From positions 1,240 through 65,239 of the IMG/VR virus record IMGVR_UViG_3300031707_001866: a stretch of DNA of 64,000 bases. One strand, 5' to 3'. A program made the translations under genes and the position numbers. This stretch comes from a virus (taxonomy: Duplodnaviria; Caudoviricetes). The notes beneath the pieces are model-generated. The model did not search any database. It had not been told where the DNA came from and worked only from the letters and a program-made list of their open reading frames with translations. Of the stretch, positions 1-64,000 are shown piece after piece. Numbering within the stretch: position 1 is the stretch's first letter; each line of letters opens with the position of its first letter.

Positions 1-1
1 G

Positions 2-202
2 GAATCCAGATTAGTTGAACTGGATAAAATAAAACCGCTGACCGCCGAGGAAAAAACATCAATAGATGTAACTACTCCAGAAAAGTTTGAACTGGCTAAA
101 GTTACCAGGGAGAAGGAATTACTTGAACTGAATGGTTTAAGTATGGGCGGAACAGAACACGGCAATGACAGTAGGGCGAAAGGCGACCCTAATATGGAAT
201 AA
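2..202 (+). CDS. Partial (3' end) probable scaffold/head assembly protein
   Basis: Open frame ESRLVELDKIKPLTAEEK...GDPNME* ending TAA 200-202, directly upstream of the capsid gene; function inferred from position. Confidence 0.5.
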   Translation, partial: ESRLVELDKIKPLTAEEKTSIDVTTPEKFELAKVTREKELLELNGLSMGGTEHGNDSRAKGDPNME

Positions 203-258
203 AACGGACTGGAGACCGTTTTTATACAATCAAATAAAATGGAGGTGAAATTTAAATT

Positions 259-1299
259 ATGAAGACTTTAGATGAGATTCTAAAAGCTTGTGAAGTGAAA
301 ACTTCCGAGGATAGAATCGCCAGACTTAAAACCGTATTCGGTATTGAAGTAACTGCTGAACAGTTGTCAGAATATGATAACAAAGTTCTTGCCGCTATGT
401 TCAATCCGTATGCGATAGCTGAAATGATTGGCGAACCGGTTGTAATGGAGAAAGTTTATTCTAGTTTATACGCTAGGATTCTTCAAACCCAGTCGGTTAA
501 TCCGGGCGATTTGGTAGAAATACCGAACCCGTTTACGGATAAAGTTAATATCTACGCTTTGGTGAACGACACATTGACTTCTAGGTTAATTGCGGCTGGT
601 GGATACAGCACTGTAACCACTTCGCTGTTTGTGACCGAAGATATTTCAATTAAACTGTCAGTTTTGCAGAGTCAGAGATATGATACTATACCAATTTATA
701 GGGCTAAGTTAGGGGAATATTTGGATAGGGCTGATGATTATTACACTATTCAGGCTATTAATACTTCAATAGCCGCTGCTGTAGCTAATATAGGCACTAC
801 CAGAACCATTTCCGGTGATTTTACCTGGAATAACTTCAAAGCCGCTGCGAGAATGATAGACCTGTATAGCACCCCGGTTACTATTATCGGAACTCTGAAA
901 AACCTTTTCAAAATTGCTGAATGGGTGGATAGTAATGGCAAACGTGTTATTACTACTTCAACTATTGAGAGTTTAGTTAAGGCTGGCGGAGCTGTCCCGG
1001 TGATGGGAGCCCAGTATATAGTCGTTAGAGGCCAGGTTACCATCGGTGGAGTTATTAAGACCATCGTTGATGACCAGACTGTTTATATTCTTGGAGAACC
1101 TGCTAAGGTTGGTTGGTTTACTCGTAGACGCTTGGCCGGAACCGGTCAGGAGAGAACTACGGTAGTTAAGAATTGGACTGAAGCTGCTAATCAGGCTAAT
1201 GCCATTTTAACCGACCACAGTTTTGGCGTGGAAGATAGAAGTGTGGACGTGTATGATGCCTTTTGTATGGTAAAAATAAACATACCTGCTGGCTCATAA
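259..1299 (+). CDS. Probable major capsid protein
   Basis: 346 aa, strong GGAGGTG RBS, 3' stable hairpin, lies before head-tail genes; positional call. Confidence 0.65.
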   Translation: MKTLDEILKACEVKTSEDRIARLKTVFGIEVTAEQLSEYDNKVLAAMFNPYAIAEMIGEPVVMEKVYSSLYARILQTQSVNPGDLVEIPNPFTDKVNIYALVNDTLTSRLIAAGGYSTVTTSLFVTEDISIKLSVLQSQRYDTIPIYRAKLGEYLDRADDYYTIQAINTSIAAAVANIGTTRTISGDFTWNNFKAAARMIDLYSTPVTIIGTLKNLFKIAEWVDSNGKRVITTSTIESLVKAGGAVPVMGAQYIVVRGQVTIGGVIKTIVDDQTVYILGEPAKVGWFTRRRLAGTGQERTTVVKNWTEAANQANAILTDHSFGVEDRSVDVYDAFCMVKINIPAGS

Positions 1300-1316
1300 A
1301 CTATAAATTTTAATTG

Positions 1317-1344
1317 GAGACCGAGTATGCAAATATTCGGTCTC
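1317..1344 (+). terminator. GNRA-capped hairpin after capsid gene (stabiliser or U-less terminator)
   Basis: GAGACCGAGTAT-GCAA-ATATTCGGTCTC, 12 bp stem with one G-U. Confidence 0.65.
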
Positions 1345-1374
1345 ATTCTAAAATTTATACGAAGGGAGCAACAA

Positions 1375-2019
1375 ATGCCTACTGGGGTTTACAAAAGAAC
1401 TAAAAAGCATAATAAAGCAATGAGTAAAGCACAGACGGGTAAACACCCTTCAAAAGAGACTCTGAAAAAGTTGAGCAGGGTTAATAAAGGTAAGAATAAC
1501 CCAATGTTTGGTAAACACCTTTCAAAAGAAACTAAGGAGAAACTTAGCAGGTCTCTAAAAGGCAGAAAATTTTCAGAAGAGCACAAAAGAAAAATAAGTA
1601 TTGCCTGTTCAAAATTAAAAGGTGAGAATGCCAACTGGTTCGGTAAGCATCACACTAAAAAATCAAGAGAAAGGATGAGTAAGGCGTGCACAGGAAGAAA
1701 ACTATCAGAAGAGACTAAGAGAAAAATAGGTGCATCGCACAAAGGAAAGCTCTTTTCAGAAAAACGAAGAGAGGCAATGTCTAAGCTTATGAAAAATTAC
1801 TGGACTGCCGAACGCAGAAATAAAATACTGAATTCCCCCTCCACCAAGCACCACATCTATTTAAAAGAAAACTCAGACAAGACAATTAAACTTACTGGTA
1901 GAGAACATTTACAAATACATCACGCCGCCTATAGGTATATTTATATTAAGTATGGCAAACAAGGTGTTGACGAATATATAAAGTGGTTTAAGAGGCAACG
2001 AGGGAAGAAATGCTTATAA
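1375..2019 (+). CDS. NUMOD3-repeat homing endonuclease-like protein
   Basis: Repeated GKH.S.ETK.K.S / NPMFGKH motifs; His-rich degenerate HNH-like C-terminus; ATG 1375 after AGGGAG preferred over 1327. Confidence 0.8.
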   Translation: MPTGVYKRTKKHNKAMSKAQTGKHPSKETLKKLSRVNKGKNNPMFGKHLSKETKEKLSRSLKGRKFSEEHKRKISIACSKLKGENANWFGKHHTKKSRERMSKACTGRKLSEETKRKIGASHKGKLFSEKRREAMSKLMKNYWTAERRNKILNSPSTKHHIYLKENSDKTIKLTGREHLQIHHAAYRYIYIKYGKQGVDEYIKWFKRQRGKKCL

Positions 2020-5000
2020 GAACTTACGAATCAGACATTAATATAGAGAGCATAAAAATAAAAGCTAACTCTTTCTATACTCTATCTACAGAAGATTACG
2101 AAAAGAATAGACAGAAACTCGACTACCTGGTAAACTTGCATAGGGTAGAATTAATTGATAGAAAAGTATGCGTGTTCTTTATAGATAACTACAGCTTCTT
2201 TAGTGGAGGTAGATATTTGTCGTGGCTTTACGCACGAGCATTAATTGCAGCGGGATTTTTTGTTTATACAGTATGCTACGAGAAAAACCCAATATATTTA
2301 AAGAACCTCTCTGACCCAGAAATTCTCAAGTATCTATACATTTCTGATAGTATAAATATTGTGGGCGATTTTGTTTTTAGTTTACCAATGGATTGCGGCA
2401 TATCGGCCACAGTGTATGCTGAAAAACACAAACTACCTTTATACCTGCTAATTTTTGAAACCCCTAATTTTATTAAAGAATACAGAAAACTAATTGAATG
2501 GAGTGACGATAACTGGAGTAAATATAAAGAGTGTTTACAGAAAGCCACAGTCATCTTAGGTATTTCTGAGTTAAGCAAACAGTATGTGGCTAAATGGGTT
2601 GGTTGTAACCCTGACAAAATTAAGGTCATATATCCCCCGCACAATCCTGAATGTAAACTAACGCCGCAAAAGAAACTAGATGAGGTTACTTGGATTGGTC
2701 GTGATGTTCCCTTTAAAGGTAAAGACGATTTATATATTATATTGGAAGGTTTAAGTGAATGGAATAATTTAACATTGAATATTATTGGACAGGCTTCCAA
2801 AGAGTTTATTCAAACCTTAAAACTTAGGTGTAATGTTAAAATAAATGTATACGAGGGCATAACTGACCAAGAGAAATTCAATATTATTTCTAGAAGTAAG
2901 TGTGTTTTAGCCACCTCTAAATTTGAAGGTTTCGGTTTAGTGCCTCTAGAGTCCATAATTAATGGAACTAAAGTAGTGGCTTATGACTTACCTGTGTATA
3001 GAGAATATTACGGGAATGATATTTGCTACGCCAGAAATTTATTTGAGTTTAAGGAACTGTTTAAAAGCGTTTTAGGAAACTACACAGTTAAACAAGTATT
3101 TATTGACAGATACGTCAAAAAGAGTTCATTTAAAACATTCGTATCGGAAGTTAACGCGGTATTTACTGGAAAATTTGAACTACTTAAACCGGTAAATAAA
3201 ACTATTGGTAATTCCGTGACTGTCTGCACTATAGCCGTTAACGAAGAATTATTTATAAAATCTTGGTTACAGCACATTTATCATTGGAAAAATTGTAAAG
3301 AGATTATAATTGTAGAGGGTTCGGTAGAGAAATATCGAAGAGTTAACCCAGATTTAGTCAATAAAGACGGCAGTTCAATAGATAAAACAGTTGAAATAAT
3401 AACTAATTTTCCAGACTCGGATAAAAAAATAAAACTTATCAAGGGCAAATGGTCTGATAAACTTGAAATGAAACAGAAAATTTGGGATAGTGCTACTGGA
3501 GATTATGTATTTTTAATAGACTGCGATGAGTTTTATACCGAGCAAGGGTTTAATGAAATATCCCGTATAATTGAAGAAGGGGAAATAGAAGAGTTAAGAA
3601 TAAACCAAAGAATATTTGGTCAGACGCCGGACTCTATAGTGGTTGGCGGAAGATTTGACAATTTGGCTATGGAAAGATTCTGGAAACGGGAAGGCAACTA
3701 TCCGTTTACTCATTTTTTAGTCAAAACAAAAGAAGGCCGTGCGTTAAAACTTACTGATTCCAATGTGGTGTGCTACCATTACAGTAATATTAAATCAAAG
3801 ATTCTTCAAGAGGCCAAATTAAAATTTTATGAGGTAAGAAATACAGAAGAGTATAAAGGAGCCTTTGAGCACCACTTAATATATAATCGAGAGATTATCA
3901 ACGCTAAGATTGGGGATAAATTATCTGATGGTTCTAGGGTAGAAAAGTATACCGGCGAGCATCCTTTCGTCATAGAACGCTTAATGAAAGTGCAATCCAA
4001 TAAACACAGTGAACTAAAAGTGGCGTTTGTATTCTATGCCTCACATCCGACTATGTATTCCGGCGGTCAGTATGCCGCGTGGAGATACGTGGAATCGTTA
4101 ATTATGCAGGGAGTAGATGTAACTTTTTTTGGGGATTCTCCACCCATATTTGCTAATAAAGAGTTTACTCCCAAGATTAAAAAAATTAACTTGTGGCGCG
4201 GCTCGGAAGACTCTTTACAATATTCAGAGATGATATATAAAGAAATGGTTAAGGCCGACAGTAAGCCGGACTACGATGTCATCATAGGCATACCTAGTTC
4301 TTATACCCACCCGGCTGCTTTATATGGAAATAAATATGGCATACCAGCAATTAGTTTTCTTTTTGAGTGCCCTTATTCGTTGTTAACTTACGGTGGAAAG
4401 ATGTTTGAAGCCTATCTTCAGAGAGGGGATTGGATTAACTACAAAGAAGGTTTAACTAAATGTGACCTTCTCCTGAGTGTTTCCGACACTTCTGGTATGT
4501 GGCATAGAAGATGGATTACTGATTTAAAGAAACCAATAAAGACTCTTTTTCCCCCAATCAATAGCGTAGTAGCAAAGAAAATTAGGAATAAAGACTACGC
4601 TAAGAAGAACCAGATTATGACACTCGGTTTTTGGAGCGGCAAAAAAGAATTTGGAAAATATCTGGGTGAGGTTACAAAAAGATTGAACAAAAAGTTAACC
4701 CCGATAATACTTAGTCAGTATCCCAAAAACCACGAAACAGAGACTGCTCTTGGGCTGCACAGTATAAATAAAGACTTTAAAATACTAAACGGAATATCGG
4801 AAGAAGAAAAGTTTGAATACTTGTCTAAGAGTATGTTTGTTTGGAACCCTTATTTTATTGCTGGCGGGGACTACCAATCAAAAGAGGCCGCTTATATGGG
4901 AACGTTAGGTATAACTTTTAATTCGCCAGTAATGATTGAAACCACCGGGGGTTTTTCCGAGATAGTTCAAGAGGGGGTTTCTTGGGAATACAGAAGACAG

Positions 5001-5192
5001 ACCGAGATAAACCCCGAATTAGACGAGTATCTTATTCAGAAAGTAACCGACAAGATTAATTGGTTGTTGGTTAATCCTGATTATGTGGAGTTTAAAACTA
5101 AAGTTTTTCAGAAATATGTAGAGGAAAATCACACACTAGAAGCAGTCGGTAAAAGATTTGTTTCTTTATTAAATAACTTTTTAGGAAGATAA
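2010..5192 (+). CDS. Multi-domain glycosyltransferase (GT4-like / GT2-like / GT4-like)
   Basis: SKFEGFGLVPLES GT-B motif, central GT-A domain (TVCTIAVNEE, IDCDEFY DxD), second GT-B domain (YSGGQY ... KEAAYMG). Confidence 0.88.
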   Translation: MLIRTYESDINIESIKIKANSFYTLSTEDYEKNRQKLDYLVNLHRVELIDRKVCVFFIDNYSFFSGGRYLSWLYARALIAAGFFVYTVCYEKNPIYLKNLSDPEILKYLYISDSINIVGDFVFSLPMDCGISATVYAEKHKLPLYLLIFETPNFIKEYRKLIEWSDDNWSKYKECLQKATVILGISELSKQYVAKWVGCNPDKIKVIYPPHNPECKLTPQKKLDEVTWIGRDVPFKGKDDLYIILEGLSEWNNLTLNIIGQASKEFIQTLKLRCNVKINVYEGITDQEKFNIISRSKCVLATSKFEGFGLVPLESIINGTKVVAYDLPVYREYYGNDICYARNLFEFKELFKSVLGNYTVKQVFIDRYVKKSSFKTFVSEVNAVFTGKFELLKPVNKTIGNSVTVCTIAVNEELFIKSWLQHIYHWKNCKEIIIVEGSVEKYRRVNPDLVNKDGSSIDKTVEIITNFPDSDKKIKLIKGKWSDKLEMKQKIWDSATGDYVFLIDCDEFYTEQGFNEISRIIEEGEIEELRINQRIFGQTPDSIVVGGRFDNLAMERFWKREGNYPFTHFLVKTKEGRALKLTDSNVVCYHYSNIKSKILQEAKLKFYEVRNTEEYKGAFEHHLIYNREIINAKIGDKLSDGSRVEKYTGEHPFVIERLMKVQSNKHSELKVAFVFYASHPTMYSGGQYAAWRYVESLIMQGVDVTFFGDSPPIFANKEFTPKIKKINLWRGSEDSLQYSEMIYKEMVKADSKPDYDVIIGIPSSYTHPAALYGNKYGIPAISFLFECPYSLLTYGGKMFEAYLQRGDWINYKEGLTKCDLLLSVSDTSGMWHRRWITDLKKPIKTLFPPINSVVAKKIRNKDYAKKNQIMTLGFWSGKKEFGKYLGEVTKRLNKKLTPIILSQYPKNHETETALGLHSINKDFKILNGISEEEKFEYLSKSMFVWNPYFIAGGDYQSKEAAYMGTLGITFNSPVMIETTGGFSEIVQEGVSWEYRRQTEINPELDEYLIQKVTDKINWLLVNPDYVEFKTKVFQKYVEENHTLEAVGKRFVSLLNNFLGR

Positions 5193-5193
5193 T

Positions 5194-6153
5194 ATGGGAC
5201 TTATTGGAAATCATAGTTCACTGGGTCAACCACTAAACTTATCATACAATGATTTGAACAAACTAAGATTTATTAATGCATCAGGCAGCCATTGTTTAAA
5301 CATAGGCTCAGAAGATTGGAACTCGACCTATGTGCGTGACCCCTACGTCATAAAAATAAACTCGTCATATTATATGTTTTATAGTGGCAAAGGTTCTCGT
5401 AGTTACGGAATAGGTTTAGCGATGTCTAAGGACGGGCATACTTTTAGGAAGCACAGTTCTGTGCCAGTCGTTAATTGCGGCGAATGTGGGGAGTGGGATT
5501 CTTTTTATATCCAGTTTGGCTCTGTAATAAAATTTAATAAAAAATTTTTAATGTTTTATGACGGCGGAAGAAAAGAAAACAATAATTGGTTGGAATTGGG
5601 TATAGGAATAGCTGAGAGTGACGATTTAATCAGTTGGAAAAAGTTTAACGGCAATCCTATATTTTCTACTCAGGGAAACCTATCTAAACGGCAACTGCTG
5701 CCTTTTGTAGTAAAAGTTGAGGATAAATTTTTTATGTATACCGAGAGTCATAAAGACGCCGGTTGGAAAATAGACCTTTCGATTAGCAAAACACCATATT
5801 ATTTTGACGAGTTTAATACAGTATGGTCGGGAATAAAATATAAACAATGTGATGTTAATGGTGTAGCCAACCCTAAAGTTTTTGTAATTAATGATGGTTT
5901 ACTTATGGGTTATAACGGGTTTGACACTAAAGTAGCTGGCTTTTTAAGATTGGCCTTTTCGCGCGACGGATTAAACTGGGAATGTATAAATAAAGACTAC
6001 CCAATATTAAAGGGAGTAACTGCTTGGGATGCCTGGAGAAGAGAGAATTGTTTTATTTTGGATGACGCCGGCAGTTTAAAATTATATTATTTTGCTTCTT
6101 CTAATAAAGAGGATGAATATAAATTTAGGATAGGGATGGGGGTTCAAGAATGA
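5194..6153 (+). CDS. Five-bladed beta-propeller glycoside hydrolase-like protein (GH43/32/130-like)
   Basis: Repeats DPYVIK..YYMFYSG..IGLAMSKDG, IGIAESDDLISWKK, LAFSRDGLNWE. Confidence 0.75.
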   Translation: MGLIGNHSSLGQPLNLSYNDLNKLRFINASGSHCLNIGSEDWNSTYVRDPYVIKINSSYYMFYSGKGSRSYGIGLAMSKDGHTFRKHSSVPVVNCGECGEWDSFYIQFGSVIKFNKKFLMFYDGGRKENNNWLELGIGIAESDDLISWKKFNGNPIFSTQGNLSKRQLLPFVVKVEDKFFMYTESHKDAGWKIDLSISKTPYYFDEFNTVWSGIKYKQCDVNGVANPKVFVINDGLLMGYNGFDTKVAGFLRLAFSRDGLNWECINKDYPILKGVTAWDAWRRENCFILDDAGSLKLYYFASSNKEDEYKFRIGMGVQE

Positions 6154-7223
6154 TAATTCCAGTAGCTAGACCAGACATTTCCGGTAACGAGATAAAGTAT
6201 GTTACTGACGCACTAGAACGTGGCGAGTTGACTTACAAAGGTAACTATGTCAAGTTATTTGAACAAAAATTCGCCGAAGAAAATGGCAGTAAGTATTGCT
6301 TGACTACGGCTAACGGGACAGTGTCCTTACATCTTATATTAGCGGCATTGGGAATTAAGCCTGGCGATGAGGTAATAACCCCAACCCTAACTTACGCTGC
6401 GACTAGTTTTGCAATATCTTATTGTGGTGCTACTCCAGTATTTGTGGATAGTAACAGACTTGACTACAACATAAATCCGGAACAAATAGAAGATAAAATT
6501 ACAGATAAAACAAAAGCAATTATGGCAGTTCATTTATACGGACATCCGGCTCAAATGGACAGAATAAAAGAAATAGCGGATAAGCACAACCTACCAATTG
6601 TGGAAGATTGCGCTGAAGCACCCGGCTCAAGTGTAAATGGGGTTAAGGTGGGAAATTTTGGGGTAGCGGGTAGTTTTAGTTGGTTCGGCAATAAAATTTT
6701 AGCGGCTGGGGAAGGCGGAGCAGTAGTTACTAATGACGAAGAACTATACAAAAAAATGAAGCACTTAGCCAACGGAGCCACTGTTTATCCCTATTACCAC
6801 GACCAGATTGGCTTTAATTATAGAATGTCAAATATTTCTGCTGCAATTATTTTCGCACAACTAGAGTCTTTTGACAGATATATAATAATGAGAGAAGAAA
6901 TAGAGTCTTTATATAATAAGTATCTTAAAGGTTGTAAAAACCTCATATTTTATAAGGATTTTTTAGGCATAAAGCCGGTTTGTTGGCTATACACGGTTTT
7001 GGCTGACCGTCGGGATGCTCTAATGAACCATTTAAAGGCTCAGGGAATCGAAACTAGACCATTCTTTTTACCTAACCATAAACTACCACCTTACGATAAA
7101 GATGAGATATTCCCAGTGGCTGAAGACATTGCTAAACGCGGGATAAACCTACCAACCTTTATAGGTTTGACTGAAGAAGAGATTAGATATATAAGTGATT
7201 GCATAAGGGAGTTCTACAGATGA
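6150..7223 (+). CDS. DegT/DnrJ/EryC1/StrS PLP sugar aminotransferase, GDP-perosamine synthase-like
   Basis: ANGTVSLHL, VHLYGHP, EDCAEA, SFSWFGNK (PLP Lys), GEGG, GFNYRMSN. Confidence 0.92.
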   Translation: MIIPVARPDISGNEIKYVTDALERGELTYKGNYVKLFEQKFAEENGSKYCLTTANGTVSLHLILAALGIKPGDEVITPTLTYAATSFAISYCGATPVFVDSNRLDYNINPEQIEDKITDKTKAIMAVHLYGHPAQMDRIKEIADKHNLPIVEDCAEAPGSSVNGVKVGNFGVAGSFSWFGNKILAAGEGGAVVTNDEELYKKMKHLANGATVYPYYHDQIGFNYRMSNISAAIIFAQLESFDRYIIMREEIESLYNKYLKGCKNLIFYKDFLGIKPVCWLYTVLADRRDALMNHLKAQGIETRPFFLPNHKLPPYDKDEIFPVAEDIAKRGINLPTFIGLTEEEIRYISDCIREFYR

Positions 7224-7702
7224 TAAGACGTCTAGATAAAAAAGATGTAGAGATTCTTCACATATTTTTAAACACGCAACTTTCTGATGCGGATAAAGAA
7301 CTATTTCGTCCCCATAGTTTTAAAAAAGAAGACCTTAATCGTATATTAGGGTCAGCCAATATATATGTGGGGTTCTTTGAGGGAGAACAGATGGCTGGGT
7401 ATGGACTTTTGAGGTTCCATAAAAATTTTAAATATCCAATGGTGGGAGTGGCTGTATCTAAAAATCACCGAGGAAAAGGAATAGGTTCTCAAATAATTCA
7501 ATACTTTATTTCAACGTCAAAAGTTGATATTGTAAAATGTAAAGTTTACGCCAACAATTCCGCTTCGTTGGCGTTATTTAAAAAATTAGGATTTCAGTTT
7601 AAAGTGTATGAATGGATAGGAGAACATAGACGCGGAACAATGTATAGCAGTCAGAGTCAAGAGAGTAAAGACAAACTTCGAGATTTAAGGAAGACACTAT
7701 GA
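7220..7702 (+). CDS. GNAT N-acetyltransferase (PseH/RimI-like)
   Basis: AVSKNHRGKGIG acetyl-CoA motif, NSASLALFKKLGF; ATGA overlap with the upstream stop. Confidence 0.85.
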   Translation: MIRRLDKKDVEILHIFLNTQLSDADKELFRPHSFKKEDLNRILGSANIYVGFFEGEQMAGYGLLRFHKNFKYPMVGVAVSKNHRGKGIGSQIIQYFISTSKVDIVKCKVYANNSASLALFKKLGFQFKVYEWIGEHRRGTMYSSQSQESKDKLRDLRKTL

Positions 7703-8676
7703 AAAAGATTTTTATCACGGGGGGCACTGGCTTTTGCGGTTCCCATCTCTTGGATGCTTATTTAGAGCGCGATGATGTTAAATTATTTGCTATTAAACGT
7801 TGGCGCAGTAGAACCGAAAATGTTGAGCATATCAAAGACGGAGTGGAATGGATAGAATGTGATATTACTGACGCTGGTGCTGTAAATAAGGTTATAAAAA
7901 ATATAAAACCAGACATTATTCATCATTTAGCAGCCCAAAGTTTCGTAACTACGTCGTGGTTATATCCAGCTAAAACATTCAATGTCAATATAATGGGGTC
8001 TTTATACTTGTTCGAAGCAGTTATGAACCATTGCCCGGAAGCAATAGTTCAAGTAGCCAGTAGTTCAGAAATTTACGGAGTCCCTAAATTTATACCAATA
8101 ACTGAAGCCGCTATACCAGAACCCTGTTCTCCCTATGCAGTGAGTAAATTAGCAATGGATAGGCTGGCCGCACAGTTTCATAAAAGTTATGGAATGAAAT
8201 CAGTTATTACCAGGGCGTTTAATCACGAAGGAGCCAGACGCGGGGACGTGTTCGTAATATCGTCTTTTGCTAAACAACTGATGGAAATAAAACACGGAAT
8301 ACGCAATCACACAATCGAAGTAGGTAATCTAGACTCGAAAAGGGACTGGACAAACGTTAGAGATATGGTCAAGGCGTATATAGTTGCAGTTGAGAAGTGC
8401 TCGTATGGTGAACCTTACAATATATGTAGTAATAATTCTGTTAGTGTAAAAGAAATGTTGGGCGAGTTAACAAAACTATCTGGATTAAAAGTAAAGATTA
8501 AAATTTCTAAAGAACGCATACGTCCTAGCGATTTATACGTTTTAGAGGGCGATAACAGTAAATTTTGTAAGAAGACCGGATGGAAACCGGAGTCGAGTCT
8601 GACCGAAATTTTGAAAGAAACTTTGGAATATTGGGACGAGAAAATAAAAAAAGAAATAGACAGTGAGAAAAAATAA
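7699..8676 (+). CDS. gmd: GDP-mannose 4,6-dehydratase (extended SDR)
   Basis: ITGGTGFCGSHL, HLAAQSFV, SSSE, SPYAVSK, FNHEG, GNLDSKRDW. Confidence 0.85.
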   Translation: MKKIFITGGTGFCGSHLLDAYLERDDVKLFAIKRWRSRTENVEHIKDGVEWIECDITDAGAVNKVIKNIKPDIIHHLAAQSFVTTSWLYPAKTFNVNIMGSLYLFEAVMNHCPEAIVQVASSSEIYGVPKFIPITEAAIPEPCSPYAVSKLAMDRLAAQFHKSYGMKSVITRAFNHEGARRGDVFVISSFAKQLMEIKHGIRNHTIEVGNLDSKRDWTNVRDMVKAYIVAVEKCSYGEPYNICSNNSVSVKEMLGELTKLSGLKVKIKISKERIRPSDLYVLEGDNSKFCKKTGWKPESSLTEILKETLEYWDEKIKKEIDSEKK

Positions 8677-9120
8677 ATGATAATTAAGTATAGAAAACAC
8701 GGAACTAAACTTCTTGTCACTTGTAAACAATGCGGCAAGAAAAAGTGGCAGAAATACTGGCGAGCCTTTTGTTACAGAAGAGGTAAAAAAGTCATAAAAA
8801 AATTTTGTGATATGCGATGTTGGCTTAAATGGATAAAGGTCAACGCCCCTAAAGGAGAGAATCACCCAACTTGGAAAGGCGGAATTAGACGCAACCACGG
8901 TGGTTATACATTTGTTGGTCAAGAAGGCCATATGAAGGCGCAACACCGTGTAATTATGGAAAAGTATTTAGGGAGAAAGTTACTCAAAAACGAACTAGTT
9001 CATCACAAAAACGGGATAAAGAGCGACAATCACATAAGTAACTTAGAAGTAGTTCTTAATAATGCACATAGAGGAAATGTAAAATGTCCGTATTGCTCTA
9101 AAAAGTTTAAAATTAAGTAA
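8677..9120 (+). CDS. HNH homing endonuclease
   Basis: HPTWKGG, HRVIMEKYLGRKL, VHHKNGIKSDNHISNL. Confidence 0.9.
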   Translation: MIIKYRKHGTKLLVTCKQCGKKKWQKYWRAFCYRRGKKVIKKFCDMRCWLKWIKVNAPKGENHPTWKGGIRRNHGGYTFVGQEGHMKAQHRVIMEKYLGRKLLKNELVHHKNGIKSDNHISNLEVVLNNAHRGNVKCPYCSKKFKIK

Positions 9121-9134
9121 GGAGTTGAAAAACA

Positions 9135-9569
9135 ATGTCGACAACTGTAGAATCACTTAGACAAAGCGTCCGTTATAAGGTGCACGACCTTAATATTTTA
9201 GATTTTGTCTGGTCAAATACCGAAATAGACGCCTATATAGTCGAAGCCGTGAAAAAACTCGCTCAATACAAGTATGTAAACATTAATGGGTATGCTTACA
9301 GTTTAATTACTAATGATACGATTATAAGCCCCACCGTTCTATTGGGCGACCAAGCGTTGATTACGGATATAACAAAGATTTTAGTCCTGGCGCATACGGG
9401 CATAAACTTTAAGACAGAAGACATTTCCTTGTCTGAAGGAGTAAAGCCTCGCGACGACGAAGAGTTTATTGTTTATCTTATTGATATGGCACGTGGGCAG
9501 GCATACGGCCTTATTGGTTACTTTACCGAAGACGACTCCGGGGATATAACAATTGATTTTGGTTCATAA
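9135..9569 (+). CDS. Probable head-tail adaptor
   Basis: Helical 144 aa ORF opening the neck gene block; positional. Confidence 0.5.
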   Translation: MSTTVESLRQSVRYKVHDLNILDFVWSNTEIDAYIVEAVKKLAQYKYVNINGYAYSLITNDTIISPTVLLGDQALITDITKILVLAHTGINFKTEDISLSEGVKPRDDEEFIVYLIDMARGQAYGLIGYFTEDDSGDITIDFGS

Positions 9570-9581
9570 GGGTGAGAATAG

Positions 9582-10040
9582 ATGTTTAACCAAAAAAATT
9601 ACGCAAAGAGGCTAAAATTAATACGCAGCAGTTACGAACGAAATATAACTGTTTATACAGCAACTGAGGCCGAGTGTGCTACTTGCGATTGGGATAGTTT
9701 CCAGAAACGCTCTAAAGACCCAAACTGTCCTACCTGTAAGGGCGCGGGAGTAATTATAACTTTAAGTGCACCAATTTATATTAAGGCAAACATCAGGTGG
9801 GTCAACCCCCAATCCGCTCATTTACCAATCCCAGGAGCAATTGATAAGGGTCGGGTAATTCTTTACTGTGATTACACCCATAAGACCACATTAGAAACTG
9901 CATATAAAATAATAGTTGACGCAGTTCAAGTTCAAGTTTTCAGAGATAAAAATGGTAACTTTGCAATTAAACCGGTTCGTAACGTCAATGGCGTATTAGA
10001 TAGACTAAAAGTAATCGCCGAGGTGAAACAGATTGGCTAA
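9582..10040 (+). CDS. Probable head-tail joining/stopper protein with Zn-finger insert
   Basis: CATC...CPTCKGAG insert in a beta-rich ORF; positional. Confidence 0.5.
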   Translation: MFNQKNYAKRLKLIRSSYERNITVYTATEAECATCDWDSFQKRSKDPNCPTCKGAGVIITLSAPIYIKANIRWVNPQSAHLPIPGAIDKGRVILYCDYTHKTTLETAYKIIVDAVQVQVFRDKNGNFAIKPVRNVNGVLDRLKVIAEVKQIG

Positions 10041-10575
10041 CTTTTATATAAAGTGCGATTACAACCAACTATTAATAAACTATAAAAAAGGGGCTACTAC
10101 TTTTTACCGCCTGTGGGCTTTAAGCGACGATATAATGAGAATATGGATAACAGCATACCGCAAACAACTAGCACCTCATCAAAGGACAAGTGAATTAGCC
10201 CTTAGTATGGGTGGTAGTTATGAAGTGGATGTCAATGAACCATTAAGAATGTTTACGATTAAACTTTTGAGAGTGTCTGATTTGCCTCCTTATTGGGCTA
10301 TGTTGAATTGGGGTTCGGCCAATACTAATGCCGCTTATTTTTACGATTTTTTAATACATACTAATCCACAGACCGGACAAAAAGGCAGACTTATACCTGG
10401 AGACAGGGGCACTGGAGCAAAAGGAACGCCAATGGAGTATAAACCGGGCGAAAAAAATACAGAAAACCCTATGTGGGTAACTCATCAGATAAAAGGAATT
10501 AATTGGATTAAATACGGCGATGACGAAGCAATAGCAAAAGTAGAACAACTTTTCCTGGAATTAGGAGTGATATAA
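10033..10575 (+). CDS. Probable neck/tail completion protein (HK97 gp10-like position)
   Basis: APHQRTSELA..S and PYWAMLNWG motifs; positional. Confidence 0.45.
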   Translation: MANFYIKCDYNQLLINYKKGATTFYRLWALSDDIMRIWITAYRKQLAPHQRTSELALSMGGSYEVDVNEPLRMFTIKLLRVSDLPPYWAMLNWGSANTNAAYFYDFLIHTNPQTGQKGRLIPGDRGTGAKGTPMEYKPGEKNTENPMWVTHQIKGINWIKYGDDEAIAKVEQLFLELGVI

Positions 10576-11076
10576 ATGTCCGCGCAATTAGGTAGAATAA
10601 ATTTAATCAAATACTCTTTTATATATTTTCTAGAAAATCTTTTATTAACTAACTGGGGAAGTTCGGTGGTTAGCGAAGATTATCCCCAGACAAAGGATGC
10701 CGATTTACCGCGCGTGTGCGTGACCGCTAAAATAATTAATCACACGTTCCTAGAAATGGGGACAATGCAAACAATTAAGGTGTATTCGATAAGTTTAGAG
10801 ATTTTTGGCAAGTATAAGGGACAAGATGTTGATATTGCTAACGACATATCACCAGAAACTGGCGGAATATGGACTACAATAAGTTTAATTGACTTTAATA
10901 CCGCTATGCCTAAACTAAAGTCGGGAGCGAGCAATCCTGCGTTTAACGCAACTACTCAAAAGGTAGGTAGTTTTACAGTAGAAACTTGCGATATAGAACC
11001 TCTAGATTTGGGTTCTGATGTCGCTGAAATAGATAAGTATAGGACGAACATATATATAACAGTAAAGGAAGATTAA
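10576..11076 (+). CDS. Probable tail terminator
   Basis: Directly precedes the major tail gene; YP...LPRV pattern. Confidence 0.5.
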   Translation: MSAQLGRINLIKYSFIYFLENLLLTNWGSSVVSEDYPQTKDADLPRVCVTAKIINHTFLEMGTMQTIKVYSISLEIFGKYKGQDVDIANDISPETGGIWTTISLIDFNTAMPKLKSGASNPAFNATTQKVGSFTVETCDIEPLDLGSDVAEIDKYRTNIYITVKED

Positions 11077-11098
11077 ACTAAAAAGGTGGTGAAATTAA

Positions 11099-12478
11099 AT
11101 GAGTGAAGAACTTTATGTCAAACATAGTAGATATGGTGTAATTACCATACCTAACAATCCTTCGGTGGTTTACAATACCGACATCAATGAATGGTGCTTA
11201 CAGAGGGTTCAGAGTGTGGCTATAGGCGGTGATATGCCTACCATAGAATTTAAGGAGTTTGGAAGAGCCGGGAAGAAGAAAATAGCTTCTGTTTCCAGCG
11301 TTCCAGTTTCTATAAAATTTAATGAGTTTGGAAAAATAAAGCATTGGGCTTTATTTTCTGGACAAGACCCTGACACTACTCAAGAAGTGATGGCTGGCGC
11401 AGACCCTGATGACGGTTCTGACGGAGATTTTACTAATGAAACCTGTGATTTTGTGGCTATGAAGAAAAATTCCGCAGGGACTATTATAGAAGGGGTATTT
11501 GTGCAGCGTGTTGCTGTAGGTGGTTTTGATATTACTATTCCATCTGGAAATGAGAAGATGGAAGTAACAGTAAATGGAACTGGCAGAGCCAAGAGTTGGG
11601 TTGCCAATACTTCCAAATATGTAGTAAGAGAAAGCCACGATGTCACCAATACTGATGATACCAACGGATACTTTGATTGTGCTTTAGAGGCTACTGCACT
11701 TGACCATCCGTCAGGTAAGTATACTTTAAGAGTGTCAAAAGTAGCAAAGGTTAGTGGGGTTGTGGATTTATCTACTCAGGTTGACTTAGTAGAAGGAACT
11801 GATTATACTTGTTCAATAGTCTCGAACAAACTAAGGCTTACCGAAGCCGGAACGAATACTTGGGATTACACAGGAGCAACGACTTACGAGATAGTAGCAG
11901 TCACCTACACCGTCTCCAGCGATGCAGGAAATGCTAATATTTGTAGTTTTGCTAATGTAGACGACACGAATCCGTATTTGATTACAGGTAAACAAATTGA
12001 AACATTTATAGTCAGCGATGGTAATTTAGCCACTATTAAGGCAGCCATTTATGGTAGTCAGATTAGCGCAATTGCGAATGTATATAGAGTAAAAGCCTCT
12101 AATGTAAGTGTATCTTTCTCCAGAGAGGACTTATATCAGCAGGGCGATGAAAATACATTTGCCAGACCGTCTAATGATGCTACCGCCACGATGACGTTAG
12201 ATAAATTTGAAACCGACCTAACTACGTTGGCTATTTTGACCGGAACTTCTGCGGCCACAGTTAAGAGTTTAAGGTTAAGTGATTTCTTAACCAACCTTAA
12301 TGTAGTAGTCGTAATTTACGACGACGCAGACCACACTAATATTCTTGCCAGGTATATAATGGAAGATATTCGTGTATCAGGTCAAAGTATGGACGGAGAT
12401 GTTGGTTCAGTATTCAATGCCGGTTTTACAATAGAGGCTGATAACTTCTATGTGTATGATACTGGTCTTGGAAGTTAA
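11099..12478 (+). CDS. Probable major tail tube protein
   Basis: Acidic beta-rich 459 aa, strong RBS, 3' hairpin, followed by chaperone pair and tape measure. Confidence 0.65.
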   Translation: MSEELYVKHSRYGVITIPNNPSVVYNTDINEWCLQRVQSVAIGGDMPTIEFKEFGRAGKKKIASVSSVPVSIKFNEFGKIKHWALFSGQDPDTTQEVMAGADPDDGSDGDFTNETCDFVAMKKNSAGTIIEGVFVQRVAVGGFDITIPSGNEKMEVTVNGTGRAKSWVANTSKYVVRESHDVTNTDDTNGYFDCALEATALDHPSGKYTLRVSKVAKVSGVVDLSTQVDLVEGTDYTCSIVSNKLRLTEAGTNTWDYTGATTYEIVAVTYTVSSDAGNANICSFANVDDTNPYLITGKQIETFIVSDGNLATIKAAIYGSQISAIANVYRVKASNVSVSFSREDLYQQGDENTFARPSNDATATMTLDKFETDLTTLAILTGTSAATVKSLRLSDFLTNLNVVVVIYDDADHTNILARYIMEDIRVSGQSMDGDVGSVFNAGFTIEADNFYVYDTGLGS

Positions 12479-12496
12479 TATAAAATTTAATTGCGA

Positions 12497-12520
12497 GCGA
12501 GGGGGAGAAATCCTCCTCGC
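12497..12520 (+). terminator. GAAA-capped hairpin after major tail gene
   Basis: GCGAGGGGGA-GAAA-TCCTCCTCGC, no U tract. Confidence 0.65.
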
Positions 12521-12540
12521 CACAATATTGAGAGGACGAT

Positions 12541-12792
12541 ATGAGAATAAAGGAAAGGATAGGACGGGTTTTCACTAGATTAGTGGCAAATGTTTTAAGC
12601 ACCTTAGACTTGGTATTAAAGGATAAGGTTGACAGTTCTGTCCTTCACGCACTCAAAGCATCTATACGCGAAAGTATATATTTGTTTGAGAAAGAAATGG
12701 TGAAGGACATCTTATTTACAGAGTTAAAAGATATAGATATTCAGAATGAGATAAAAAAAGAAAGGGAGGAACACGATGGAACCGAAAGATAA
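12541..12792 (+). CDS. Hypothetical protein
   Basis: 83 aa ORF with GAGAGGA RBS. Confidence 0.6.
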   Translation: MRIKERIGRVFTRLVANVLSTLDLVLKDKVDSSVLHALKASIRESIYLFEKEMVKDILFTELKDIDIQNEIKKEREEHDGTER

Positions 12793-13438
12793 TTCAGGCG
12801 TTGATAAAATTAAACAGGAATTAGGTATTGCTAATGTAGAAAGTCTATTTAATAGTGCGTATATTGAGGTGGTTATTCCGGGTGATGACATTAAATACAG
12901 ACTAAAAAAACCGGCTTTAAAAGAAATGAAGATTGCTGAGAAGAAAAAAGCCGACAGATTTTCTTTGCTTTTACAGGATAAAAATGTTCTAAGCATTAAG
13001 CAAATTGTTTCTTTACTGGAAGAAAGAGAAATGATTTCTAAGGAAGAAACTAAAACATACAAAGAAGACCAGGATAAGTATGTAGAATTAATGAAGGAAC
13101 TGGCACAGATAAAAACACCAGAAGCAGAACTAATAGACAAGTATAAAGACCAAATTAGAATGGTTGTTGCCAGAATGAAAATCTACGATGGTAAAATACA
13201 AAACTATGTTGTAAACTCTTTGGAGTATCAAATAAAGTTAGAGTATGATATGTGGATTTGTTTTTTATGTTCGGAGAAGTTAGACGGCACATTTTGGCGG
13301 CCAGTGTGGAACTCTTTTGATGAGTTTAACGCCGACGAAGACAGGGGCTTTGAGTTTATTCAGCAATATTACGCGTATCAAGGTGATATAACGGATTTTA
13401 TATTAGGGGGTTGGCTAAATCCTCAAAGTGGCGTCTAA
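12776..13438 (+). CDS. Tail assembly chaperone (G-like)
   Basis: Between tail tube and tape measure; overlaps a -1 frame ORF. Confidence 0.65.
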   Translation: MEPKDNSGVDKIKQELGIANVESLFNSAYIEVVIPGDDIKYRLKKPALKEMKIAEKKKADRFSLLLQDKNVLSIKQIVSLLEEREMISKEETKTYKEDQDKYVELMKELAQIKTPEAELIDKYKDQIRMVVARMKIYDGKIQNYVVNSLEYQIKLEYDMWICFLCSEKLDGTFWRPVWNSFDEFNADEDRGFEFIQQYYAYQGDITDFILGGWLNPQSGV

Positions 13439-13758
13439 GATATATAGCAATGAAAGATTTAGGCGTTCCATTTAAGCCAATTTCCCGGTGGTCTTTTTTA
13501 GAGGATAGGTTATTCTTTTGGTTGCATTACTACGACAACGCCTATCAACTATTAAGCACCGAAGAATTTCTTGACAACGCAGTGATAGATGACGACATAA
13601 GATTAGACGCGTTTTTTATTTACTTTTCTGATAAAGAAGACGAAAAAAAAGAAGAAAGAATTAAAGATGATAAAGGCAGAGATTTGAACAGTAGGCACAA
13701 TTTTAAAAATATGCAAGAACTTTCTGATATAAATATTTCAGAAAAAATTGGTGGGTGA
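13387..13758 (+). CDS. Tail assembly chaperone extension (GT-like, via -1 frameshift)
   Basis: -1 frame open from 13387, no good ATG/RBS at its start, slippery G GAT TTT at 13393-13399. Confidence 0.6.
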   Translation, partial: YNGFYIRGLAKSSKWRLRYIAMKDLGVPFKPISRWSFLEDRLFFWLHYYDNAYQLLSTEEFLDNAVIDDDIRLDAFFIYFSDKEDEKKEERIKDDKGRDLNSRHNFKNMQELSDINISEKIGG

Positions 13759-16457
13759 TTTTAGTGGCATTACGAGAAAGAATGACAGATTTTATAACCA
13801 GGTTTATAGCCATAGACCAGACATCCGTTGTCTATGACCAATTAGGTATTAAGGCCAAGACATTAGGTAGAAACATCGTTCCAGCCAATGTTGGTTTAGA
13901 AACTTTTGGTGATAAATCCAAGAAAGCCGCTGCTGGAGCACAAACGTTAAGTTCGGCTATGGGTAAAGTTGTTACTTGGGGAATAGTCACAGGTATTGTA
14001 TACGGAACAATTAAAGCTCTAAAACAGCAAGTAGATGCTATGCGAGAAGTGGAATATGAAATAGCTCGCATTAAAATATTGACCAACGAATCTCAAGAAA
14101 CTTATGATAATTTACGCAATAAAGTTTTTGAATTGGCCTCGGCTTATGGAACAATAGCTACAGAGGTTGTTAAAGGAATCAAGATTTGGGTTCAGCAGGG
14201 AAAAAGTATCAAGGAATCTCTGGCACTGGCCGAGACTGCTTTAATTGGGGTAAATGTAACTGGTTTATCTAATACTGAAATAGTTGAAGATATGACCGCC
14301 GGTTTATTGGCTTTTAATATAGAATCTGATAAATCAATTTCTCTTTTAGATAAATGGGTAAAAGTGGCCGACAAAACTGCTATAGAAATGAATACAATAG
14401 CTGATGCAACTAAACGTTCGGCTGCTTCGGCGGCTTTAGTCGGTTTAACAATAGACGAGTTGAATGGTCTAATCGCGGCAATGGGTGAGTCTACTCGTAT
14501 GACCGGCGAACAAATAGGGACGTCTCTAAAAACTATTCTACCCAAGTTATTTACAGACAAAGCAATTAAAACATTAAAAGATATAGCCGGAGTAAACGTT
14601 TACACAGATAAAACCAGGACTTCTTATAAAAGTATGGGGTCTATTTTATCCGAATTATCCGTTAAATGGGACTCTTTTAATAATAAACAAAAAACCGATA
14701 TTATGTTAAAGGCCGTAGGGGTTAGACAGGGAAATAATTTTGTCGTGATGATGAACCACTATGACAAAGCTATTGAGGCTTCAATAGCCTCCTTAACCTC
14801 TCAAGGTTGGGCACTTAGAGCCAATAATATATTAATGAATACGCAGAAGAAAGGCGTAGGGGTTTTAATGGCCGAATTGCAGTTATTGGGTAAAACAATT
14901 TCGGATTTAGGTGCGTATGAAATTTTAGGTGGATTTGTTAAGGGACTTACAGAAACTAGTGTTGCGGCCAACAAACTGATTAAAATTATAGGGCAGCTTA
15001 CTGATAAATTTATTGGATTAAAGGACGCTTCTGTGTTTATAGTTGGTCTGGGCGGAAGTATTGCTGGCGCGGCTACTCTTTTAAGCGGGCATCCTATCTT
15101 AGCTGTTTTAAGTATACTGATTACTATAATAACAGAAATAGGAATAGCAAAAAGTCAAACTGATAAACTAAAGCAGGCAATAGACGGCTTGAATAAATCA
15201 TTTGAAAACAGTAAAAGCGTTCAATCCGATATAGTAATAATTATGGAACAACTAGTTAAACAGTATAAAGATTATCTGGACGCTATAGGAGCCAACGAGC
15301 CAACAGAAAAGCAAACCAGACAAATAGAGAGGTTTAAAAAAGCTATTAAAGAACTTCAAGATAGATACCCCAGTATTTTTGCTAAATCTATGTTTGTTAT
15401 TAATGAGGCCGATTTACAAAAAACTATAGATTCTTTGGATAAGCTGAAAAATATTTTAAAAACAGCGGAAGTTACCGCGCAGATAAAAAATGCTGAAAAT
15501 GAATTAGAGCATTTAGGTGATGCGGCCACTAGTAGTTATAATAAGGCTGCTGAGGCTTATAAAAAATATCAAGAGTCATTGGCTTTGCCTGAGGATAAAC
15601 GAGAAGAGTATATAAAAAACAATGAGAAAGTTCTTTCCAAAATTTTTAACTTTTTTGGCGCTAAACTCCCGATAAAGACTGGTGTTGATGATTTAAAAGT
15701 AGCATACGAATTGCTTAATGCAGAGAATGAGCGAACTACTTTAGAGTATGAAAAGCAGAAACAGGTAGTGGAGGCGTTGTATCGGCTTCTTTTTGACATC
15801 GGGGTTATAGCTGAAAAGACTGTTCCGACAAAATCATCAGAAGAGTTGTCAGTAATAGCAAAATATTGGGAAGATATAGGAAACTCTATAGATGATAAAA
15901 TAATTAATGGTATTGAAAACATAATCGATAAAACAGGAACTTGGGCTGATTTATTAAAAGATGTTGGATTACTAATCAGAAAAGAATTAATAGAAGGGTT
16001 GGTGAAGAGTGCTGGTATATCTGGGATGATAACTAAATCCTTACAAAACATTGGGTTGTCCCCGATAACCGCAGTTAGTGACGTTACTGATAAGACAGTA
16101 ATTCAGGGATTGGGGGCAGGTAAGAAGGGCGCGGGGGCAGGGATATTGGGTTCTTTAGGCTCGTTAATAGCCCCTTTAATGCTCACTATGGGTATAATGC
16201 AGATGACTGGACTATCAGATTTATTCGGTAAAGGGCGTGGGCATTTCGATGTAAACTCTGCTGACATATCCGTAGACGAAGTAAATTTATACGCTAAAAG
16301 AGTGGTTCCTATCGGTTGGTTTAGCGGGTCAACCCTTATACCTAAAACAGTTATTCATACCACACTAGACGTCAATGTAAAAGGAACCGATAATTTAGTG
16401 AGGGTCACAGCAGATAGGGCAAATAAAAACTCGCGTATTCAGGAGGAGAGGTTCTAA
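13755..16457 (+). CDS. Tape measure protein (TP901 family core)
   Basis: Helical; ALIGVNVTGL, IGTSLKTI, KSMGSILSELSVKWD; true start may be MTDF a few codons downstream. Confidence 0.9.
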   Translation: MILVALRERMTDFITRFIAIDQTSVVYDQLGIKAKTLGRNIVPANVGLETFGDKSKKAAAGAQTLSSAMGKVVTWGIVTGIVYGTIKALKQQVDAMREVEYEIARIKILTNESQETYDNLRNKVFELASAYGTIATEVVKGIKIWVQQGKSIKESLALAETALIGVNVTGLSNTEIVEDMTAGLLAFNIESDKSISLLDKWVKVADKTAIEMNTIADATKRSAASAALVGLTIDELNGLIAAMGESTRMTGEQIGTSLKTILPKLFTDKAIKTLKDIAGVNVYTDKTRTSYKSMGSILSELSVKWDSFNNKQKTDIMLKAVGVRQGNNFVVMMNHYDKAIEASIASLTSQGWALRANNILMNTQKKGVGVLMAELQLLGKTISDLGAYEILGGFVKGLTETSVAANKLIKIIGQLTDKFIGLKDASVFIVGLGGSIAGAATLLSGHPILAVLSILITIITEIGIAKSQTDKLKQAIDGLNKSFENSKSVQSDIVIIMEQLVKQYKDYLDAIGANEPTEKQTRQIERFKKAIKELQDRYPSIFAKSMFVINEADLQKTIDSLDKLKNILKTAEVTAQIKNAENELEHLGDAATSSYNKAAEAYKKYQESLALPEDKREEYIKNNEKVLSKIFNFFGAKLPIKTGVDDLKVAYELLNAENERTTLEYEKQKQVVEALYRLLFDIGVIAEKTVPTKSSEELSVIAKYWEDIGNSIDDKIINGIENIIDKTGTWADLLKDVGLLIRKELIEGLVKSAGISGMITKSLQNIGLSPITAVSDVTDKTVIQGLGAGKKGAGAGILGSLGSLIAPLMLTMGIMQMTGLSDLFGKGRGHFDVNSADISVDEVNLYAKRVVPIGWFSGSTLIPKTVIHTTLDVNVKGTDNLVRVTADRANKNSRIQEERF

Positions 16458-17095
16458 TGAATTACTTTAGACTAAGTTTTGATGATAATAATGATGGAAT
16501 ATATGAAACAGATATGACATTTACAGTCAATCCTATGGATTACAAATGTTTTAATAAGTCAGCCGGGGTCGTTAGTATTCCATTATTGAAGGGAAACAGC
16601 GTCCAAGATTCTGGGGTAACTTTGGAAGGTTCTATAATAGAGTTAGGGAATGTTTATATGGAGAAAGCAGACTTTGAGACCCTGTATAAACGATATACTT
16701 CTTATATAAGAGAAAGACAGGCTGCGACACCCACCTCTCACGAATATACTTTATCATATTCAGCATTAGAAAAACCCCAGGTTTGGGTGGGGGCTGATAC
16801 TACTGACGACACATCATTAAAGAGAATTGATGATAAGGATTTAACTTGGGACATAACTACGCCCACTAAGATAACATTAACTGCGGGTGCGGTGGCCAAA
16901 GTCTACTTTTATTTTAGGAAAGAACGTAAAGACCTAATCTTAACCGACCATAATTTAGAACAATTTTTATGCACGTGGGTTGATGCACAATTCGACCCGC
17001 GCATATCTCCGTTGGATACTTATTCTTGGACAATGAAATTCATTGTGCTTAAAAAGTTGTATGGAACCTCAACCAATATCGTCAGCACGTCATAA
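16457..17095 (+). CDS. Probable distal tail protein
   Basis: Follows tape measure; FTVNP motif. Confidence 0.5.
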   Translation: MNYFRLSFDDNNDGIYETDMTFTVNPMDYKCFNKSAGVVSIPLLKGNSVQDSGVTLEGSIIELGNVYMEKADFETLYKRYTSYIRERQAATPTSHEYTLSYSALEKPQVWVGADTTDDTSLKRIDDKDLTWDITTPTKITLTAGAVAKVYFYFRKERKDLILTDHNLEQFLCTWVDAQFDPRISPLDTYSWTMKFIVLKKLYGTSTNIVSTS

Positions 17096-17110
17096 TAGGA
17101 GAGGATTTTT

Positions 17111-20100
17111 GTGTTAGATAATACAATAATAGAAGGAATATTAAAGAATAAATATCAGCCAAGACCGGGCGGGGAAATTGACTTTGGAGTTATGACAGCT
17201 AAAGCCAGCCATCAATGGTTATTTGGTATGCAGGATAACGAAGAAGGATGGACATACAGTCCTAATACCACAGCAGATTTTATTTCTAAAGACGGTTATT
17301 TGAACATTTATTTTAATTCCAACGCCGACGCATATATTTTATCACCAGAACAATTAGAAATAGACGGCACTACATACAATCATATTTTAATCAGACTAAA
17401 ATTTGAACCAGGAACATATACAAACCATACTTTTAGCATCAATTGGGTTTTAGATGCCGACGAAGAATTTAATACCAGTATATCAGTTAGCGTGGATACA
17501 ACTGGTCAGGAAGACGGCGAATTTTATGAGTATGATATTGACTTATCCGCCGACAACAATTGGCTCTACAACAGCATACACCAGATAAGATTTGATTTTG
17601 ACGATAGAAGCGAAAAAAATATTTATATTGATTATATACGAGTCCAAAGTAGTAGTGAATCTGTAGGAGATAAGAGTGTCCAGTTGCTTCAAACCGATGG
17701 TTCTATGCCGACTATTTTTAGAGACCATTCAGACAATGTCTGGGCTGCTTGGTTAAAGGCCGTTACTGATGTAGCAGCAACTTCTAAAACTTGGACTACC
17801 GATGCCGACTTTAATACAGGAACTAAATATCAGACTGTATTTGGGAGTAACAAGGTTGTCTTAGACCAAACTGCCCCTAGTGACACACTAGACCAATCGC
17901 AAACATCTTGGGACGCTAGCGGATATTTACAAATGCGCTATAGCACTGCAATAGAATGGAACGCTAATTCCTTTACACCATCCGTCACTGCTAATATTTC
18001 TAAAGTTATTTTAAGATTAGCCAAAATAGGAGTTCCCACAGGAAATATATGGATTACAATAGAGACAGACAATTCTAATAAACCAAGCGGAACCATAGTA
18101 GTTCAATCAGCAAATGTTGACGTGTCTGGACTATCCACTGATACCGTCAATGGGGCGGAAGTCACTTTTACTCTTTCCCCGACTTCCCTGACATCGGGAA
18201 TAAAATATTGGATAAAGTATAACGGTGATTATGCTGAGTCGTCATCTAATCACACGATAATATTTAAAAAAACCAGTATGGGCGCACATTTTGGGTATTA
18301 CGGAAACGGTAGTTTTCATATTCCCTATGACTCAAACTCAGACGCATATTTTAAGGAATATTATTTACCGTCCAGTAATCCCTATTTTTCAAACGGTTAC
18401 ATTGAATTTATTTATGATGCGGGGGCTATTGCAGACTGGTCTACTTATGATTTCTCTGTGGATTTATTGGAACCGGCAAACACTAATATAAAAATAAAAT
18501 GCGCGACTTCCAATGACAATGTTTCTTATTCTGCTTGGAGCGGTTGGTTTGATACTTCGACAGGTAATTTAACCGGGGTTGCAAATAGTCGTTACATCAA
18601 AGTTCAAGTATATTTAGAAACAACTAACACGGCAACTACCCCAACATTAGGGGCACTTACTATTAACATATTGACAGTTCCTACTTACGCCATAAAGTAT
18701 AAAAAATATACTTCTGGTTCTTGGGGAACTGAGACTACTTTAGTAACTGATACAGAAGAGTTCGCCAACAATTTATGTTTATATGAAAACAACTCTAACC
18801 AAATGGAGTTAGTTTACGCATTAGATTCAAATGTTTATAGAACTTATTATAATTCAGGTTGGCAAACCCCGGTAAGTATAGTAACTCACACTTCAGGTGA
18901 TATGAGGTGTTGGGCATTTAAAGGGGCTGATGGGTATGACTATATTTACTATTCGTATGTTTCAGGCGGAGTTTACTACATAAAGTTTAAAAGTAGCGCG
19001 GATAACTACGCCGCAGAAAACTCAGTTTTAAGTTCTACTTCTAAAATTAAAAATATCTGTGTTTATGAGGATGACAAAAATGTAGTGTGGTTGGTATATG
19101 AACTATACATTACTTATACTTTAAAGCCAACATTTGTTCATTTATATTGTAAAAAGTCCATAGATTATGGTGTCACTTGGGGTTCCGCCACAAAAATATC
19201 CTCTACAGAAGAGACTAAGGAAGATTTATGGTTGTGTGGATTAGATAAGTTAGTCGCCTTAGACGATGAAAATAGTTGGGAGACAGTGGTTAATTCTGCG
19301 TCACCATATAAAGGAGAAATGTATCACGGCAAAGTTTATATGGTTGATTCTTTTAAGAGCAGATTAGACGGGATAGTTGCGTCAGACTTTAATAATTTAT
19401 ACAAATTCGATGGGGCTGATTTTTCCACAGAGCACGATTTTAGTGCCGACACCCCCGCAGAAAAAGCCAATGATATAATTATAGCAGATGATTATATATG
19501 GATTCTTGGTGCAGCATATGTGCAAAAGTATGACGGAACAGCCCTAACTAAACTAAACACCGACGTAATTGATTGTGCTAACGAGTCCTATACTTTTGGC
19601 GAGATAGGGTTGTGTTTTGGTGGGCTTCCTATTTATTGTGGTGGGGGAAAAGTTGGTGCTAATGATGGAAAGTATTATAAGTTTATTGACTATGTTGGTT
19701 GGGAAGGATTAATTGGTGTCGCCAATGCGGGTTATCAAATTATGGAATCCTATTACTATGAGGGAGAGCAATATGCAGTTCTATTATTAAAACAGGCAGT
19801 TTGGGGAGAATATTGGAGTTTTGTAATTGGGAAGTTCAATAATTCTACGAGTGCTTTTCCTTTTGATATTATATATAACGACTATAGTTCCACCGGCTAC
19901 AAATATGGCGGGGTTAGTAATTATTTTGTAACTTGCAAGATGCGATTTTTAAACGGGGTTCCTTATCTGTTAATGGTGGGGGGAGATTCCTCTGGGGCAG
20001 TTATTGATTCGCGCGTTTATAATTTAATTGACTATTCAGTGTCAGAAAGTTTAGTCGGGTCTACTTTAAATAACTTTATCAGGACTGTATATGATTGGAA

Positions 20101-23100
20101 AGGCGAAAAATATTATATAACTAAACAAACAACTTGGAAAATATTTAAATACGACGAGGCCGCTTCTACGTGGGAAGAAAACGAGACCGCACCTTGTCAG
20201 GCAATTGACAGTATAAAAACTAAGGTTCCGTTACAGCATTCTTATCCCAGGATACTGCAAACCAACGACGGACAAATCTTAGTTTATTATCAAAACAATA
20301 GAAATTATTACAGGGAGCCAGGGAAAATTCAAGGCATTTTGATTGAGCGAGACAGCTCTTTAAATGTGGGTGATACTAGGGAAGTTTCTTTTGTTAATAG
20401 AAAGGTCAATTTAGGATTTGACGTAGACGACTGGACTGACACTGAGAAGGTGTCTATATTTTCTACTTATAATTCAGTAACAGATAAATATGACGTTAGG
20501 TATCAAGTATTAGAAAAGATTGATTTAGATAGTTCCTGGTCTTCTCATTTGAAGGTCAGGGATAAAATAAAGGGAATGACTATTGAATTAACCGACGAAT
20601 CACAAGCCGGAACCTTCAATATAGAACTAGATAATTCTGACGATAATTTTAGCCCCGACAATCCTGACTCATCTGTCTATGGGTATTTAGAAGAAAATAA
20701 GGAAGTAAGGTTGAGCTTGGGGTTTATGGATAACATTCAATTACTAATGACTGGCTTGATTGACGAAGTAAACTGTGATTACACTCCAGATGGGGCGAAA
20801 GTAACTAAAATTACTGGAAAAGATTATTGGAAAAAACTGTTAGATGTCCCCGTTACTTTAACTGTCGGCGAAGATAAAAAAGTAGCGAGTAAAAATTCTG
20901 ATATACTGATTAAACACATAGAAGGCAATACAGCCACCGACGCCACAAGAACCATCTCAGTAATTACTGGTGGGACAACTATTTATCAATTAGCTATCCC
21001 AGTAACCTTTATCGTTCCACAATACGATACGATAACTAATTATGAAATAAAACTTGAAAATATTTCTCCGGCTTATGCCGCAGGAGATTATGAGTGGAGT
21101 TGGGAACACGAAGGTATTGTTGATAAATTAAGTCCCGGATACTTTGTTAAAGTTAAGATGATTACTGTTAATTATAACGCCCCGCGTCTAACATTTGACC
21201 TAGTGGGAACTTCGCGGACTGACTCGTCTACTAAAACTTTTGGAACATTTAATGCTAATTACGATGATTCCAACGTAACCTTAATAGAGACCGGGGTAAC
21301 TAACGGCGATAACTGCACTTGGAATGATGGAATTGCTTATTATATCTGGGACGTTCTTATCAACATTCCTTCCAAAGAAATAGACGACGACTATGACTTG
21401 ACCGTTGCGAATGTAACACACAATTTACCGGTGCATACCCCAGAATACCTTAATTGCGAAGTAGTTTATCCTGAGTATATTGAAAAGGCGTCAATTCACA
21501 ACAAAGTTGTAAAGACCAATATCTATATACTGACTGATAATGCCTCAGATTTTGATTTTAGCTTTGACTTACGAGTGGTTTATTCTAATGACAATACTCA
21601 AACAGTCCAAGTTAGACCCACCAAAGAGGAATTGTTTGATAAACTTTGCACTGAGGCGAAAATAACTAACTCAGAGTTTTCTGAACCAATTAGAGCAAAA
21701 TTACCTAAGGTTTCTTTTATAGAAGAAAATGCCATTGATTGCTTTGAAAAATTACGCCAAGTATGCTGGGACAGTAATAATAAATTGTATAAATTATATT
21801 TCAACAACTGTGGTAAATTGATACTGAAGCCCATATTTGAAGATTACGTCTATTACTCTAAACTTTGGACTACCGACGATGATTGGATGACTTATTCTTT
21901 CTTACAAAATGTTTTTATAAATGCTGGTTCAGTTGTGCTGTCACTAACCGGGACTAATTATAGTAACTACGGAGCTAATGTATTACCAGAAAACGACGGC
22001 TGGACAAAATATACTAATAGTGTGATAGTCCCAACTGCTTTGGGAGGAGTTTATCACTGGGCGAAGGTAGGAACAGACTATATGTGCTACTACAGGCACG
22101 CCGCTTTTGTAAACAGCGTGGGGTGGACAATTGAGGCTAAGTTAAAAGTAGTTCATTCAGCAGGAACCTCCGGTTGGTTGCGCCAGATATTTATTTCGAG
22201 CGTCTCAGACACGCGTTCGTGCGTATTAGTATTTGGAGAAGACAGAATACAACTGTGGTCTAATCTTCAGGATTTGGAAGGTGGAAACACGCTATACGGA
22301 CAGTATGTTATGGATACAACCCACGATTACCACATTTATAGGCTAGTTTCCAAAAATAACCAATGTGATGTTTATGTGAATGATATGACGATACCGGTAA
22401 TATCGGTAACATTGACTTCCTTATATACCCCTTCCCCATCAGATTCAATAGAGTGGGGAGACCACGCTACAGCGGGGGGAGCGGATTCCTGCGAATATTA
22501 TTTAGACTATTTAACTTATAATGATGGCATAATCCCTACGTATAATACTAACGGGTATATTAGACTCCAGAAAGATGCGGGAGAAGAGGTTCATTGGGAA
22601 AATTATTTAATCTCAAAATCAATTCCAACGGGCACTGGTGTTAGACTTAGGGTCAAAACAGCCTCATCTCAATCTGAATTGTCTACTGCCGGTTGGTCTA
22701 ATTGGAACGAGGCAGCTAATGACGATTTAGATATTCCAAGTAATCGTTGGCTAGAAGTAGAATTATATTTATATACTAATGATACTGACGTTACCCCTGT
22801 TGTTGATGACTTAACTATAAATTATAGAAGCATAACAGTTCAGAGAAAAATGGTATGGACATTTACAGAATATCAAGACATCATTCAATTATCCAAACCT
22901 TTACGGGACATTGAATTAGTAAGCAGGGTTAAGGTTACGGGTGCGGAAGAAGAGGTTAGAGAGGTTGTATATCCAGAAAAACAACTCTATACCGCACACG
23001 AGTTGACTGTGGGTAATCACGGCGATGTAGACGAATATAGATTATACTTCTCTAATGACAATGGGGCAATAAAAGTAGACCCCTCGTCAATTAGGGTTAC

Positions 23101-23575
23101 AGAGGACTCTTCGTCCGACGCTACCTGGATTATGGAATCGGTTAGTTCGGATAATGTAGAAATCTGGGTCTATAATACGAATTGGTGGCACACGGGTTGG
23201 GTTAAATTAAACGTTTATGCTAAACCGGTGGGGGACGCAGTTCCGACCGCTATATATAAAGTTGAAACGGACGTCTCATCTAAGCGTCTTTATGGGCTCA
23301 AACAAGAAGAGATTAGCAATCCTCTTATAGCGACCGAAGCAGAGGCGGGATATTTGGCACTGGCTACACTCGAAGAAAGTAAGTTAGAAAAGAATACCGT
23401 AGAGTTTGAAACTATATCGGGGTTATTAATTGAACCAGGAGATTTTATTACAGTCATTCATACAGACAGCAACACTAATGACTGTTACAGAATTAGAAAG
23501 GTCACACACGAATTGACTGTGACCGACGCGGGAAATAAACTTACTACAAAATTAACAGCACTAAAACTTACTTAG
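17111..23575 (+). CDS. Large tail tip / baseplate hub-receptor-binding protein
   Basis: 2154 aa beta-rich; Asp-box SIDYGVTW; hub-like segments (TFNIELDNSD, GLIDEV, ITGKDYWKKL, IEPGDFITV). Confidence 0.75.
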   Translation: MLDNTIIEGILKNKYQPRPGGEIDFGVMTAKASHQWLFGMQDNEEGWTYSPNTTADFISKDGYLNIYFNSNADAYILSPEQLEIDGTTYNHILIRLKFEPGTYTNHTFSINWVLDADEEFNTSISVSVDTTGQEDGEFYEYDIDLSADNNWLYNSIHQIRFDFDDRSEKNIYIDYIRVQSSSESVGDKSVQLLQTDGSMPTIFRDHSDNVWAAWLKAVTDVAATSKTWTTDADFNTGTKYQTVFGSNKVVLDQTAPSDTLDQSQTSWDASGYLQMRYSTAIEWNANSFTPSVTANISKVILRLAKIGVPTGNIWITIETDNSNKPSGTIVVQSANVDVSGLSTDTVNGAEVTFTLSPTSLTSGIKYWIKYNGDYAESSSNHTIIFKKTSMGAHFGYYGNGSFHIPYDSNSDAYFKEYYLPSSNPYFSNGYIEFIYDAGAIADWSTYDFSVDLLEPANTNIKIKCATSNDNVSYSAWSGWFDTSTGNLTGVANSRYIKVQVYLETTNTATTPTLGALTINILTVPTYAIKYKKYTSGSWGTETTLVTDTEEFANNLCLYENNSNQMELVYALDSNVYRTYYNSGWQTPVSIVTHTSGDMRCWAFKGADGYDYIYYSYVSGGVYYIKFKSSADNYAAENSVLSSTSKIKNICVYEDDKNVVWLVYELYITYTLKPTFVHLYCKKSIDYGVTWGSATKISSTEETKEDLWLCGLDKLVALDDENSWETVVNSASPYKGEMYHGKVYMVDSFKSRLDGIVASDFNNLYKFDGADFSTEHDFSADTPAEKANDIIIADDYIWILGAAYVQKYDGTALTKLNTDVIDCANESYTFGEIGLCFGGLPIYCGGGKVGANDGKYYKFIDYVGWEGLIGVANAGYQIMESYYYEGEQYAVLLLKQAVWGEYWSFVIGKFNNSTSAFPFDIIYNDYSSTGYKYGGVSNYFVTCKMRFLNGVPYLLMVGGDSSGAVIDSRVYNLIDYSVSESLVGSTLNNFIRTVYDWKGEKYYITKQTTWKIFKYDEAASTWEENETAPCQAIDSIKTKVPLQHSYPRILQTNDGQILVYYQNNRNYYREPGKIQGILIERDSSLNVGDTREVSFVNRKVNLGFDVDDWTDTEKVSIFSTYNSVTDKYDVRYQVLEKIDLDSSWSSHLKVRDKIKGMTIELTDESQAGTFNIELDNSDDNFSPDNPDSSVYGYLEENKEVRLSLGFMDNIQLLMTGLIDEVNCDYTPDGAKVTKITGKDYWKKLLDVPVTLTVGEDKKVASKNSDILIKHIEGNTATDATRTISVITGGTTIYQLAIPVTFIVPQYDTITNYEIKLENISPAYAAGDYEWSWEHEGIVDKLSPGYFVKVKMITVNYNAPRLTFDLVGTSRTDSSTKTFGTFNANYDDSNVTLIETGVTNGDNCTWNDGIAYYIWDVLINIPSKEIDDDYDLTVANVTHNLPVHTPEYLNCEVVYPEYIEKASIHNKVVKTNIYILTDNASDFDFSFDLRVVYSNDNTQTVQVRPTKEELFDKLCTEAKITNSEFSEPIRAKLPKVSFIEENAIDCFEKLRQVCWDSNNKLYKLYFNNCGKLILKPIFEDYVYYSKLWTTDDDWMTYSFLQNVFINAGSVVLSLTGTNYSNYGANVLPENDGWTKYTNSVIVPTALGGVYHWAKVGTDYMCYYRHAAFVNSVGWTIEAKLKVVHSAGTSGWLRQIFISSVSDTRSCVLVFGEDRIQLWSNLQDLEGGNTLYGQYVMDTTHDYHIYRLVSKNNQCDVYVNDMTIPVISVTLTSLYTPSPSDSIEWGDHATAGGADSCEYYLDYLTYNDGIIPTYNTNGYIRLQKDAGEEVHWENYLISKSIPTGTGVRLRVKTASSQSELSTAGWSNWNEAANDDLDIPSNRWLEVELYLYTNDTDVTPVVDDLTINYRSITVQRKMVWTFTEYQDIIQLSKPLRDIELVSRVKVTGAEEEVREVVYPEKQLYTAHELTVGNHGDVDEYRLYFSNDNGAIKVDPSSIRVTEDSSSDATWIMESVSSDNVEIWVYNTNWWHTGWVKLNVYAKPVGDAVPTAIYKVETDVSSKRLYGLKQEEISNPLIATEAEAGYLALATLEESKLEKNTVEFETISGLLIEPGDFITVIHTDSNTNDCYRIRKVTHELTVTDAGNKLTTKLTALKLT

Positions 23576-23585
23576 GGGGAATAAT

Positions 23586-23933
23586 ATGGCGAGGTATAGG
23601 TCTACATCAGACAGAAGAGTTAAAAGAGATGCTCAATCCAGGGAAAAGGTTTTTAATGGATTGGTTGTCGGTGTCAATAAAACAGGACAAAAAACTTATG
23701 AAATAAAATTAGTCGGTCTTAGCAAAGAAGTGGTTTTGCATAGCGTAAAATCAGCAGTCAAGGAAGATTTATTTGAGGGTGATGGCTGTATAATAAACTT
23801 TATGGGACGCGGAAAAACACAACCATACATAGTCGCCATTTCTTATTGCGGAGCCGACAGTGAGGATAGTGGTAAAAGAGCAGAAACTGGAGTATTTGAT
23901 TCCAGTGATTTTGATAATAGTGTATTTGAATAA
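23586..23933 (+). CDS. Hypothetical tail protein (OB-fold-like)
   Basis: 115 aa ORF in the tail block. Confidence 0.5.
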   Translation: MARYRSTSDRRVKRDAQSREKVFNGLVVGVNKTGQKTYEIKLVGLSKEVVLHSVKSAVKEDLFEGDGCIINFMGRGKTQPYIVAISYCGADSEDSGKRAETGVFDSSDFDNSVFE

Positions 23934-23946
23934 AGGAGGAGTGGTT

Positions 23947-24117
23947 ATGAGTATGAATGACGAACTAAGAGATTTGGATGTAAAAATCGCTAAACTCGTG
24001 GTAGCAATAAATAAATTAAAGACTGAAAGAGACGCACTGGTTGGTAGATTAAAAGTTGTTTCAGATGTCATAAACAACAAAAGAAAATCAGAAAATATTA
24101 TAAAGGAGAGTGAATAA
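23947..24117 (+). CDS. Small coiled-coil protein
   Basis: MSMNDELRDLDVKIAKL after AAGGAGGA RBS. Confidence 0.55.
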   Translation: MSMNDELRDLDVKIAKLVVAINKLKTERDALVGRLKVVSDVINNKRKSENIIKESE

Positions 24118-24119
24118 AA

Positions 24120-25454
24120 ATGAATTTTAGAGCAGCGAGGTCGGGGCAGAAGATAAAATCAATTGACTGGAATTACAATTTCAGCAACGCCAAATCCGCA
24201 ATAGAGGCCGCAGAAACCACATTCGATAATTTCTATACTTATATGGGGTATATGATTAATGACATTGTGGTGAGTGGCGGAGCAGTGACTCCCCACGTTT
24301 CAGGAGTAACGGTAGACATTACCGCGTGCATTGCTTATGTCAATGGAGAATTTTATGTATTAGACGCACAGTCATTGAATTTAACTGTGCCGGGTGCTGG
24401 TGCACGCACAAATGCAGTTGTAGTGGATAATTCAGGAACTATTGTTGAAGTATTAGGTGACACGGGTAATCCGCACACACCGCCAGCAACAACTTCAGAC
24501 CAATTGAGATTGGCAAATGTTTATTTACTGGCCGCTGATACAATAGTTCACGCCGACGATATTGATTATAGACTAGTTTACACTGTTTACGATATGAGAA
24601 GCGTAATAGACTATGTAAATGCATTGAAAGTTATTAAGGCATACGGTCTATATATTTATTTTAGTGCAGGTAATGTTAAAATAGGGAATACTTTTTATGC
24701 GGTTGCCGCCGGGACGTTACTGCTTACGAATACCGCCACTAACTATGTGTTTGTAAATAATGCAGGTGCGGTCGCGGCCAACACGACAGGATACCCGACC
24801 GATAGTATTCCAATGGCTACGGTAGTTTGTGCTGCAGGCGTTACGGGAACTATAACTGACAATAGAGTAATTAGGATAAACAAGTATCTTAACGGCGATG
24901 GGATTGTAATTACAGGAAGTTCTATAGCAGTTGACCTGGCTACAAATCCAGGACTACAATTTACTTCTAATAAGTTAGATTTAAAATTAAAAGCAAGTGG
25001 GGGATTGGCTAAAAGTTCTGACGGGGTTTATGTAAGTGGGGTTCCAACTGTGGACGGCATACAATTTCCTGCTGCACAAGTTCCAAGCGCGGATGTAAAT
25101 TGCCTTGATGATTATGAAGAAGGAACTTGGACTCCCACTAAATCCGGGTTTACTGAATCAGGTGGTGGAACAGTTACATTAACAGGAACATACATAAAAA
25201 TAGGCAGACAAGTGTTTTTGCAGGTAAAAATTGTATGCTCTGGGGGAGCAGTATTAACCGCAGTAGCAGTAACATCTTATATAGACGGTTTCCCGCTCAC
25301 CCCCTCCGACCATTCGGCACTCAATGTAGTTTGTAGTAACACTGCGAGCTATCTAGGCACAGGATTGATATACACCTCCAAAAGATTATATATGCCAGCT
25401 TGGACGGGTGCTGCTGATTATACCTACCTTTTGTCTGGCTCGTGTATTGTGTAA
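24120..25454 (+). CDS. Tail fibre protein
   Basis: Fibre-type repeats (LRLANVYL, IPMATVV) and C-terminal LDDYEEGTWTP...YIKIGRQV domain. Confidence 0.75.
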   Translation: MNFRAARSGQKIKSIDWNYNFSNAKSAIEAAETTFDNFYTYMGYMINDIVVSGGAVTPHVSGVTVDITACIAYVNGEFYVLDAQSLNLTVPGAGARTNAVVVDNSGTIVEVLGDTGNPHTPPATTSDQLRLANVYLLAADTIVHADDIDYRLVYTVYDMRSVIDYVNALKVIKAYGLYIYFSAGNVKIGNTFYAVAAGTLLLTNTATNYVFVNNAGAVAANTTGYPTDSIPMATVVCAAGVTGTITDNRVIRINKYLNGDGIVITGSSIAVDLATNPGLQFTSNKLDLKLKASGGLAKSSDGVYVSGVPTVDGIQFPAAQVPSADVNCLDDYEEGTWTPTKSGFTESGGGTVTLTGTYIKIGRQVFLQVKIVCSGGAVLTAVAVTSYIDGFPLTPSDHSALNVVCSNTASYLGTGLIYTSKRLYMPAWTGAADYTYLLSGSCIV

Positions 25455-25472
25455 GACTAGATAAAATACTTC

Positions 25473-25501
25473 TTGACAAACTTTTAGTTAAATGCTATAA
25501 T
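25473..25501 (+). promoter_or_regulatory. sigma70 promoter (extended -10)
   Basis: TTGACA-17-TATAAT with TGn. Confidence 0.85.
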
Positions 25502-25520
25502 TATCTTAGGAAGGTGAACA

Positions 25521-25646
25521 ATGCACCAAGAGACTAAAGGGTTTATAAAAGAGTTGATTAAGTATTTTATTTGGGTTTTTATTGTAATGGTTGTAATAAC
25601 TATCCTGATGAATATGGTTGTGGGGTCGATTTATTTATCCCAATAA
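25521..25646 (+). CDS. Small membrane protein (41 aa, holin candidate)
   Basis: MHQETKGFIKELIKYFIWVFIVMVVITILMNMVVGSIYLSQ; AAGGTG RBS; not in ORF track. Confidence 0.5.
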   Translation: MHQETKGFIKELIKYFIWVFIVMVVITILMNMVVGSIYLSQ

Positions 25647-25669
25647 CCCATTTCCAGAAAGGGACATTA

Positions 25670-26164
25670 ATGTATAAAAACAGAAACAGGCTAATTTTAG
25701 CACTCTCAGTGTTATTTATTGGCCTTTTTTTATTTAGTGCGGCTGGGGCTTCGGATTATCTACCTCAATGGGAAATACAGAGAATAGTGAAGATAGGCAG
25801 GCAACTTAGTCTATCAAACGAGGAAATAGTGCTTTTATGGAGTATCAGAAAGCACGAGAACGGCAGAAAAGGACGAGAATTTGGCGTTCTCCACCCAGTA
25901 AGACCGTTGACATACAACTCTCAAGCAAGATGGTGTGCATTTTCAATAATTCAGAATAGAATAAGGTTCTATAACAAATACCACAAGAGGCTCACAAAAG
26001 ACACGATTGGTGTGTTTATATGGTTTATGGGAAACCGCTACGCACCAGTTCCCTGTAAGAATGACCCAAAGAGACTCAATGCTTTCTGGATACCCTCGGT
26101 GACAAGATATTGGCATATTTATTATGATATGTATATTGATGAATTAAGGAGTGGGAGATTATGA
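25670..26164 (+). CDS. Lysozyme-like protein with signal peptide
   Basis: Hydrophobic N-terminus ending AGA; IRKHENG (putative catalytic Glu), EFGV, RYAP. Confidence 0.5.
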   Translation: MYKNRNRLILALSVLFIGLFLFSAAGASDYLPQWEIQRIVKIGRQLSLSNEEIVLLWSIRKHENGRKGREFGVLHPVRPLTYNSQARWCAFSIIQNRIRFYNKYHKRLTKDTIGVFIWFMGNRYAPVPCKNDPKRLNAFWIPSVTRYWHIYYDMYIDELRSGRL

Positions 26165-26334
26165 AAAACCCTAAATCAGGTTATGGTATTCCTGTAAAGA
26201 TGGTTCCGATTTGTAAAATTTGTAATGCGCCGTTGAAGACAGTTTTATTTATTGATTTGGTAGAAAAAAACGGAAATATAAAACACCCAAAGAAATTTAT
26301 TAAACAGTGCACAAAATGTGACTTGGTTCAGTGA
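26161..26334 (+). CDS. Small Zn-finger protein
   Basis: CKIC...CTKC, 57 aa, GGGAG RBS; not in ORF track. Confidence 0.5.
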   Translation: MKNPKSGYGIPVKMVPICKICNAPLKTVLFIDLVEKNGNIKHPKKFIKQCTKCDLVQ

Positions 26335-26341
26335 GGTGTCT

Positions 26342-26704
26342 ATGCCAGAAGAAAATAAGCCTAAATTTTTGTTCACAATTACTACTGTTGGTGATTTAGT
26401 TGACGCCATTAAAAAATACGAAGCAATGTCTAATGAGGATTTACAAAAACTCCCGGAGCAAATGGTTAAGGATGGAACGGCACAGATACTGGGAACATCC
26501 AATATGGATGCCGTAGCACTTACCAAAAATCTTCGCGAAGAAGGCTATAAGGTAAAAAATATTCAAGAAGATTTAAATAAAGAGATGGTCAAATGTTGTG
26601 GGTGTGGAAAAGAAGTTAAAAAAGTAGACGCACACGCTATGGGAGGAAAGCTATATGCGTGTCAGAGATGCTGGGACGAATTAAATAGTTGGAATAGTAA
26701 ATAA
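26342..26704 (+). CDS. Hypothetical protein with C-terminal Zn finger
   Basis: CCGC...CQRC; GAGGTG RBS before MPEENK. Confidence 0.6.
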   Translation: MPEENKPKFLFTITTVGDLVDAIKKYEAMSNEDLQKLPEQMVKDGTAQILGTSNMDAVALTKNLREEGYKVKNIQEDLNKEMVKCCGCGKEVKKVDAHAMGGKLYACQRCWDELNSWNSK

Positions 26705-26708
26705 TATT

Positions 26709-26784
26709 GGGTCGGTGATGTAAAGATGGTGAGCATATTTGGTTGTGACCCAAAAAGTCGGGTTCGACTCCCGCCGACCCCCCA
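26709..26784 (+). tRNA. tRNA-His (GTG)
   Basis: GGGTCGG/CCGACCC acceptor, TTTGG-TTGTGAC-CCAAA anticodon arm, GGTTCGACTCC T arm, C discriminator, encoded CCA. Confidence 0.85.
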
Positions 26785-26800
26785 ACCCCGAAAATAAACC

Positions 26801-26829
26801 TTGACAAAAAACACGTGAACTGATATAAT
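26801..26829 (+). promoter_or_regulatory. sigma70 promoter (extended -10)
   Basis: TTGACA-17-TATAAT with TGn; shares AACTGATATAATTAAG with the 31213 promoter. Confidence 0.85.
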
Positions 26830-26847
26830 TAAGTTAGAGGAGAATCA

Positions 26848-26991
26848 ATGGCTGACTTTACAGTAGACCCAAGAAATTGGGATAGTTGTTGGTGTCCAGT
26901 ATGTAGTGAAATGGTAACGCCTTTGATTGAGGGTGAAGATATAAAGTTGTATTGTCCTCGGTGTATGTCGGAACTTTCAAAAGGAGTGTGA
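26848..26991 (+). CDS. Small Zn-ribbon protein
   Basis: CPVC...CPRC, 47 aa, GAGGAG RBS. Confidence 0.55.
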   Translation: MADFTVDPRNWDSCWCPVCSEMVTPLIEGEDIKLYCPRCMSELSKGV

Positions 26992-26994
26992 CCT

Positions 26995-27282
26995 ATGGAT
27001 AGACGGCACAGTATCAGACTTCAGGAAGACATTAACAACGGGACGCATTGGAAGGTTGGCGACAAGGGTGGTCATTTTTGTCAGCACTGCGGCTGGGAAA
27101 TTCGCGGAATCGTTTATAATATGCTTGACCGACACTATTGCGAGCAGTGTTATATTCCGATATTCAATATGGTAAATGTGGGCGGAAGTCTAAATGTAGA
27201 AGAGTATAACCTTCTTATAGAAAAGATAGATGGTTTGACGGATTTATTGATAAAATTGGTCAAAGAATTGGGTAAAAAGTAA
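26995..27282 (+). CDS. Hypothetical Zn-finger protein
   Basis: CQHC...CEQC. Confidence 0.6.
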   Translation: MDRRHSIRLQEDINNGTHWKVGDKGGHFCQHCGWEIRGIVYNMLDRHYCEQCYIPIFNMVNVGGSLNVEEYNLLIEKIDGLTDLLIKLVKELGKK

Positions 27283-27297
27283 ATTGGGGGTGAGTAT

Positions 27298-27429
27298 ATG
27301 GCGGAAAAGGTGAAAGTATTGGGAATTAAAAGAGAAAAGGGTTGGCTTTACTTTGTAGACAAGGACGGCGATGTGTCTAGGGCTAAAAAGGGCAAGACGC
27401 CGGAAAAGGAAGCCACAGAAGCGTCATAA
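27298..27429 (+). CDS. Small basic protein resembling Cc1-type chromatin proteins
   Basis: MAEKVKVLGIKREKGWLYFVDKDGDVSRAKKG; GGGGGTGA RBS; not in ORF track. Confidence 0.55.
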   Translation: MAEKVKVLGIKREKGWLYFVDKDGDVSRAKKGKTPEKEATEAS

Positions 27430-27540
27430 ATCGTTTCTAAGGGCATAATAGGGGATGGGGGTTAGGAATGGGCTATCCGACCGACGAAAGCCCTCCCTAC
27501 CCCCCGAAATATTGACAAAATCGGCTATTTTGGAGGTATT

Positions 27541-27846
27541 ATGGAGCCAGAAATCACTTTAGGAGCCAAAGTAGTAGTCATAGGGGTAGACAGAGAAGTA
27601 TATGAGCGCAAGAAAGCCCTTATAGGTAGGATAGGTGTGATTACGCAACAACTTGATGACAGAATAGAAGTGTGCTTTGATTCTATAGATTATTGTTTCT
27701 TTTACGAACGCAATTTATCCTTAGACCTTTCTTTGGCTGAAGATTTCCCGGTGGTTGATAGAACGACACCAGAAATTAAAATCGCCAAGTATCCGCCAAA
27801 AATAAAAAACACTCGAATAAGAAAAAGAAATCCAAAAAGGAGATAA
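27541..27846 (+). CDS. Hypothetical protein (SH3/KOW-like N-terminus)
   Basis: LGAKVVV...GRIGVI pattern, GGAGG RBS. Confidence 0.55.
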   Translation: MEPEITLGAKVVVIGVDREVYERKKALIGRIGVITQQLDDRIEVCFDSIDYCFFYERNLSLDLSLAEDFPVVDRTTPEIKIAKYPPKIKNTRIRKRNPKRR

Positions 27847-27847
27847 G

Positions 27848-28624
27848 ATGAATCTAATTCCTGCATACAATGTCATATCTGACAAGCGACACAGATACTA
27901 TGTTGATGGTGAGGTTATGTCTTCAGTAACCACAATTACCGGGGTTATAGACAAGTCCCCCCAATTACAATGGTGGGCTGTTGGGCAGTGTTTAAAGTAT
28001 ATTCAGTTACATTTTAATGAGGTTCAGGATAAGTCCGATGTTAAAAACTTTCTTGCTTTATTTGCTAACGCGCAAAGTCATTATAAAGAAGTCGCTAAAG
28101 GTGAGGCCGATATTGGAACTGAAATTCACGATGCTATTTTGTTAATGGACACTGGTGGTAAACCTGATTTTTCTACAATGTCGGAACCGGCTAAATTAGG
28201 GTTCAGTGCTTATTGTGATTGGAGAAAAAAAGTAAACTATAAACCAGTGGCTTCAGAATTAGCCGTGGCTTCTAAGAAGTATAAATTCGGTGGTAGATTA
28301 GATAGTATTGCTTATGCCGAAGACGAATTAAGATTACTGGACTGGAAATCCTCTAAGGCTATTTATGCGGAATACTGGCTGCAAGTGGCCGGGGGATACT
28401 ACCAGGGGTTAAGAGAAACCTATCCGGTTCAATCAAACCCGGAACTAGAAAAACTAAAAGGTATTCAGATTATAAGATTCGGTAAGGTAGATGGGGAGTT
28501 TGAACCAAGCCCGGTGATGCCAATTGAACAAGCCAAAGCACTACTTCCAGTATTCTTGGCCTGCCAGACTGTTTTGAATTGGAAGAAGGAGAATGACAAA
28601 TATGAGAAGAAAGTTTCTGGTTAA
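27848..28624 (+). CDS. PD-(D/E)XK exonuclease
   Basis: SVTTI, GTEIH, SE, GRLDS, LLDWKSS, YWLQVA..Y. Confidence 0.85.
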   Translation: MNLIPAYNVISDKRHRYYVDGEVMSSVTTITGVIDKSPQLQWWAVGQCLKYIQLHFNEVQDKSDVKNFLALFANAQSHYKEVAKGEADIGTEIHDAILLMDTGGKPDFSTMSEPAKLGFSAYCDWRKKVNYKPVASELAVASKKYKFGGRLDSIAYAEDELRLLDWKSSKAIYAEYWLQVAGGYYQGLRETYPVQSNPELEKLKGIQIIRFGKVDGEFEPSPVMPIEQAKALLPVFLACQTVLNWKKENDKYEKKVSG

Positions 28625-28814
28625 AGGAAGATACGCAGTTGAAAAAATAAAATATGGAGACGGTATTGGTTGTTGTCTTTGGTATATTATAGATAAAAAA
28701 ACACCCGATACGGGACTGTGTTGGGATTTTTCTTACAAAGATTTGGATACAATTCTATACTTGTTGAGAAAGTTGAAAGAAATAAAGCCCACAGAATTTA
28801 AAGACGAGGCGTAA
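28593..28814 (+). CDS. Hypothetical protein
   Basis: 73 aa ORF in operon. Confidence 0.5.
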   Translation: MTNMRRKFLVKGRYAVEKIKYGDGIGCCLWYIIDKKTPDTGLCWDFSYKDLDTILYLLRKLKEIKPTEFKDEA

Positions 28815-28815
28815 A

Positions 28816-29373
28816 ATGAAAAAAGAAAGACAGATGGGTTTATTGAAAAAAAGAGTGCTGGCAATTAGCGGTGAAATAAACGCAGAGTTAGTAAGTGACC
28901 TTAATATAGCAATTATAGAATTAAATGATAAAAGTAAAACAGTCCCAATAATAATTTCAATTACTACTCCCGGGGGAGACATTGACTGCGGATTAGGTAT
29001 TTATGATACTTTAAAAGTTAGCCAAGCACCTATTTACACTGTAGCGGTAGGTCAAGTTATGAGTATGGGGGTTCCAATTTTTTGCGCCGGGGCTAAAAGA
29101 TACTCTTTAGAGCACACTTACTTTTTAATCCATCCATCTACACTTTCAGTGATAGACTCAACTACTGCCGATTTAGAGGACAATGTTAAATATATGAAAG
29201 AGCAAAATGTTATTTTGGATAAAATAATCGCGGACAACTCTAAATTATCTTTAACCAAAATAGACCAGTTTAATAAACACCAAACATTTTTTAGTGCTAA
29301 ATTTGCTTTAGAATATGGAATAGTAAATCAACCTTTATTGAATAAAAAAGAGTTTTGGAGGTTGTTTAAATGA
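28816..29373 (+). CDS. clpP: ClpP-like protease 1
   Basis: ITTPGG, IYDTL, GQVMSMG (Ser), FLIHP (His), ALEYGIV. Confidence 0.85.
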   Translation: MKKERQMGLLKKRVLAISGEINAELVSDLNIAIIELNDKSKTVPIIISITTPGGDIDCGLGIYDTLKVSQAPIYTVAVGQVMSMGVPIFCAGAKRYSLEHTYFLIHPSTLSVIDSTTADLEDNVKYMKEQNVILDKIIADNSKLSLTKIDQFNKHQTFFSAKFALEYGIVNQPLLNKKEFWRLFK

Positions 29374-29930
29374 TTGCGGAGTTTAAAGGGTGGCCTAAAA
29401 TAGCTAGACTGAACCGCGAAGTAATCGTGAGCGAAAAATTGGACGGGACATCAGTCGTTCTTTGTATTACAGAAGACGGGCACATTCACGCCGGAAGCAG
29501 AAACAGATGGCTATGGAGTTCCACTGACGACAAAATTTGTAATGACCATCACGGTTTCGCCCAGTGGGTTAGAACTAATAAAGACGAATTGATGACACTT
29601 GGGGTCGGCTACCATAATGGGGAATGGATGGGTCAAGGAATACAACGTAATTATGGACTAAAAGAAAAACGGTTTTACTTATTCAATACAGCCAAATGGA
29701 CAGACGACGCAGTGAGACCAAAATGTTGCCACGTCGTTCCAATTCTATACCGAGGTTTATTTGACACGGTAGAAATCAGAAGGGCATTGCAATATTTAGC
29801 ATTTGATGGCAGTTGGGCAGTTCCTAATTTTATGAACCCAGAGGGAATAGTGGTATTTCACACTCATTCAGGTTCAATGTTCAAGGTGACTATAAAAAAC
29901 GATACAAAAGGCAAAGGAGAAAACAAATGA
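29370..29930 (+). CDS. RNA ligase (Rnl2-like nucleotidyltransferase domain)
   Basis: SEKLDGT, GSRNRW, GEWMG, PEGIVV, FK. Confidence 0.85.
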   Translation: MIAEFKGWPKIARLNREVIVSEKLDGTSVVLCITEDGHIHAGSRNRWLWSSTDDKICNDHHGFAQWVRTNKDELMTLGVGYHNGEWMGQGIQRNYGLKEKRFYLFNTAKWTDDAVRPKCCHVVPILYRGLFDTVEIRRALQYLAFDGSWAVPNFMNPEGIVVFHTHSGSMFKVTIKNDTKGKGENK

Positions 29931-30223
29931 GAAATAAAAGAAGAGCCATTAATAAATTAGTAAGGTTGCTAAAAGAAGATTCTACACCGAGACCCTGGCC
30001 TTATGAACCAAAAACCCCTATCCAACTCTGGGCTATTAGCGACCGTGTTTTGGTAAGATGGGAAGCAAAGCCGCGTAAGTATGAATTTAAGCATCTAATT
30101 ATCAGCGAGTTCGTGCATAAAAATACACAGGGAGACTCAATATGGGGTGCTTATGATAGAGAGGCTGGGTCTACTTTCATTTTTAACACAAAACAATGCG
30201 TAAAAATTGGGGTAATTAGATGA
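29927..30223 (+). CDS. Hypothetical protein
   Basis: 98 aa, overlapping start/stop with neighbours. Confidence 0.55.
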   Translation: MRNKRRAINKLVRLLKEDSTPRPWPYEPKTPIQLWAISDRVLVRWEAKPRKYEFKHLIISEFVHKNTQGDSIWGAYDREAGSTFIFNTKQCVKIGVIR

Positions 30224-30639
30224 GGTTGGTAAATATTAGAATACTGTTAACATTAATTTTAAAATGGGGGCGTTCTTCTTTGGACGAGGGGCTTCGAGTT
30301 TTGGTCTGGGTAATATGCTGGAGTTTATTTGAGAAAATGCTGCTAGACACCTCAATTGAGATTAGACTGCTGGTGCTGCTTGGAATATTAATCCTTTTAC
30401 AAAGGAACTTTTTACGATATTTACAGGCGCACAAAAAACCCGGAAGAAAGCGCAAGACTGCTGCTGAAAAAGTAATCGAGGAGATTAAAAATGAGCCGAC
30501 TAACCTTTAAAGGAACCGTTTGTGCAGATGCCTGGAGTTATGTTGTCACCGACTCAGAAGGTCACAACTTAGACGATATGAATGGTGTACTAAAAAATTT
30601 AGAAGGCAAAGAAGTATTTGTTATAATTGAGGTAGTGGA

Positions 30640-30975
30640 ATGATAAAATCAGAAATAAACAAACTTGATAAGATATGGTCACTAATTATACGCAAACGCG
30701 GAAGATGCGAAAAGTGTGGAAGAAGAAATGCACTACAGGGAGCCCATATCTTTTCACGCAGGCTCAAGTCTACCCGATACAACTTGAATAACGGTGTCTG
30801 TTTATGCGCCGGTTGTCATAGATTTTGGGCGCATCAGAACCCAGTTGAGTTTACTGACTTCGTTACAAAGTTAAAGGGCGAAAAAGTTATGAATGAGCTC
30901 AGGAGTCTTAGCCAGAAGAAGATTAAACTATTCTACGATGAAGTAAAAGCAAGTTTAGAAAAGGAGTTAAAATAA
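30640..30975 (+). CDS. NinG/HNH-like nuclease
   Basis: CEKC, AHIFSRR, RYNLNNGVCLCAGCH. Confidence 0.8.
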   Translation: MIKSEINKLDKIWSLIIRKRGRCEKCGRRNALQGAHIFSRRLKSTRYNLNNGVCLCAGCHRFWAHQNPVEFTDFVTKLKGEKVMNELRSLSQKKIKLFYDEVKASLEKELK

Positions 30976-31203
30976 ATGGGAAGACCGAGATGCACTTTTC
31001 CAAATGTATACGATACACCAGAAGAAGAACTTAAAAAAGCAAAAGTAAGCACGCGTGGCAAAGCCATAAAATTAATAACATTAGACGAAGTATACGACAG
31101 ATGGCTGTGGTTCATACGAATAAAATCTGTACTGGGTATAGTTTATACTTTTGGAGACTTTGCTAAATATCAGTATGAAAAGAAAAATTATAAAATAGTG
31201 TAA
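30976..31203 (+). CDS. Hypothetical protein
   Basis: 75 aa ORF. Confidence 0.5.
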   Translation: MGRPRCTFPNVYDTPEEELKKAKVSTRGKAIKLITLDEVYDRWLWFIRIKSVLGIVYTFGDFAKYQYEKKNYKIV

Positions 31204-31212
31204 AAATAACAC

Positions 31213-31241
31213 TTGACAAACTCTGGGGAAACTGATATAAT
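31213..31241 (+). promoter_or_regulatory. sigma70 promoter (extended -10)
   Basis: TTGACA-17-TATAAT with TGn. Confidence 0.85.
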
Positions 31242-31304
31242 TAAGGTAGAAGGGGAGAAAAGACGCCCGGTGAAATTAAATGTGTTGAAAGGAAGGTTAG
31301 GCGA

Positions 31305-31958
31305 ATGAAAGTAATTAAAGAGTTACTTAATAGATACTTACCCGTTTTTATTGTAATCGCTCTTGTCTCATTAGCACTTTTCTATATCCCCATAAAAGCG
31401 GACAGTGGTGTTTCAAAAGAAGTTTACATTATTGGTGCAATAGACCAACGAACTGCTCTTCGGGTTATTGGGGAATTGACGGCTGCTGATAAAACTCCGG
31501 GGGACATTACTTTATTAATAGATTCCGGCGGAGGGGGTGTGGCGGAAGGGTTTTTAATTATTGACACTATGAGAGTATGTAATAATGACATAAAGACTGT
31601 GGTATTGACTGAGGCTTGCTCAATGGCCGCAGTTGTGGCCTCGGCAGGAACTCCTGGCAAACGTTACGCTTATCCTCATTCCATTCTACTTCTTCATCAA
31701 ATGGGAATGACTTATCTTGAGGGACAAAATGTAGACAAATGGTATAAAATGATAGAAATAATCAGCAAAATAGAGAAACAATTATGCGAAGAGATTGCAA
31801 AAAATACAGGGCACTCGTCATTAGAAATAAGACAGTCAATAAAAGAAGATATGTGGATGACCGCCCTAGAAGCACGGAATTATGGTCTTATTGATATAAT
31901 AATTGAAAGGCCAATTCCCGTTGAACGAAGAGATTGGGATAACGACACAAACAAATAA
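31305..31958 (+). CDS. clpP: ClpP-like protease 2 with N-terminal membrane/signal segment
   Basis: IDSGGG, ACSMAA, GTPGKRYAYPHS.LLHQ, DMWMTALEARNYGLID; hydrophobic residues ~11-29. Confidence 0.85.
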   Translation: MKVIKELLNRYLPVFIVIALVSLALFYIPIKADSGVSKEVYIIGAIDQRTALRVIGELTAADKTPGDITLLIDSGGGGVAEGFLIIDTMRVCNNDIKTVVLTEACSMAAVVASAGTPGKRYAYPHSILLLHQMGMTYLEGQNVDKWYKMIEIISKIEKQLCEEIAKNTGHSSLEIRQSIKEDMWMTALEARNYGLIDIIIERPIPVERRDWDNDTNK

Positions 31959-31973
31959 AAGGAGGAAAGTAAG

Positions 31974-32348
31974 ATGAACATTTTTGGAAAGAAAGATGGC
32001 CGCGGCGTAGGATTAAAGGAACTTAGGGCAGGTTTGTTTGGCGAATTTGAGAAATGGTGCGAGGAACGTGGGATAGACACATCAGTATTCAGTAATGACA
32101 TTTGGGCTATTGTGGTGATGTTTAACTTGCTTACCCAGTGTAATAGTGAAAGACAGCAAACCGCAGAAGCCAAGAAAAAGGAAGAAGAAATTGCTAAACT
32201 TATTAACCGCTATACGGATACGCTGACTTTAGAAGAAGTCGCTGAGTTAAAAACAAAGACCGAAACAAGATACGCTGAAATAAAATTAGCTAAAGAAAAG
32301 GCTGAGGCGGAAGCAAAAAGTAAACCGCAAACGCCGGGGGTAAAATAA
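31974..32348 (+). CDS. Hypothetical protein
   Basis: 124 aa, AAGGAGG RBS. Confidence 0.6.
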   Translation: MNIFGKKDGRGVGLKELRAGLFGEFEKWCEERGIDTSVFSNDIWAIVVMFNLLTQCNSERQQTAEAKKKEEEIAKLINRYTDTLTLEEVAELKTKTETRYAEIKLAKEKAEAEAKSKPQTPGVK

Positions 32349-32483
32349 TGATTAGGTTGGGGCAAACTATTGAAATAGACGGAAGATATTTTTATGTTTC
32401 GGAAATTCTTTCCAGGGGAAGAATACGCTTAAAAGAGGATTTAACTGAGGCAAAGATAGTTAAAAAAACGGAGGCAAAAACCA

Positions 32484-33380
32484 ATGAAGGTTAAGAGTTT
32501 AAAAGAGTTATATGATGTTATTAAAAATGGTTCTTTTGAGATTGAAGAAGACACAATATCAATAGACAACTGCGAGGTCGGCTTTATTGGCGAAGCCAAA
32601 ACAAAATCAGGCGAAACTGATGGGCGTCCCTGGTCATTTAGACAGCAATTTCTAGTGGTTAAGCAAGGCGAACTTTCTGTTGGTGTAAATGTTTCCGAAG
32701 AATACGGCAAAGAAATAAAGGGTGCAATAACTTCTATTTCTAAAGCCAAAGTTCAGACGTATAAAAAAGATGGGGAAGACAAGGTTTCTTTACAGGTAAA
32801 AAAAGGCAACTTTACAATTACTAAAATGCCGGAAAAACCGCAAACACCAATCGCACAAAAAGGTTCCGGGGCTACTTCAGGAGAACCGGTTGACCCGAAT
32901 GTTTGGACAAATAAGGAAATTCGTAAGGCTAGGGAGAAGGCGTTGGGTTGTGCATTAGCTTATTTAGGGTTAGGGCTTGCTGAGGGAACAGGCATACCTA
33001 GAGAAAAAGTGATTGAAACCGCTAAATATTTTGAAAACTATCTTTACATAATAGAGGGTAGTGAACCAATTAAAGAAACGCCAAAGGCCGAACCGCCCAA
33101 AGAAGAAAAGAAGTCGACACCTAGTCAGCCTCCAGTGGCTAAAGAAAAAATCAGGACATCCCCGACAGAAGAATTTGTTTTAGACGAACCTATTCAGACC
33201 CAAGTGGATAAACTGGCGGCGGAATTAATTCAAAAAGAAATAATTGCCGATTGGTCTACTTGGCTAGAGATATTAAAGAAATTTGGCTGTAAGACCTATA
33301 AAGCGTATATTGACTCTGACGTGACAACTAAAGGTAAGATTTACGCTGAATTAATGGTGCTGAAAAATCAAGGTAAATAG
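32484..33380 (+). CDS. Putative ssDNA-binding/recombination protein
   Basis: OB-like N-terminus (GETDGRPWSFRQQFLVV), Pro-rich linkers; inference. Confidence 0.45.
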   Translation: MKVKSLKELYDVIKNGSFEIEEDTISIDNCEVGFIGEAKTKSGETDGRPWSFRQQFLVVKQGELSVGVNVSEEYGKEIKGAITSISKAKVQTYKKDGEDKVSLQVKKGNFTITKMPEKPQTPIAQKGSGATSGEPVDPNVWTNKEIRKAREKALGCALAYLGLGLAEGTGIPREKVIETAKYFENYLYIIEGSEPIKETPKAEPPKEEKKSTPSQPPVAKEKIRTSPTEEFVLDEPIQTQVDKLAAELIQKEIIADWSTWLEILKKFGCKTYKAYIDSDVTTKGKIYAELMVLKNQGK

Positions 33381-33388
33381 GGGGCTTT

Positions 33389-33664
33389 GTGGCCGAGGAC
33401 AAGAATAAAAGCGAGAAACATTTCGACCTCTTTATCAGTAAAGACATTGGAACAGTCACGGTATATTCAAAACAAAACTATACTGATGAGGAATTACAGA
33501 TATTTGACGCTCTTTTGAATGTTATTTCGGCGATAATTGCAATACGCCGCGAGAGCAGACAATTAGGGTGTATGTTGGTGGATTCAATAGCCGAAACACT
33601 AAGGAATTATTACGAGTTTTATCAATTGCTAAAGGGAGGAAAAGGTGGTGGAACCAAAATTTAA
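33389..33664 (+). CDS. Hypothetical protein
   Basis: 91 aa ORF, GTG start. Confidence 0.5.
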   Translation: MAEDKNKSEKHFDLFISKDIGTVTVYSKQNYTDEELQIFDALLNVISAIIAIRRESRQLGCMLVDSIAETLRNYYEFYQLLKGGKGGGTKI

Positions 33665-34364
33665 ATGTGGGGATAGGGTTGAAATAATCGCATTAGAACC
33701 CCCCATCGAAGGGGCGGTTTACTCGGACGGGTATTTAAATTCAGCGGGTAAATTCGGGATAATAGAGAGACTTATAGGTAATGGGGATTATCTTGTCTCA
33801 GTAGCAATAGATGGCGGGATGTATACATTTGATTATTCAGAAAATTGTTTAAAATTAATTAAGATAAAACAAAAGACTCACGAGAACTGTTTAAAAGACA
33901 CAAACCCAAAAGACGCTATCGGAGTAACCAAGATTCCGTTTCATTTATGGCCTGAGACTGCTTCTATTTACGGTGCTCTGGGGTTTTTAGATGGTATGCT
34001 CAAGTATGGAAGGTCTAATTGGCGTAGTGCCGGGGTAAGGGTTTCGGTTTATTATGACGCTTGCAGAAGGCATTTAAATGCCTATTTTGAAGGAGAAGAA
34101 AACACCCCCGATACCGGACTTCCGCATTTGGCTTGTGCTCTAGCCTGCATAGCAATTTTAATTGACGCCAAAGCCGCCGGAAAATTAGTTGATGATAGAA
34201 TGTATAAAGGGGGCTATCATAAATTACTTGAAGAGATGACCCCGCACGTCAAACGACTAAAGGAATTACATAAAGACAAGAACCCTAAACATTGGACTAT
34301 ACAAGACAACGAAGAAAATAAATCGCGCGTGGATATGGACGACAATAACTATAAACAGCTTTAG
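33645..34364 (+). CDS. dATP/dGTP diphosphohydrolase domain (DUF5664-like) with N-terminal SH3-like domain
   Basis: NPKDAIG..K, GMLKYGRSNWR, RHLNAY..GE, DTGLPHLA. Confidence 0.8.
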   Translation: MVEPKFKCGDRVEIIALEPPIEGAVYSDGYLNSAGKFGIIERLIGNGDYLVSVAIDGGMYTFDYSENCLKLIKIKQKTHENCLKDTNPKDAIGVTKIPFHLWPETASIYGALGFLDGMLKYGRSNWRSAGVRVSVYYDACRRHLNAYFEGEENTPDTGLPHLACALACIAILIDAKAAGKLVDDRMYKGGYHKLLEEMTPHVKRLKELHKDKNPKHWTIQDNEENKSRVDMDDNNYKQL

Positions 34365-34675
34365 AATATCGGAGAAATAAATGAGTGAATCCAAAAACGT
34401 GTGCAGATTTTGTCTTAATTCTAACTGTGAACGTTATTGCGAACTTCATCAATGGGTAATAGATAAAAGGGTTGATACGCGACACTGCGCGAATTTCGAC
34501 CCCAACTCTAAATACTTAAGAGGTAAAAATGAAAATTGAATTTGAAAACCATCGTAAATACACGGGGATGAGGAGACTCTACTGGGGGTTTAGGAGATTT
34601 CACTATGGCCTCTATCGGTATCATTTAATAATTGGTTGCTGCGGATTATTTTATTTCATACTTTGGGGGAAGAGA

Positions 34676-34934
34676 AATGGAAATTAAATCAGACGAAAAA
34701 AACGGAAGAATAATCTTTACAAGTGACGAGGGGTTTAGGTTGGTTTTGTTTAAAGATTATAAAACAGTTAATTTGGAAGTCACGCCTACCAGCACTACTG
34801 GTGAGAAATTTTGGCATCCTCTTATGACTTTCAGTTTTGAGGAATTAAAGGCATTAGATTTATTGGTTGCTAATACAAAAGCTGCTGTAATTGCATTTGA
34901 AGATTTTACTTCAAAGAAGAGGGTAAAGAAATGA
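34676..34934 (+). CDS. Hypothetical protein
   Basis: MEIKSDEK start after GGGGGA RBS within the track ORF 34632-34934; start approximate. Confidence 0.5.
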
Positions 34935-35611
34935 TAGAAAAATATCTCGAACATACGCATATTAAGCCCGAAACAACCTTTAGAGATGTAACGAAATTAT
35001 GTCTTGACGCTGCCTTATATGGCTTCAGGTCGGTAGTGGTGCGCCCGGAATGGGTTAAGACGGCCAAAAACATACTGGACTTTTCTAAAATAAAGATAGT
35101 GACTACACTTGGTTTCCCCTACGGACTTTGTTATACGCCGGTTTACCAGAAAGGCTCTGCTTTAGATTTAGCAGATGAAATAGACCTTCTTCCAAACATT
35201 CACGAAATAAAAAATAAAGATTACTATAACTTTACCATACAAGTAGATAAGTTGCGTAAGATGTATAGTAATAAAATAATTAAATTGATAGTCGAGACCG
35301 GGGTATTTGATGAACAAGAAATAAACTGGCTGTGTATATTCGCCGAGGATTTGCACATAGATTACATCAAGTCAAACACCGGATTATACAAACGCAAAAG
35401 GTCAATTTTAGAAGACCTGGCACTACTTAAAAAGCACACTAGATTACCTATTAAGATGGCCGGCGGGATTAAAGATTACCAAACCGCGAAAGTGTTGCTT
35501 GACAATGGGGCAGCGTTGCTCGGTGTAAGTGCAGGAGTAGATATTTGTAAGGGTGAAAGGATGGCTGGAACGGGTAGAGACCAATTATTAAAAATACGGT
35601 GGGGTGGATAA
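34931..35611 (+). CDS. deoC: Deoxyribose-phosphate aldolase
   Basis: EHTHIKPE, GFPYG, ADEID, KLIVETG, DYIKSNTG, IKMAGGI, GAALLGVS. Confidence 0.85.
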   Translation: MIEKYLEHTHIKPETTFRDVTKLCLDAALYGFRSVVVRPEWVKTAKNILDFSKIKIVTTLGFPYGLCYTPVYQKGSALDLADEIDLLPNIHEIKNKDYYNFTIQVDKLRKMYSNKIIKLIVETGVFDEQEINWLCIFAEDLHIDYIKSNTGLYKRKRSILEDLALLKKHTRLPIKMAGGIKDYQTAKVLLDNGAALLGVSAGVDICKGERMAGTGRDQLLKIRWGG

Positions 35612-36006
35612 TGACGGAAGAAATAAAATTACAAATTGAAGTTACAGAAAAGCATCTATTAGATTACTTTAATCAGTTGTCCCCGGAACTTAAAAAAATA
35701 ATTTTAGAGCAGTTTGTATTTTCGGAAATTATAGAGGTCATTGAACAGCAATTAAAACACCAAACAGACATAAGCACGTGGTCTACTAGCGGTTGGCGTG
35801 ACGGAATGAATATCAGAGAGGCAATAATTAAGATACAAGGATTGGAGCCTGAATTTAAAAAAGACCTGGAAAGTATAATCAGAAGTCTGAAGTGGCGCAC
35901 GGATTATTTAGAAAAGTATTACCGTTGGTTTTTTAAAGTCTACCACAATGAAAACACCTATCCAATTGTATCAAAATATATAGGGTTTAATACAGACAAG
36001 GAGTAA
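35611..36006 (+). CDS. Hypothetical protein
   Basis: MTEEIK start overlapping the deoC stop. Confidence 0.55.
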   Translation: MTEEIKLQIEVTEKHLLDYFNQLSPELKKIILEQFVFSEIIEVIEQQLKHQTDISTWSTSGWRDGMNIREAIIKIQGLEPEFKKDLESIIRSLKWRTDYLEKYYRWFFKVYHNENTYPIVSKYIGFNTDKE

Positions 36007-36472
36007 AAATGCCAGAAGCAATTGAAACGGGAATAACATTAATATTAGTGGCAATTTGGATTTGGCTATGTTTTTTGATAGGCGTAACTTTAATTACAGT
36101 TTGCTTGGTGCTGTGGAGTATTGAGAAGATTAAAAAATTGTTTGGGGGGAAATAATGCTAGAAAAGTTAAGGGGGTGGGCACTGAATAGAAAAAAAGGAG
36201 AGGCCTACCTCTTGGTTTTATACTTTGAAGACGGCGGTATAAAATATTGCACTTGTAAAACGCTAATTGGTGCGATAATTTGCATTATAACCAAAAGGAG
36301 ATTTCGTGGAAATGATATATAAAATTTTACAGTATGCCGCTATTGGGTGTTTCGCTGGATTGGCTACACTGGATTTTAGTGCAAGCAGACTAAATTTTGG
36401 TGGTCTGAACCTTAGTTTAACTCTACTGTATATTTTTCTCTATCTTACGCCTTTTTCTAAATAGAGGTTACT

Positions 36473-36973
36473 ATGCGGCATCTCACAACTTATTTAGCAG
36501 GAAATATGGAATACGCTCGTGGAAGCGGGATTAATTGGCGTTTAAACGAGACGAAAGAATTGCGTAAAATATTCGGTTCCAATTTAAATATTGGAGACCC
36601 GGCACGGGATGAGTCCAAAAAAACAGGTATGCCCCCAGAAGAAGCCAAACAGAAGTTGAACTATTGGAAAAAGCACAATAAAGAAGATAAAATAAAACAA
36701 ATGATGAAGAAGGTTATTTCAGAGGACATTAAAGCAGTTAGACGCTGTGACTTTATGATAGTGTGTTGGGATTCAAATATTAGAACTTACGGGACAATCG
36801 GCGAAATTCAAATCGCTTATGATGAAAAAATACCTGTGTATTTTGTAACATTAAACAAACTCAGTGAAATTTCTTCTTGGCTTATTGGAGAATACACAGA
36901 AAAGTTTAGGACATTTAAGGAGTTAAATATTTATCTTAAAGGAAAATATTCAAGATATATTGGAGGAAAATAA
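36473..36973 (+). CDS. Nucleoside 2-deoxyribosyltransferase / dNMP N-glycosidase-like protein
   Basis: YLAGNM, WR, DIKAVRRCD, GTIGEIQIAY..KIPV. Confidence 0.8.
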   Translation: MRHLTTYLAGNMEYARGSGINWRLNETKELRKIFGSNLNIGDPARDESKKTGMPPEEAKQKLNYWKKHNKEDKIKQMMKKVISEDIKAVRRCDFMIVCWDSNIRTYGTIGEIQIAYDEKIPVYFVTLNKLSEISSWLIGEYTEKFRTFKELNIYLKGKYSRYIGGK

Positions 36974-36974
36974 A

Positions 36975-38102
36975 ATGAAAAAATGGACAGAACAAGATGA
37001 CATTAAATTACTAATCGAATTAAATAACGGTAAGAATTTAATAGACATTGCCAGAGATTTTAAAGTGACTTATGATGTTTTGCGAGCACATTTTAAAAAT
37101 CTTAAGGTTAAGTATGGCGATATTATAATCCAGAAACACGGTGAATCAATTATTGATGGGTTTGATTTAACTGCTTTTACTGGTGCTCTTCAATCATTAC
37201 CGCCGTTAACTAAACCAGAAATTTATAAAATGGACACGCGGAAAGATACCGAAATTGCCCAGTTGTCTTTAAGCGATATTCACGTCGGTCAGTTGGCTTC
37301 TAAAGAGTTGACCGGGGGATTGGGGGAATATAATTGGACGCAGTGTCTAGACCGCGCGGATAGACTTAAAAAAGGCGTAATGAAGATAGTAGAATTGAGG
37401 CGTAAGGCCACCAACATTAACAAATTGGTTATAATGTTGGGCGGAGATATAGTAGAGGGGCACGGCATATTTAAGACACAGCAATATGAGGTCGAATTTG
37501 ATGTAATGGAACAAGTTTTAAAGGCCATTACTCTTGTCAGTGATATAATTGTATACTTTGCACAGAACTTTGAGCACGTGACAGTAGTGGGGGTTCCTGG
37601 TAATCACGGGGTGCTCGGCGGTAGAAAAGAAACCCCATTCCACATTAATTTTGATAGTCTGATATACAAATTATTGGAAAAGTATTTAGTCAACCAAAAG
37701 AACGTTAAATTTGACTTCAGCACCACTTGGTATCAATTAGTAGATATTGAAGGTTGGAAAGAGTTACTGATTCACGGAGATGATATTGGCGGGTCAGTAA
37801 TGTCCGATACAAAAGTCCAGGGAATCTGGGGTAAGTATCAAAAAATGTTGAACTCGGTATTCCAATATATGCTTATTGGTCACTTTCACCAGCAATGGTC
37901 TATTCCTTATGGATTTGGTGGTATGTATATAAATGGCGGATGGACGGGTGCTAACGCTTTTAGTAAGGTGGTTAAAAATGCTGCTGTGCCCGTTCAGTGG
38001 TTGACATTTATACATAAAAATTGGGGTATTGTGTCCCCCTCTCCAATCTATTTAATTCAAAAAGAAGCCAGAACCCCGGATATTAAAACTATAAAGATGT
38101 AG
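36975..38102 (+). CDS. Calcineurin-like metallophosphoesterase with N-terminal HTH
   Basis: SDIHVG, GGDIVEG, PGNHG, IHGD, GHFH. Confidence 0.85.
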   Translation: MKKWTEQDDIKLLIELNNGKNLIDIARDFKVTYDVLRAHFKNLKVKYGDIIIQKHGESIIDGFDLTAFTGALQSLPPLTKPEIYKMDTRKDTEIAQLSLSDIHVGQLASKELTGGLGEYNWTQCLDRADRLKKGVMKIVELRRKATNINKLVIMLGGDIVEGHGIFKTQQYEVEFDVMEQVLKAITLVSDIIVYFAQNFEHVTVVGVPGNHGVLGGRKETPFHINFDSLIYKLLEKYLVNQKNVKFDFSTTWYQLVDIEGWKELLIHGDDIGGSVMSDTKVQGIWGKYQKMLNSVFQYMLIGHFHQQWSIPYGFGGMYINGGWTGANAFSKVVKNAAVPVQWLTFIHKNWGIVSPSPIYLIQKEARTPDIKTIKM

Positions 38103-38109
38103 GAGACCA

Positions 38110-38397
38110 ATGCTCACAATAATTTTAGACATTATAGTTGTATTGGCTGCTTTTATTGATAACTTAAAATACTTCTTACTGTGCAGTTCTAACAAGAAAA
38201 CTACACTTAATATGAAGAAGTTTTTAATTATCAGTATAGGTGCGCGCGTGGTTATTTTAATTGCGTGTTTGCTTAAAGCCGACATAGTGTTTACAATCGT
38301 TTATATTATCGGCTTGATGGCAACCTCATTGTCGTACTATTTAAGAAAGAGTCACAAACTAGAACTAAATATCTTTAAACGTAGGAGAAGGAAATGA
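38110..38397 (+). CDS. Small multi-pass membrane protein
   Basis: Three hydrophobic segments and a basic tail. Confidence 0.55.
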   Translation: MLTIILDIIVVLAAFIDNLKYFLLCSSNKKTTLNMKKFLIISIGARVVILIACLLKADIVFTIVYIIGLMATSLSYYLRKSHKLELNIFKRRRRK

Positions 38398-38567
38398 TTA
38401 AAAATTTATTGAAGTATACTGTGGGATTACCACTTTTAGCCTTTCTCACTTTGGGGTGTTTTCTTAGTATGCTTTTATTTGGTATACCTGGCGGGGCTAT
38501 TCACGGCGAGATTGGTTCTACAATTAGAGAAGATTGGGAATACTTAAAAGATACGTGGAGGCCATTA

Positions 38568-38950
38568 TGATTAAAAAGTATGATTCGTTAAAAGCATTGA
38601 AAACAGAATGGCTACCTATATGCCAAATCGCCTGGGAAGAAATGAACATTAAACTCAGTGATGAGCCAGTAATCGTTGAAGAGCAGGGAAGGACTGCTGA
38701 GGGATACTATGCTCGTTTAACAGTATGCCTTGCTGAGGCGGAATCCTTATTAGACTTTGCTGAATTAAAAAATCTACAAACGCGGGAAGCAGGAACTGAA
38801 TTAGAAAGAAAGATTTGGTTGGCCGCTGCTGTGCGTGATGAGAGGTCTTTTAGAGACGCTATTGAAGGTTTGGTAAAGGCAATAGAAATAAGAGTGAATA
38901 TGACCCAGAGCCTTTTAAAATATCACAAACCGTTTAAGGGTGGGGAGTAA
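38568..38950 (+). CDS. Helical hypothetical protein (UvsY-like mediator possible)
   Basis: GGAGG RBS before MIKKYD; coiled-coil character. Confidence 0.5.
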
Positions 38951-39175
38951 ATGAAAATAGAAGAGATGATAAATAAAATATTCTTAGAGACTAAAAATGG
39001 GTTTGAGTATGTTAAACAAATCCCAGACAAGTCTATTGATATGATACTTTGTGATTTGCCTTATGGAACGACCGCCTGTAAGAATCTGAAAAGAAACTTT
39101 ATAGGAATGGAAATCTATCAAGAGTATATAGACATATCCTATAAAAGATTGGCGGAACTAGATGGAAATAGGTAA
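38951..39175 (+). pseudogene. Internally deleted N4/N6 DNA methyltransferase
   Basis: [18 protein letters not shown] joined directly to [14 protein letters not shown]; TRD and FxGxG missing. Confidence 0.75.
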
Positions 39176-39752
39176 AAATTTTTCTTGTAATAATGAAGGA
39201 AAAAGGAAGAAAAGCGACTTTTATGAAACTCCATATTCTATTACAAGACAATTTTTGGAATTGGAACCGCCTCCCCTGGAATGGAAAATTCTCGAACCTG
39301 CCGCTGGTTCGGGGGCAATGACAAAAGTAATAAAAGAGTTTTCAAGTAATGTTACAGAGTATAAATTTGAACAGGGGAAAGATTTTTTAATAGAAAACGA
39401 AAAGTTCGATTTTATAATAACAAATCCTCCTTTTTCTCTTGCCTATGAATTTATTCAAAAAGCAAAACAAGTTGCAAATCATAAGTTCGCACTTTTATTG
39501 CCCTTGTCTTATTTGCACGGAAAAACCAGATTTGATAATGTTTGGTCTGATAAAAAGTTTCCATTATCCCATATATATGTATTTGTTCGTTATCCGATGT
39601 TAGGGAACAAACTGCGAGAAGATGGAAAATATAAAACAGGTATGATGGTTTATGCTTGGTATGTATGGGACAAAAGCACAACAAATAAAGAGCCCATCAT
39701 TAAATGGATTGATAACCATAAATATGTAATAGGGGCAAGAAATGGACAATAA
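39162..39752 (+). CDS. DNA N6-adenine methyltransferase
   Basis: [14 protein letters not shown] (motif I), IITNPPF (motif IV). Confidence 0.88.
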
Positions 39753-40692
39753 AATTGAAATAATAGAATACAAATCCAATGCTCACCCGGACACCTTAAC
39801 AGACCTGGTTGTGGAAGCGTGTGCAACTTTTTTAGATTGGTATTACCAACGAAACTACGGGAAAGTTTTACATTACAATGTAGACAAGGCTCTATTCTCT
39901 GCCGGAGACGCAAACGTTTATTACGGCGGGGGAGAAGTCGTAAAACCACCTTGTTTTATTCTCGGCGGTCAAGTCACTAATTTAGATAGTGTCTTACGAA
40001 GTTGCTTAGTGGGAGAAACTAGAAAAACAATTAGAAAACACTTACCTAATTTAAAAGAGTTTGATGTGGAAATAAGATGCGGTTCCACAGTAAAAAATTT
40101 AAACGACATCGCTGTCAATGAAGTAATTTTATCTAATGACACCTCTTTTGGTGTAGGGTATTATCCTTATTCTTCTGCTGAGCAGACAGTCTTTTCTATT
40201 CGGGATTATTTAGACTTCGTAATCCACGAACAGGTAATCCCAATGGGTGAACTGTACAAAATAATGTATACCCCAGAAACTATTTGTATCTCGGCTCCTT
40301 TATATGCCAATAGAATTCCAGACAGAGAAGCCTACGCTGAGTTTAAGGCACGCATCCAGTATGAACTCTCTGATTATGGCAATATAATATTCAACCCAGA
40401 CTTTGATGGGGGGTTTCCTTATATGACTTTGTGTGGGAGTAGTATTGAATGTGGTGACGATGGTCAGGTGGGTAGAGGAAACAGATACAACGGTCTTATA
40501 ACCCCGTGCCGCCCGATGACCATTGAAGCGTATCACGGGAAGAATAATAAAAACCACGTGGGAAAACTCTACTCTAAAATGGCTTTTGAAAGAGCCAAAG
40601 CGCTTTATGAAGAAACAGGTAAATATACTGAAGTAATTCTAGTTAGTAAAATAGGAAGACCAATTACCGAATACGAGGAGTATATAATATGA
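39742..40692 (+). CDS. mat: Archaeal-type S-adenosylmethionine synthetase (methionine adenosyltransferase)
   Basis: HPDTLTD, HYNVDK, NDTSFGVGYYP, GDDGQVGRGNR.NGLITP.RPMTIEA..GKN..NHVGKLY. Confidence 0.88.
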   Translation: MDNKIEIIEYKSNAHPDTLTDLVVEACATFLDWYYQRNYGKVLHYNVDKALFSAGDANVYYGGGEVVKPPCFILGGQVTNLDSVLRSCLVGETRKTIRKHLPNLKEFDVEIRCGSTVKNLNDIAVNEVILSNDTSFGVGYYPYSSAEQTVFSIRDYLDFVIHEQVIPMGELYKIMYTPETICISAPLYANRIPDREAYAEFKARIQYELSDYGNIIFNPDFDGGFPYMTLCGSSIECGDDGQVGRGNRYNGLITPCRPMTIEAYHGKNNKNHVGKLYSKMAFERAKALYEETGKYTEVILVSKIGRPITEYEEYII

Positions 40693-40834
40693 ACAATCCA
40701 ATACTTTTAGTGCTGATATTTTTTCAACTTTTGGTGGCCGGGTATTATTTTATATCTAAGGCTCCTTTGCTTGGTGGATTATTTATTATTTATGCTATTA
40801 GTAATGTAATAACCATATTTTTGAAAGTGCAATA

Positions 40835-41707
40835 ATGAAAAAGTTACGAATTTTTGACTTGTTTACTGGCATTGCTGGTTTTAGTTTAGGAATAATTCGT
40901 GCATTGGGAAAAGAAAATGTTGAGATAGTGGGATTCGGCGAAATTGAAAAAGACCCAATCGCCATAAATAAATTTAATTTTAAGGAGATTAAAAATTATG
41001 AAGATGGAAAACCCTTGCCCGATTTTGATTTGCTTGTCGGAGGGAGCCCTTGCCAAGACCTCAGCACTGTTGGAAAAAGGAAGGGACTGTTTGGAGAAAG
41101 AAGTAGACTATTCTTTTATTTCGTGCAACTTCTTAAAGAAAAGCAACCTACAAATTTTATCTTTGAAAATGTTAAAGGTATTTTTTCAAGCGATAGAGGA
41201 TGGGATTTTGCAAGAGTGCAAATTGAGTTTTCCGAAGCAGGTTATGACATTGAATGGCAACTACTCAACTCCGCTGACTTCGGAGTCCCTCAACACAGAG
41301 AGCGAATTTATATTATCGGACATCTTAGAGGAAAAAGTGAACCAAAAGTATTTCCTTTCACAAAGAGTAACAGACCGATTATTAAAAAGGAATCTAAATA
41401 TTTAATATTTGATGGTTACAATAGAAAGTTTACAGAAATGATTGGCAGTTTAAGACAAAATATGCTGAATGGTGGAAGTTTAATTGTAGAAGACAACAAA
41501 TTTCGCAAACTAACTCCGATAGAGTGTGAAAGACTGCAGAGTTTTCCAGATAACTGGACGAAATTTGGGATAAGCCAAAAGGGAACCCAGTATGAAATTT
41601 CTGATAATAGACGGTATAAAGCAGTAGGGAACGCAGTTACGGTTAGTCTCGTAGAAACGATTGTTAGGAAGTTATATAAAGTAATCAAAGAGGAAAAATG
41701 CTTATAA
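40835..41707 (+). CDS. C5 DNA cytosine methyltransferase
   Basis: DLFTGIAG, GGSPCQDLS, ENVKG, PQHRERIY, YKAVGNAV. Confidence 0.93.
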   Translation: MKKLRIFDLFTGIAGFSLGIIRALGKENVEIVGFGEIEKDPIAINKFNFKEIKNYEDGKPLPDFDLLVGGSPCQDLSTVGKRKGLFGERSRLFFYFVQLLKEKQPTNFIFENVKGIFSSDRGWDFARVQIEFSEAGYDIEWQLLNSADFGVPQHRERIYIIGHLRGKSEPKVFPFTKSNRPIIKKESKYLIFDGYNRKFTEMIGSLRQNMLNGGSLIVEDNKFRKLTPIECERLQSFPDNWTKFGISQKGTQYEISDNRRYKAVGNAVTVSLVETIVRKLYKVIKEEKCL

Positions 41708-43509
41708 ACACAGCGGAATTATTGTTAACCACTATTAGGCAAGTTAACGAAGCCAAAATTATAGCCGTCGACACGGAGACTGACGGCTTAGATATACAGG
41801 CATTAAAATTGGTCGGTATCAGTATTGCTTACAGGACTGATAAAATAGAATCTTTTTATATCCCGGTGGGTCACAATAAGATAGAAGCATTTGATACTAT
41901 ACCTGAACACTTAGTAGGAAGTGCTAATCAATTGGGCGTGGACTTTGTTATTAAAACACTCAAACCTATTCTAGAAAACCCGGAAATAAAAACTATCTGG
42001 TTCAATGCCAAGTTTGATATGCAGGTATTCAAAAAATATGGTGTTGAGGTAGCACAACCTTATTACGATTCACAGATTGCCTGCTGGCTTTATAATGAGA
42101 ATGTAATGCCGCGAAGTTTAAAAAACTATACTAAAGTTTATTTAAAAGGCGAGCCAAAAGAATTTGACGCGTTGCTAAAGGAATATAAAGCAAAAACAAT
42201 CGCCGACGTGCCTATTGAAGCTGCAATGCACTACGCCCAGGCCGACGCGCACAATACCTACGCTCTCTATTCTTATTTTGCTAAAACAAATAAACTAGAG
42301 GTCGAAGGTGTAAAAAATCTATTTGAAAAAATTGAAATGCCTTTAATCAGACCTTTATTAGAGATGGAATGGGCGGGGATTTTAATTAACAAGTCATTAA
42401 AAGAAGAACTGAAACTGTCTTCAGAGGTAATAATAAAGGAATTAGAGGCCACCATTAAAGGAACGTTGGGAAACTTTACCCTAAACATAAACAGTCCCGC
42501 GCAACTAGGTAAAGTCCTTTATGAAACATTGGGAATAGAGCCATTGGGGTTTACTAAAAAGACAGATAAACCCGCAATGACCGAATCAATTTTAGAGAAG
42601 TTGGCGATTGATTATCCATTGGCTGAAAAAATACTTGAATATAAAACTTATTTTAAACTATACTCTACCTTTATTGAGGGTATGGGCAATTTAACTAAGG
42701 AAGACGGTAGGATTCACACTAACTTTAATCAATGCCAGACAGTCACCGGGCGGTTATCCTCTAATTCTCCCAATCTCCAAAATATCCCGAAGAAAAAAGA
42801 TACCCTTCAATTGAGGAGATTATTTATTCCGCCCGAAGGGTATAAGTTTATCAAAGCCGACTATAACCAAATGGAATTAAGGGTTCTGGCGCATTTCTCT
42901 GGGGATAAATACTTAACTAACGCTTTTAATAATAATTTTGATATTCACGAAAGAGTAGCACAGGAATGTAAAATTACACGGGACATCGCGAAGACAATTA
43001 ATTTCGGGCTTATCTACGGTATGCAGGCATTTGGATTGGCAAAAAGATTAAAAATAGATGAAGAAGAGGCCAACGACTACATAGTTAGATATTTTTCATT
43101 GTGCCCCGGCGTGAAGACCTGGATTGAAAGCACTAAAAAGTCTGTGCTACAAGTGGGGTATACTCGGACTTACTTAGGGCGTAAAAGGCGTTTTCCGAGG
43201 CTAAACCCTTACGATAGATACGAAGTAGGCTCTGCTCAGCGCCAGGGGGTTAATCACGTCATTCAAGGAACCTCAGCTGACATCGTAAAACTCGCCTTAA
43301 TCAATACTTACAAAAGATTAAAGGACTCTAAACTAGACGCCAGAATACTCCTTCAGGTTCACGATGAATTGTTAATTGAGGTAAAGGAATCCGAGGCACA
43401 AAAAGCCGCCGACATTGTAAAATATGAAATGGAAAATGCAGTTAAATTGCGGGTGGCGTTGCCGGTGGAAGTCGAGATACTGGACAATTGGTATAAAGAA
43501 AAGGAATAA
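41698..43509 (+). CDS. polA: Family A DNA polymerase with 3'-5' exonuclease
   Basis: DTETDGL, FNAKFD, TGRLSS..PNLQNIP, DYNQMELR, KTINFGLIYG, VHDEL. Confidence 0.95.
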   Translation: MLINTAELLLTTIRQVNEAKIIAVDTETDGLDIQALKLVGISIAYRTDKIESFYIPVGHNKIEAFDTIPEHLVGSANQLGVDFVIKTLKPILENPEIKTIWFNAKFDMQVFKKYGVEVAQPYYDSQIACWLYNENVMPRSLKNYTKVYLKGEPKEFDALLKEYKAKTIADVPIEAAMHYAQADAHNTYALYSYFAKTNKLEVEGVKNLFEKIEMPLIRPLLEMEWAGILINKSLKEELKLSSEVIIKELEATIKGTLGNFTLNINSPAQLGKVLYETLGIEPLGFTKKTDKPAMTESILEKLAIDYPLAEKILEYKTYFKLYSTFIEGMGNLTKEDGRIHTNFNQCQTVTGRLSSNSPNLQNIPKKKDTLQLRRLFIPPEGYKFIKADYNQMELRVLAHFSGDKYLTNAFNNNFDIHERVAQECKITRDIAKTINFGLIYGMQAFGLAKRLKIDEEEANDYIVRYFSLCPGVKTWIESTKKSVLQVGYTRTYLGRKRRFPRLNPYDRYEVGSAQRQGVNHVIQGTSADIVKLALINTYKRLKDSKLDARILLQVHDELLIEVKESEAQKAADIVKYEMENAVKLRVALPVEVEILDNWYKEKE

Positions 43510-43511
43510 CG

Positions 43512-43814
43512 ATGGCAAATAAATATTTCGAGTTAGTTACATTTTATAAAATATTTAAGGGATATGATAAAATACCTAACTGGGATAAAATAAATTTCAA
43601 TATGGGAAAGAACATTTCCCCGGCTAAAAGATTGCTGGAATTGACCGGAGGTGACGAGAAATTAGCCAGGCAAGCAATTGAGCAGATTGGCTATAAATTA
43701 AACGAATTGCAGATGAAGAGTTGGACTTTAAATGCAATAGTAAGAAATTATGATAATTGGTTCGTAAATATTTATACCCCTACGCAGCAGAATAAGTCTG
43801 CATTGGAGAAATAA
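43512..43814 (+). CDS. Hypothetical protein (replication module)
   Basis: 100 aa between polymerase and primase-helicase. Confidence 0.6.
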   Translation: MANKYFELVTFYKIFKGYDKIPNWDKINFNMGKNISPAKRLLELTGGDEKLARQAIEQIGYKLNELQMKSWTLNAIVRNYDNWFVNIYTPTQQNKSALEK

Positions 43815-45565
43815 TGCCGAATAGATTAGAAATAACAAATTATTTATCCGAAAGAAATTTGAGATTTCAGGTAAGTGTAAACTCTCAAATAAATTTACGC
43901 GGGTGTCCTTTTTGTGGCGACGCTAGTTGGTATCATTTTTATATTTTAACGGAAGAGAAGAAAACCCCGAATAAGACCTACCCCCCAGGGACATTTAATT
44001 GTAAGAAATGTAATGCTTCCGGCGGATGGGAACAATTTGTTTCTAAGTTAACAAATGCCGAGCCAATCTCTGAAACAGAAGAAATGAAACAGGATGTTCC
44101 GGCACTTACCATAGACTTGGTAGAAAGTTACCATAATTTATTATATAAAAATGAAATTGCCCTCAAATATCTTTACAGTCGGGGTTTTAATGATAAGTCT
44201 ATTAAATATTTTAAAGTAGGCTGTTTAGAGGACAACTCAGGAATATGGATTGCCTTTCCTTCATTAAGAGAGGGTAAAGTCGAAGACATTAACTTCAGAT
44301 TGATTACAGGCAAAGAAAAAAGATACAAAAGAACAGGAATAGGTAAAGTAATTTTATATAATCAGGACGCTATAAAGGACTACAAAGAAGTTTTTGTGGT
44401 TGAGGGGGAACCCGATTGTATAACTCTTTGGCAGGCCGGAGTAAAAAATATCTGCGCTGTTTTGGGAGCCAACAATTTTCCGGCTGAATCGTATGATTTA
44501 TTAAAAACAAAGATTAAAGTATACATTTGCTTGGATAATGACGCTGACCGAAGTCCGAATGTGGGTCAAGTAGCAGCGCGTAAGTTCGCAGAACGTTTAG
44601 GATTCAGTCGGTGCTGGAATATCACTCTCCCAGTTAAGGATGTTAATGAATATTTTAAAGACCACAATATAAGTGACTTCCAATTATTGGTAGAACAGGC
44701 TAAACAATATAAAGTAGAGAGCGTTTATTCTTTAGAAGAGATGGCCGATGAAGTAGAAAAGAAAGACGACGAACTTACCGGAATAGAAACGGGATGGGAA
44801 AACGTAGACAAATTAACGAAGAGATACCAGCCGGGGGAATTAACTGTTATTTCAGCCGGGGTGGGCGTGGGCAAGACCACCTTCACTTTAAATACTGCGT
44901 TATATAACGCCCATAAGGGCATACCCTCGTTATATTACTGTTTAGAGGTTCCTTCCAAGCGGTTATACAGAAAGATAGTGGCCTACGAATTAGAGATTTC
45001 CGATAACTATGAGGCCGATATAACCCCAGAAATGTTTGCTCAAGCCAGAGAGAAACTTAAAGGTATTCCGTTCTATGTGGGGCATAACTTTGCCATAGCC
45101 AATGGTGTTGAGATGATGAGTCTGTTAAGTGAATCTGTTAAGCGTTATAATATTCAATTATTGGTATTTGACAATATAAACTTTTTGGTTAAAAATATTG
45201 AACACACCACGCAAGAGATTGACAAGGTAAGTAAAGCGTTTAAGACCCTATCTTTGGAATATAATGTGGCGACTCTTTTGATAGCCCAGTTATCTAAAAT
45301 ACCGGAAGACCGTATGCCTACTGTTCAGGACATACGAGGTAGCAGTTTAATTTCTGCTGATGCGGATAATGTTCTGTTCTTGTATCGTAAAAGAATAACT
45401 ACTGATGTTAATAGAACCGAAGAAGACTTCTGTTCTCTTAATTTTTCTCTTGACCCGTTTACCATTATTAGATTAGACAAAAGTAGATTTTCTTCCGGCG
45501 GGGATACGGCGCTGTATTTTGATGGGGCAAAATCACGTTTCTATCCTATTAAGAAAGAGGAATAA
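43814..45565 (+). CDS. Primase-helicase (Zn finger, TOPRIM, DnaB-like)
   Basis: CPFC/CKKC, VEGEPD, LDND, AGVGVGKTT, AQLS, IRGS, DADNV. Confidence 0.93.
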   Translation: MPNRLEITNYLSERNLRFQVSVNSQINLRGCPFCGDASWYHFYILTEEKKTPNKTYPPGTFNCKKCNASGGWEQFVSKLTNAEPISETEEMKQDVPALTIDLVESYHNLLYKNEIALKYLYSRGFNDKSIKYFKVGCLEDNSGIWIAFPSLREGKVEDINFRLITGKEKRYKRTGIGKVILYNQDAIKDYKEVFVVEGEPDCITLWQAGVKNICAVLGANNFPAESYDLLKTKIKVYICLDNDADRSPNVGQVAARKFAERLGFSRCWNITLPVKDVNEYFKDHNISDFQLLVEQAKQYKVESVYSLEEMADEVEKKDDELTGIETGWENVDKLTKRYQPGELTVISAGVGVGKTTFTLNTALYNAHKGIPSLYYCLEVPSKRLYRKIVAYELEISDNYEADITPEMFAQAREKLKGIPFYVGHNFAIANGVEMMSLLSESVKRYNIQLLVFDNINFLVKNIEHTTQEIDKVSKAFKTLSLEYNVATLLIAQLSKIPEDRMPTVQDIRGSSLISADADNVLFLYRKRITTDVNRTEEDFCSLNFSLDPFTIIRLDKSRFSSGGDTALYFDGAKSRFYPIKKEE

Positions 45566-45567
45566 TT

Positions 45568-45643
45568 GCGGAGGTAGTTCAGTGGTAGAACAGCAAACTT
45601 TCCAGTTTGAAGACGGCGGTTCAACTCCGACCTCTCCGCTCCA
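45568..45643 (+). tRNA. Non-canonical tRNA-Gly-like element (TCC), overlapping the Mom-like CDS
   Basis: GCGGAGG/TCTCCGC acceptor, U discriminator, CCA, canonical D arm GTTC-AGTGGTA-GAAC; anticodon loop 6 or 8 nt; bulged A in T stem. Confidence 0.75.
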
Positions 45644-46193
45644 ATTACAAGTCATTATAGTAGAAATAGAGAAGCCAGAAGCTAAATTACTCATTGAAAA
45701 TTATCATTATTTAGGTAATAAACCGTTTAGAAGCAGCGTTATATTTGGATTGTTTGTCAATCACCTTTTAGTCGGCTGCGCTGTTTTTCACGGATTATCC
45801 GCTCCCGAAACAGCGGTTGGCGCTTTTGGGTTAGAAAGAAAGCAACAGCACAATTTAATGGAATTAGGGAGATTGGTGCTACATCCGAAGTATAACGGTA
45901 AAAATTATGGCAGTCAATTAGTCGGTTTTAGTTTAAGAAAATTAAAAAGTTATGGTGTTCGGGCTGTTATAAGTTACGCTGACAGTAGTAGACATAGTGG
46001 GGCAATTTATAGAGCGTGTAATTTCAAATATTACGGTTTAAGCGCAAAGAAAAAAGATTTTTATGTTAACGGTAAAATTCAAGAGAGAGGAAAAACTAAG
46101 GGAATTAACGGTGAATGGAGAGACCGCCCACAAAAACACAGGTATATATTTTTATTGGATAAAACTTTAAAAGTTTATTGGAAGGAACAATAA
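45582..46193 (+). CDS. Mom-like GNAT-fold DNA adenine modification protein
   Basis: ENYHYLG, ELGRL, VISYAD..HSGAIYRACNF.YYG, KHRYIF; GTG 45582 with GGAGG 45570-45574 (alternative ATG 45522). Confidence 0.75.
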   Translation: MVEQQTFQFEDGGSTPTSPLQLQVIIVEIEKPEAKLLIENYHYLGNKPFRSSVIFGLFVNHLLVGCAVFHGLSAPETAVGAFGLERKQQHNLMELGRLVLHPKYNGKNYGSQLVGFSLRKLKSYGVRAVISYADSSRHSGAIYRACNFKYYGLSAKKKDFYVNGKIQERGKTKGINGEWRDRPQKHRYIFLLDKTLKVYWKEQ

Positions 46194-46705
46194 TGGACAA
46201 AAAAGATGTTCGCAAACTCATCCTGTTATACAAAAAAAATCACGACACAAAAGCGTTGACTATCTTAATGGAAGCGTTTGAGGGATTGATTTACTGGATA
46301 GTCTATAAGAGGTTTAAGAGGTTAATGCGCTATGTGGATATTGAGGATATAAAAGCGGAAGCGAAAGCGTGCTTTATTGAATTGGCCTTAACTTACAATC
46401 ACCGGCGAAAGATGAGCTTTTTAAGTTATATACATAGGTTCTTGCCTTTGCGCCTTTGTAGTAAATTCCAAAAACCCAAACTGGTGGAAATACCAGCCCC
46501 AGACCTTTTAGACCTTACGGAAGCACCCATACCGGCCAACCAAGACCCCGATTATCTTGCCTTGATACAAAACCTCACCATAAAAGAAAAAGACGCCCTT
46601 ACGCTTCCTTTGAGGCGTTGGGCGTCTAAATATCATTCTACGACCCACCAAGCACGAAAAATACGCACTACGATTAGAAAACAGGCATTAAAAATAAGTA
46701 GGTAA
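46193..46705 (+). CDS. Sigma factor-like protein (region 2)
   Basis: LMEAFEGLIYWIV, DIEDIKAEA...IELALTYN....SFLSY. Confidence 0.7.
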   Translation: MDKKDVRKLILLYKKNHDTKALTILMEAFEGLIYWIVYKRFKRLMRYVDIEDIKAEAKACFIELALTYNHRRKMSFLSYIHRFLPLRLCSKFQKPKLVEIPAPDLLDLTEAPIPANQDPDYLALIQNLTIKEKDALTLPLRRWASKYHSTTHQARKIRTTIRKQALKISR

Positions 46706-46979
46706 TAGTCTGGGAAGTAGGTATTTTGAGGTGTTTAATTCCTCTTTATTTCATTTACTTCACCAAGAGTAACTCTACCCCACAGTATATCAATGGCATT
46801 TCTTCTGGCCTCATCTTCGTTTTCTGCTTCAACTTCTATTGTTTTTATCCCATCAATTCCTGCGTAGTCAATATACCATTCAACCTTAAACTTTGCCAAT
46901 TTATTTCACCCCCCAATAAATCTACCAAACGAAAATACAACCAACAAAACAAAAACAACAACTCTCAATGTATGTTCCA

Positions 46980-47195
46980 CTATTTTTCTCCTATCAGCAT
47001 AGGGAATAACCCCGCTTCTTTTTCATACCCCACCATAATCCCAATTTCAGATTTACACTTCTGATTTTGGCACTTACCAGTCCAGATGAAACCTTTGTCT
47101 TCCTTCGTCTGGATTAGTCTTACAAATTTACCACAATGACCGCACATTGTTTCGTGAATGATTGTCCTGTTTTTAGCCTTAATTTTCTTTTTCAT
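46980..47195 (-). CDS. Small Zn-finger protein
   Basis: CGHC...C...C. Confidence 0.55.
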   Translation of the reverse strand: MKKKIKAKNRTIIHETMCGHCGKFVRLIQTKEDKGFIWTGKCQNQKCKSEIGIMVGYEKEAGLFPMLIGEK

Positions 47196-47298
47196 ATTTT
47201 CCCCTTTCTCATAAACATACTTAGATACTTTTGCTTAGCCATTCTTTTACATAACACGCAATCGCACGCACCGGATTTATTCTTTTTACTTTTACTTT

Positions 47299-48516
47299 TC
47301 ATTTCATATCTCCTTTCTGGGTATAAATTTTTCCCTCATTCGTTATCATACGGCCTTGCGGGGTAAACTCAATATGCCCCAGAGATAATAAGAAAGGCTC
47401 AGTTATATTTTCGACGGTCTTTTTATCACCGCCCATTGAGAGCAACTTTTTACAGATAGTCCCGATACCAGCCTGTTTAACTGACCCCAAGAAACTAAGG
47501 TATGCCCTGTCAAGTTTTGTTAAACCACAATCATCAATGCCCTTCATCGTTAGCATTTCCCTTACTATTGTTTCCGTTAAGGGCTTGTTATCGGCAATTG
47601 CTGTTCTATACGCACCGAGAGTCAGGAGTGTACAAGTTCTGGCGGTGGAACGGGACACCTTAGCGATTAAATCTAAGCCCTTCAATTCATAATCCTTGAC
47701 GTTTAACCTATCCAGTAATGTTTTACTCATTACGTTTAGTTCCGGCACGTTGTAGGGATTAAGGTCAAAGCACTCAAACCTTGAAAGCATAGCTAAGTCA
47801 ATCTTGCCTTTCTGCGTGGTAGCACCTACGCAAGTAAACGGCGGAACGGCAAAAGTTTTTGTCAACCCTTCTTCATCAGTATAATCAAAACTAAAATCTT
47901 CCAATGCTGTGTATAATTGTTCGGCCAGCTCACTTTTCAAATTATGAAGTTCATCAATAAATACTATGGCCGGAATCTTGGTTTGAAGTTTTGGGTGCGT
48001 AAATATTTTAAGCAAACTATCCTTACTGTCTAAGGCCGACGCAGTAGCACTTATGAACGGTGCGTCAATTTCATTAGCCATAATCTTAGCCAGAGTAGTT
48101 TTACCAATCCCAAACTGTCCGGCAAACAAGGAATGGGGAATTGACTGTTTTAATATCCGGCACGCCTTAATGGTCTTTTTAAGCACTTCTTTCGTTTCAT
48201 CTTGACCGACGTATGCCTCAAAAGTCTGGGGTCGTAATTGATTGACCTTAGCAGTATCAATCACTTCCTCTAAGTTAATATGGTTAACTTTTAGAAATTC
48301 ATTCTCTGCCTCTTTTTTGGATTTGAAAACCCCAATATTGCCTTGAAATAAATAAAAGTCATCTGACAAATGCTGAGGCAACTGCTGAGAGAGATAATAT
48401 TTTTGAAGTGAAATACGCCAAACTAAATCAGATAGTTCACTGTGAACAACCTTTACTTTTTGGACTTCTGATTTTATCTCCGGCGGATTTGTGAGCCATT
48501 GACTTAGGAAACCCAT
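47299..48516 (-). CDS. ruvB: RuvB-like AAA+ ATPase with N-terminal extension
   Basis: LRPQTFEAYVGQ, GQFGIGKTTLA, FIDELH, LYTALED, PPFTCVGATT, EPFLL, TPQGR. Confidence 0.88.
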   Translation of the reverse strand: MGFLSQWLTNPPEIKSEVQKVKVVHSELSDLVWRISLQKYYLSQQLPQHLSDDFYLFQGNIGVFKSKKEAENEFLKVNHINLEEVIDTAKVNQLRPQTFEAYVGQDETKEVLKKTIKACRILKQSIPHSLFAGQFGIGKTTLAKIMANEIDAPFISATASALDSKDSLLKIFTHPKLQTKIPAIVFIDELHNLKSELAEQLYTALEDFSFDYTDEEGLTKTFAVPPFTCVGATTQKGKIDLAMLSRFECFDLNPYNVPELNVMSKTLLDRLNVKDYELKGLDLIAKVSRSTARTCTLLTLGAYRTAIADNKPLTETIVREMLTMKGIDDCGLTKLDRAYLSFLGSVKQAGIGTICKKLLSMGGDKKTVENITEPFLLSLGHIEFTPQGRMITNEGKIYTQKGDMK

Positions 48517-48689
48517 TGGCTGTCCTTTCTATTTTTCTTCAATTCTTTGTATTTCGTAACCACATAAATCAGAAAGTTCTCTTACTTGCCCCTGTGCTTT
48601 TTGTTTGGCTTCTCTCTCTGTTTTAGCGTCTACCAACAAAGACAGGTCAAAATCTACATAGAATTGTTTCATTTTATTTTTCTCCTTTC

Positions 48690-48890
48690 TTAGTCAATCA
48701 GAATAAAACTTGACGTTAAATCAAGTGTTTCGTTATTTATTGCTTCTTGAAATCCTTTTAAGGAATAAACGCTTCCTAATCTCTCGGCTTCGTCTTTTAT
48801 TCTATCATACTCCTTAGCCCGCTCAAGTTTTCTAAATTGTAAATCAGTTTCGTCGTTCAAATCTATGACATACACTCTAATTTCTTTCAT
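48690..48890 (-). CDS. Early hypothetical protein
   Basis: 66 aa, AAGGAG RBS. Confidence 0.6.
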   Translation of the reverse strand: MKEIRVYVIDLNDETDLQFRKLERAKEYDRIKDEAERLGSVYSLKGFQEAINNETLDLTSSFILID

Positions 48891-48908
48891 TTTATTTTCT
48901 CCTTTCTT

Positions 48909-49121
48909 TTAAGCAGGAAAACTCCCGCTAAAATAAACTCCTTCTATATCTTCATAAATACCTTCAACTGGTTCCCAATGACAGGAGTAAATACGAAAGT
49001 TTTGTAGTCCTTCTTCTCTCCATTGGTTGATTATTTGTTTTGCTTCGGCTTCTGTTTTGGTATACTCATCTTTGCCAGTAGTGAACACGTGGAATTTTAG
49101 TTTCTCAATGTCCTTATACAC
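48909..49121 (-). CDS. Early hypothetical protein
   Basis: 70 aa, AAGGAG RBS. Confidence 0.6.
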   Translation of the reverse strand: MYKDIEKLKFHVFTTGKDEYTKTEAEAKQIINQWREEGLQNFRIYSCHWEPVEGIYEDIEGVYFSGSFPA

Positions 49122-49122
49122 T

Positions 49123-49350
49123 TTATTTTTCTCCTTTCTGTAAGTCCTTAACTAAATCTGGTGTCGCTTCTTCAACGTGTATCATATAACCGTGTCCTTC
49201 TATGTGTGCTAAACAGAAAGCAACCGCCAACTCCGATGTAGAAAACATTTCATATTCATTGTAATCAGCATAAAACATTTCGGCCGTTTCATTCCATCGG
49301 CAAACCTTGTAGCACACATAAATATACAAACGCTTTGTTTTATTTCCCAC
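49123..49350 (-). CDS. Early hypothetical protein
   Basis: 75 aa, GGAGGTG RBS. Confidence 0.6.
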   Translation of the reverse strand: MGNKTKRLYIYVCYKVCRWNETAEMFYADYNEYEMFSTSELAVAFCLAHIEGHGYMIHVEEATPDLVKDLQKGEK

Positions 49351-49364
49351 CTTATCTCACCTCC

Positions 49365-49541
49365 TTAGCAGTAAAATGGGTTAAACTCAGTATAATCATT
49401 CCGGCTAAACACATCTATTTCATCTTTGCTGTAATAGGTTTTACAACCACCACACTTGACCCCCTCGTGTTCTTGCTCAACCTCAACCACCGAGCCACAT
49501 ATTACACACGTGAAAGATACATTAACTTTTTTGTTTGTCAT
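49365..49541 (-). CDS. Small Zn-ribbon protein
   Basis: MTNKK...CVIC...CGGC. Confidence 0.6.
   Translation of the reverse strand: MTNKKVNVSFTCVICGSVVEVEQEHEGVKCGGCKTYYSKDEIDVFSRNDYTEFNPFYC
49442..49508. repeat. 67 bp direct repeat, copy 1
   Basis: Identical to 50447-50513. Confidence 0.9.
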
Positions 49542-49560
49542 AGAGTCCCCCAATCTATTT

Positions 49561-50232
49561 TTATTTCCACGCTTTTATTCTGTATTTTTTCTGACTGACT
49601 AGCTTACTAAAAGCAGACTGTTTAATCTTCCTATACTCAGCCATAGCAGACTGTTCAATCTTCTCATACTCAGCTATAGCAGACTGTTCAATCTTCTCAT
49701 ACTCAGCCCAAGCAGGCTGTTCAATCTTCCTATACCCAGCCATAGCAGGCTGTTCAATCTTCCTACACTCAGCCATAGCAGGCTGTTCAATCTTCTCATA
49801 CTCAGCCCAAGCAGACTGTTCAATCTTCTCATACTCAGCCCGAGCAGACTGTTTAATCTTCCTATACTCAGCCCAAGCAGACTGTTCAATCTTCCTATAC
49901 TCAGCCATAGCAGGCTGTTTAATCTTCTCATACTCAGCCCGCCCCTTAATGGTTAATACCTCTAAGCAAATACCTATTCTTGACAATACTCCCGTCTTAA
50001 TTCCCTCAACTATTTCAGCAGGAAAATTAGCGGGCGAGGAAAAATTCACACACTCTTTATTCGCACCCTTGTTTTTTAACTCTGGGTAGTAACTTCTGAT
50101 AGCCCCGTGCCCGCACAAGTCATCAATAACTTCTGGGCGTAAAAGTAGCTCGCCCTCTTTTGTACCTAAATCTTTATTTTGTAGAAAGTAAATCTCATCG
50201 TTATACTCAACCCAGCTAACAAATTCGCACAT
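49561..50232 (-). CDS. Early protein with ten 11-aa helical repeats
   Basis: [MWRI]AEY[ER]KI[EK]Q[SP]A x10. Confidence 0.8.
   Translation of the reverse strand: MCEFVSWVEYNDEIYFLQNKDLGTKEGELLLRPEVIDDLCGHGAIRSYYPELKNKGANKECVNFSSPANFPAEIVEGIKTGVLSRIGICLEVLTIKGRAEYEKIKQPAMAEYRKIEQSAWAEYRKIKQSARAEYEKIEQSAWAEYEKIEQPAMAECRKIEQPAMAGYRKIEQPAWAEYEKIEQSAIAEYEKIEQSAMAEYRKIKQSAFSKLVSQKKYRIKAWK
49612..49941. repeat. 33 bp tandem repeat x10 (coding)
   Basis: AGCAG(A/G)CTGTT(C/T)AATCTT....ATACTCAGC... units spanning 330 bp. Confidence 0.92.
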
Positions 50233-50234
50233 CT

Positions 50235-50552
50235 TTAATCACCCCACATATCAGAATTTTTGTTATCGCAAACCACACAGATATACTCACCATAAGGATA
50301 AGGGTGTCCGTTAGCAACTCGTGTTTTATAATCATCTAACACCGGAACACGATTGACAAACCTTCCAGAGCCGAGCCGGACTGACTTACCACACTCCACG
50401 CAGGTATCTTTTAGTCTGGGGCAACGCTTAGGTGTTTTTGTGTATATACAACCACCACACTTGACCCCCTCGTGTTCTTGCTCAACCTCAACCACCGAGC
50501 CACATATTACACAGGTAAAGGACACCGTTACTTTTTCTTTTTTTCTCGTCAT
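50235..50552 (-). CDS. Zn-finger protein
   Basis: CVIC, CGGC, CVEC, CVVC. Confidence 0.65.
   Translation of the reverse strand: MTRKKEKVTVSFTCVICGSVVEVEQEHEGVKCGGCIYTKTPKRCPRLKDTCVECGKSVRLGSGRFVNRVPVLDDYKTRVANGHPYPYGEYICVVCDNKNSDMWGD
50447..50513. repeat. 67 bp direct repeat, copy 2
   Basis: Identical to 49442-49508. Confidence 0.9.
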
Positions 50553-50564
50553 ATAGCCCCCAAT

Positions 50565-50774
50565 CTATTTTTGGTCAAGTATACGTATCGCCCAAGATAA
50601 ATAAGTAGTCATTAAATCGCTAACCTCTCCTGCCATATCTGATGTAGCCAATATTTTCTTTAGTTCATTAAATTGTTTTGAAGTAAACTCCCTGTCTGAA
50701 AATTCCTCAAAATGTTTTTTCTCATACCAATTAGGAATATAAACCCCTTTTTCTTTTCGGTAATCTTTACCCAT
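50565..50774 (-). CDS. Early hypothetical protein
   Basis: 69 aa, GGAGGTG RBS. Confidence 0.6.
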   Translation of the reverse strand: MGKDYRKEKGVYIPNWYEKKHFEEFSDREFTSKQFNELKKILATSDMAGEVSDLMTTYLSWAIRILDQK

Positions 50775-50986
50775 TTTATTTCACCTCCTTTATTCTGTAT
50801 TTTTTCTGGCTAACTATTTTAGCGTATTTACACATTTGTTTTTTCATCTATATCCACCACCTTTTCCAGACACAACCCATTCTAACGCTTCTACCCACCC
50901 CTGATATATTAGACTGTCCTGTTCTTCACAGTCTTTCACACCTTTTTGACAATACTCTATCTCTTTTAATATTTTTGCTTTTGATT

Positions 50987-51232
50987 TCATTTCCTCACCG
51001 CCTTTTCAAACATTTTATCTGGGTAAAAGCAGTCATCAAACCTTTCTGTCCGTTTTTCTTCTAGGTCTTTTAGTATTATTGTTGCTTTATACCCTTTGGC
51101 GTTATCTCTTTCAGTATCTCTGGCCGGTCTTAAATTTTTTACACTCACATCTCGGCCACATAAATGTTGGAAACCGTTGCTATAATACTCGTATTCCCAG
51201 ATTATGTCTGTTATTTCTTTTTTGTTTTTCAT
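50987..51232 (-). CDS. Early hypothetical protein
   Basis: 81 aa downstream of a promoter. Confidence 0.6.
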   Translation of the reverse strand: MKNKKEITDIIWEYEYYSNGFQHLCGRDVSVKNLRPARDTERDNAKGYKATIILKDLEEKRTERFDDCFYPDKMFEKAVRK

Positions 51233-51257
51233 TTGTTCTCACTTCCTTCCTGTTATG

Positions 51258-51287
51258 AGTATAGCACTTTTCAGTATGATTTGTCAA
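51258..51287 (-). promoter_or_regulatory. Early sigma70 promoter
   Basis: TTGACA-18-TATACT. Confidence 0.75.
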
Positions 51288-51295
51288 GGGGTCTG

Positions 51296-51884
51296 TTATA
51301 AATCAAACTTGCTGGTAAGAATCTCCTCGACAGACGGCTGGTTATCTTCGCCGAGATACTCCTCAATTTGTTTTAGAGCATAAATAATTGCTGTCGTTGA
51401 CATCGGCTCGTTTCTGTTAATAAAATCCCGCAATTCTCTTGCTATATTATTTTTTGATAAGATAGCCTCAAACTTTTTGCTTGCCATTTTGTTTTACTCC
51501 TCTCCCTGTTATCTCTTTTACAAAACACCGTTCAAACCGGCCAATAATGAGTCCGCCTTGTGAAAGTGTTAAGAGGTTGCCTTCCACGTGTTCAATGACA
51601 ACCGGACTGCCTTGTTTAGTGGTAAATCCCTGTCCTAAAAATATCCCTGTTCTTTTGTTCATCATATCACCCTGTTATAGAATTTTTTTCCAACTGCCTG
51701 CTTTGATGAGAGTCCTAAGAGTGGAACGGGCAAAACCCTGATAATCAGTTCCAGCCGAGTCCGTAAAATATAGGCTGTTGCCTATTATCTCTCGTATGGC
51801 CACCCTACCCACCATATTTGACTTGCCCTGCGTGTCTATAACGTCCCCGACCTTAAACTCATCTTTTGCTTTTATCCTTGTCAT
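51296..51884 (-). CDS. Three small early hypothetical proteins (51296-51487, 51468-51665, 51675-51884)
   Basis: Adjacent 63-69 aa ORFs with RBSs. Confidence 0.55.
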
Positions 51885-52043
51885 TTGTTCACCCCGTAGT
51901 CATCTATTGCTTCAATGACTGCTTCTTTGCCATATATCTTTATCAACATTTGGATATTACAGTCCCCGTCATTATAACATATTTGACAAGCACCTTGACA
52001 TCTTTTATATCTGTCAACCTGATATTTTTTAAGTTTCATTGCT

Positions 52044-52490
52044 TTACCTCACTTTTTTGTAGAGAGCCTCACCATTTGAAAAACAGGCTATCCGTTTGAC
52101 TTCCGTATATCCGTATTCTTTTTTAATTTTGTTTATAATCCTGTTGGCCAGTTTTGTTTCCTTAGCCAGTTTTGTTTCAACTAACTTTTTCAAAACATCT
52201 TCCGGTATGCTTTTGTCGTGTTTATAATAATAGTTATCTTCAACTTCTAGACAAGCTTTATATTCATTTTGTATAAAGTCTATACAACTGCCCGCATAAT
52301 ATCCGGCTGTTAAAACTATCTGAGTAAAGCCCAACTTTTCCGTTCCCTCAAACTCAATTACTGATGACGGGTAGCGTCTGTTTTCGTCAAATGCCCGTTC
52401 CTTACTTAATTTAGGAACGTTTCCGCTTTCGTAATCATCATCTGTTACAACAACACACCTGTTAACGTAGCAAAAGTTATTCGTTGACAT
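52044..52490 (-). CDS. Early hypothetical protein
   Basis: MSTNNF start after AAGGAG. Confidence 0.6.
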   Translation of the reverse strand: MSTNNFCYVNRCVVVTDDDYESGNVPKLSKERAFDENRRYPSSVIEFEGTEKLGFTQIVLTAGYYAGSCIDFIQNEYKACLEVEDNYYYKHDKSIPEDVLKKLVETKLAKETKLANRIINKIKKEYGYTEVKRIACFSNGEALYKKVR

Positions 52491-52704
52491 TGTACTTTCT
52501 CCTTTCAACTGTAAACAAATGCTTTTGTAAAATTATTTTTCCGTTAGCCCTATCTGTTATGTAAATGTTATCAACCAATGAGCCAAACATTGTTTCGACG
52601 TCCTTGTCAATCGCTGTCCTTAGTCCCAAATGTTCAAGTTCTTTTATGCCCTTCTTAATTTTGTTTACGCCTCGCCTTAGCTTCTTATCATAGTCTGTTA
52701 ACAT
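52477..52704 (-). CDS. Early hypothetical protein
   Basis: 75 aa, GAGGGGG RBS. Confidence 0.55.
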   Translation of the reverse strand: MLTDYDKKLRRGVNKIKKGIKELEHLGLRTAIDKDVETMFGSLVDNIYITDRANGKIILQKHLFTVERRKYNVNE

Positions 52705-52896
52705 TTTAAGCCCCCTCTAAAATTCTTTTGACCGTTTCGTATAGTCTAAGAGCTGATTTCGTTCCCCACGTTGTTTTATATAGTATTTCAGTATGCCAAT
52801 TATCAACTTCTTCTAAGTCTAAAATATCTGCTAGTCGTTCGCCCCTAAAAATTTTTTCCTCGTTAGTCATTTTGTTCCCCCTTCCCTTCTGTTATA

Positions 52897-52926
52897 AGTA
52901 TAGCACTTCTAAACTAAGCCTGTCAA
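52897..52926 (-). promoter_or_regulatory. Early sigma70 promoter
   Basis: TTGACA-18-TATACT followed by TATAACAG. Confidence 0.75.
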
Positions 52927-52930
52927 GTGT

Positions 52931-53398
52931 TTAGCTAAAAGTTTTAATTACTTTCAAAAACTTTTCTTTTTCCTCGCCCTTAAAACGTTCGCCAATGAGC
53001 TTTTCAAGTATGCCTTCAAATTCGTAGCACTCCCACGTTCTATTAAGGTAGCAAATTTTAGTCCGGCAAACCTCAAACCCGTTAGAGTGTAAAACTGCCA
53101 CGTGCCGGAAACCGCTTCGGGTAGCCTCACTGTTACAAACCACGTTAAAACGTCCATCTAAGTTAAAAATTCTCATTTTGTTTTCCCCTTTCCTTTAATA
53201 CGCGTTGATATTATGAGTGTAAAACATTACTAAGCCAGTAGCAAACCACTCAAAATCGTTGACTCCAAAATAGTAGTTTTTTCCAATTGCCCCGTTTTCG
53301 TTTTTTCTTTTGATGATATACAACTGAGCTTTAAGTTTTGCCTGCGGGGTTAACTCGTCATAACCATAGACTACAACCCCATTTTTTAATATTCGCAT
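52931..53398 (-). CDS. Two small early hypothetical proteins (52931-53176, 53195-53398)
   Basis: 81 and 67 aa ORFs with RBSs. Confidence 0.55.
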
Positions 53399-53418
53399 TT
53401 TTTACTCCTTCAATAATG

Positions 53419-53448
53419 ATTATACATCTTTACTGCCTAAACTGTCAA
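53419..53448 (-). promoter_or_regulatory. Early sigma70 promoter
   Basis: TTGACA-18-TATAAT. Confidence 0.75.
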
Positions 53449-53598
53449 GCCCTGCCACAAAACAACGGTAGAATTCATCTGTCCTATTTTGGTACTCATT
53501 ATGGTATACTTTGAACAGATATTCATTGAAGTCTGTTATGTAGTGTACTTTTTCCCGTTGTCTTTGTGTTAACATAAATCACCTGCTGTAAATTTTGT

Positions 53599-54589
53599 TT
53601 ACTTATCATAAACTACCTTAAAAAACTTTTCTTTATTAAACCCAGCGTTTTCTTCTGCTAAGCTGTCAACTAAAATGCTAAAGGCAAGGTATACACCGCC
53701 TTTAACTGTCGCATTTGTAGAGCAAACGTCCGCTTGACGTAATGCTTTTGCGATTAATTCATAGTCTTTACGTGTCATTTTTACCACCCCCAGACTGTTA
53801 TAAAATAGGCTGTGTTAAGCCTCAACCCTTGTATTTATATTGAGCTACGTATACTTGAAACTGTCCGGCACTTATAATGGCATAACCATAGCCAAGTTCA
53901 ACCTGTCTGACAAACTGAGCAAACGTCAAGGCCAGTTCACCGACTGAGCCAAACCCAGAGGAATCAACAAAATATTGCTTGCTTGTTTTTTCCCAGTTTT
54001 TCGGTGTGTAACTGCCTAAATTCGGGATTTTGTTCAAGTTAGTCTTGTCTGCTTCCGTTTCAATGAACAACGGAATTTTTCCGGCCTGCCTGCTTCTTCT
54101 TGCTTCTGCCCGTTCCATCTTTTCAATAGTAGCCAAATCGTACATTTTATAGCCCCCTTGTTAAAATTTTGCTTCTGTTAAGATGTTTTGATTAAAAATT
54201 CAATCATCAACCTGTTAAGTAAAAACGTTTTTACCGTTTCCGGCAAGGCCAATGTTTTAATGTACGCCTCTGTTAAGTCATAAGCCCTTGAAACCGTTTT
54301 CCCTGTCTTTACGTGTCCGGTAAACTCACCAGTTATAATCTTAACCATTTTAGCCATCATTTTTAGTCCCTCGCTTTTATTTTAGAATCGTTTATGCTAT
54401 TTTTCCGTCCCTTGTTATATATCCGGCCTCAATTAAACCCTGAGCAGTCCGGCCATAGCAACCTTGTAAACTCCAAACCAGCCCAGTCTTTATCAACTCA
54501 GCGAATAACTCCAAAACTCCGGTTTCGTCAAGCTCGCCCTGTTCATAGCTTATTATAGCACCAGTTACATCAAATTTATTTTTTTCCAC
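53599..54589 (-). CDS. Four small early hypothetical proteins (53599-53787, 53822-54145, 54178-54360, 54392-54589)
   Basis: Phage early-gene-like sequences: MTRKDYELIA, FVDSSGFG, LIKTGLVWSLQGCYGR. Confidence 0.6.
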
Positions 54590-54607
54590 TTTGTTCTCAC
54601 TTCCTTC

Positions 54608-54661
54608 CTGTTATAGTTTCACTTCTGTTATAAGTATACAACTGTTATATAGTTTCGTCAA
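54608..54661 (-). promoter_or_regulatory. Early promoter overlapped by three TATAACAG boxes at 17 bp period
   Basis: TTGACG-17-TATACT; CTGTTATA at 54608, 54625, 54642. Confidence 0.75.
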
Positions 54662-55010
54662 GTAATATTCTCTTATGATATTTTATATCATTAAACAAGC
54701 AAATGAAACCGTAACCTGTAACAACCCCATCAAACCGCTTTTTAATAAGTTTAAGCCCATCAACAAGGCCAAATTTTAATAAGTACCGCTTAGAATCCAC
54801 TTTTAGGCTATACAATTTTAAGCCCTTGCCGTTTACGGTGTAAAGGTACTTAGCACCGCTTAAAACCGCTTCCGGCTTTTTATCCTTGTAAAAATATAAT
54901 CTTTTAAGGCCACACGTCAAAACATCATTTTTAGAATAACCGTTCCGGCCAAAAAATTTAACCCTTAGCACGTTTTTAATGTTTTCATTTGAAAAATGAT
55001 ATAATCTCAT
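54645..55010 (-). CDS. Early protein, possible ADP-ribosyltransferase-like fold
   Basis: MRLYHFS...RLYFY pattern; weak. Confidence 0.45.
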   Translation of the reverse strand: MRLYHFSNENIKNVLRVKFFGRNGYSKNDVLTCGLKRLYFYKDKKPEAVLSGAKYLYTVNGKGLKLYSLKVDSKRYLLKFGLVDGLKLIKKRFDGVVTGYGFICLFNDIKYHKRILLDETI

Positions 55011-55021
55011 AAAATCACCGC

Positions 55022-55411
55022 CTAAGCCCTATTATATAAACTAGCTTTTAATGTGTTGTGTTTATCGTACGAGCTGTTAAAATATAGGGTAATAATCTTT
55101 TTACTGCTGTTTATAACTAGAATCAAATCTTCTTGACTATTATAGTTTAATCTAAAACAAGCTTTTAACACGTTTCCGGCCTCGATATAAACTTCGAAAA
55201 CGTCTTTCGGCCTTAGCGCTTGACTTTTTAGCCACGTCAAAACGTTTTCAACATCTTTTAAGCCCCTAGTCTTTATCCGGTCAATACAATGACTCGCAAA
55301 ACTATAATCTAAGCTCTTAAACGTGTCACACAAGATTAAAAGCTTTTCTTGTGTGTCTTCCGGCCAAAAAACTTCTTTATGATATCTATACACTTTTAAC
55401 CCCTTAAACAA
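55022..55411 (-). CDS. Early hypothetical protein (possible RNase-toxin-like fold)
   Basis: SHCIDRIKTR...ITLYFN...DKHNTL. Confidence 0.5.
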   Translation of the reverse strand: MFKGLKVYRYHKEVFWPEDTQEKLLILCDTFKSLDYSFASHCIDRIKTRGLKDVENVLTWLKSQALRPKDVFEVYIEAGNVLKACFRLNYNSQEDLILVINSSKKIITLYFNSSYDKHNTLKASLYNRA

Positions 55412-55670
55412 GTTTTACGTCTATAGTTTGTGAAATAATTAAAACTGCTTGTTGATTATTTATAGCTTTTATTTCATTAGCCACTAGACTTATTTTTTCT
55501 TTATTAGAAGTTAACTCTCTAAGAATTACTTCTATAATTAAACTTTTTTCTTCTGTACCTTGCCAAACCCCTAGACTGTCAATCAATGTGTAGTTTTCAA
55601 AATGATTATTTAGAATACTTTTAATTTTATCAATGTTTATGTTTTCTGTATATATTCTATAAAGTTTCAT
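55404..55670 (-). CDS. SAM lyase (T3 SAMase-like, PII-like fold) candidate
   Basis: YTLIDSLGVWQGTEEKSLIIEV...ANEIKAINNQQAVL. Confidence 0.6.
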   Translation of the reverse strand: MKLYRIYTENINIDKIKSILNNHFENYTLIDSLGVWQGTEEKSLIIEVILRELTSNKEKISLVANEIKAINNQQAVLIISQTIDVKLV

Positions 55671-56139
55671 TTTTCACCCCTTAAAAAGTTTATTTTATAC
55701 ACCTATTAAAAATCTAACCCGCCATAAGTTTACAATTACTGCTTTTCTTTTTTTATAGTTACACAGTACAACCCATAAGCCTAGATTTATGTGATTTTTT
55801 GTTAATCTTAACATTTTAATCACCGCCCAATCTCTTGTAAAATAGCGTTTTGACTTTTTGTGTTTAAGTCTAAAACCGCCTTAAAACTCGAAACCGTAAG
55901 CCACCCGACCCCGACCCCGATTATTATTACTAGTACCGCTAAAACTATTCTAAGTCTGTAACCCATTTTTAACCCCTCTCTTTTTTATATAGTAGTGTGG
56001 CCGAATCTAAACCGCTAGACGTATCAACTAAGGTATACCCTAAGTTTTCAAGCCTTGCTTTTTCTTTTTCTGCTCTTGCTATACCCTCTAAGCTTCTAAG
56101 ATTCACATTGATTATTTTTGTCATTTTAATCGCCTCCTT

Positions 56140-56193
56140 CTGTTATAGATTTATGCCTGTTATAAGTTTACACCTGCTATATTGATTTGTCAA
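56140..56193 (-). promoter_or_regulatory. Early promoter overlapped by three boxes at 17 bp period
   Basis: TTGACA-17-TAAACT; CTGTTATA 56140, 56157, CTGCTATA 56174. Confidence 0.72.
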
Positions 56194-56473
56194 GGGTTAT
56201 TTGTTTTCGGTGTAAACAGTATATTTTGTCATTATTTATTCACCTCCGCTCCTAATAATTGTTAATAAAAAATTTTTCTTGATTCTCTATTTGATACCAT
56301 ACCAGCTCATTGACTTTTATTACTTGAAAAAACTCATCAAGAGAATAAAAGCAAGCTTGAATAATAATAGATGTGCTTCTATATTTATATTTTATTTTCA
56401 TTTGTTTTTTACCTCCTTATTTCTTTTAAGTGTCTTATACTTCATTTTTACCATCTCCTTCCCTTTCAATATA

Positions 56474-56501
56474 ATTATACCACGTATTTCATACTTGTCA
56501 A
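56474..56501 (-). promoter_or_regulatory. Outermost early sigma70 promoter
   Basis: TTGACA-16-TATAAT with TGn. Confidence 0.7.
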
Positions 56502-56930
56502 GGGCTATTTTATCCGACTAAACTCCGGTCAAACCCGCAAACACGAGAGATACAGACTGCCTAAGCTAGCCTCTAATGGTATAGCATACCTAAGAGGTAC
56601 TAAAGGGCTAGAATCTAATCCTTAGGGGCTTCTTAGGGTATTTATAGGGGTATACAATGGTATACATTAGCTTTTACAGTGTATTTATACCTTGTATAAT
56701 ATAACGTCTATATAGTATATTGCTTATTGTATTTATAACAGTATGAGAGAATAAAGGCTTTTAATATATACTTATGTATTTATATATTATAATAAAGACT
56801 CTATTATATAGTATTTATATAGATATATAATTATTTTATTGTGTATACTTATATTATAGAGATTAAGCTGTGAAATACTTCACACCTTTAACCCCTCAGC
56901 GTCAATAGAATAAAATCACGCTAAAAACCC

Positions 56931-57283
56931 TTGATATATATAATGTTTATAAGCCTGTGAATAACTTTCTCAGTGATTTAAGCATAAAACCCTTGTATAT
57001 CATCATTATTAGCGAAGTTAACATAACTTGACTATGCCCCTAAAATCATCAGCCTCTATTCTTTTAGAATACCGTTGATATATATAGCGTTTATCCTGTG
57101 GATAACTTTTCATACAAATAACATTGATATATATAGCGAATTACAAATGTATAGAGAACAAAAGTTATCAACAGGGCATACAAATTATGTTGATATATAT
57201 AGTGAATTATTGATATAGTCGATATACTTATCAACAACTGCTGGTGATGGGGCTGTGGATAACTTTTATTTGCCTGTGTATAA
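56931..57283. other. DnaA-box / iteron cluster (putative replication origin or DnaA sink)
   Basis: TGTGAATAA 56956, TGTGGATAA 57097 and 57254, TGTGTATAA 57275, TTATCAACA 57165 and 57228; TTGATATATATA at 56931, 57075, 57124, 57190; adjacent AT-rich tract ~56690-56870. Confidence 0.7.
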
Positions 57284-58620
57284 CTCCGGCTCTCGGTGTG
57301 ACTTGCGTTGATTTATAAGAGTTTTTTTGTATACCCCTATATTTTAGTGCGGTGGATATTTTAGGCCGGACGGAGATTTGCAATTGTTAGTGACTTGAAT
57401 TTCAGGAACTGTTCAGAGATTTCGCGGCTGACTTCAGGGAAATAATCCCCTTCTTCAGAACTTTATAATGCTTCTGCAAACAAAACTAGTGTATTATTCA
57501 ATAATTTCAACCGTTTCTTATTTGATTGTAAACCAAAACGCAAATAAATGCCTGAACAAGCGCCCAGTTACCCCTGAACCAGCTCCAGGGACACCCCCAT
57601 TAACTTAGCACAAAAGCCTCTAATATATAATTAGACCCTTTCACCAAAAAATTCTAGGGTAAAATGGGCATATAATATTTTTAAACAACACTAATATATT
57701 ATTAGTTACGTTTCCAAATATTTTCACTCTCTTATTAATATATTAATTTATATAAATAATATAGCAAATATGTTGTAACTTAATCCCCAATTAAGTAGCA
57801 GCGTATTTAAACTCTGTGACTTGCCCCAGGGATACCTGCCATTAACACGCTTTTGGGGGTAAGAACGATTAACCTACCCCGGCATAGATAAAGGTGCTCC
57901 CAATCAACGAAAGTGCCTTAAATCGTATCCTTAGCCCTATTGACCCTTTTGGGTGGTCGGAATCTTCCGCGTTTTTTGAAATACCTGCCCGGCCTACTTG
58001 TATACACTTGTGCATAAGTGCAGACATTTACAGCATCTAAACGATTATTGTAAATAAAACAGCAACTTTATGTATGCTTTTATACAATATCTTGTAGTTT
58101 CATTTCTCCCGCGTTCGCTGTTCGACGACAGGCGGGCGAACATTGGTTTTGACCCTCACTGGAAGTCACTTAATCTATCGTCGGCTCTCGTTGCTGTTCT
58201 GGGATGATGAACTCTTTTCTTCTACGAATACTGTATGCTAATAGAGTTCCTCATATTATATTTACACACTACTTAAACCTTTAAAACCTAAAAACCAAAA
58301 TACAATATAAATAAATTATTAATTACTTAGAAATATTAAGATTAATTTTTTATTCCTCTTTATCCCCTAAAAAATAAATCTTAAATCATAATCAATATTC
58401 TTTAATTACTAATACTTAATATAATTTAATTATATAAGAATTTAGAATTAAATAGTATTTTACCTAATGTGACACTGTTACAGGGGTTAAAATATTGTCT
58501 AAAAATTTACGAAAATCGTCGAATAAACGTAAATAAACTTATAAAAACACAATAAAATTAAAATAAATCGCACAAATTAATATTTATTCGGATATATTGT
58601 AATGAAGGAAGTGAATATAA

Positions 58621-58773
58621 ATGCCGGATAAAATTATACAGTTCGCGGTCGAAAAAGGAAAATACGACTACGAACTTGTTATTATAGACGAGAATGGGAA
58701 GGTCAGACAGGTAGAGTGTGAAAGTCTTAGTGCTGTTTTGGCCGAGGTTAAGATAAAGTTAATGAGTTTATAA
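58621..58773 (+). CDS. Small hypothetical protein (50 aa), first gene of the packaging/late operon
   Basis: MPDKIIQFAVEKGKYDYELVIIDENG...; not in ORF track. Confidence 0.5.
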   Translation: MPDKIIQFAVEKGKYDYELVIIDENGKVRQVECESLSAVLAEVKIKLMSL

Positions 58774-58877
58774 CGAGTTATAGCCGAATCACACACAAAC
58801 ACAACCTGGATTGCGGGTCTAGACTCTTATATCGCCGGGGAAGAGGGGCGTTAGGCGCTTCTTCCCTGGTTCATATT

Positions 58878-58947
58878 CGCGGTTTAGTGTAATGGCAGCA
58901 CGCCAGGCTCATAACCTGGAAGAGCAGTTCGATTCTGCATCTCGCAA
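58878..58947 (+). tRNA. tRNA-Met(CAT), initiator-like, degenerate acceptor stem
   Basis: CCAGG-CTCATAA-CCTGG, GCAG-TTCGATT-CTGC, C1:A72 mismatch, no encoded CCA. Confidence 0.6.
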
Positions 58948-58965
58948 TTTTTAAAGGAAGAAAAA

Positions 58966-59538
58966 ATGCCAGACGAAAAATTTGATTGGAAAAAATTCAT
59001 AAATGGTTTTAATTTAATTAATCCAGTAAACTTTGCTAAGGTTGCACGGGATATTTTTTATACTCTTGTTATCTTAGCAATTATTATTGGGGGAATTTAT
59101 GGTTACGGATATTGGAAAGGTAAAAAATCTCAACCAATCGTAATCAATAATATGGAAGACCGCACTATCACAGTGAAGGATTCCAATAATGTCGAACACA
59201 AAATCGACATCATAAAAGGTGCTATTACTTTCGACGGTCAGAAAGTTATCGTGGGTGATTTAAAAGTTAAACCCCCATTTGGCTGGCAGTTGAGACCTGG
59301 AATCGCAGTGGTTACGCGCCAACATCTAGATATATGCACTGCTTTGAGTTTGGCTTATGTAAATAAATTCGAGGTGGATGTGTTAGGAAATAAAGACTTT
59401 ATTGGTGGGGGGATAAGCTATAAAATAACAACCACTAAACCTTTCCAAATAAGTAACACTTCTCTTGGGGCGGGGCTTCTTTTTGATTTTCAAACTCTTG
59501 AGAGGTCATATTTACTATACGCCAAAGTTAGTTTTTAG
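58966..59538 (+). CDS. Membrane-anchored protein with beta-rich C-terminus
   Basis: TM IFYTLVILAIIIGGIYGYGYW; ends YLLYAKVSF. Confidence 0.6.
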   Translation: MPDEKFDWKKFINGFNLINPVNFAKVARDIFYTLVILAIIIGGIYGYGYWKGKKSQPIVINNMEDRTITVKDSNNVEHKIDIIKGAITFDGQKVIVGDLKVKPPFGWQLRPGIAVVTRQHLDICTALSLAYVNKFEVDVLGNKDFIGGGISYKITTTKPFQISNTSLGAGLLFDFQTLERSYLLYAKVSF

Positions 59539-59546
59539 AGGAAATA

Positions 59547-60311
59547 ATGAAAAATTACGACGATATATTACAATCTAAAATAAAGAAACTGCAGAACTTG
59601 CCGACATACAAAGGTAAAACTGAAGTAGAAATAGTCAAGGCACTTTTATTTAAAGAATGGGGGACTAACGATTCAGATAATAGAATGTCCGACGATAAAC
59701 TTGGGTGGCTTTCGAAAATTTTTGACAAAGAAACTCTGGAATGGTTATCCAGTGAGTATGACAAAATTGTCGCTGACTTTAGTTTTAACGAAAGTTCTGA
59801 CCTTCAGCAACTTTTAAATTATATGTGGCGATTGGGAAGAAACAGAGTCCTGGCCGGTCAGATTGCCAACCCGCCTAAAAATGAAAAAACCGGAAAGACT
59901 GAGAGCATTGTAAGTAAAATAAACGAAATGGACGAGAACACTGTCCAGATGATTGCTATAGGCAAAGCGTTGCGTTTGAACAAGGAGCAGCGTGAGGCAG
60001 ATAAGAAAGAAATCTCTTTGCAGCAAAAATTATTAACAATATACGAACGTGTGGATGCTTATAAGAAGTCTCACCAGGGCGAGTATAGTTGGAAGTGCGG
60101 AGGCTGCGGAGAGATAAATACACTTAACGAGCCCGCTTGGTTTTTTGAAAATGAAACTGTGTTTAGTCCCGAACTTTACGAATTAGTATTGAAAGAAAAA
60201 ATTACATTGTCAGATATGGCCTTTGTATTACGCACCAGTACCTATGCTTTACGGGAGATTAGTAAACGGCGCGGGGTATGGGATGAAAAATTAGATGCTG
60301 CGGTGAAATAG
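59547..60311 (+). CDS. Probable terminase small subunit
   Basis: Helical, immediately upstream of TerL; CGGC motif. Confidence 0.45.
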   Translation: MKNYDDILQSKIKKLQNLPTYKGKTEVEIVKALLFKEWGTNDSDNRMSDDKLGWLSKIFDKETLEWLSSEYDKIVADFSFNESSDLQQLLNYMWRLGRNRVLAGQIANPPKNEKTGKTESIVSKINEMDENTVQMIAIGKALRLNKEQREADKKEISLQQKLLTIYERVDAYKKSHQGEYSWKCGGCGEINTLNEPAWFFENETVFSPELYELVLKEKITLSDMAFVLRTSTYALREISKRRGVWDEKLDAAVK

Positions 60312-60312
60312 A

Positions 60313-61929
60313 ATGAAAACCGACGACGTTGACTTTTCTTTTAAATCCGATGTCCCAACCAATGCAGAATTTTTGGTTTATTACTCTTTAAAAAATCCTA
60401 TAGCGTTTCCCGAAATCTTTATTAAAGAAAAAGGGAACCCGATAACATTAAGATACTATCAGTACTTACCGTGCTTGTCAGACAATATTGTCCTCGTGGG
60501 CGGAAGAAAACAAGGTAAATCGTGGGATTTAGAAAATAGAATACTACAGAATTTATTTTCAAAGCCATACAAAGAAACTTTATTCACAACTTTACTGCAA
60601 GTTCACTTGGTTCCACGTATGAACGCAGTATATGATAAAGCAATGTCCGACGATATACTTAAAGAATTAATTAAGAGTAAACGGCGTGGCGCTCCTTATT
60701 ATACGATTGAATCTAAAATGAGGCATATCGCAAAAGGAATCATAGCCGGGGAAAATAAAAAGGGAGACAACGTTCTCAGCAGCCACGTTGACGAAAAACT
60801 TATAGACGAGTCACAGTGCTATTCCCCGGAGGCATACCTGAAGTTACAGCAAGCTTCCGCTGAAGGTTCTGAAGGAGCAATTGAAAGGTTATATGGGGTT
60901 CCAGACAATCGAGCGGATACTCCTTTTTCAAATGCTATTCAAGATGAATCCAGAACTATAATAAGGACTCCAGCCTGGTGCAACCCTTTCTATTCTCTCA
61001 AGGAGAATGAAAAAAACATAATTGCATACAAAGGGACTAAAACCCCGGAGTATAGAAGCAATGTAGAGGCGCTGGAATCAGAAGTAGCGGGTGGAGCGTG
61101 GGACTACTCTGATATTATGAAATGCTTTAAACGGGACATCAAAGGTCAGTTAATCCCGGCCAAGATTTTTGAATTTGATAAAGAAGACGTAATTAAAAAC
61201 ACGGTAGATGGCAAAGTAAACATACAGGAAATGCTTAAACTTGTCCCAAGATTTGACAACGCGGGAGTATTCGTCGGGCACGACGTGGGTAAACGAGTTC
61301 ACCCTTCAGTCATCATACCTTTTGTCACAGTAGATGACAACGGCACAATGAAGTACAAAATGGAGTGCCGAATAAACTTACTTAATATTTCTTACCCGGT
61401 TCAAGAACAGATAGTTGACTACTTAATGGATTACTGGGGAGTTTCTTACTGGGGTTTGGACACGACCGGAAATGACGGCGAAGGAATACTAGACCATCTG
61501 CACAATACGAACGCATACGCAGTAGAAAAAGATTACTTAAACAGAATCGTAGGAATAAACTTTAGAGAATCTTTGCCAATAGGAATTGAGAAAGACGACG
61601 CGGGAAATGTAAAATACGAGAATACCGGCGAAGTAAAAATGTTAAAGGCGGAGGGTAAAGTTGTTATCAGCGAGATTTTATTTGAAATGTTTCGAAATCA
61701 AGAGTTTGTGTTACCTAACGACCCTGAAATTGGTATCGAGTTTTCTTCAGAGACTAGAAAAAAATCAGGGCAATTTAATTATATATATCATTCTGTATGT
61801 GCTGACCATACTATAGACGCCTTCAGATGCTTTGGGGGTTTAATGTTTAAGAAACTTAAACGAGGTCAGATACAGGCGGAAAATCAGAAACAAAACTTTA
61901 CTACTACTTTTATAGACGTCGATTTTTAA
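60313..61929 (+). CDS. Terminase large subunit
   Basis: GGRKQGKS Walker A, LIDESQ Walker B, VGHDVG and DHTIDAFR nuclease motifs. Confidence 0.88.
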   Translation: MKTDDVDFSFKSDVPTNAEFLVYYSLKNPIAFPEIFIKEKGNPITLRYYQYLPCLSDNIVLVGGRKQGKSWDLENRILQNLFSKPYKETLFTTLLQVHLVPRMNAVYDKAMSDDILKELIKSKRRGAPYYTIESKMRHIAKGIIAGENKKGDNVLSSHVDEKLIDESQCYSPEAYLKLQQASAEGSEGAIERLYGVPDNRADTPFSNAIQDESRTIIRTPAWCNPFYSLKENEKNIIAYKGTKTPEYRSNVEALESEVAGGAWDYSDIMKCFKRDIKGQLIPAKIFEFDKEDVIKNTVDGKVNIQEMLKLVPRFDNAGVFVGHDVGKRVHPSVIIPFVTVDDNGTMKYKMECRINLLNISYPVQEQIVDYLMDYWGVSYWGLDTTGNDGEGILDHLHNTNAYAVEKDYLNRIVGINFRESLPIGIEKDDAGNVKYENTGEVKMLKAEGKVVISEILFEMFRNQEFVLPNDPEIGIEFSSETRKKSGQFNYIYHSVCADHTIDAFRCFGGLMFKKLKRGQIQAENQKQNFTTTFIDVDF

Positions 61930-61948
61930 ATTTTAGGGGGAAAGTGTT

Positions 61949-63787
61949 ATGGCTCGCGCCAAAAAAGAAAACAAAAAATTACTCAAAAAATTAGAGGATA
62001 CGGTAGACATCACTTTGTCTAAACCAGTAACCCACGAGGTGCTCAATGAACTATACGCCGGACTGCTGGATAATGTAATTTATTCCGTGTCTAATCAGTG
62101 GGATTTAAGTATTCCTACCGACTTTGACACCAGGGTAAGATTATGCCGTAATTTAATCAAAGACGGCGAAGGCAAGGGTTTAATTCCAAGAACTGTTCAA
62201 GCGATGGTTCAGAGCGCTGTAGGTAAAGCCACTATAGATAACTCCTTATTTTTTCCTCCTAAAATGCTGGAACGCGAAAAGAAAATTTATACGGATTTTT
62301 TAATTAAGATAAACTCAGGTATGCGCGATGTTTTGCCCGGAATGAACACCTATAGGGAATGGTGGTTCAGGGAATACTGGTCATCGTCTTTGGTTTTGTC
62401 TTATTGGAGACACTCTGCCGCCTTTAAATTATTTATTATGAACCCATTGGGATTATACATTGAGGAGTCTAATGATTTCGGTGGCTCTAAATATTGGATA
62501 AAAGATACGGGAACATTGACTGATAAATCAGACAAGAACACTGAAACAAACACAGTCGTAACCACCCCGTATACAACTAAAAAATTTAAGAATGGAGACT
62601 ATGACCTTTTACCGTTGATTCCTGGTATAGAAGATTTCAACGTAGTCAAACGAGCCGCACAATCTTATGACCTTTATCCAGTTCCTTATTTAGTTTCCAC
62701 CGGGACAGTCTCACTGCATAAATTTAAAGAGGCGTGCAGAAAATCAGACACAGCAATAATGAAAGCGTTGGTAAAAATGATTCTGCATTTCAAAAAAGGA
62801 ACCGATACTTTGGCTCAGCAGGGAAAATTACCTACAGGAGAGGATATAAAGAACTTTGCGGAACGAATTAAAGTAGACTTAAAAGAAGCAATAGACAAGC
62901 CAGCCATAGTTGCCAGCAGATACGACGAGGATATTAAATACATTACTCCAGACACCTCTATTTTAGAAAGGACTAAATATGACGAGGTAGACCGCGACAT
63001 TGCTGAATCATTGGGTTGGCTGTCAATTCAGGAGTCATCTCGCGGCGGACGGGAAGTAACATTTAATCCTAAATTACTTATTTTAGAAATAGAAAGTGCG
63101 GTAAAAATAAACAACGAAGTGATTAACTACTTTTTAGAACAAGTGCGTATTAAAAAAGACTTGCGAATGGCTCCGACATTTTTACCGCCCGTTACCGATG
63201 TTTGGTTGACTGATGCCGCGAAAGCGTTGTTAAATAAATTGTATGGTGAGGGTTTATTGAGTAAACCTACTGCGATTAATGCCTTGACTCCCTCTACATA
63301 TATGATAGAAAGACAACGGCGCATAGAAGAAATATCCAACGACGATGCTGAAGTGTTTGACCCGCCGATTATAATGAAACAGGCAATTAAAACGCCAGAA
63401 GTATCGACTGAACCTAACGACGGCAGACCATCTGACCAGGATAATGACAATCAAAACGCCGAGTTTATTTATAATGAAATGATTGATGAAGGATTATTGA
63501 CAGAATTTTACAATGTTCCTTTAATTGCAGGGACTATAAAAATGGAGCGGGAATTGGGCGAACATTGGACAGAGTATTTACCCAGTGGATATGCCGAAGC
63601 CCCGTATAAGTCCAATGACGAACTTCCGCCAGCAGTAAAAAAACTTTCCACTAAATTACAAACTATTTGGCGTCGGGCGTTCAATTCGGCCTATGAAACC
63701 TATAAAGACAGACCGATTGAAGAGCGCGAAACCTTGTGCTTTAAGATTTCTTGGTCAGTTGTTAACCGAATTAAAAATCAGGAGTAG
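61949..63787 (+). CDS. Portal protein with C-terminal ChaB-like domain
   Basis: Follows TerL; C-terminus PYKSNDELPPAVKKL...IWRRAFNSAYETY...FKISWSVV. Confidence 0.72.
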   Translation: MARAKKENKKLLKKLEDTVDITLSKPVTHEVLNELYAGLLDNVIYSVSNQWDLSIPTDFDTRVRLCRNLIKDGEGKGLIPRTVQAMVQSAVGKATIDNSLFFPPKMLEREKKIYTDFLIKINSGMRDVLPGMNTYREWWFREYWSSSLVLSYWRHSAAFKLFIMNPLGLYIEESNDFGGSKYWIKDTGTLTDKSDKNTETNTVVTTPYTTKKFKNGDYDLLPLIPGIEDFNVVKRAAQSYDLYPVPYLVSTGTVSLHKFKEACRKSDTAIMKALVKMILHFKKGTDTLAQQGKLPTGEDIKNFAERIKVDLKEAIDKPAIVASRYDEDIKYITPDTSILERTKYDEVDRDIAESLGWLSIQESSRGGREVTFNPKLLILEIESAVKINNEVINYFLEQVRIKKDLRMAPTFLPPVTDVWLTDAAKALLNKLYGEGLLSKPTAINALTPSTYMIERQRRIEEISNDDAEVFDPPIIMKQAIKTPEVSTEPNDGRPSDQDNDNQNAEFIYNEMIDEGLLTEFYNVPLIAGTIKMERELGEHWTEYLPSGYAEAPYKSNDELPPAVKKLSTKLQTIWRRAFNSAYETYKDRPIEERETLCFKISWSVVNRIKNQE

Positions 63788-63927
63788 TAATTGCGATGAA
63801 AAAAGATTGGGAATTTTTAAAAACAAATAATAAGAAAAAAGACTGGGAATTTTTAAAAGCAGATACTGAAAGCACCCCCCCCCGCATAAAATTTATGCAC
63901 GTATTTGGATTGCAATAACCGAAATGA

Positions 63928-63947
63928 GAGGTCTTTTAGGAGACCTC
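63928..63947 (+). terminator. Hairpin before next head gene
   Basis: GAGGTCT-TTTAGG-AGACCTC. Confidence 0.45.
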
Positions 63948-64000
63948 GTATCACAGGGAGGAATAAAGGGTGAACAAGGACAAAAAGGAGACCCTGGCAG

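What the first reader, a model, noticed from the sequence alone, without database searches (positions are those of the whole stretch)
45568..46193. tRNA-Gly-like element fused in frame to a Mom-like DNA-hypermodification gene and hiding its RBS and start codon
Seen: a 76-nt cloverleaf starts 2 nt after the helicase stop. It has bacterial Gly identity elements (G1-C72, C2-G71, G3-C70, U73, CCA, TCC) but two defects: the anticodon loop is 6 nt (CAAAC-TTTCCA-GTTTG) or 8 nt rather than 7, and the T stem has a bulged A (GG-CGG/CCG-A-CC). The same bases read without a stop into the Mom-like GNAT (…VEQQTFQFEDGGSTPTSPLQ…), with SD GGAGG (45570-74) in the acceptor stem and an in-frame GTG (45582) in the D loop, 7 nt downstream. 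Knowledge: Mu Mom makes N6-carbamoylmethyladenine and, as I recall, has been reported to use Gly-tRNA(Gly) as donor (verify); T-stem pairs set EF-Tu affinity, as in staphylococcal non-proteinogenic tRNA-Gly. Inference: one locus encodes both the enzyme and a dedicated, translation-incompetent glycyl carrier; folding or processing as tRNA is mutually exclusive with translating the enzyme, forming an RNA switch that balances cofactor against a toxic enzyme.
Basis: partly seen in the sequence, partly recalled or inferred. Interest (0 to 1): 0.92.

Follow-up and report, generated by a model that had tools for sequence, protein, structure and literature searches.

The report
Odd glycine tRNA inside Mom gene
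A phage gene for a Mom-type enzyme, which in phage Mu decorates DNA with glycine taken from tRNA, carries a glycine-tRNA look-alike unfit for protein synthesis inside its own coding sequence, and the same nested pair recurs in many uncultured phages.

Summary
At 45568-45643 (+), 2 nt after the primase-helicase stop, lies a 76-nt cloverleaf: ARAGORN calls it 'tRNA-???' with a 2-nt anticodon and Rfam tRNA scores 35.3 bits against a cut-off of 29. It has G1-C72, C2-G71, G3-C70, U73, an encoded CCA, UCC in a 6-nt loop, and a bulged A in the T stem. It reads in frame into a Mom-family GNAT (PF25680, E 1.8e-27; best fold match Mu Mom 8bv8).

It is not a one-off. Across 255 loci I found 117 unique elements, and 101 continue in frame into a Mom-like ORF. 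In 38 unique elements retrieved through the protein alone, 98.2% of stem cells pair, against 39-51% in slid controls, and 18 of 22 pairs show compensatory changes. The 6-nt loop, the bulged A and a tertiary G18/U55 contact also covary or are invariant. A second class sits at the 3' end of Mom genes.

The most likely reading (0.55) is a private, non-decoding glycyl carrier for Mom whose folding or excision competes with translation. No RNA or biochemical data exist. I found no published description. This scan has noted the same thing before on other DNA.

The parts
43814..45565 (+). Primase-helicase gene (Toprim + DnaB_C). Its stop TAA at 45563-45565 lies 2 nt before the tRNA-like element and 16 nt before the GTG.
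   Evidence: ORF list; Pfam DnaB_C E 2.9e-33 and Toprim_2 E 2.7e-10; phrog_239 primase/helicase.
45568..45643 (+). Non-canonical tRNA-Gly-like element, 76 nt, lying wholly inside the open frame of the Mom-like gene.
   Evidence: ARAGORN tRNA-??? (tc); Rfam tRNA 35.3 bits; own model R1 87.5 bits; covariation.
45568..45574 (+). Acceptor stem 5' strand GCGGAGG (G1, C2, G3). It contains the Shine-Dalgarno-like GGAGG at 45570-45574.
   Evidence: Sequence. Pairs 1-72, 3-70 and 6-67 are invariant and 2-71 is C-G in 37 of 38.
45577..45591 (+). D arm: stem GTTC/GAAC and loop AGTGGTA with G18 G19. The in-frame GTG at 45582-45584 (tRNA nt 15-17) is the likely start codon here.
   Evidence: The D stem is 99.3% paired, with all 4 pairs compensatory. 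ATG/GTG/TTG at nt 15-17 occurs in 17 of 20 representatives.
45594..45609 (+). Anticodon arm: stem CAAAC/GTTTG and the 6-nt loop TTTCCA (45599-45604) holding U34 C35 C36.
   Evidence: The loop-closing pair (columns 31-38) is U-A in 21 and C-G in 17 of 38, never unpaired. T34, C35 and C36 are invariant in 38 of 38.
45615..45632 (+). T arm: GGCGG / TTCAACT / CCG-A-CC, with a bulged A at 45630 between the third and fourth pair.
   Evidence: The T stem is 100% paired with 4 of 5 pairs compensatory, and A63 is invariant in 38 of 38.
45633..45643 (+). Acceptor 3' strand TCTCCGC, discriminator U73 (45640) and encoded CCA (45641-45643).
   Evidence: U73 in 36 of 38 and CCA in 36 of 38 elements fetched through the protein alone.
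45582..46193 (+). Mom-like GNAT gene, read from GTG 45582 (203 codons) to stop TAA 46191-46193. The Mom domain starts near 45654. Codons 1-21 are tRNA-like nt 15-76.
   Evidence: Pfam Mom PF25680 E 1.8e-27, residues 46-219 of the 224-aa frame; AF2 mean pLDDT 89.1; Foldseek top hit 8bv8_B, E 3.6e-12; profile hit to 8bv8_A, E 1.1e-08.
46193..46705 (+). Downstream sigma-factor-like gene. Its ATG overlaps the Mom stop by one base (TAATG).
   Evidence: Sequence; phrog_351 RNA polymerase sigma factor E 2.1e-06; weak Sigma70_r2 E 0.045.

Best explanation
The 76 nt encode a tRNA-shaped RNA derived from tRNA-Gly(UCC). It keeps what glycyl-tRNA synthetase reads: G1-C72, C2-G71, C35, C36, U73, a full L-shape and a ready-made CCA. 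It carries two conserved defects, a 6-nt anticodon loop and a bulged A in the T stem where EF-Tu binds, that should keep it off the ribosome.

It most likely serves as a private glycyl carrier for the Mom-like enzyme encoded on the same transcript. By analogy with Mu Mom, that enzyme moves glycine from Gly-tRNAGly to N6 of adenine in double-stranded DNA.

Because the RNA lies inside the coding sequence, one transcript can be translated or folded and cut out, but not both at once. In this window the SD (GGAGG) is the acceptor 5' strand and the start (GTG) sits in the D loop. Initiation therefore needs the stem open, probably through ribosomes finishing the helicase gene 2 nt upstream.

**Shown:** the structure, its conservation and covariation, the open frame, the linkage to Mom, and the Mom fold.

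**Inferred:** charging, release, exclusion from translation, use by the enzyme, and coupling.
For: 1. **A real tRNA fold under selection.** In 38 unique elements fetched through the protein only, 98.2% of 836 stem cells pair, against 75.5% in shuffles and 39-51% in slid controls. Eighteen of 22 pairs show changes on both sides. The 72-row set gives the same result.

2. **Tertiary contacts are kept.** U8 occurs in 66 of 72, A14 in 70 of 72, and T54 and A58 in 72 of 72. Canonical G18 and U55 covary: G/T 48, A/G 21, other 3.

3. **The glycine identity set is conserved.** G1, G3, C70, C72, T34, C35 and C36 are invariant in 38 of 38. C2-G71 is present in 37 of 38, U73 in 36 of 38 and CCA in 36 of 38. 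These are the bacterial GlyRS determinants, and GlyRS needs the whole L-shape (PMC10464925: abstract and passages read).

4. **Both oddities are conserved.** The loop-closing pair is paired in 38 of 38 and covaries. The bulged A is present in 38 of 38.

5. **Linkage to Mom is close to exclusive.**
   - A DNA pattern that does not include Mom found 85 unique cores in the loci held. Seventy run in frame into a Mom-like ORF, and most of the rest sit at the 3' end of one.
   - In 596 Gb of prokaryote genomes the pattern hit 12 places. Eleven lie inside a Mom-like ORF and the twelfth is cut by a contig end.

6. **The element occurs at either end of the gene**, and two loci (one sequence) have a canonical tRNA-Gly(UCC) 3 nt before the Mom ATG. 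Proximity to Mom is what is kept, not a 5' leader position.

7. **The enzyme.** Pfam Mom, fold match to 8bv8, and family-invariant R and S aligned with the residues I take to be Mu R111 and S124 (the numbering offset is inferred).

8. **Published basis.** Mu Mom needs Gly-tRNAGly with a terminal ribo-A and rejects Gly-tRNAAla (PMC13219725, sections 9 and 10).

9. **The encoded peptide looks like a passenger.** pLDDT is 43-48 for residues 1-20 and there is no secondary structure before residue 29.

10. **It is nevertheless translated.**
    - The Mom frame has stops in 3 of 117 unique elements, against 94 and 95 of 117 in the other two frames.
    - In-frame length variants of +3 and -3 exist (79 nt once, 73 nt twice), and one +1 variant has its extra base ahead of the D-loop ATG. 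Two other 77-nt variants were not analysed.
Against: - There is no RNA evidence at all. No 76-nt species, charging, EF-Tu test or modified base has been seen for any member.
- Release by RNase P would destroy the mRNA. A separate tRNA gene, as in L058/L059, would be simpler, so the nested position needs an extra regulatory reason.
- Mu Mom works with all three host isoacceptors (PMC13219725, section 10), so a private carrier is not required in principle.
- Sixty-four of 234 related Mom loci have no element within the DNA held, including 15 of 17 in the window's own clade.
- A 6-nt loop may spoil presentation of C35 and C36 to GlyRS.
- U at -1, the RNase P preference (recalled), occurs in only 45 of 72.
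- A carrier not shielded by EF-Tu may be exposed to deacylation. PMC4880308 suggests this; I saw only its search listing.
Confidence: 0.55

Rival explanations
1. A cis-acting tRNA mimic only. The element is never released or charged. It acts as an operator in the mRNA, bound by the Mom-like protein, by GlyRS or cut by RNase P, to limit synthesis of a potentially toxic DNA-modifying enzyme, much as the thrS leader mimics tRNA-Thr.
For: In 5' members the start codon lies 4-19 nt upstream of tRNA nt 1 in most cases, or at nt 15. Folding therefore has to interfere with initiation; this inference rests on the known ribosome footprint. In 8 of the 16 unique elements without an upstream in-frame start, an upstream ORF or gene ends at a TAA that overlaps the D-loop ATG. 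That looks like a device to open the structure. The authors speculate that Mu Mom recognises the acceptor end (PMC13219725, section 14).
Against: The 3' class places the element about 600 nt from the start codon. A mimic of the acceptor end would not need C35 and C36, the G18/U55 elbow contact, the U8-A14 pair or an exact CCA, yet all are conserved. The canonical tRNA-Gly next to Mom in L058/L059 points to tRNA function.
Confidence: 0.22
2. A recruited coding segment. An old tRNA gene was absorbed into the reading frame and is now kept for its peptide (CG[DG]S..Q..FQ..GG..PTSPLQ). The tRNA likeness is a relic.
For: The frame is open through the element in 100 of 101 unique 5' members. Some length variants keep the frame: 79 nt once and 73 nt twice. 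The peptide motif is visible in protein alignments.
Against: Stems change by compensatory double substitutions that alter the peptide freely, for example QQTFQFED, RQVFQPAN and ELPLFQGE. The conserved residues map to the T loop, acceptor stem and CCA. AF2 predicts residues 1-28 without structure, with pLDDT 43-48 for residues 1-20. The 3' class puts the same RNA at the other end of the protein.
Confidence: 0.04
3. A decayed tRNA gene or attachment-site remnant that happens to lie before the gene, with no function of its own.
For: Phage genomes carry tRNA genes and tRNA-derived att sites. One relative (L171) has an integrase gene ending 13 nt before its element. The window's element is 76-80% identical to cyanophage tRNA-Gly genes.
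Against: The two 'defects' are the same in all 38 independently fetched unique elements and the stems covary, whereas decay would be random. No integrase flanks the window's element. The open reading frame is kept.
Confidence: 0.03

Closest known systems
Bacteriophage Mu Mom with host Gly-tRNAGly (Pfam PF25680; PDB 8BV8; Silva et al., Nat Commun 2026, PMC13219725)
   Same: Same protein family and fold. By analogy the same chemistry applies: glycyl transfer from Gly-tRNAGly to N6 of adenine in dsDNA, followed by rearrangement to N6-carbamoylmethyl-dA.
   Different: Mu uses any of the three host isoacceptors and encodes no tRNA. Here a non-canonical tRNA-Gly-like RNA is built into the enzyme's own coding sequence. 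Sequence identity to Mu Mom is only about 20%, and activity is untested.
Non-proteogenic tRNAGly isoacceptors of Staphylococcus aureus, used by FmhB/FemA/FemB (Rietmeyer et al., NAR 2020/21, PMC7826273; abstract read)
   Same: These are glycine tRNAs charged by the normal GlyRS. They interact poorly with EF-Tu and the ribosome and are reserved for a GNAT-fold aminoacyl-transferase outside translation. This is the closest functional analogue of what is proposed here.
   Different: [quoted passage not shown] They are free-standing chromosomal genes of one bacterial lineage, and the acceptor substrate is a peptidoglycan precursor, not DNA. The present elements are phage-borne, have a 6-nt loop and a bulged T stem, and are nested in the enzyme's ORF.
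tRNA-mRNA co-transcripts and tRNA-like structures in messengers: the E. coli thrU-tyrU-glyT-thrT-tufB operon, plant-virus 3' tRNA-like structures such as TYMV, tmRNA, and the thrS operator (all recalled, not checked here)
   Same: One transcript combines a tRNA-shaped module with a coding function. RNase P or synthetases recognise the tRNA-shaped part.
   Different: In those cases the tRNA part lies outside the translated frame or, in tmRNA, is a separate domain. Here the whole cloverleaf is translated as codons of the enzyme that is expected to use it.

Membership tests
Mom family of GNAT acyltransferases (PF25680) | Profile match above the curated cut-off | tested here: met
   PF25680: 96.7 bits against a cut-off of 27.1, E 1.8e-27, profile positions 3-191 of 202. 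phrog_1384 'Mom-like DNA modification protein', E 1e-32.
Mom family of GNAT acyltransferases (PF25680) | GNAT fold closest to the Mu Mom crystal structure | tested here: met
   AF2 model has mean pLDDT 89.1. Foldseek top hits are 8bv8_B (E 3.6e-12, TM 0.68) and 8bv8_A, ahead of generic GNATs at E about 1e-07.
Mom family of GNAT acyltransferases (PF25680) | Catalytic Arg and Ser (Mu R111 and S124, essential per PMC13219725 abstract) | tested here: inconclusive
   The R in ELGRLVL and the S in NYGSQLV, both invariant in the 31-row alignment A1, align with chain residues 102 and 115 of 8bv8_A. These are 13 apart, and residue 115 is Ala in the S124A mutant. The 9-residue numbering offset is my inference.
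Mom family of GNAT acyltransferases (PF25680) | Gly-tRNAGly-dependent modification of adenine in dsDNA | not testable with these tools
   No biochemical or modified-base data are available for this phage.
Canonical elongator tRNA-Gly (Rfam RF00005 tRNA) | Cloverleaf with four covarying stems and tertiary contacts | tested here: met
   RF00005 scores 35.3 bits against a gathering score of 29. 98.2% of stem cells pair and 18 of 22 pairs are compensatory. G18/U55 covary and T54-A58 is invariant.
Canonical elongator tRNA-Gly (Rfam RF00005 tRNA) | Seven-nucleotide anticodon loop presenting a 3-nt anticodon | tested here: not met
   ARAGORN finds a 2-nt 'anticodon'. The pair closing a 6-nt loop is formed in 38 of 38 and covaries, U-A 21 and C-G 17.
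Canonical elongator tRNA-Gly (Rfam RF00005 tRNA) | Regular 5-bp T stem (the EF-Tu contact region) | tested here: not met
   An invariant bulged A lies between the third and fourth T-stem pair in 38 of 38, and the flanking pairs covary. Three T-stem pairs set EF-Tu affinity (PMC3239215, search listing only).
Canonical elongator tRNA-Gly (Rfam RF00005 tRNA) | Bacterial GlyRS identity set: G1-C72, C2-G71, C35, C36, U73 | tested here: met
   All are present in the window. Family-wide counts of 38: G1-C72 38, C2-G71 37, C35 38, C36 38, U73 36. The set is as listed in PMC10464925. Actual charging is not testable here.
Non-proteogenic tRNAGly (staphylococcal type) | Member of the staphylococcal lineage, with its D and T stem-loop determinants | tested here: not met
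   The elements come from uncultured phages and MAG contigs of Chloroflexota, Planctomycetota-type and other phyla. They keep G18 G19 or the A18/G55 variant. The resemblance is functional, not one of descent.
Non-proteogenic tRNAGly (staphylococcal type) | Charged by GlyRS, poorly bound by EF-Tu and the ribosome, preferred by the transferase | not testable with these tools
   Only sequence features consistent with this were found: the identity set, the 6-nt loop and the T-stem bulge.

The most novel reading that the evidence does not exclude
The mom transcript is a two-state RNA. While ribosomes run through it, it is the messenger for the enzyme. Once translation stops, the cloverleaf folds and RNase P plus 3' trimming convert the same molecule into the enzyme's private glycyl carrier, which kills the message. 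In the 3' class this would leave a stop-less message. Nesting a tRNA in frame inside the gene of the enzyme that consumes it would then be a built-in timer and ratio-setter for a dangerous DNA-modifying activity, a gene arrangement with no described precedent.
Probability: 0.3. Interest if true: 0.93.

Novelty: new variant of a known kind. Interest (0 to 1): 0.85.

Why it matters
Tested examples of tRNA-dependent DNA hypermodification, as far as I know, stop at phage Mu and two metagenomic Mom homologues that were active in vivo (PMC13219725), and Mu relies on host tRNA. A widespread phage lineage that carries its own glycine tRNA look-alike, apparently disabled for decoding and written into the enzyme's reading frame, has three consequences.

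- It would be a second natural example of a tRNA reserved for non-ribosomal chemistry, after the staphylococcal cell-wall tRNAs.
- It offers a natural orthogonal carrier-enzyme pair and a defined set of anti-determinants (6-nt loop, T-stem bulge) that can be tested on GlyRS, EF-Tu and RNase P.
- It shows that a structured RNA gene and a protein gene can share the same nucleotides in the same frame, which annotation pipelines miss. The gene caller started this ORF 60 codons too late (P0001), and ARAGORN detected only 22 of the 33 elements that nhmmer found at this position in the window and the 80 viral loci.

It also gives a simple marker for finding momylation-type DNA modification systems in metagenomes.

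Tried and rejected
**Searches that found nothing useful**
- blastn of 3 kb around the locus against GenBank phages gave no match.
- Single-sequence scans of viral contigs with the Mom-like protein and with the helicase found no relatives. An alignment was needed.
- phmmer of the protein against PDB gave only weak generic GNAT hits, E 0.03. The profile and the fold search found Mu Mom.

**Sequencing runs.** No RNA holder was listed. Three DNA sediment-metagenome runs hold the stretch, one of them probably the source. I did not use read laying, because contigs of DNA runs cannot show RNA ends.

**Folding and signals**
- The folding energy of the 76 nt alone (z -1.42) and with flanks (z -0.58) is not distinctive.
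- The promoter and terminator scan gave nothing decisive. No terminator lies between helicase and Mom.

**Context in the window's contig.** I looked for a ParB partner, which is reported with Mom in other notes of this scan. There is none in this 65-kb record, which is about 36% complete. There is one Mom copy.

**Cultured phages**
- Roseobacter phage CRP-212, the best GenBank Mom relative at 43% identity, has no element.
- Two typical family elements have no blastn match in 50,697 phage records.
- The window's element matches only canonical cyanophage tRNA-Gly genes.

**Model R1.** It found no further non-canonical element in the 48 Mom loci that lacked one, only ordinary tRNAs.

**Readings rejected**
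- Pseudogene or att relic, and functional peptide; see the rival explanations.
- An 8-nt loop of the frameshift-suppressor type, because the closing pair covaries.

**Flaws and limits**
- The 'ins' column of the script was mis-framed, and I did not use it.
- The tree is FastTree with many weak forks. About half its rows came from the tRNA-pattern scan, so the count of 6 state changes is only a rough lower bound.
- Supplements of PMC13219725 (homologue lists and alignments) were closed and may bear on novelty.
Full report
**What is in the window**

The window is 64 kb of a 65,239-base IMG/VR virus record that CheckV rates about 36% complete. Around the finding lie these genes:
- an N6-methylase-like ORF, an archaeal-type AdoMet synthetase, a C5-cytosine methylase and a family-A DNA polymerase;
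- a 100-aa ORF and a primase-helicase at 43814-45565;
- the locus in question;
- a sigma-factor-like gene whose ATG overlaps the preceding stop.

Two nucleotides after the helicase stop begins a 76-nt cloverleaf, 45568-45643. ARAGORN reports it as 'tRNA-???' with a two-base anticodon 'tc', while it calls the window's tRNA-His and tRNA-Met normally. Rfam's tRNA model scores it 35.3 bits against a gathering score of 29.

Read directly from the sequence:
- acceptor GCGGAGG/TCTCCGC;
- D arm GTTC-AGTGGTA-GAAC;
- anticodon arm CAAAC-TTTCCA-GTTTG;
- T arm GGCGG-TTCAACT-CCG-A-CC;
- U73 and CCA.

**The protein**

The frame that contains the cloverleaf runs without a stop to 46193. It matches Pfam Mom (PF25680) at E 1.8e-27, from residue 46 of the 224-aa frame, which is nt 45654, 11 nt after the CCA. 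Between 45585 and 45733 there is no in-frame ATG, GTG or TTG. Translation must therefore start at GTG 45582, which has GGAGG 7 nt upstream, or at ATG 45522, which has no Shine-Dalgarno sequence and overlaps the helicase gene.

An AlphaFold2 model built on a 31-row alignment has mean pLDDT 89.1. Residues 1-20, which are encoded by the cloverleaf, score 43-48, and no secondary structure appears before residue 29. Foldseek puts the Mu Mom crystal structure 8bv8 first (E 3.6e-12, TM 0.68), about five orders of magnitude ahead of generic GNATs. A family profile finds 8bv8_A at E 1.1e-08. The family-invariant Arg and Ser align with the residues I take to be Mu R111 and S124; the offset between chain and native numbering is my inference.

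**The published basis**

Silva et al. (Nat Commun 2026, PMC13219725; I read the abstract and sections 9, 10 and 14, plus term searches) show the following:
- Mu Mom transfers glycine from Gly-tRNAGly to N6 of adenine in dsDNA.
- All three E. coli isoacceptors work, while Gly-tRNAAla does not.
- The terminal ribo-adenosine is needed.

The main text does not contain 'tRNA-like', 'upstream' or 'neighborhood'. The 2023 preprint does not contain 'tRNA gene', 'tRNA-like', 'adjacent' or 'fused'.

**It is a family**

A protein search returned 683 relatives at E <= 1e-5, of which the best 120 were listed. I picked 24 with near-full coverage and 6 with the highest identity. The 24 share an N-terminal peptide, CG[DG]S..Q..FQ..GG..PTSPL, which is the cloverleaf read as codons.

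| Retrieval route | Loci fetched | Loci with the element at the front of the Mom match |
|---|---|---|
| Viral contigs, through the Mom alignment | 80 (of 556 relatives) | 32 by nhmmer; ARAGORN called 19 'tRNA-??? (tc)' and one tRNA-Gly |
| Metagenome contigs, through Mom-only peptide patterns | 43 | 26 |

Among all loci then held it gave 85 unique cores, and 70 are followed in frame by a Mom-like ORF.

The same pattern hit 12 places in 596 Gb of prokaryote genomes. All are MAG contigs, from Chloroflexota, Pseudomonadota, Victivallales, Omnitrophota, KSB1, Pirellulaceae, Planctomycetaceae and Ignavibacteria. Eleven hits lie inside a Mom-like ORF and the twelfth is cut by the contig end.

Over all 255 loci I count 190 elements, 117 of them unique, and 101 of those continue in frame into a Mom-like ORF.

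**RNA-level selection**

The bias-free sample is the 38 unique 76-nt elements that were fetched through the protein alone (A4).

| Measure (unless stated) | Result |
|---|---|
| Stem cells that pair (836 cells) | 98.2% |
| Same, 500 column shuffles | 75.5% |
| Same, 3' partners slid by 1-3 columns (keeps relatedness) | 39-51% |
| Pairs with changes on both sides | 18 of 22 |
| Pair that closes the loop to 6 nt | U-A 21, C-G 17, unpaired 0 |
| T stem | 100% paired, 4 of 5 pairs compensatory |
| Bulged A | 38 of 38 |
| Invariant positions | G1, G3, G6, A14, T34, C35, C36, C70, C72, C74, A76 |
| C2-G71 | 37 of 38 |
| U73; CCA | 36 of 38 each |

The larger 72-row set (A2) behaves the same: 98.4% paired, with 351 compensatory cells against 85.5 in shuffles. 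Its columns 33-37 and 48-76 were partly fixed by the search pattern, so I lean on A4.

Tertiary hallmarks are also kept in A2:
- U8 in 66 of 72 and A14 in 70 of 72;
- T54 and A58 in 72 of 72;
- canonical G18 and U55 change together: G/T 48, A/G 21, others 3 (Fisher p 2.6e-15, not corrected for phylogeny).

The RNA therefore folds as a full L-shaped tRNA. Only the anticodon loop and the T stem depart from the norm, and they depart in the same way everywhere.

**Protein-level constraint on the same bases**

The Mom frame contains a stop inside the element in 3 of 117 unique sequences. The other two frames do so in 94 and 95 of 117. In 100 of 101 unique 5' members the stop-free frame covers the whole element.

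Six 5' members depart from 76 nt:
- 79 nt once and 73 nt twice, all of which keep the frame;
- 77 nt three times. In L052 the extra base lies ahead of the D-loop ATG, which leaves the ATG-to-Mom frame intact. I did not analyse L218 and L255 further.

The peptide itself varies wherever the stems covary. The element is therefore translated, but its sequence is dictated by the RNA.

**Where translation starts**
- In 85 of the 101 unique 5' members an in-frame ATG/GTG lies upstream. It is most often 10 nt (31 cases) or 13 nt (17 cases) before tRNA nt 1, frequently with a Shine-Dalgarno sequence.
- Sixteen have no such start. Thirteen of them have an ATG at tRNA nt 15 or 16, the place of the window's GTG, preceded by GGTGA or GGAGG in the acceptor strand.
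- In 8 of those 16 an upstream out-of-frame ORF or gene ends at a TAA that overlaps this ATG (TAATG). This is the classic layout for termination-reinitiation.
- The three representatives that lack a D-loop start all have an upstream one.

The window follows the D-loop arrangement. The helicase stop sits 2 nt before the element, so a terminating ribosome would have melted the acceptor stem that otherwise hides GGAGG. The weaker statement holds for all 5' members: a folded cloverleaf, or an RNase P cut at its 5' end, is incompatible with initiation. That is an inference from the known ribosome footprint.

**A second architecture**

The pattern hits that were not followed by Mom turned out to lie at the 3' end of a Mom-like ORF. 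In L173, L155, L200, L190, L147, L153 and L252 the stop-to-stop frame runs from about -610 to -930 through the element and ends 7-25 nt after it (+83 to +101). In L101 it stops inside the element, and in L108 it stops 5 nt before it.

These elements have a long D hairpin without GG, a TGCAA T loop and a loop C-UUCCA-G whose ends can pair. They share the bulged-A T stem, G1-C2-G3, U73 and CCA.

L058 and L059, which carry the same sequence, have a canonical tRNA-Gly(UCC) without CCA 3 nt before the Mom ATG, with an in-frame stop inside the tRNA. Three different layouts thus keep a glycine tRNA of some kind touching a Mom gene.

**Distribution**

On a FastTree of 150 unique Mom domains, the 5' element occupies several deep clades. 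Element-free genes form a few derived clades. The labels need at least 6 changes; forks are weak and sampling is biased towards carriers.

The window falls in a clade of 17 in which only it and L211 carry the element. L211 has A73 and loop ACUCCA. The others have an ordinary SD and ATG at the start of the domain. The element is therefore gained, lost or exchanged.

**How it most likely works**

The conserved set G1-C72, C2-G71, C35, C36 and U73 is the bacterial GlyRS identity set, and GlyRS needs the L-shape (PMC10464925: abstract and passages). A ready CCA makes the RNA chargeable after simple trimming.

A 6-nt loop cannot present a normal anticodon. The bulge sits among the T-stem pairs that set EF-Tu affinity (PMC3239215, listing only).

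The nearest functional precedent is the set of staphylococcal non-proteogenic tRNAGly. These escape EF-Tu and the ribosome and feed FmhB (PMC7826273, abstract).

I therefore favour, at 0.55, a private and non-decoding glycyl carrier for the Mom-like enzyme, with the nesting giving mutually exclusive translation and carrier production. A purely cis-acting mimic gets 0.22. It explains the 5' position but not the 3' class, nor the conservation of the anticodon, elbow and CCA. A functional peptide or a decayed tRNA are unlikely (0.04 and 0.03).

**Limits**
- Nothing here shows the RNA exists as a free species, is charged, avoids EF-Tu or is used by the enzyme. No RNA run holds the locus.
- Sequence relatedness inflates the shuffle statistics, so I rely on the slid controls.
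- The catalytic-residue mapping rests on an inferred offset.

**Novelty**

Searches of the paper library returned no paper that links a tRNA-like element to Mom homologues. The term sets were:
- 'Mom', 'carbamoylmethyl', 'tRNA', 'bacteriophage Mu';
- 'Mom', 'tRNA-like', 'GNAT', 'phage', 'hypermodification';
- 'non-proteinogenic tRNA', 'tRNAGly', 'phage', 'DNA modification'.

The jumbo-phage review PMC7824862 mentions Mom and 'tRNA-like' only in unrelated passages.

Within this scan the same arrangement has been noted on other genomes: e1-2310826, e1-3504202, e1-5795249, e1-3270862 and others. Those are unchecked AI notes. My 3' class and in-CDS results were obtained before I read them, and they agree.

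Noticed in passing
L173, L155, L200, L190, L147, L153, L252 (also L101, L108); coordinates relative to the element: A second class of the same bulged-T-stem tRNA-Gly-like element lies at the 3' end of Mom-like ORFs. The frame reads through it and stops 7-25 nt later. It has a long D hairpin without GG, a TGCAA T loop and a C-UUCCA-G loop.
   Followed up: partly
L058/L059 3002-3073; L048 3002-3072; L041, L060, L063, L065, L068, L069, L075, L077, L079: In a clade without the odd element, a canonical tRNA-Gly(UCC) lacking CCA sits 3 nt before the Mom ATG (L058/L059). A canonical tRNA-Thr(UGU) sits 11 nt before it in L048, or about 200 nt upstream in nine further loci. Mom genes here lie within tRNA clusters.
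   Followed up: partly
Alignment A2, columns 17 and 54 (window 45584 and 45621): There is tertiary covariation of the elbow contact. Canonical G18 with U55 occurs in 48 rows and A18 with G55 in 21 rows, with only 3 mixed.
   Followed up: yes
L016, L004, L039, L044, L022, L160, L183, L096; upstream of and within tRNA-like nt 1-17: Short upstream ORFs, or in L096 a 139-codon upstream gene, sit in another frame and end at a TAA overlapping the D-loop ATG (TAATG). This suggests termination-reinitiation opens the cloverleaf for Mom translation.
   Followed up: partly
L171 46-1625: A tyrosine-integrase gene ends 13 nt before an element that is fused to a 156-aa ORF with only a weak Mom match (E 1.5e-4) and no Pfam hit. 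It may be a divergent island-borne version.
   Followed up: partly
L129 5417-5491 (-) and L084 4196-4270 (-): These elements lie between an HNH endonuclease gene and HTH/large-terminase genes. No Mom-like ORF was found within 2.5 kb in L129, and in L084 the upstream side is cut by the contig end.
   Followed up: partly
L244, element at 2120 of the reversed locus: The open frame extends 526 nt upstream of the element, so the tRNA-like segment may sit between an extra N-terminal domain and the Mom domain.
   Followed up: no
window 39162-41707: An N6-methylase-like ORF, an archaeal-type AdoMet synthetase (PF01941, E 4.5e-70) and a C5-cytosine DNA methylase (E 1.3e-61) lie just upstream of the polymerase. 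The phage therefore carries several DNA-modification functions beside Mom.
   Followed up: partly
window 46191-46195: The Mom-like stop TAA and the ATG of the sigma-factor-like gene overlap by one base (TAATG). Helicase, Mom-like and sigma-like genes are packed as one translationally coupled string.
   Followed up: no
window 45567-46190 versus protein P0001: The gene call on record for this contig starts the Mom-like protein at an internal codon (147 aa, 71% of the frame), missing the true 5' end and the embedded RNA.
   Followed up: no
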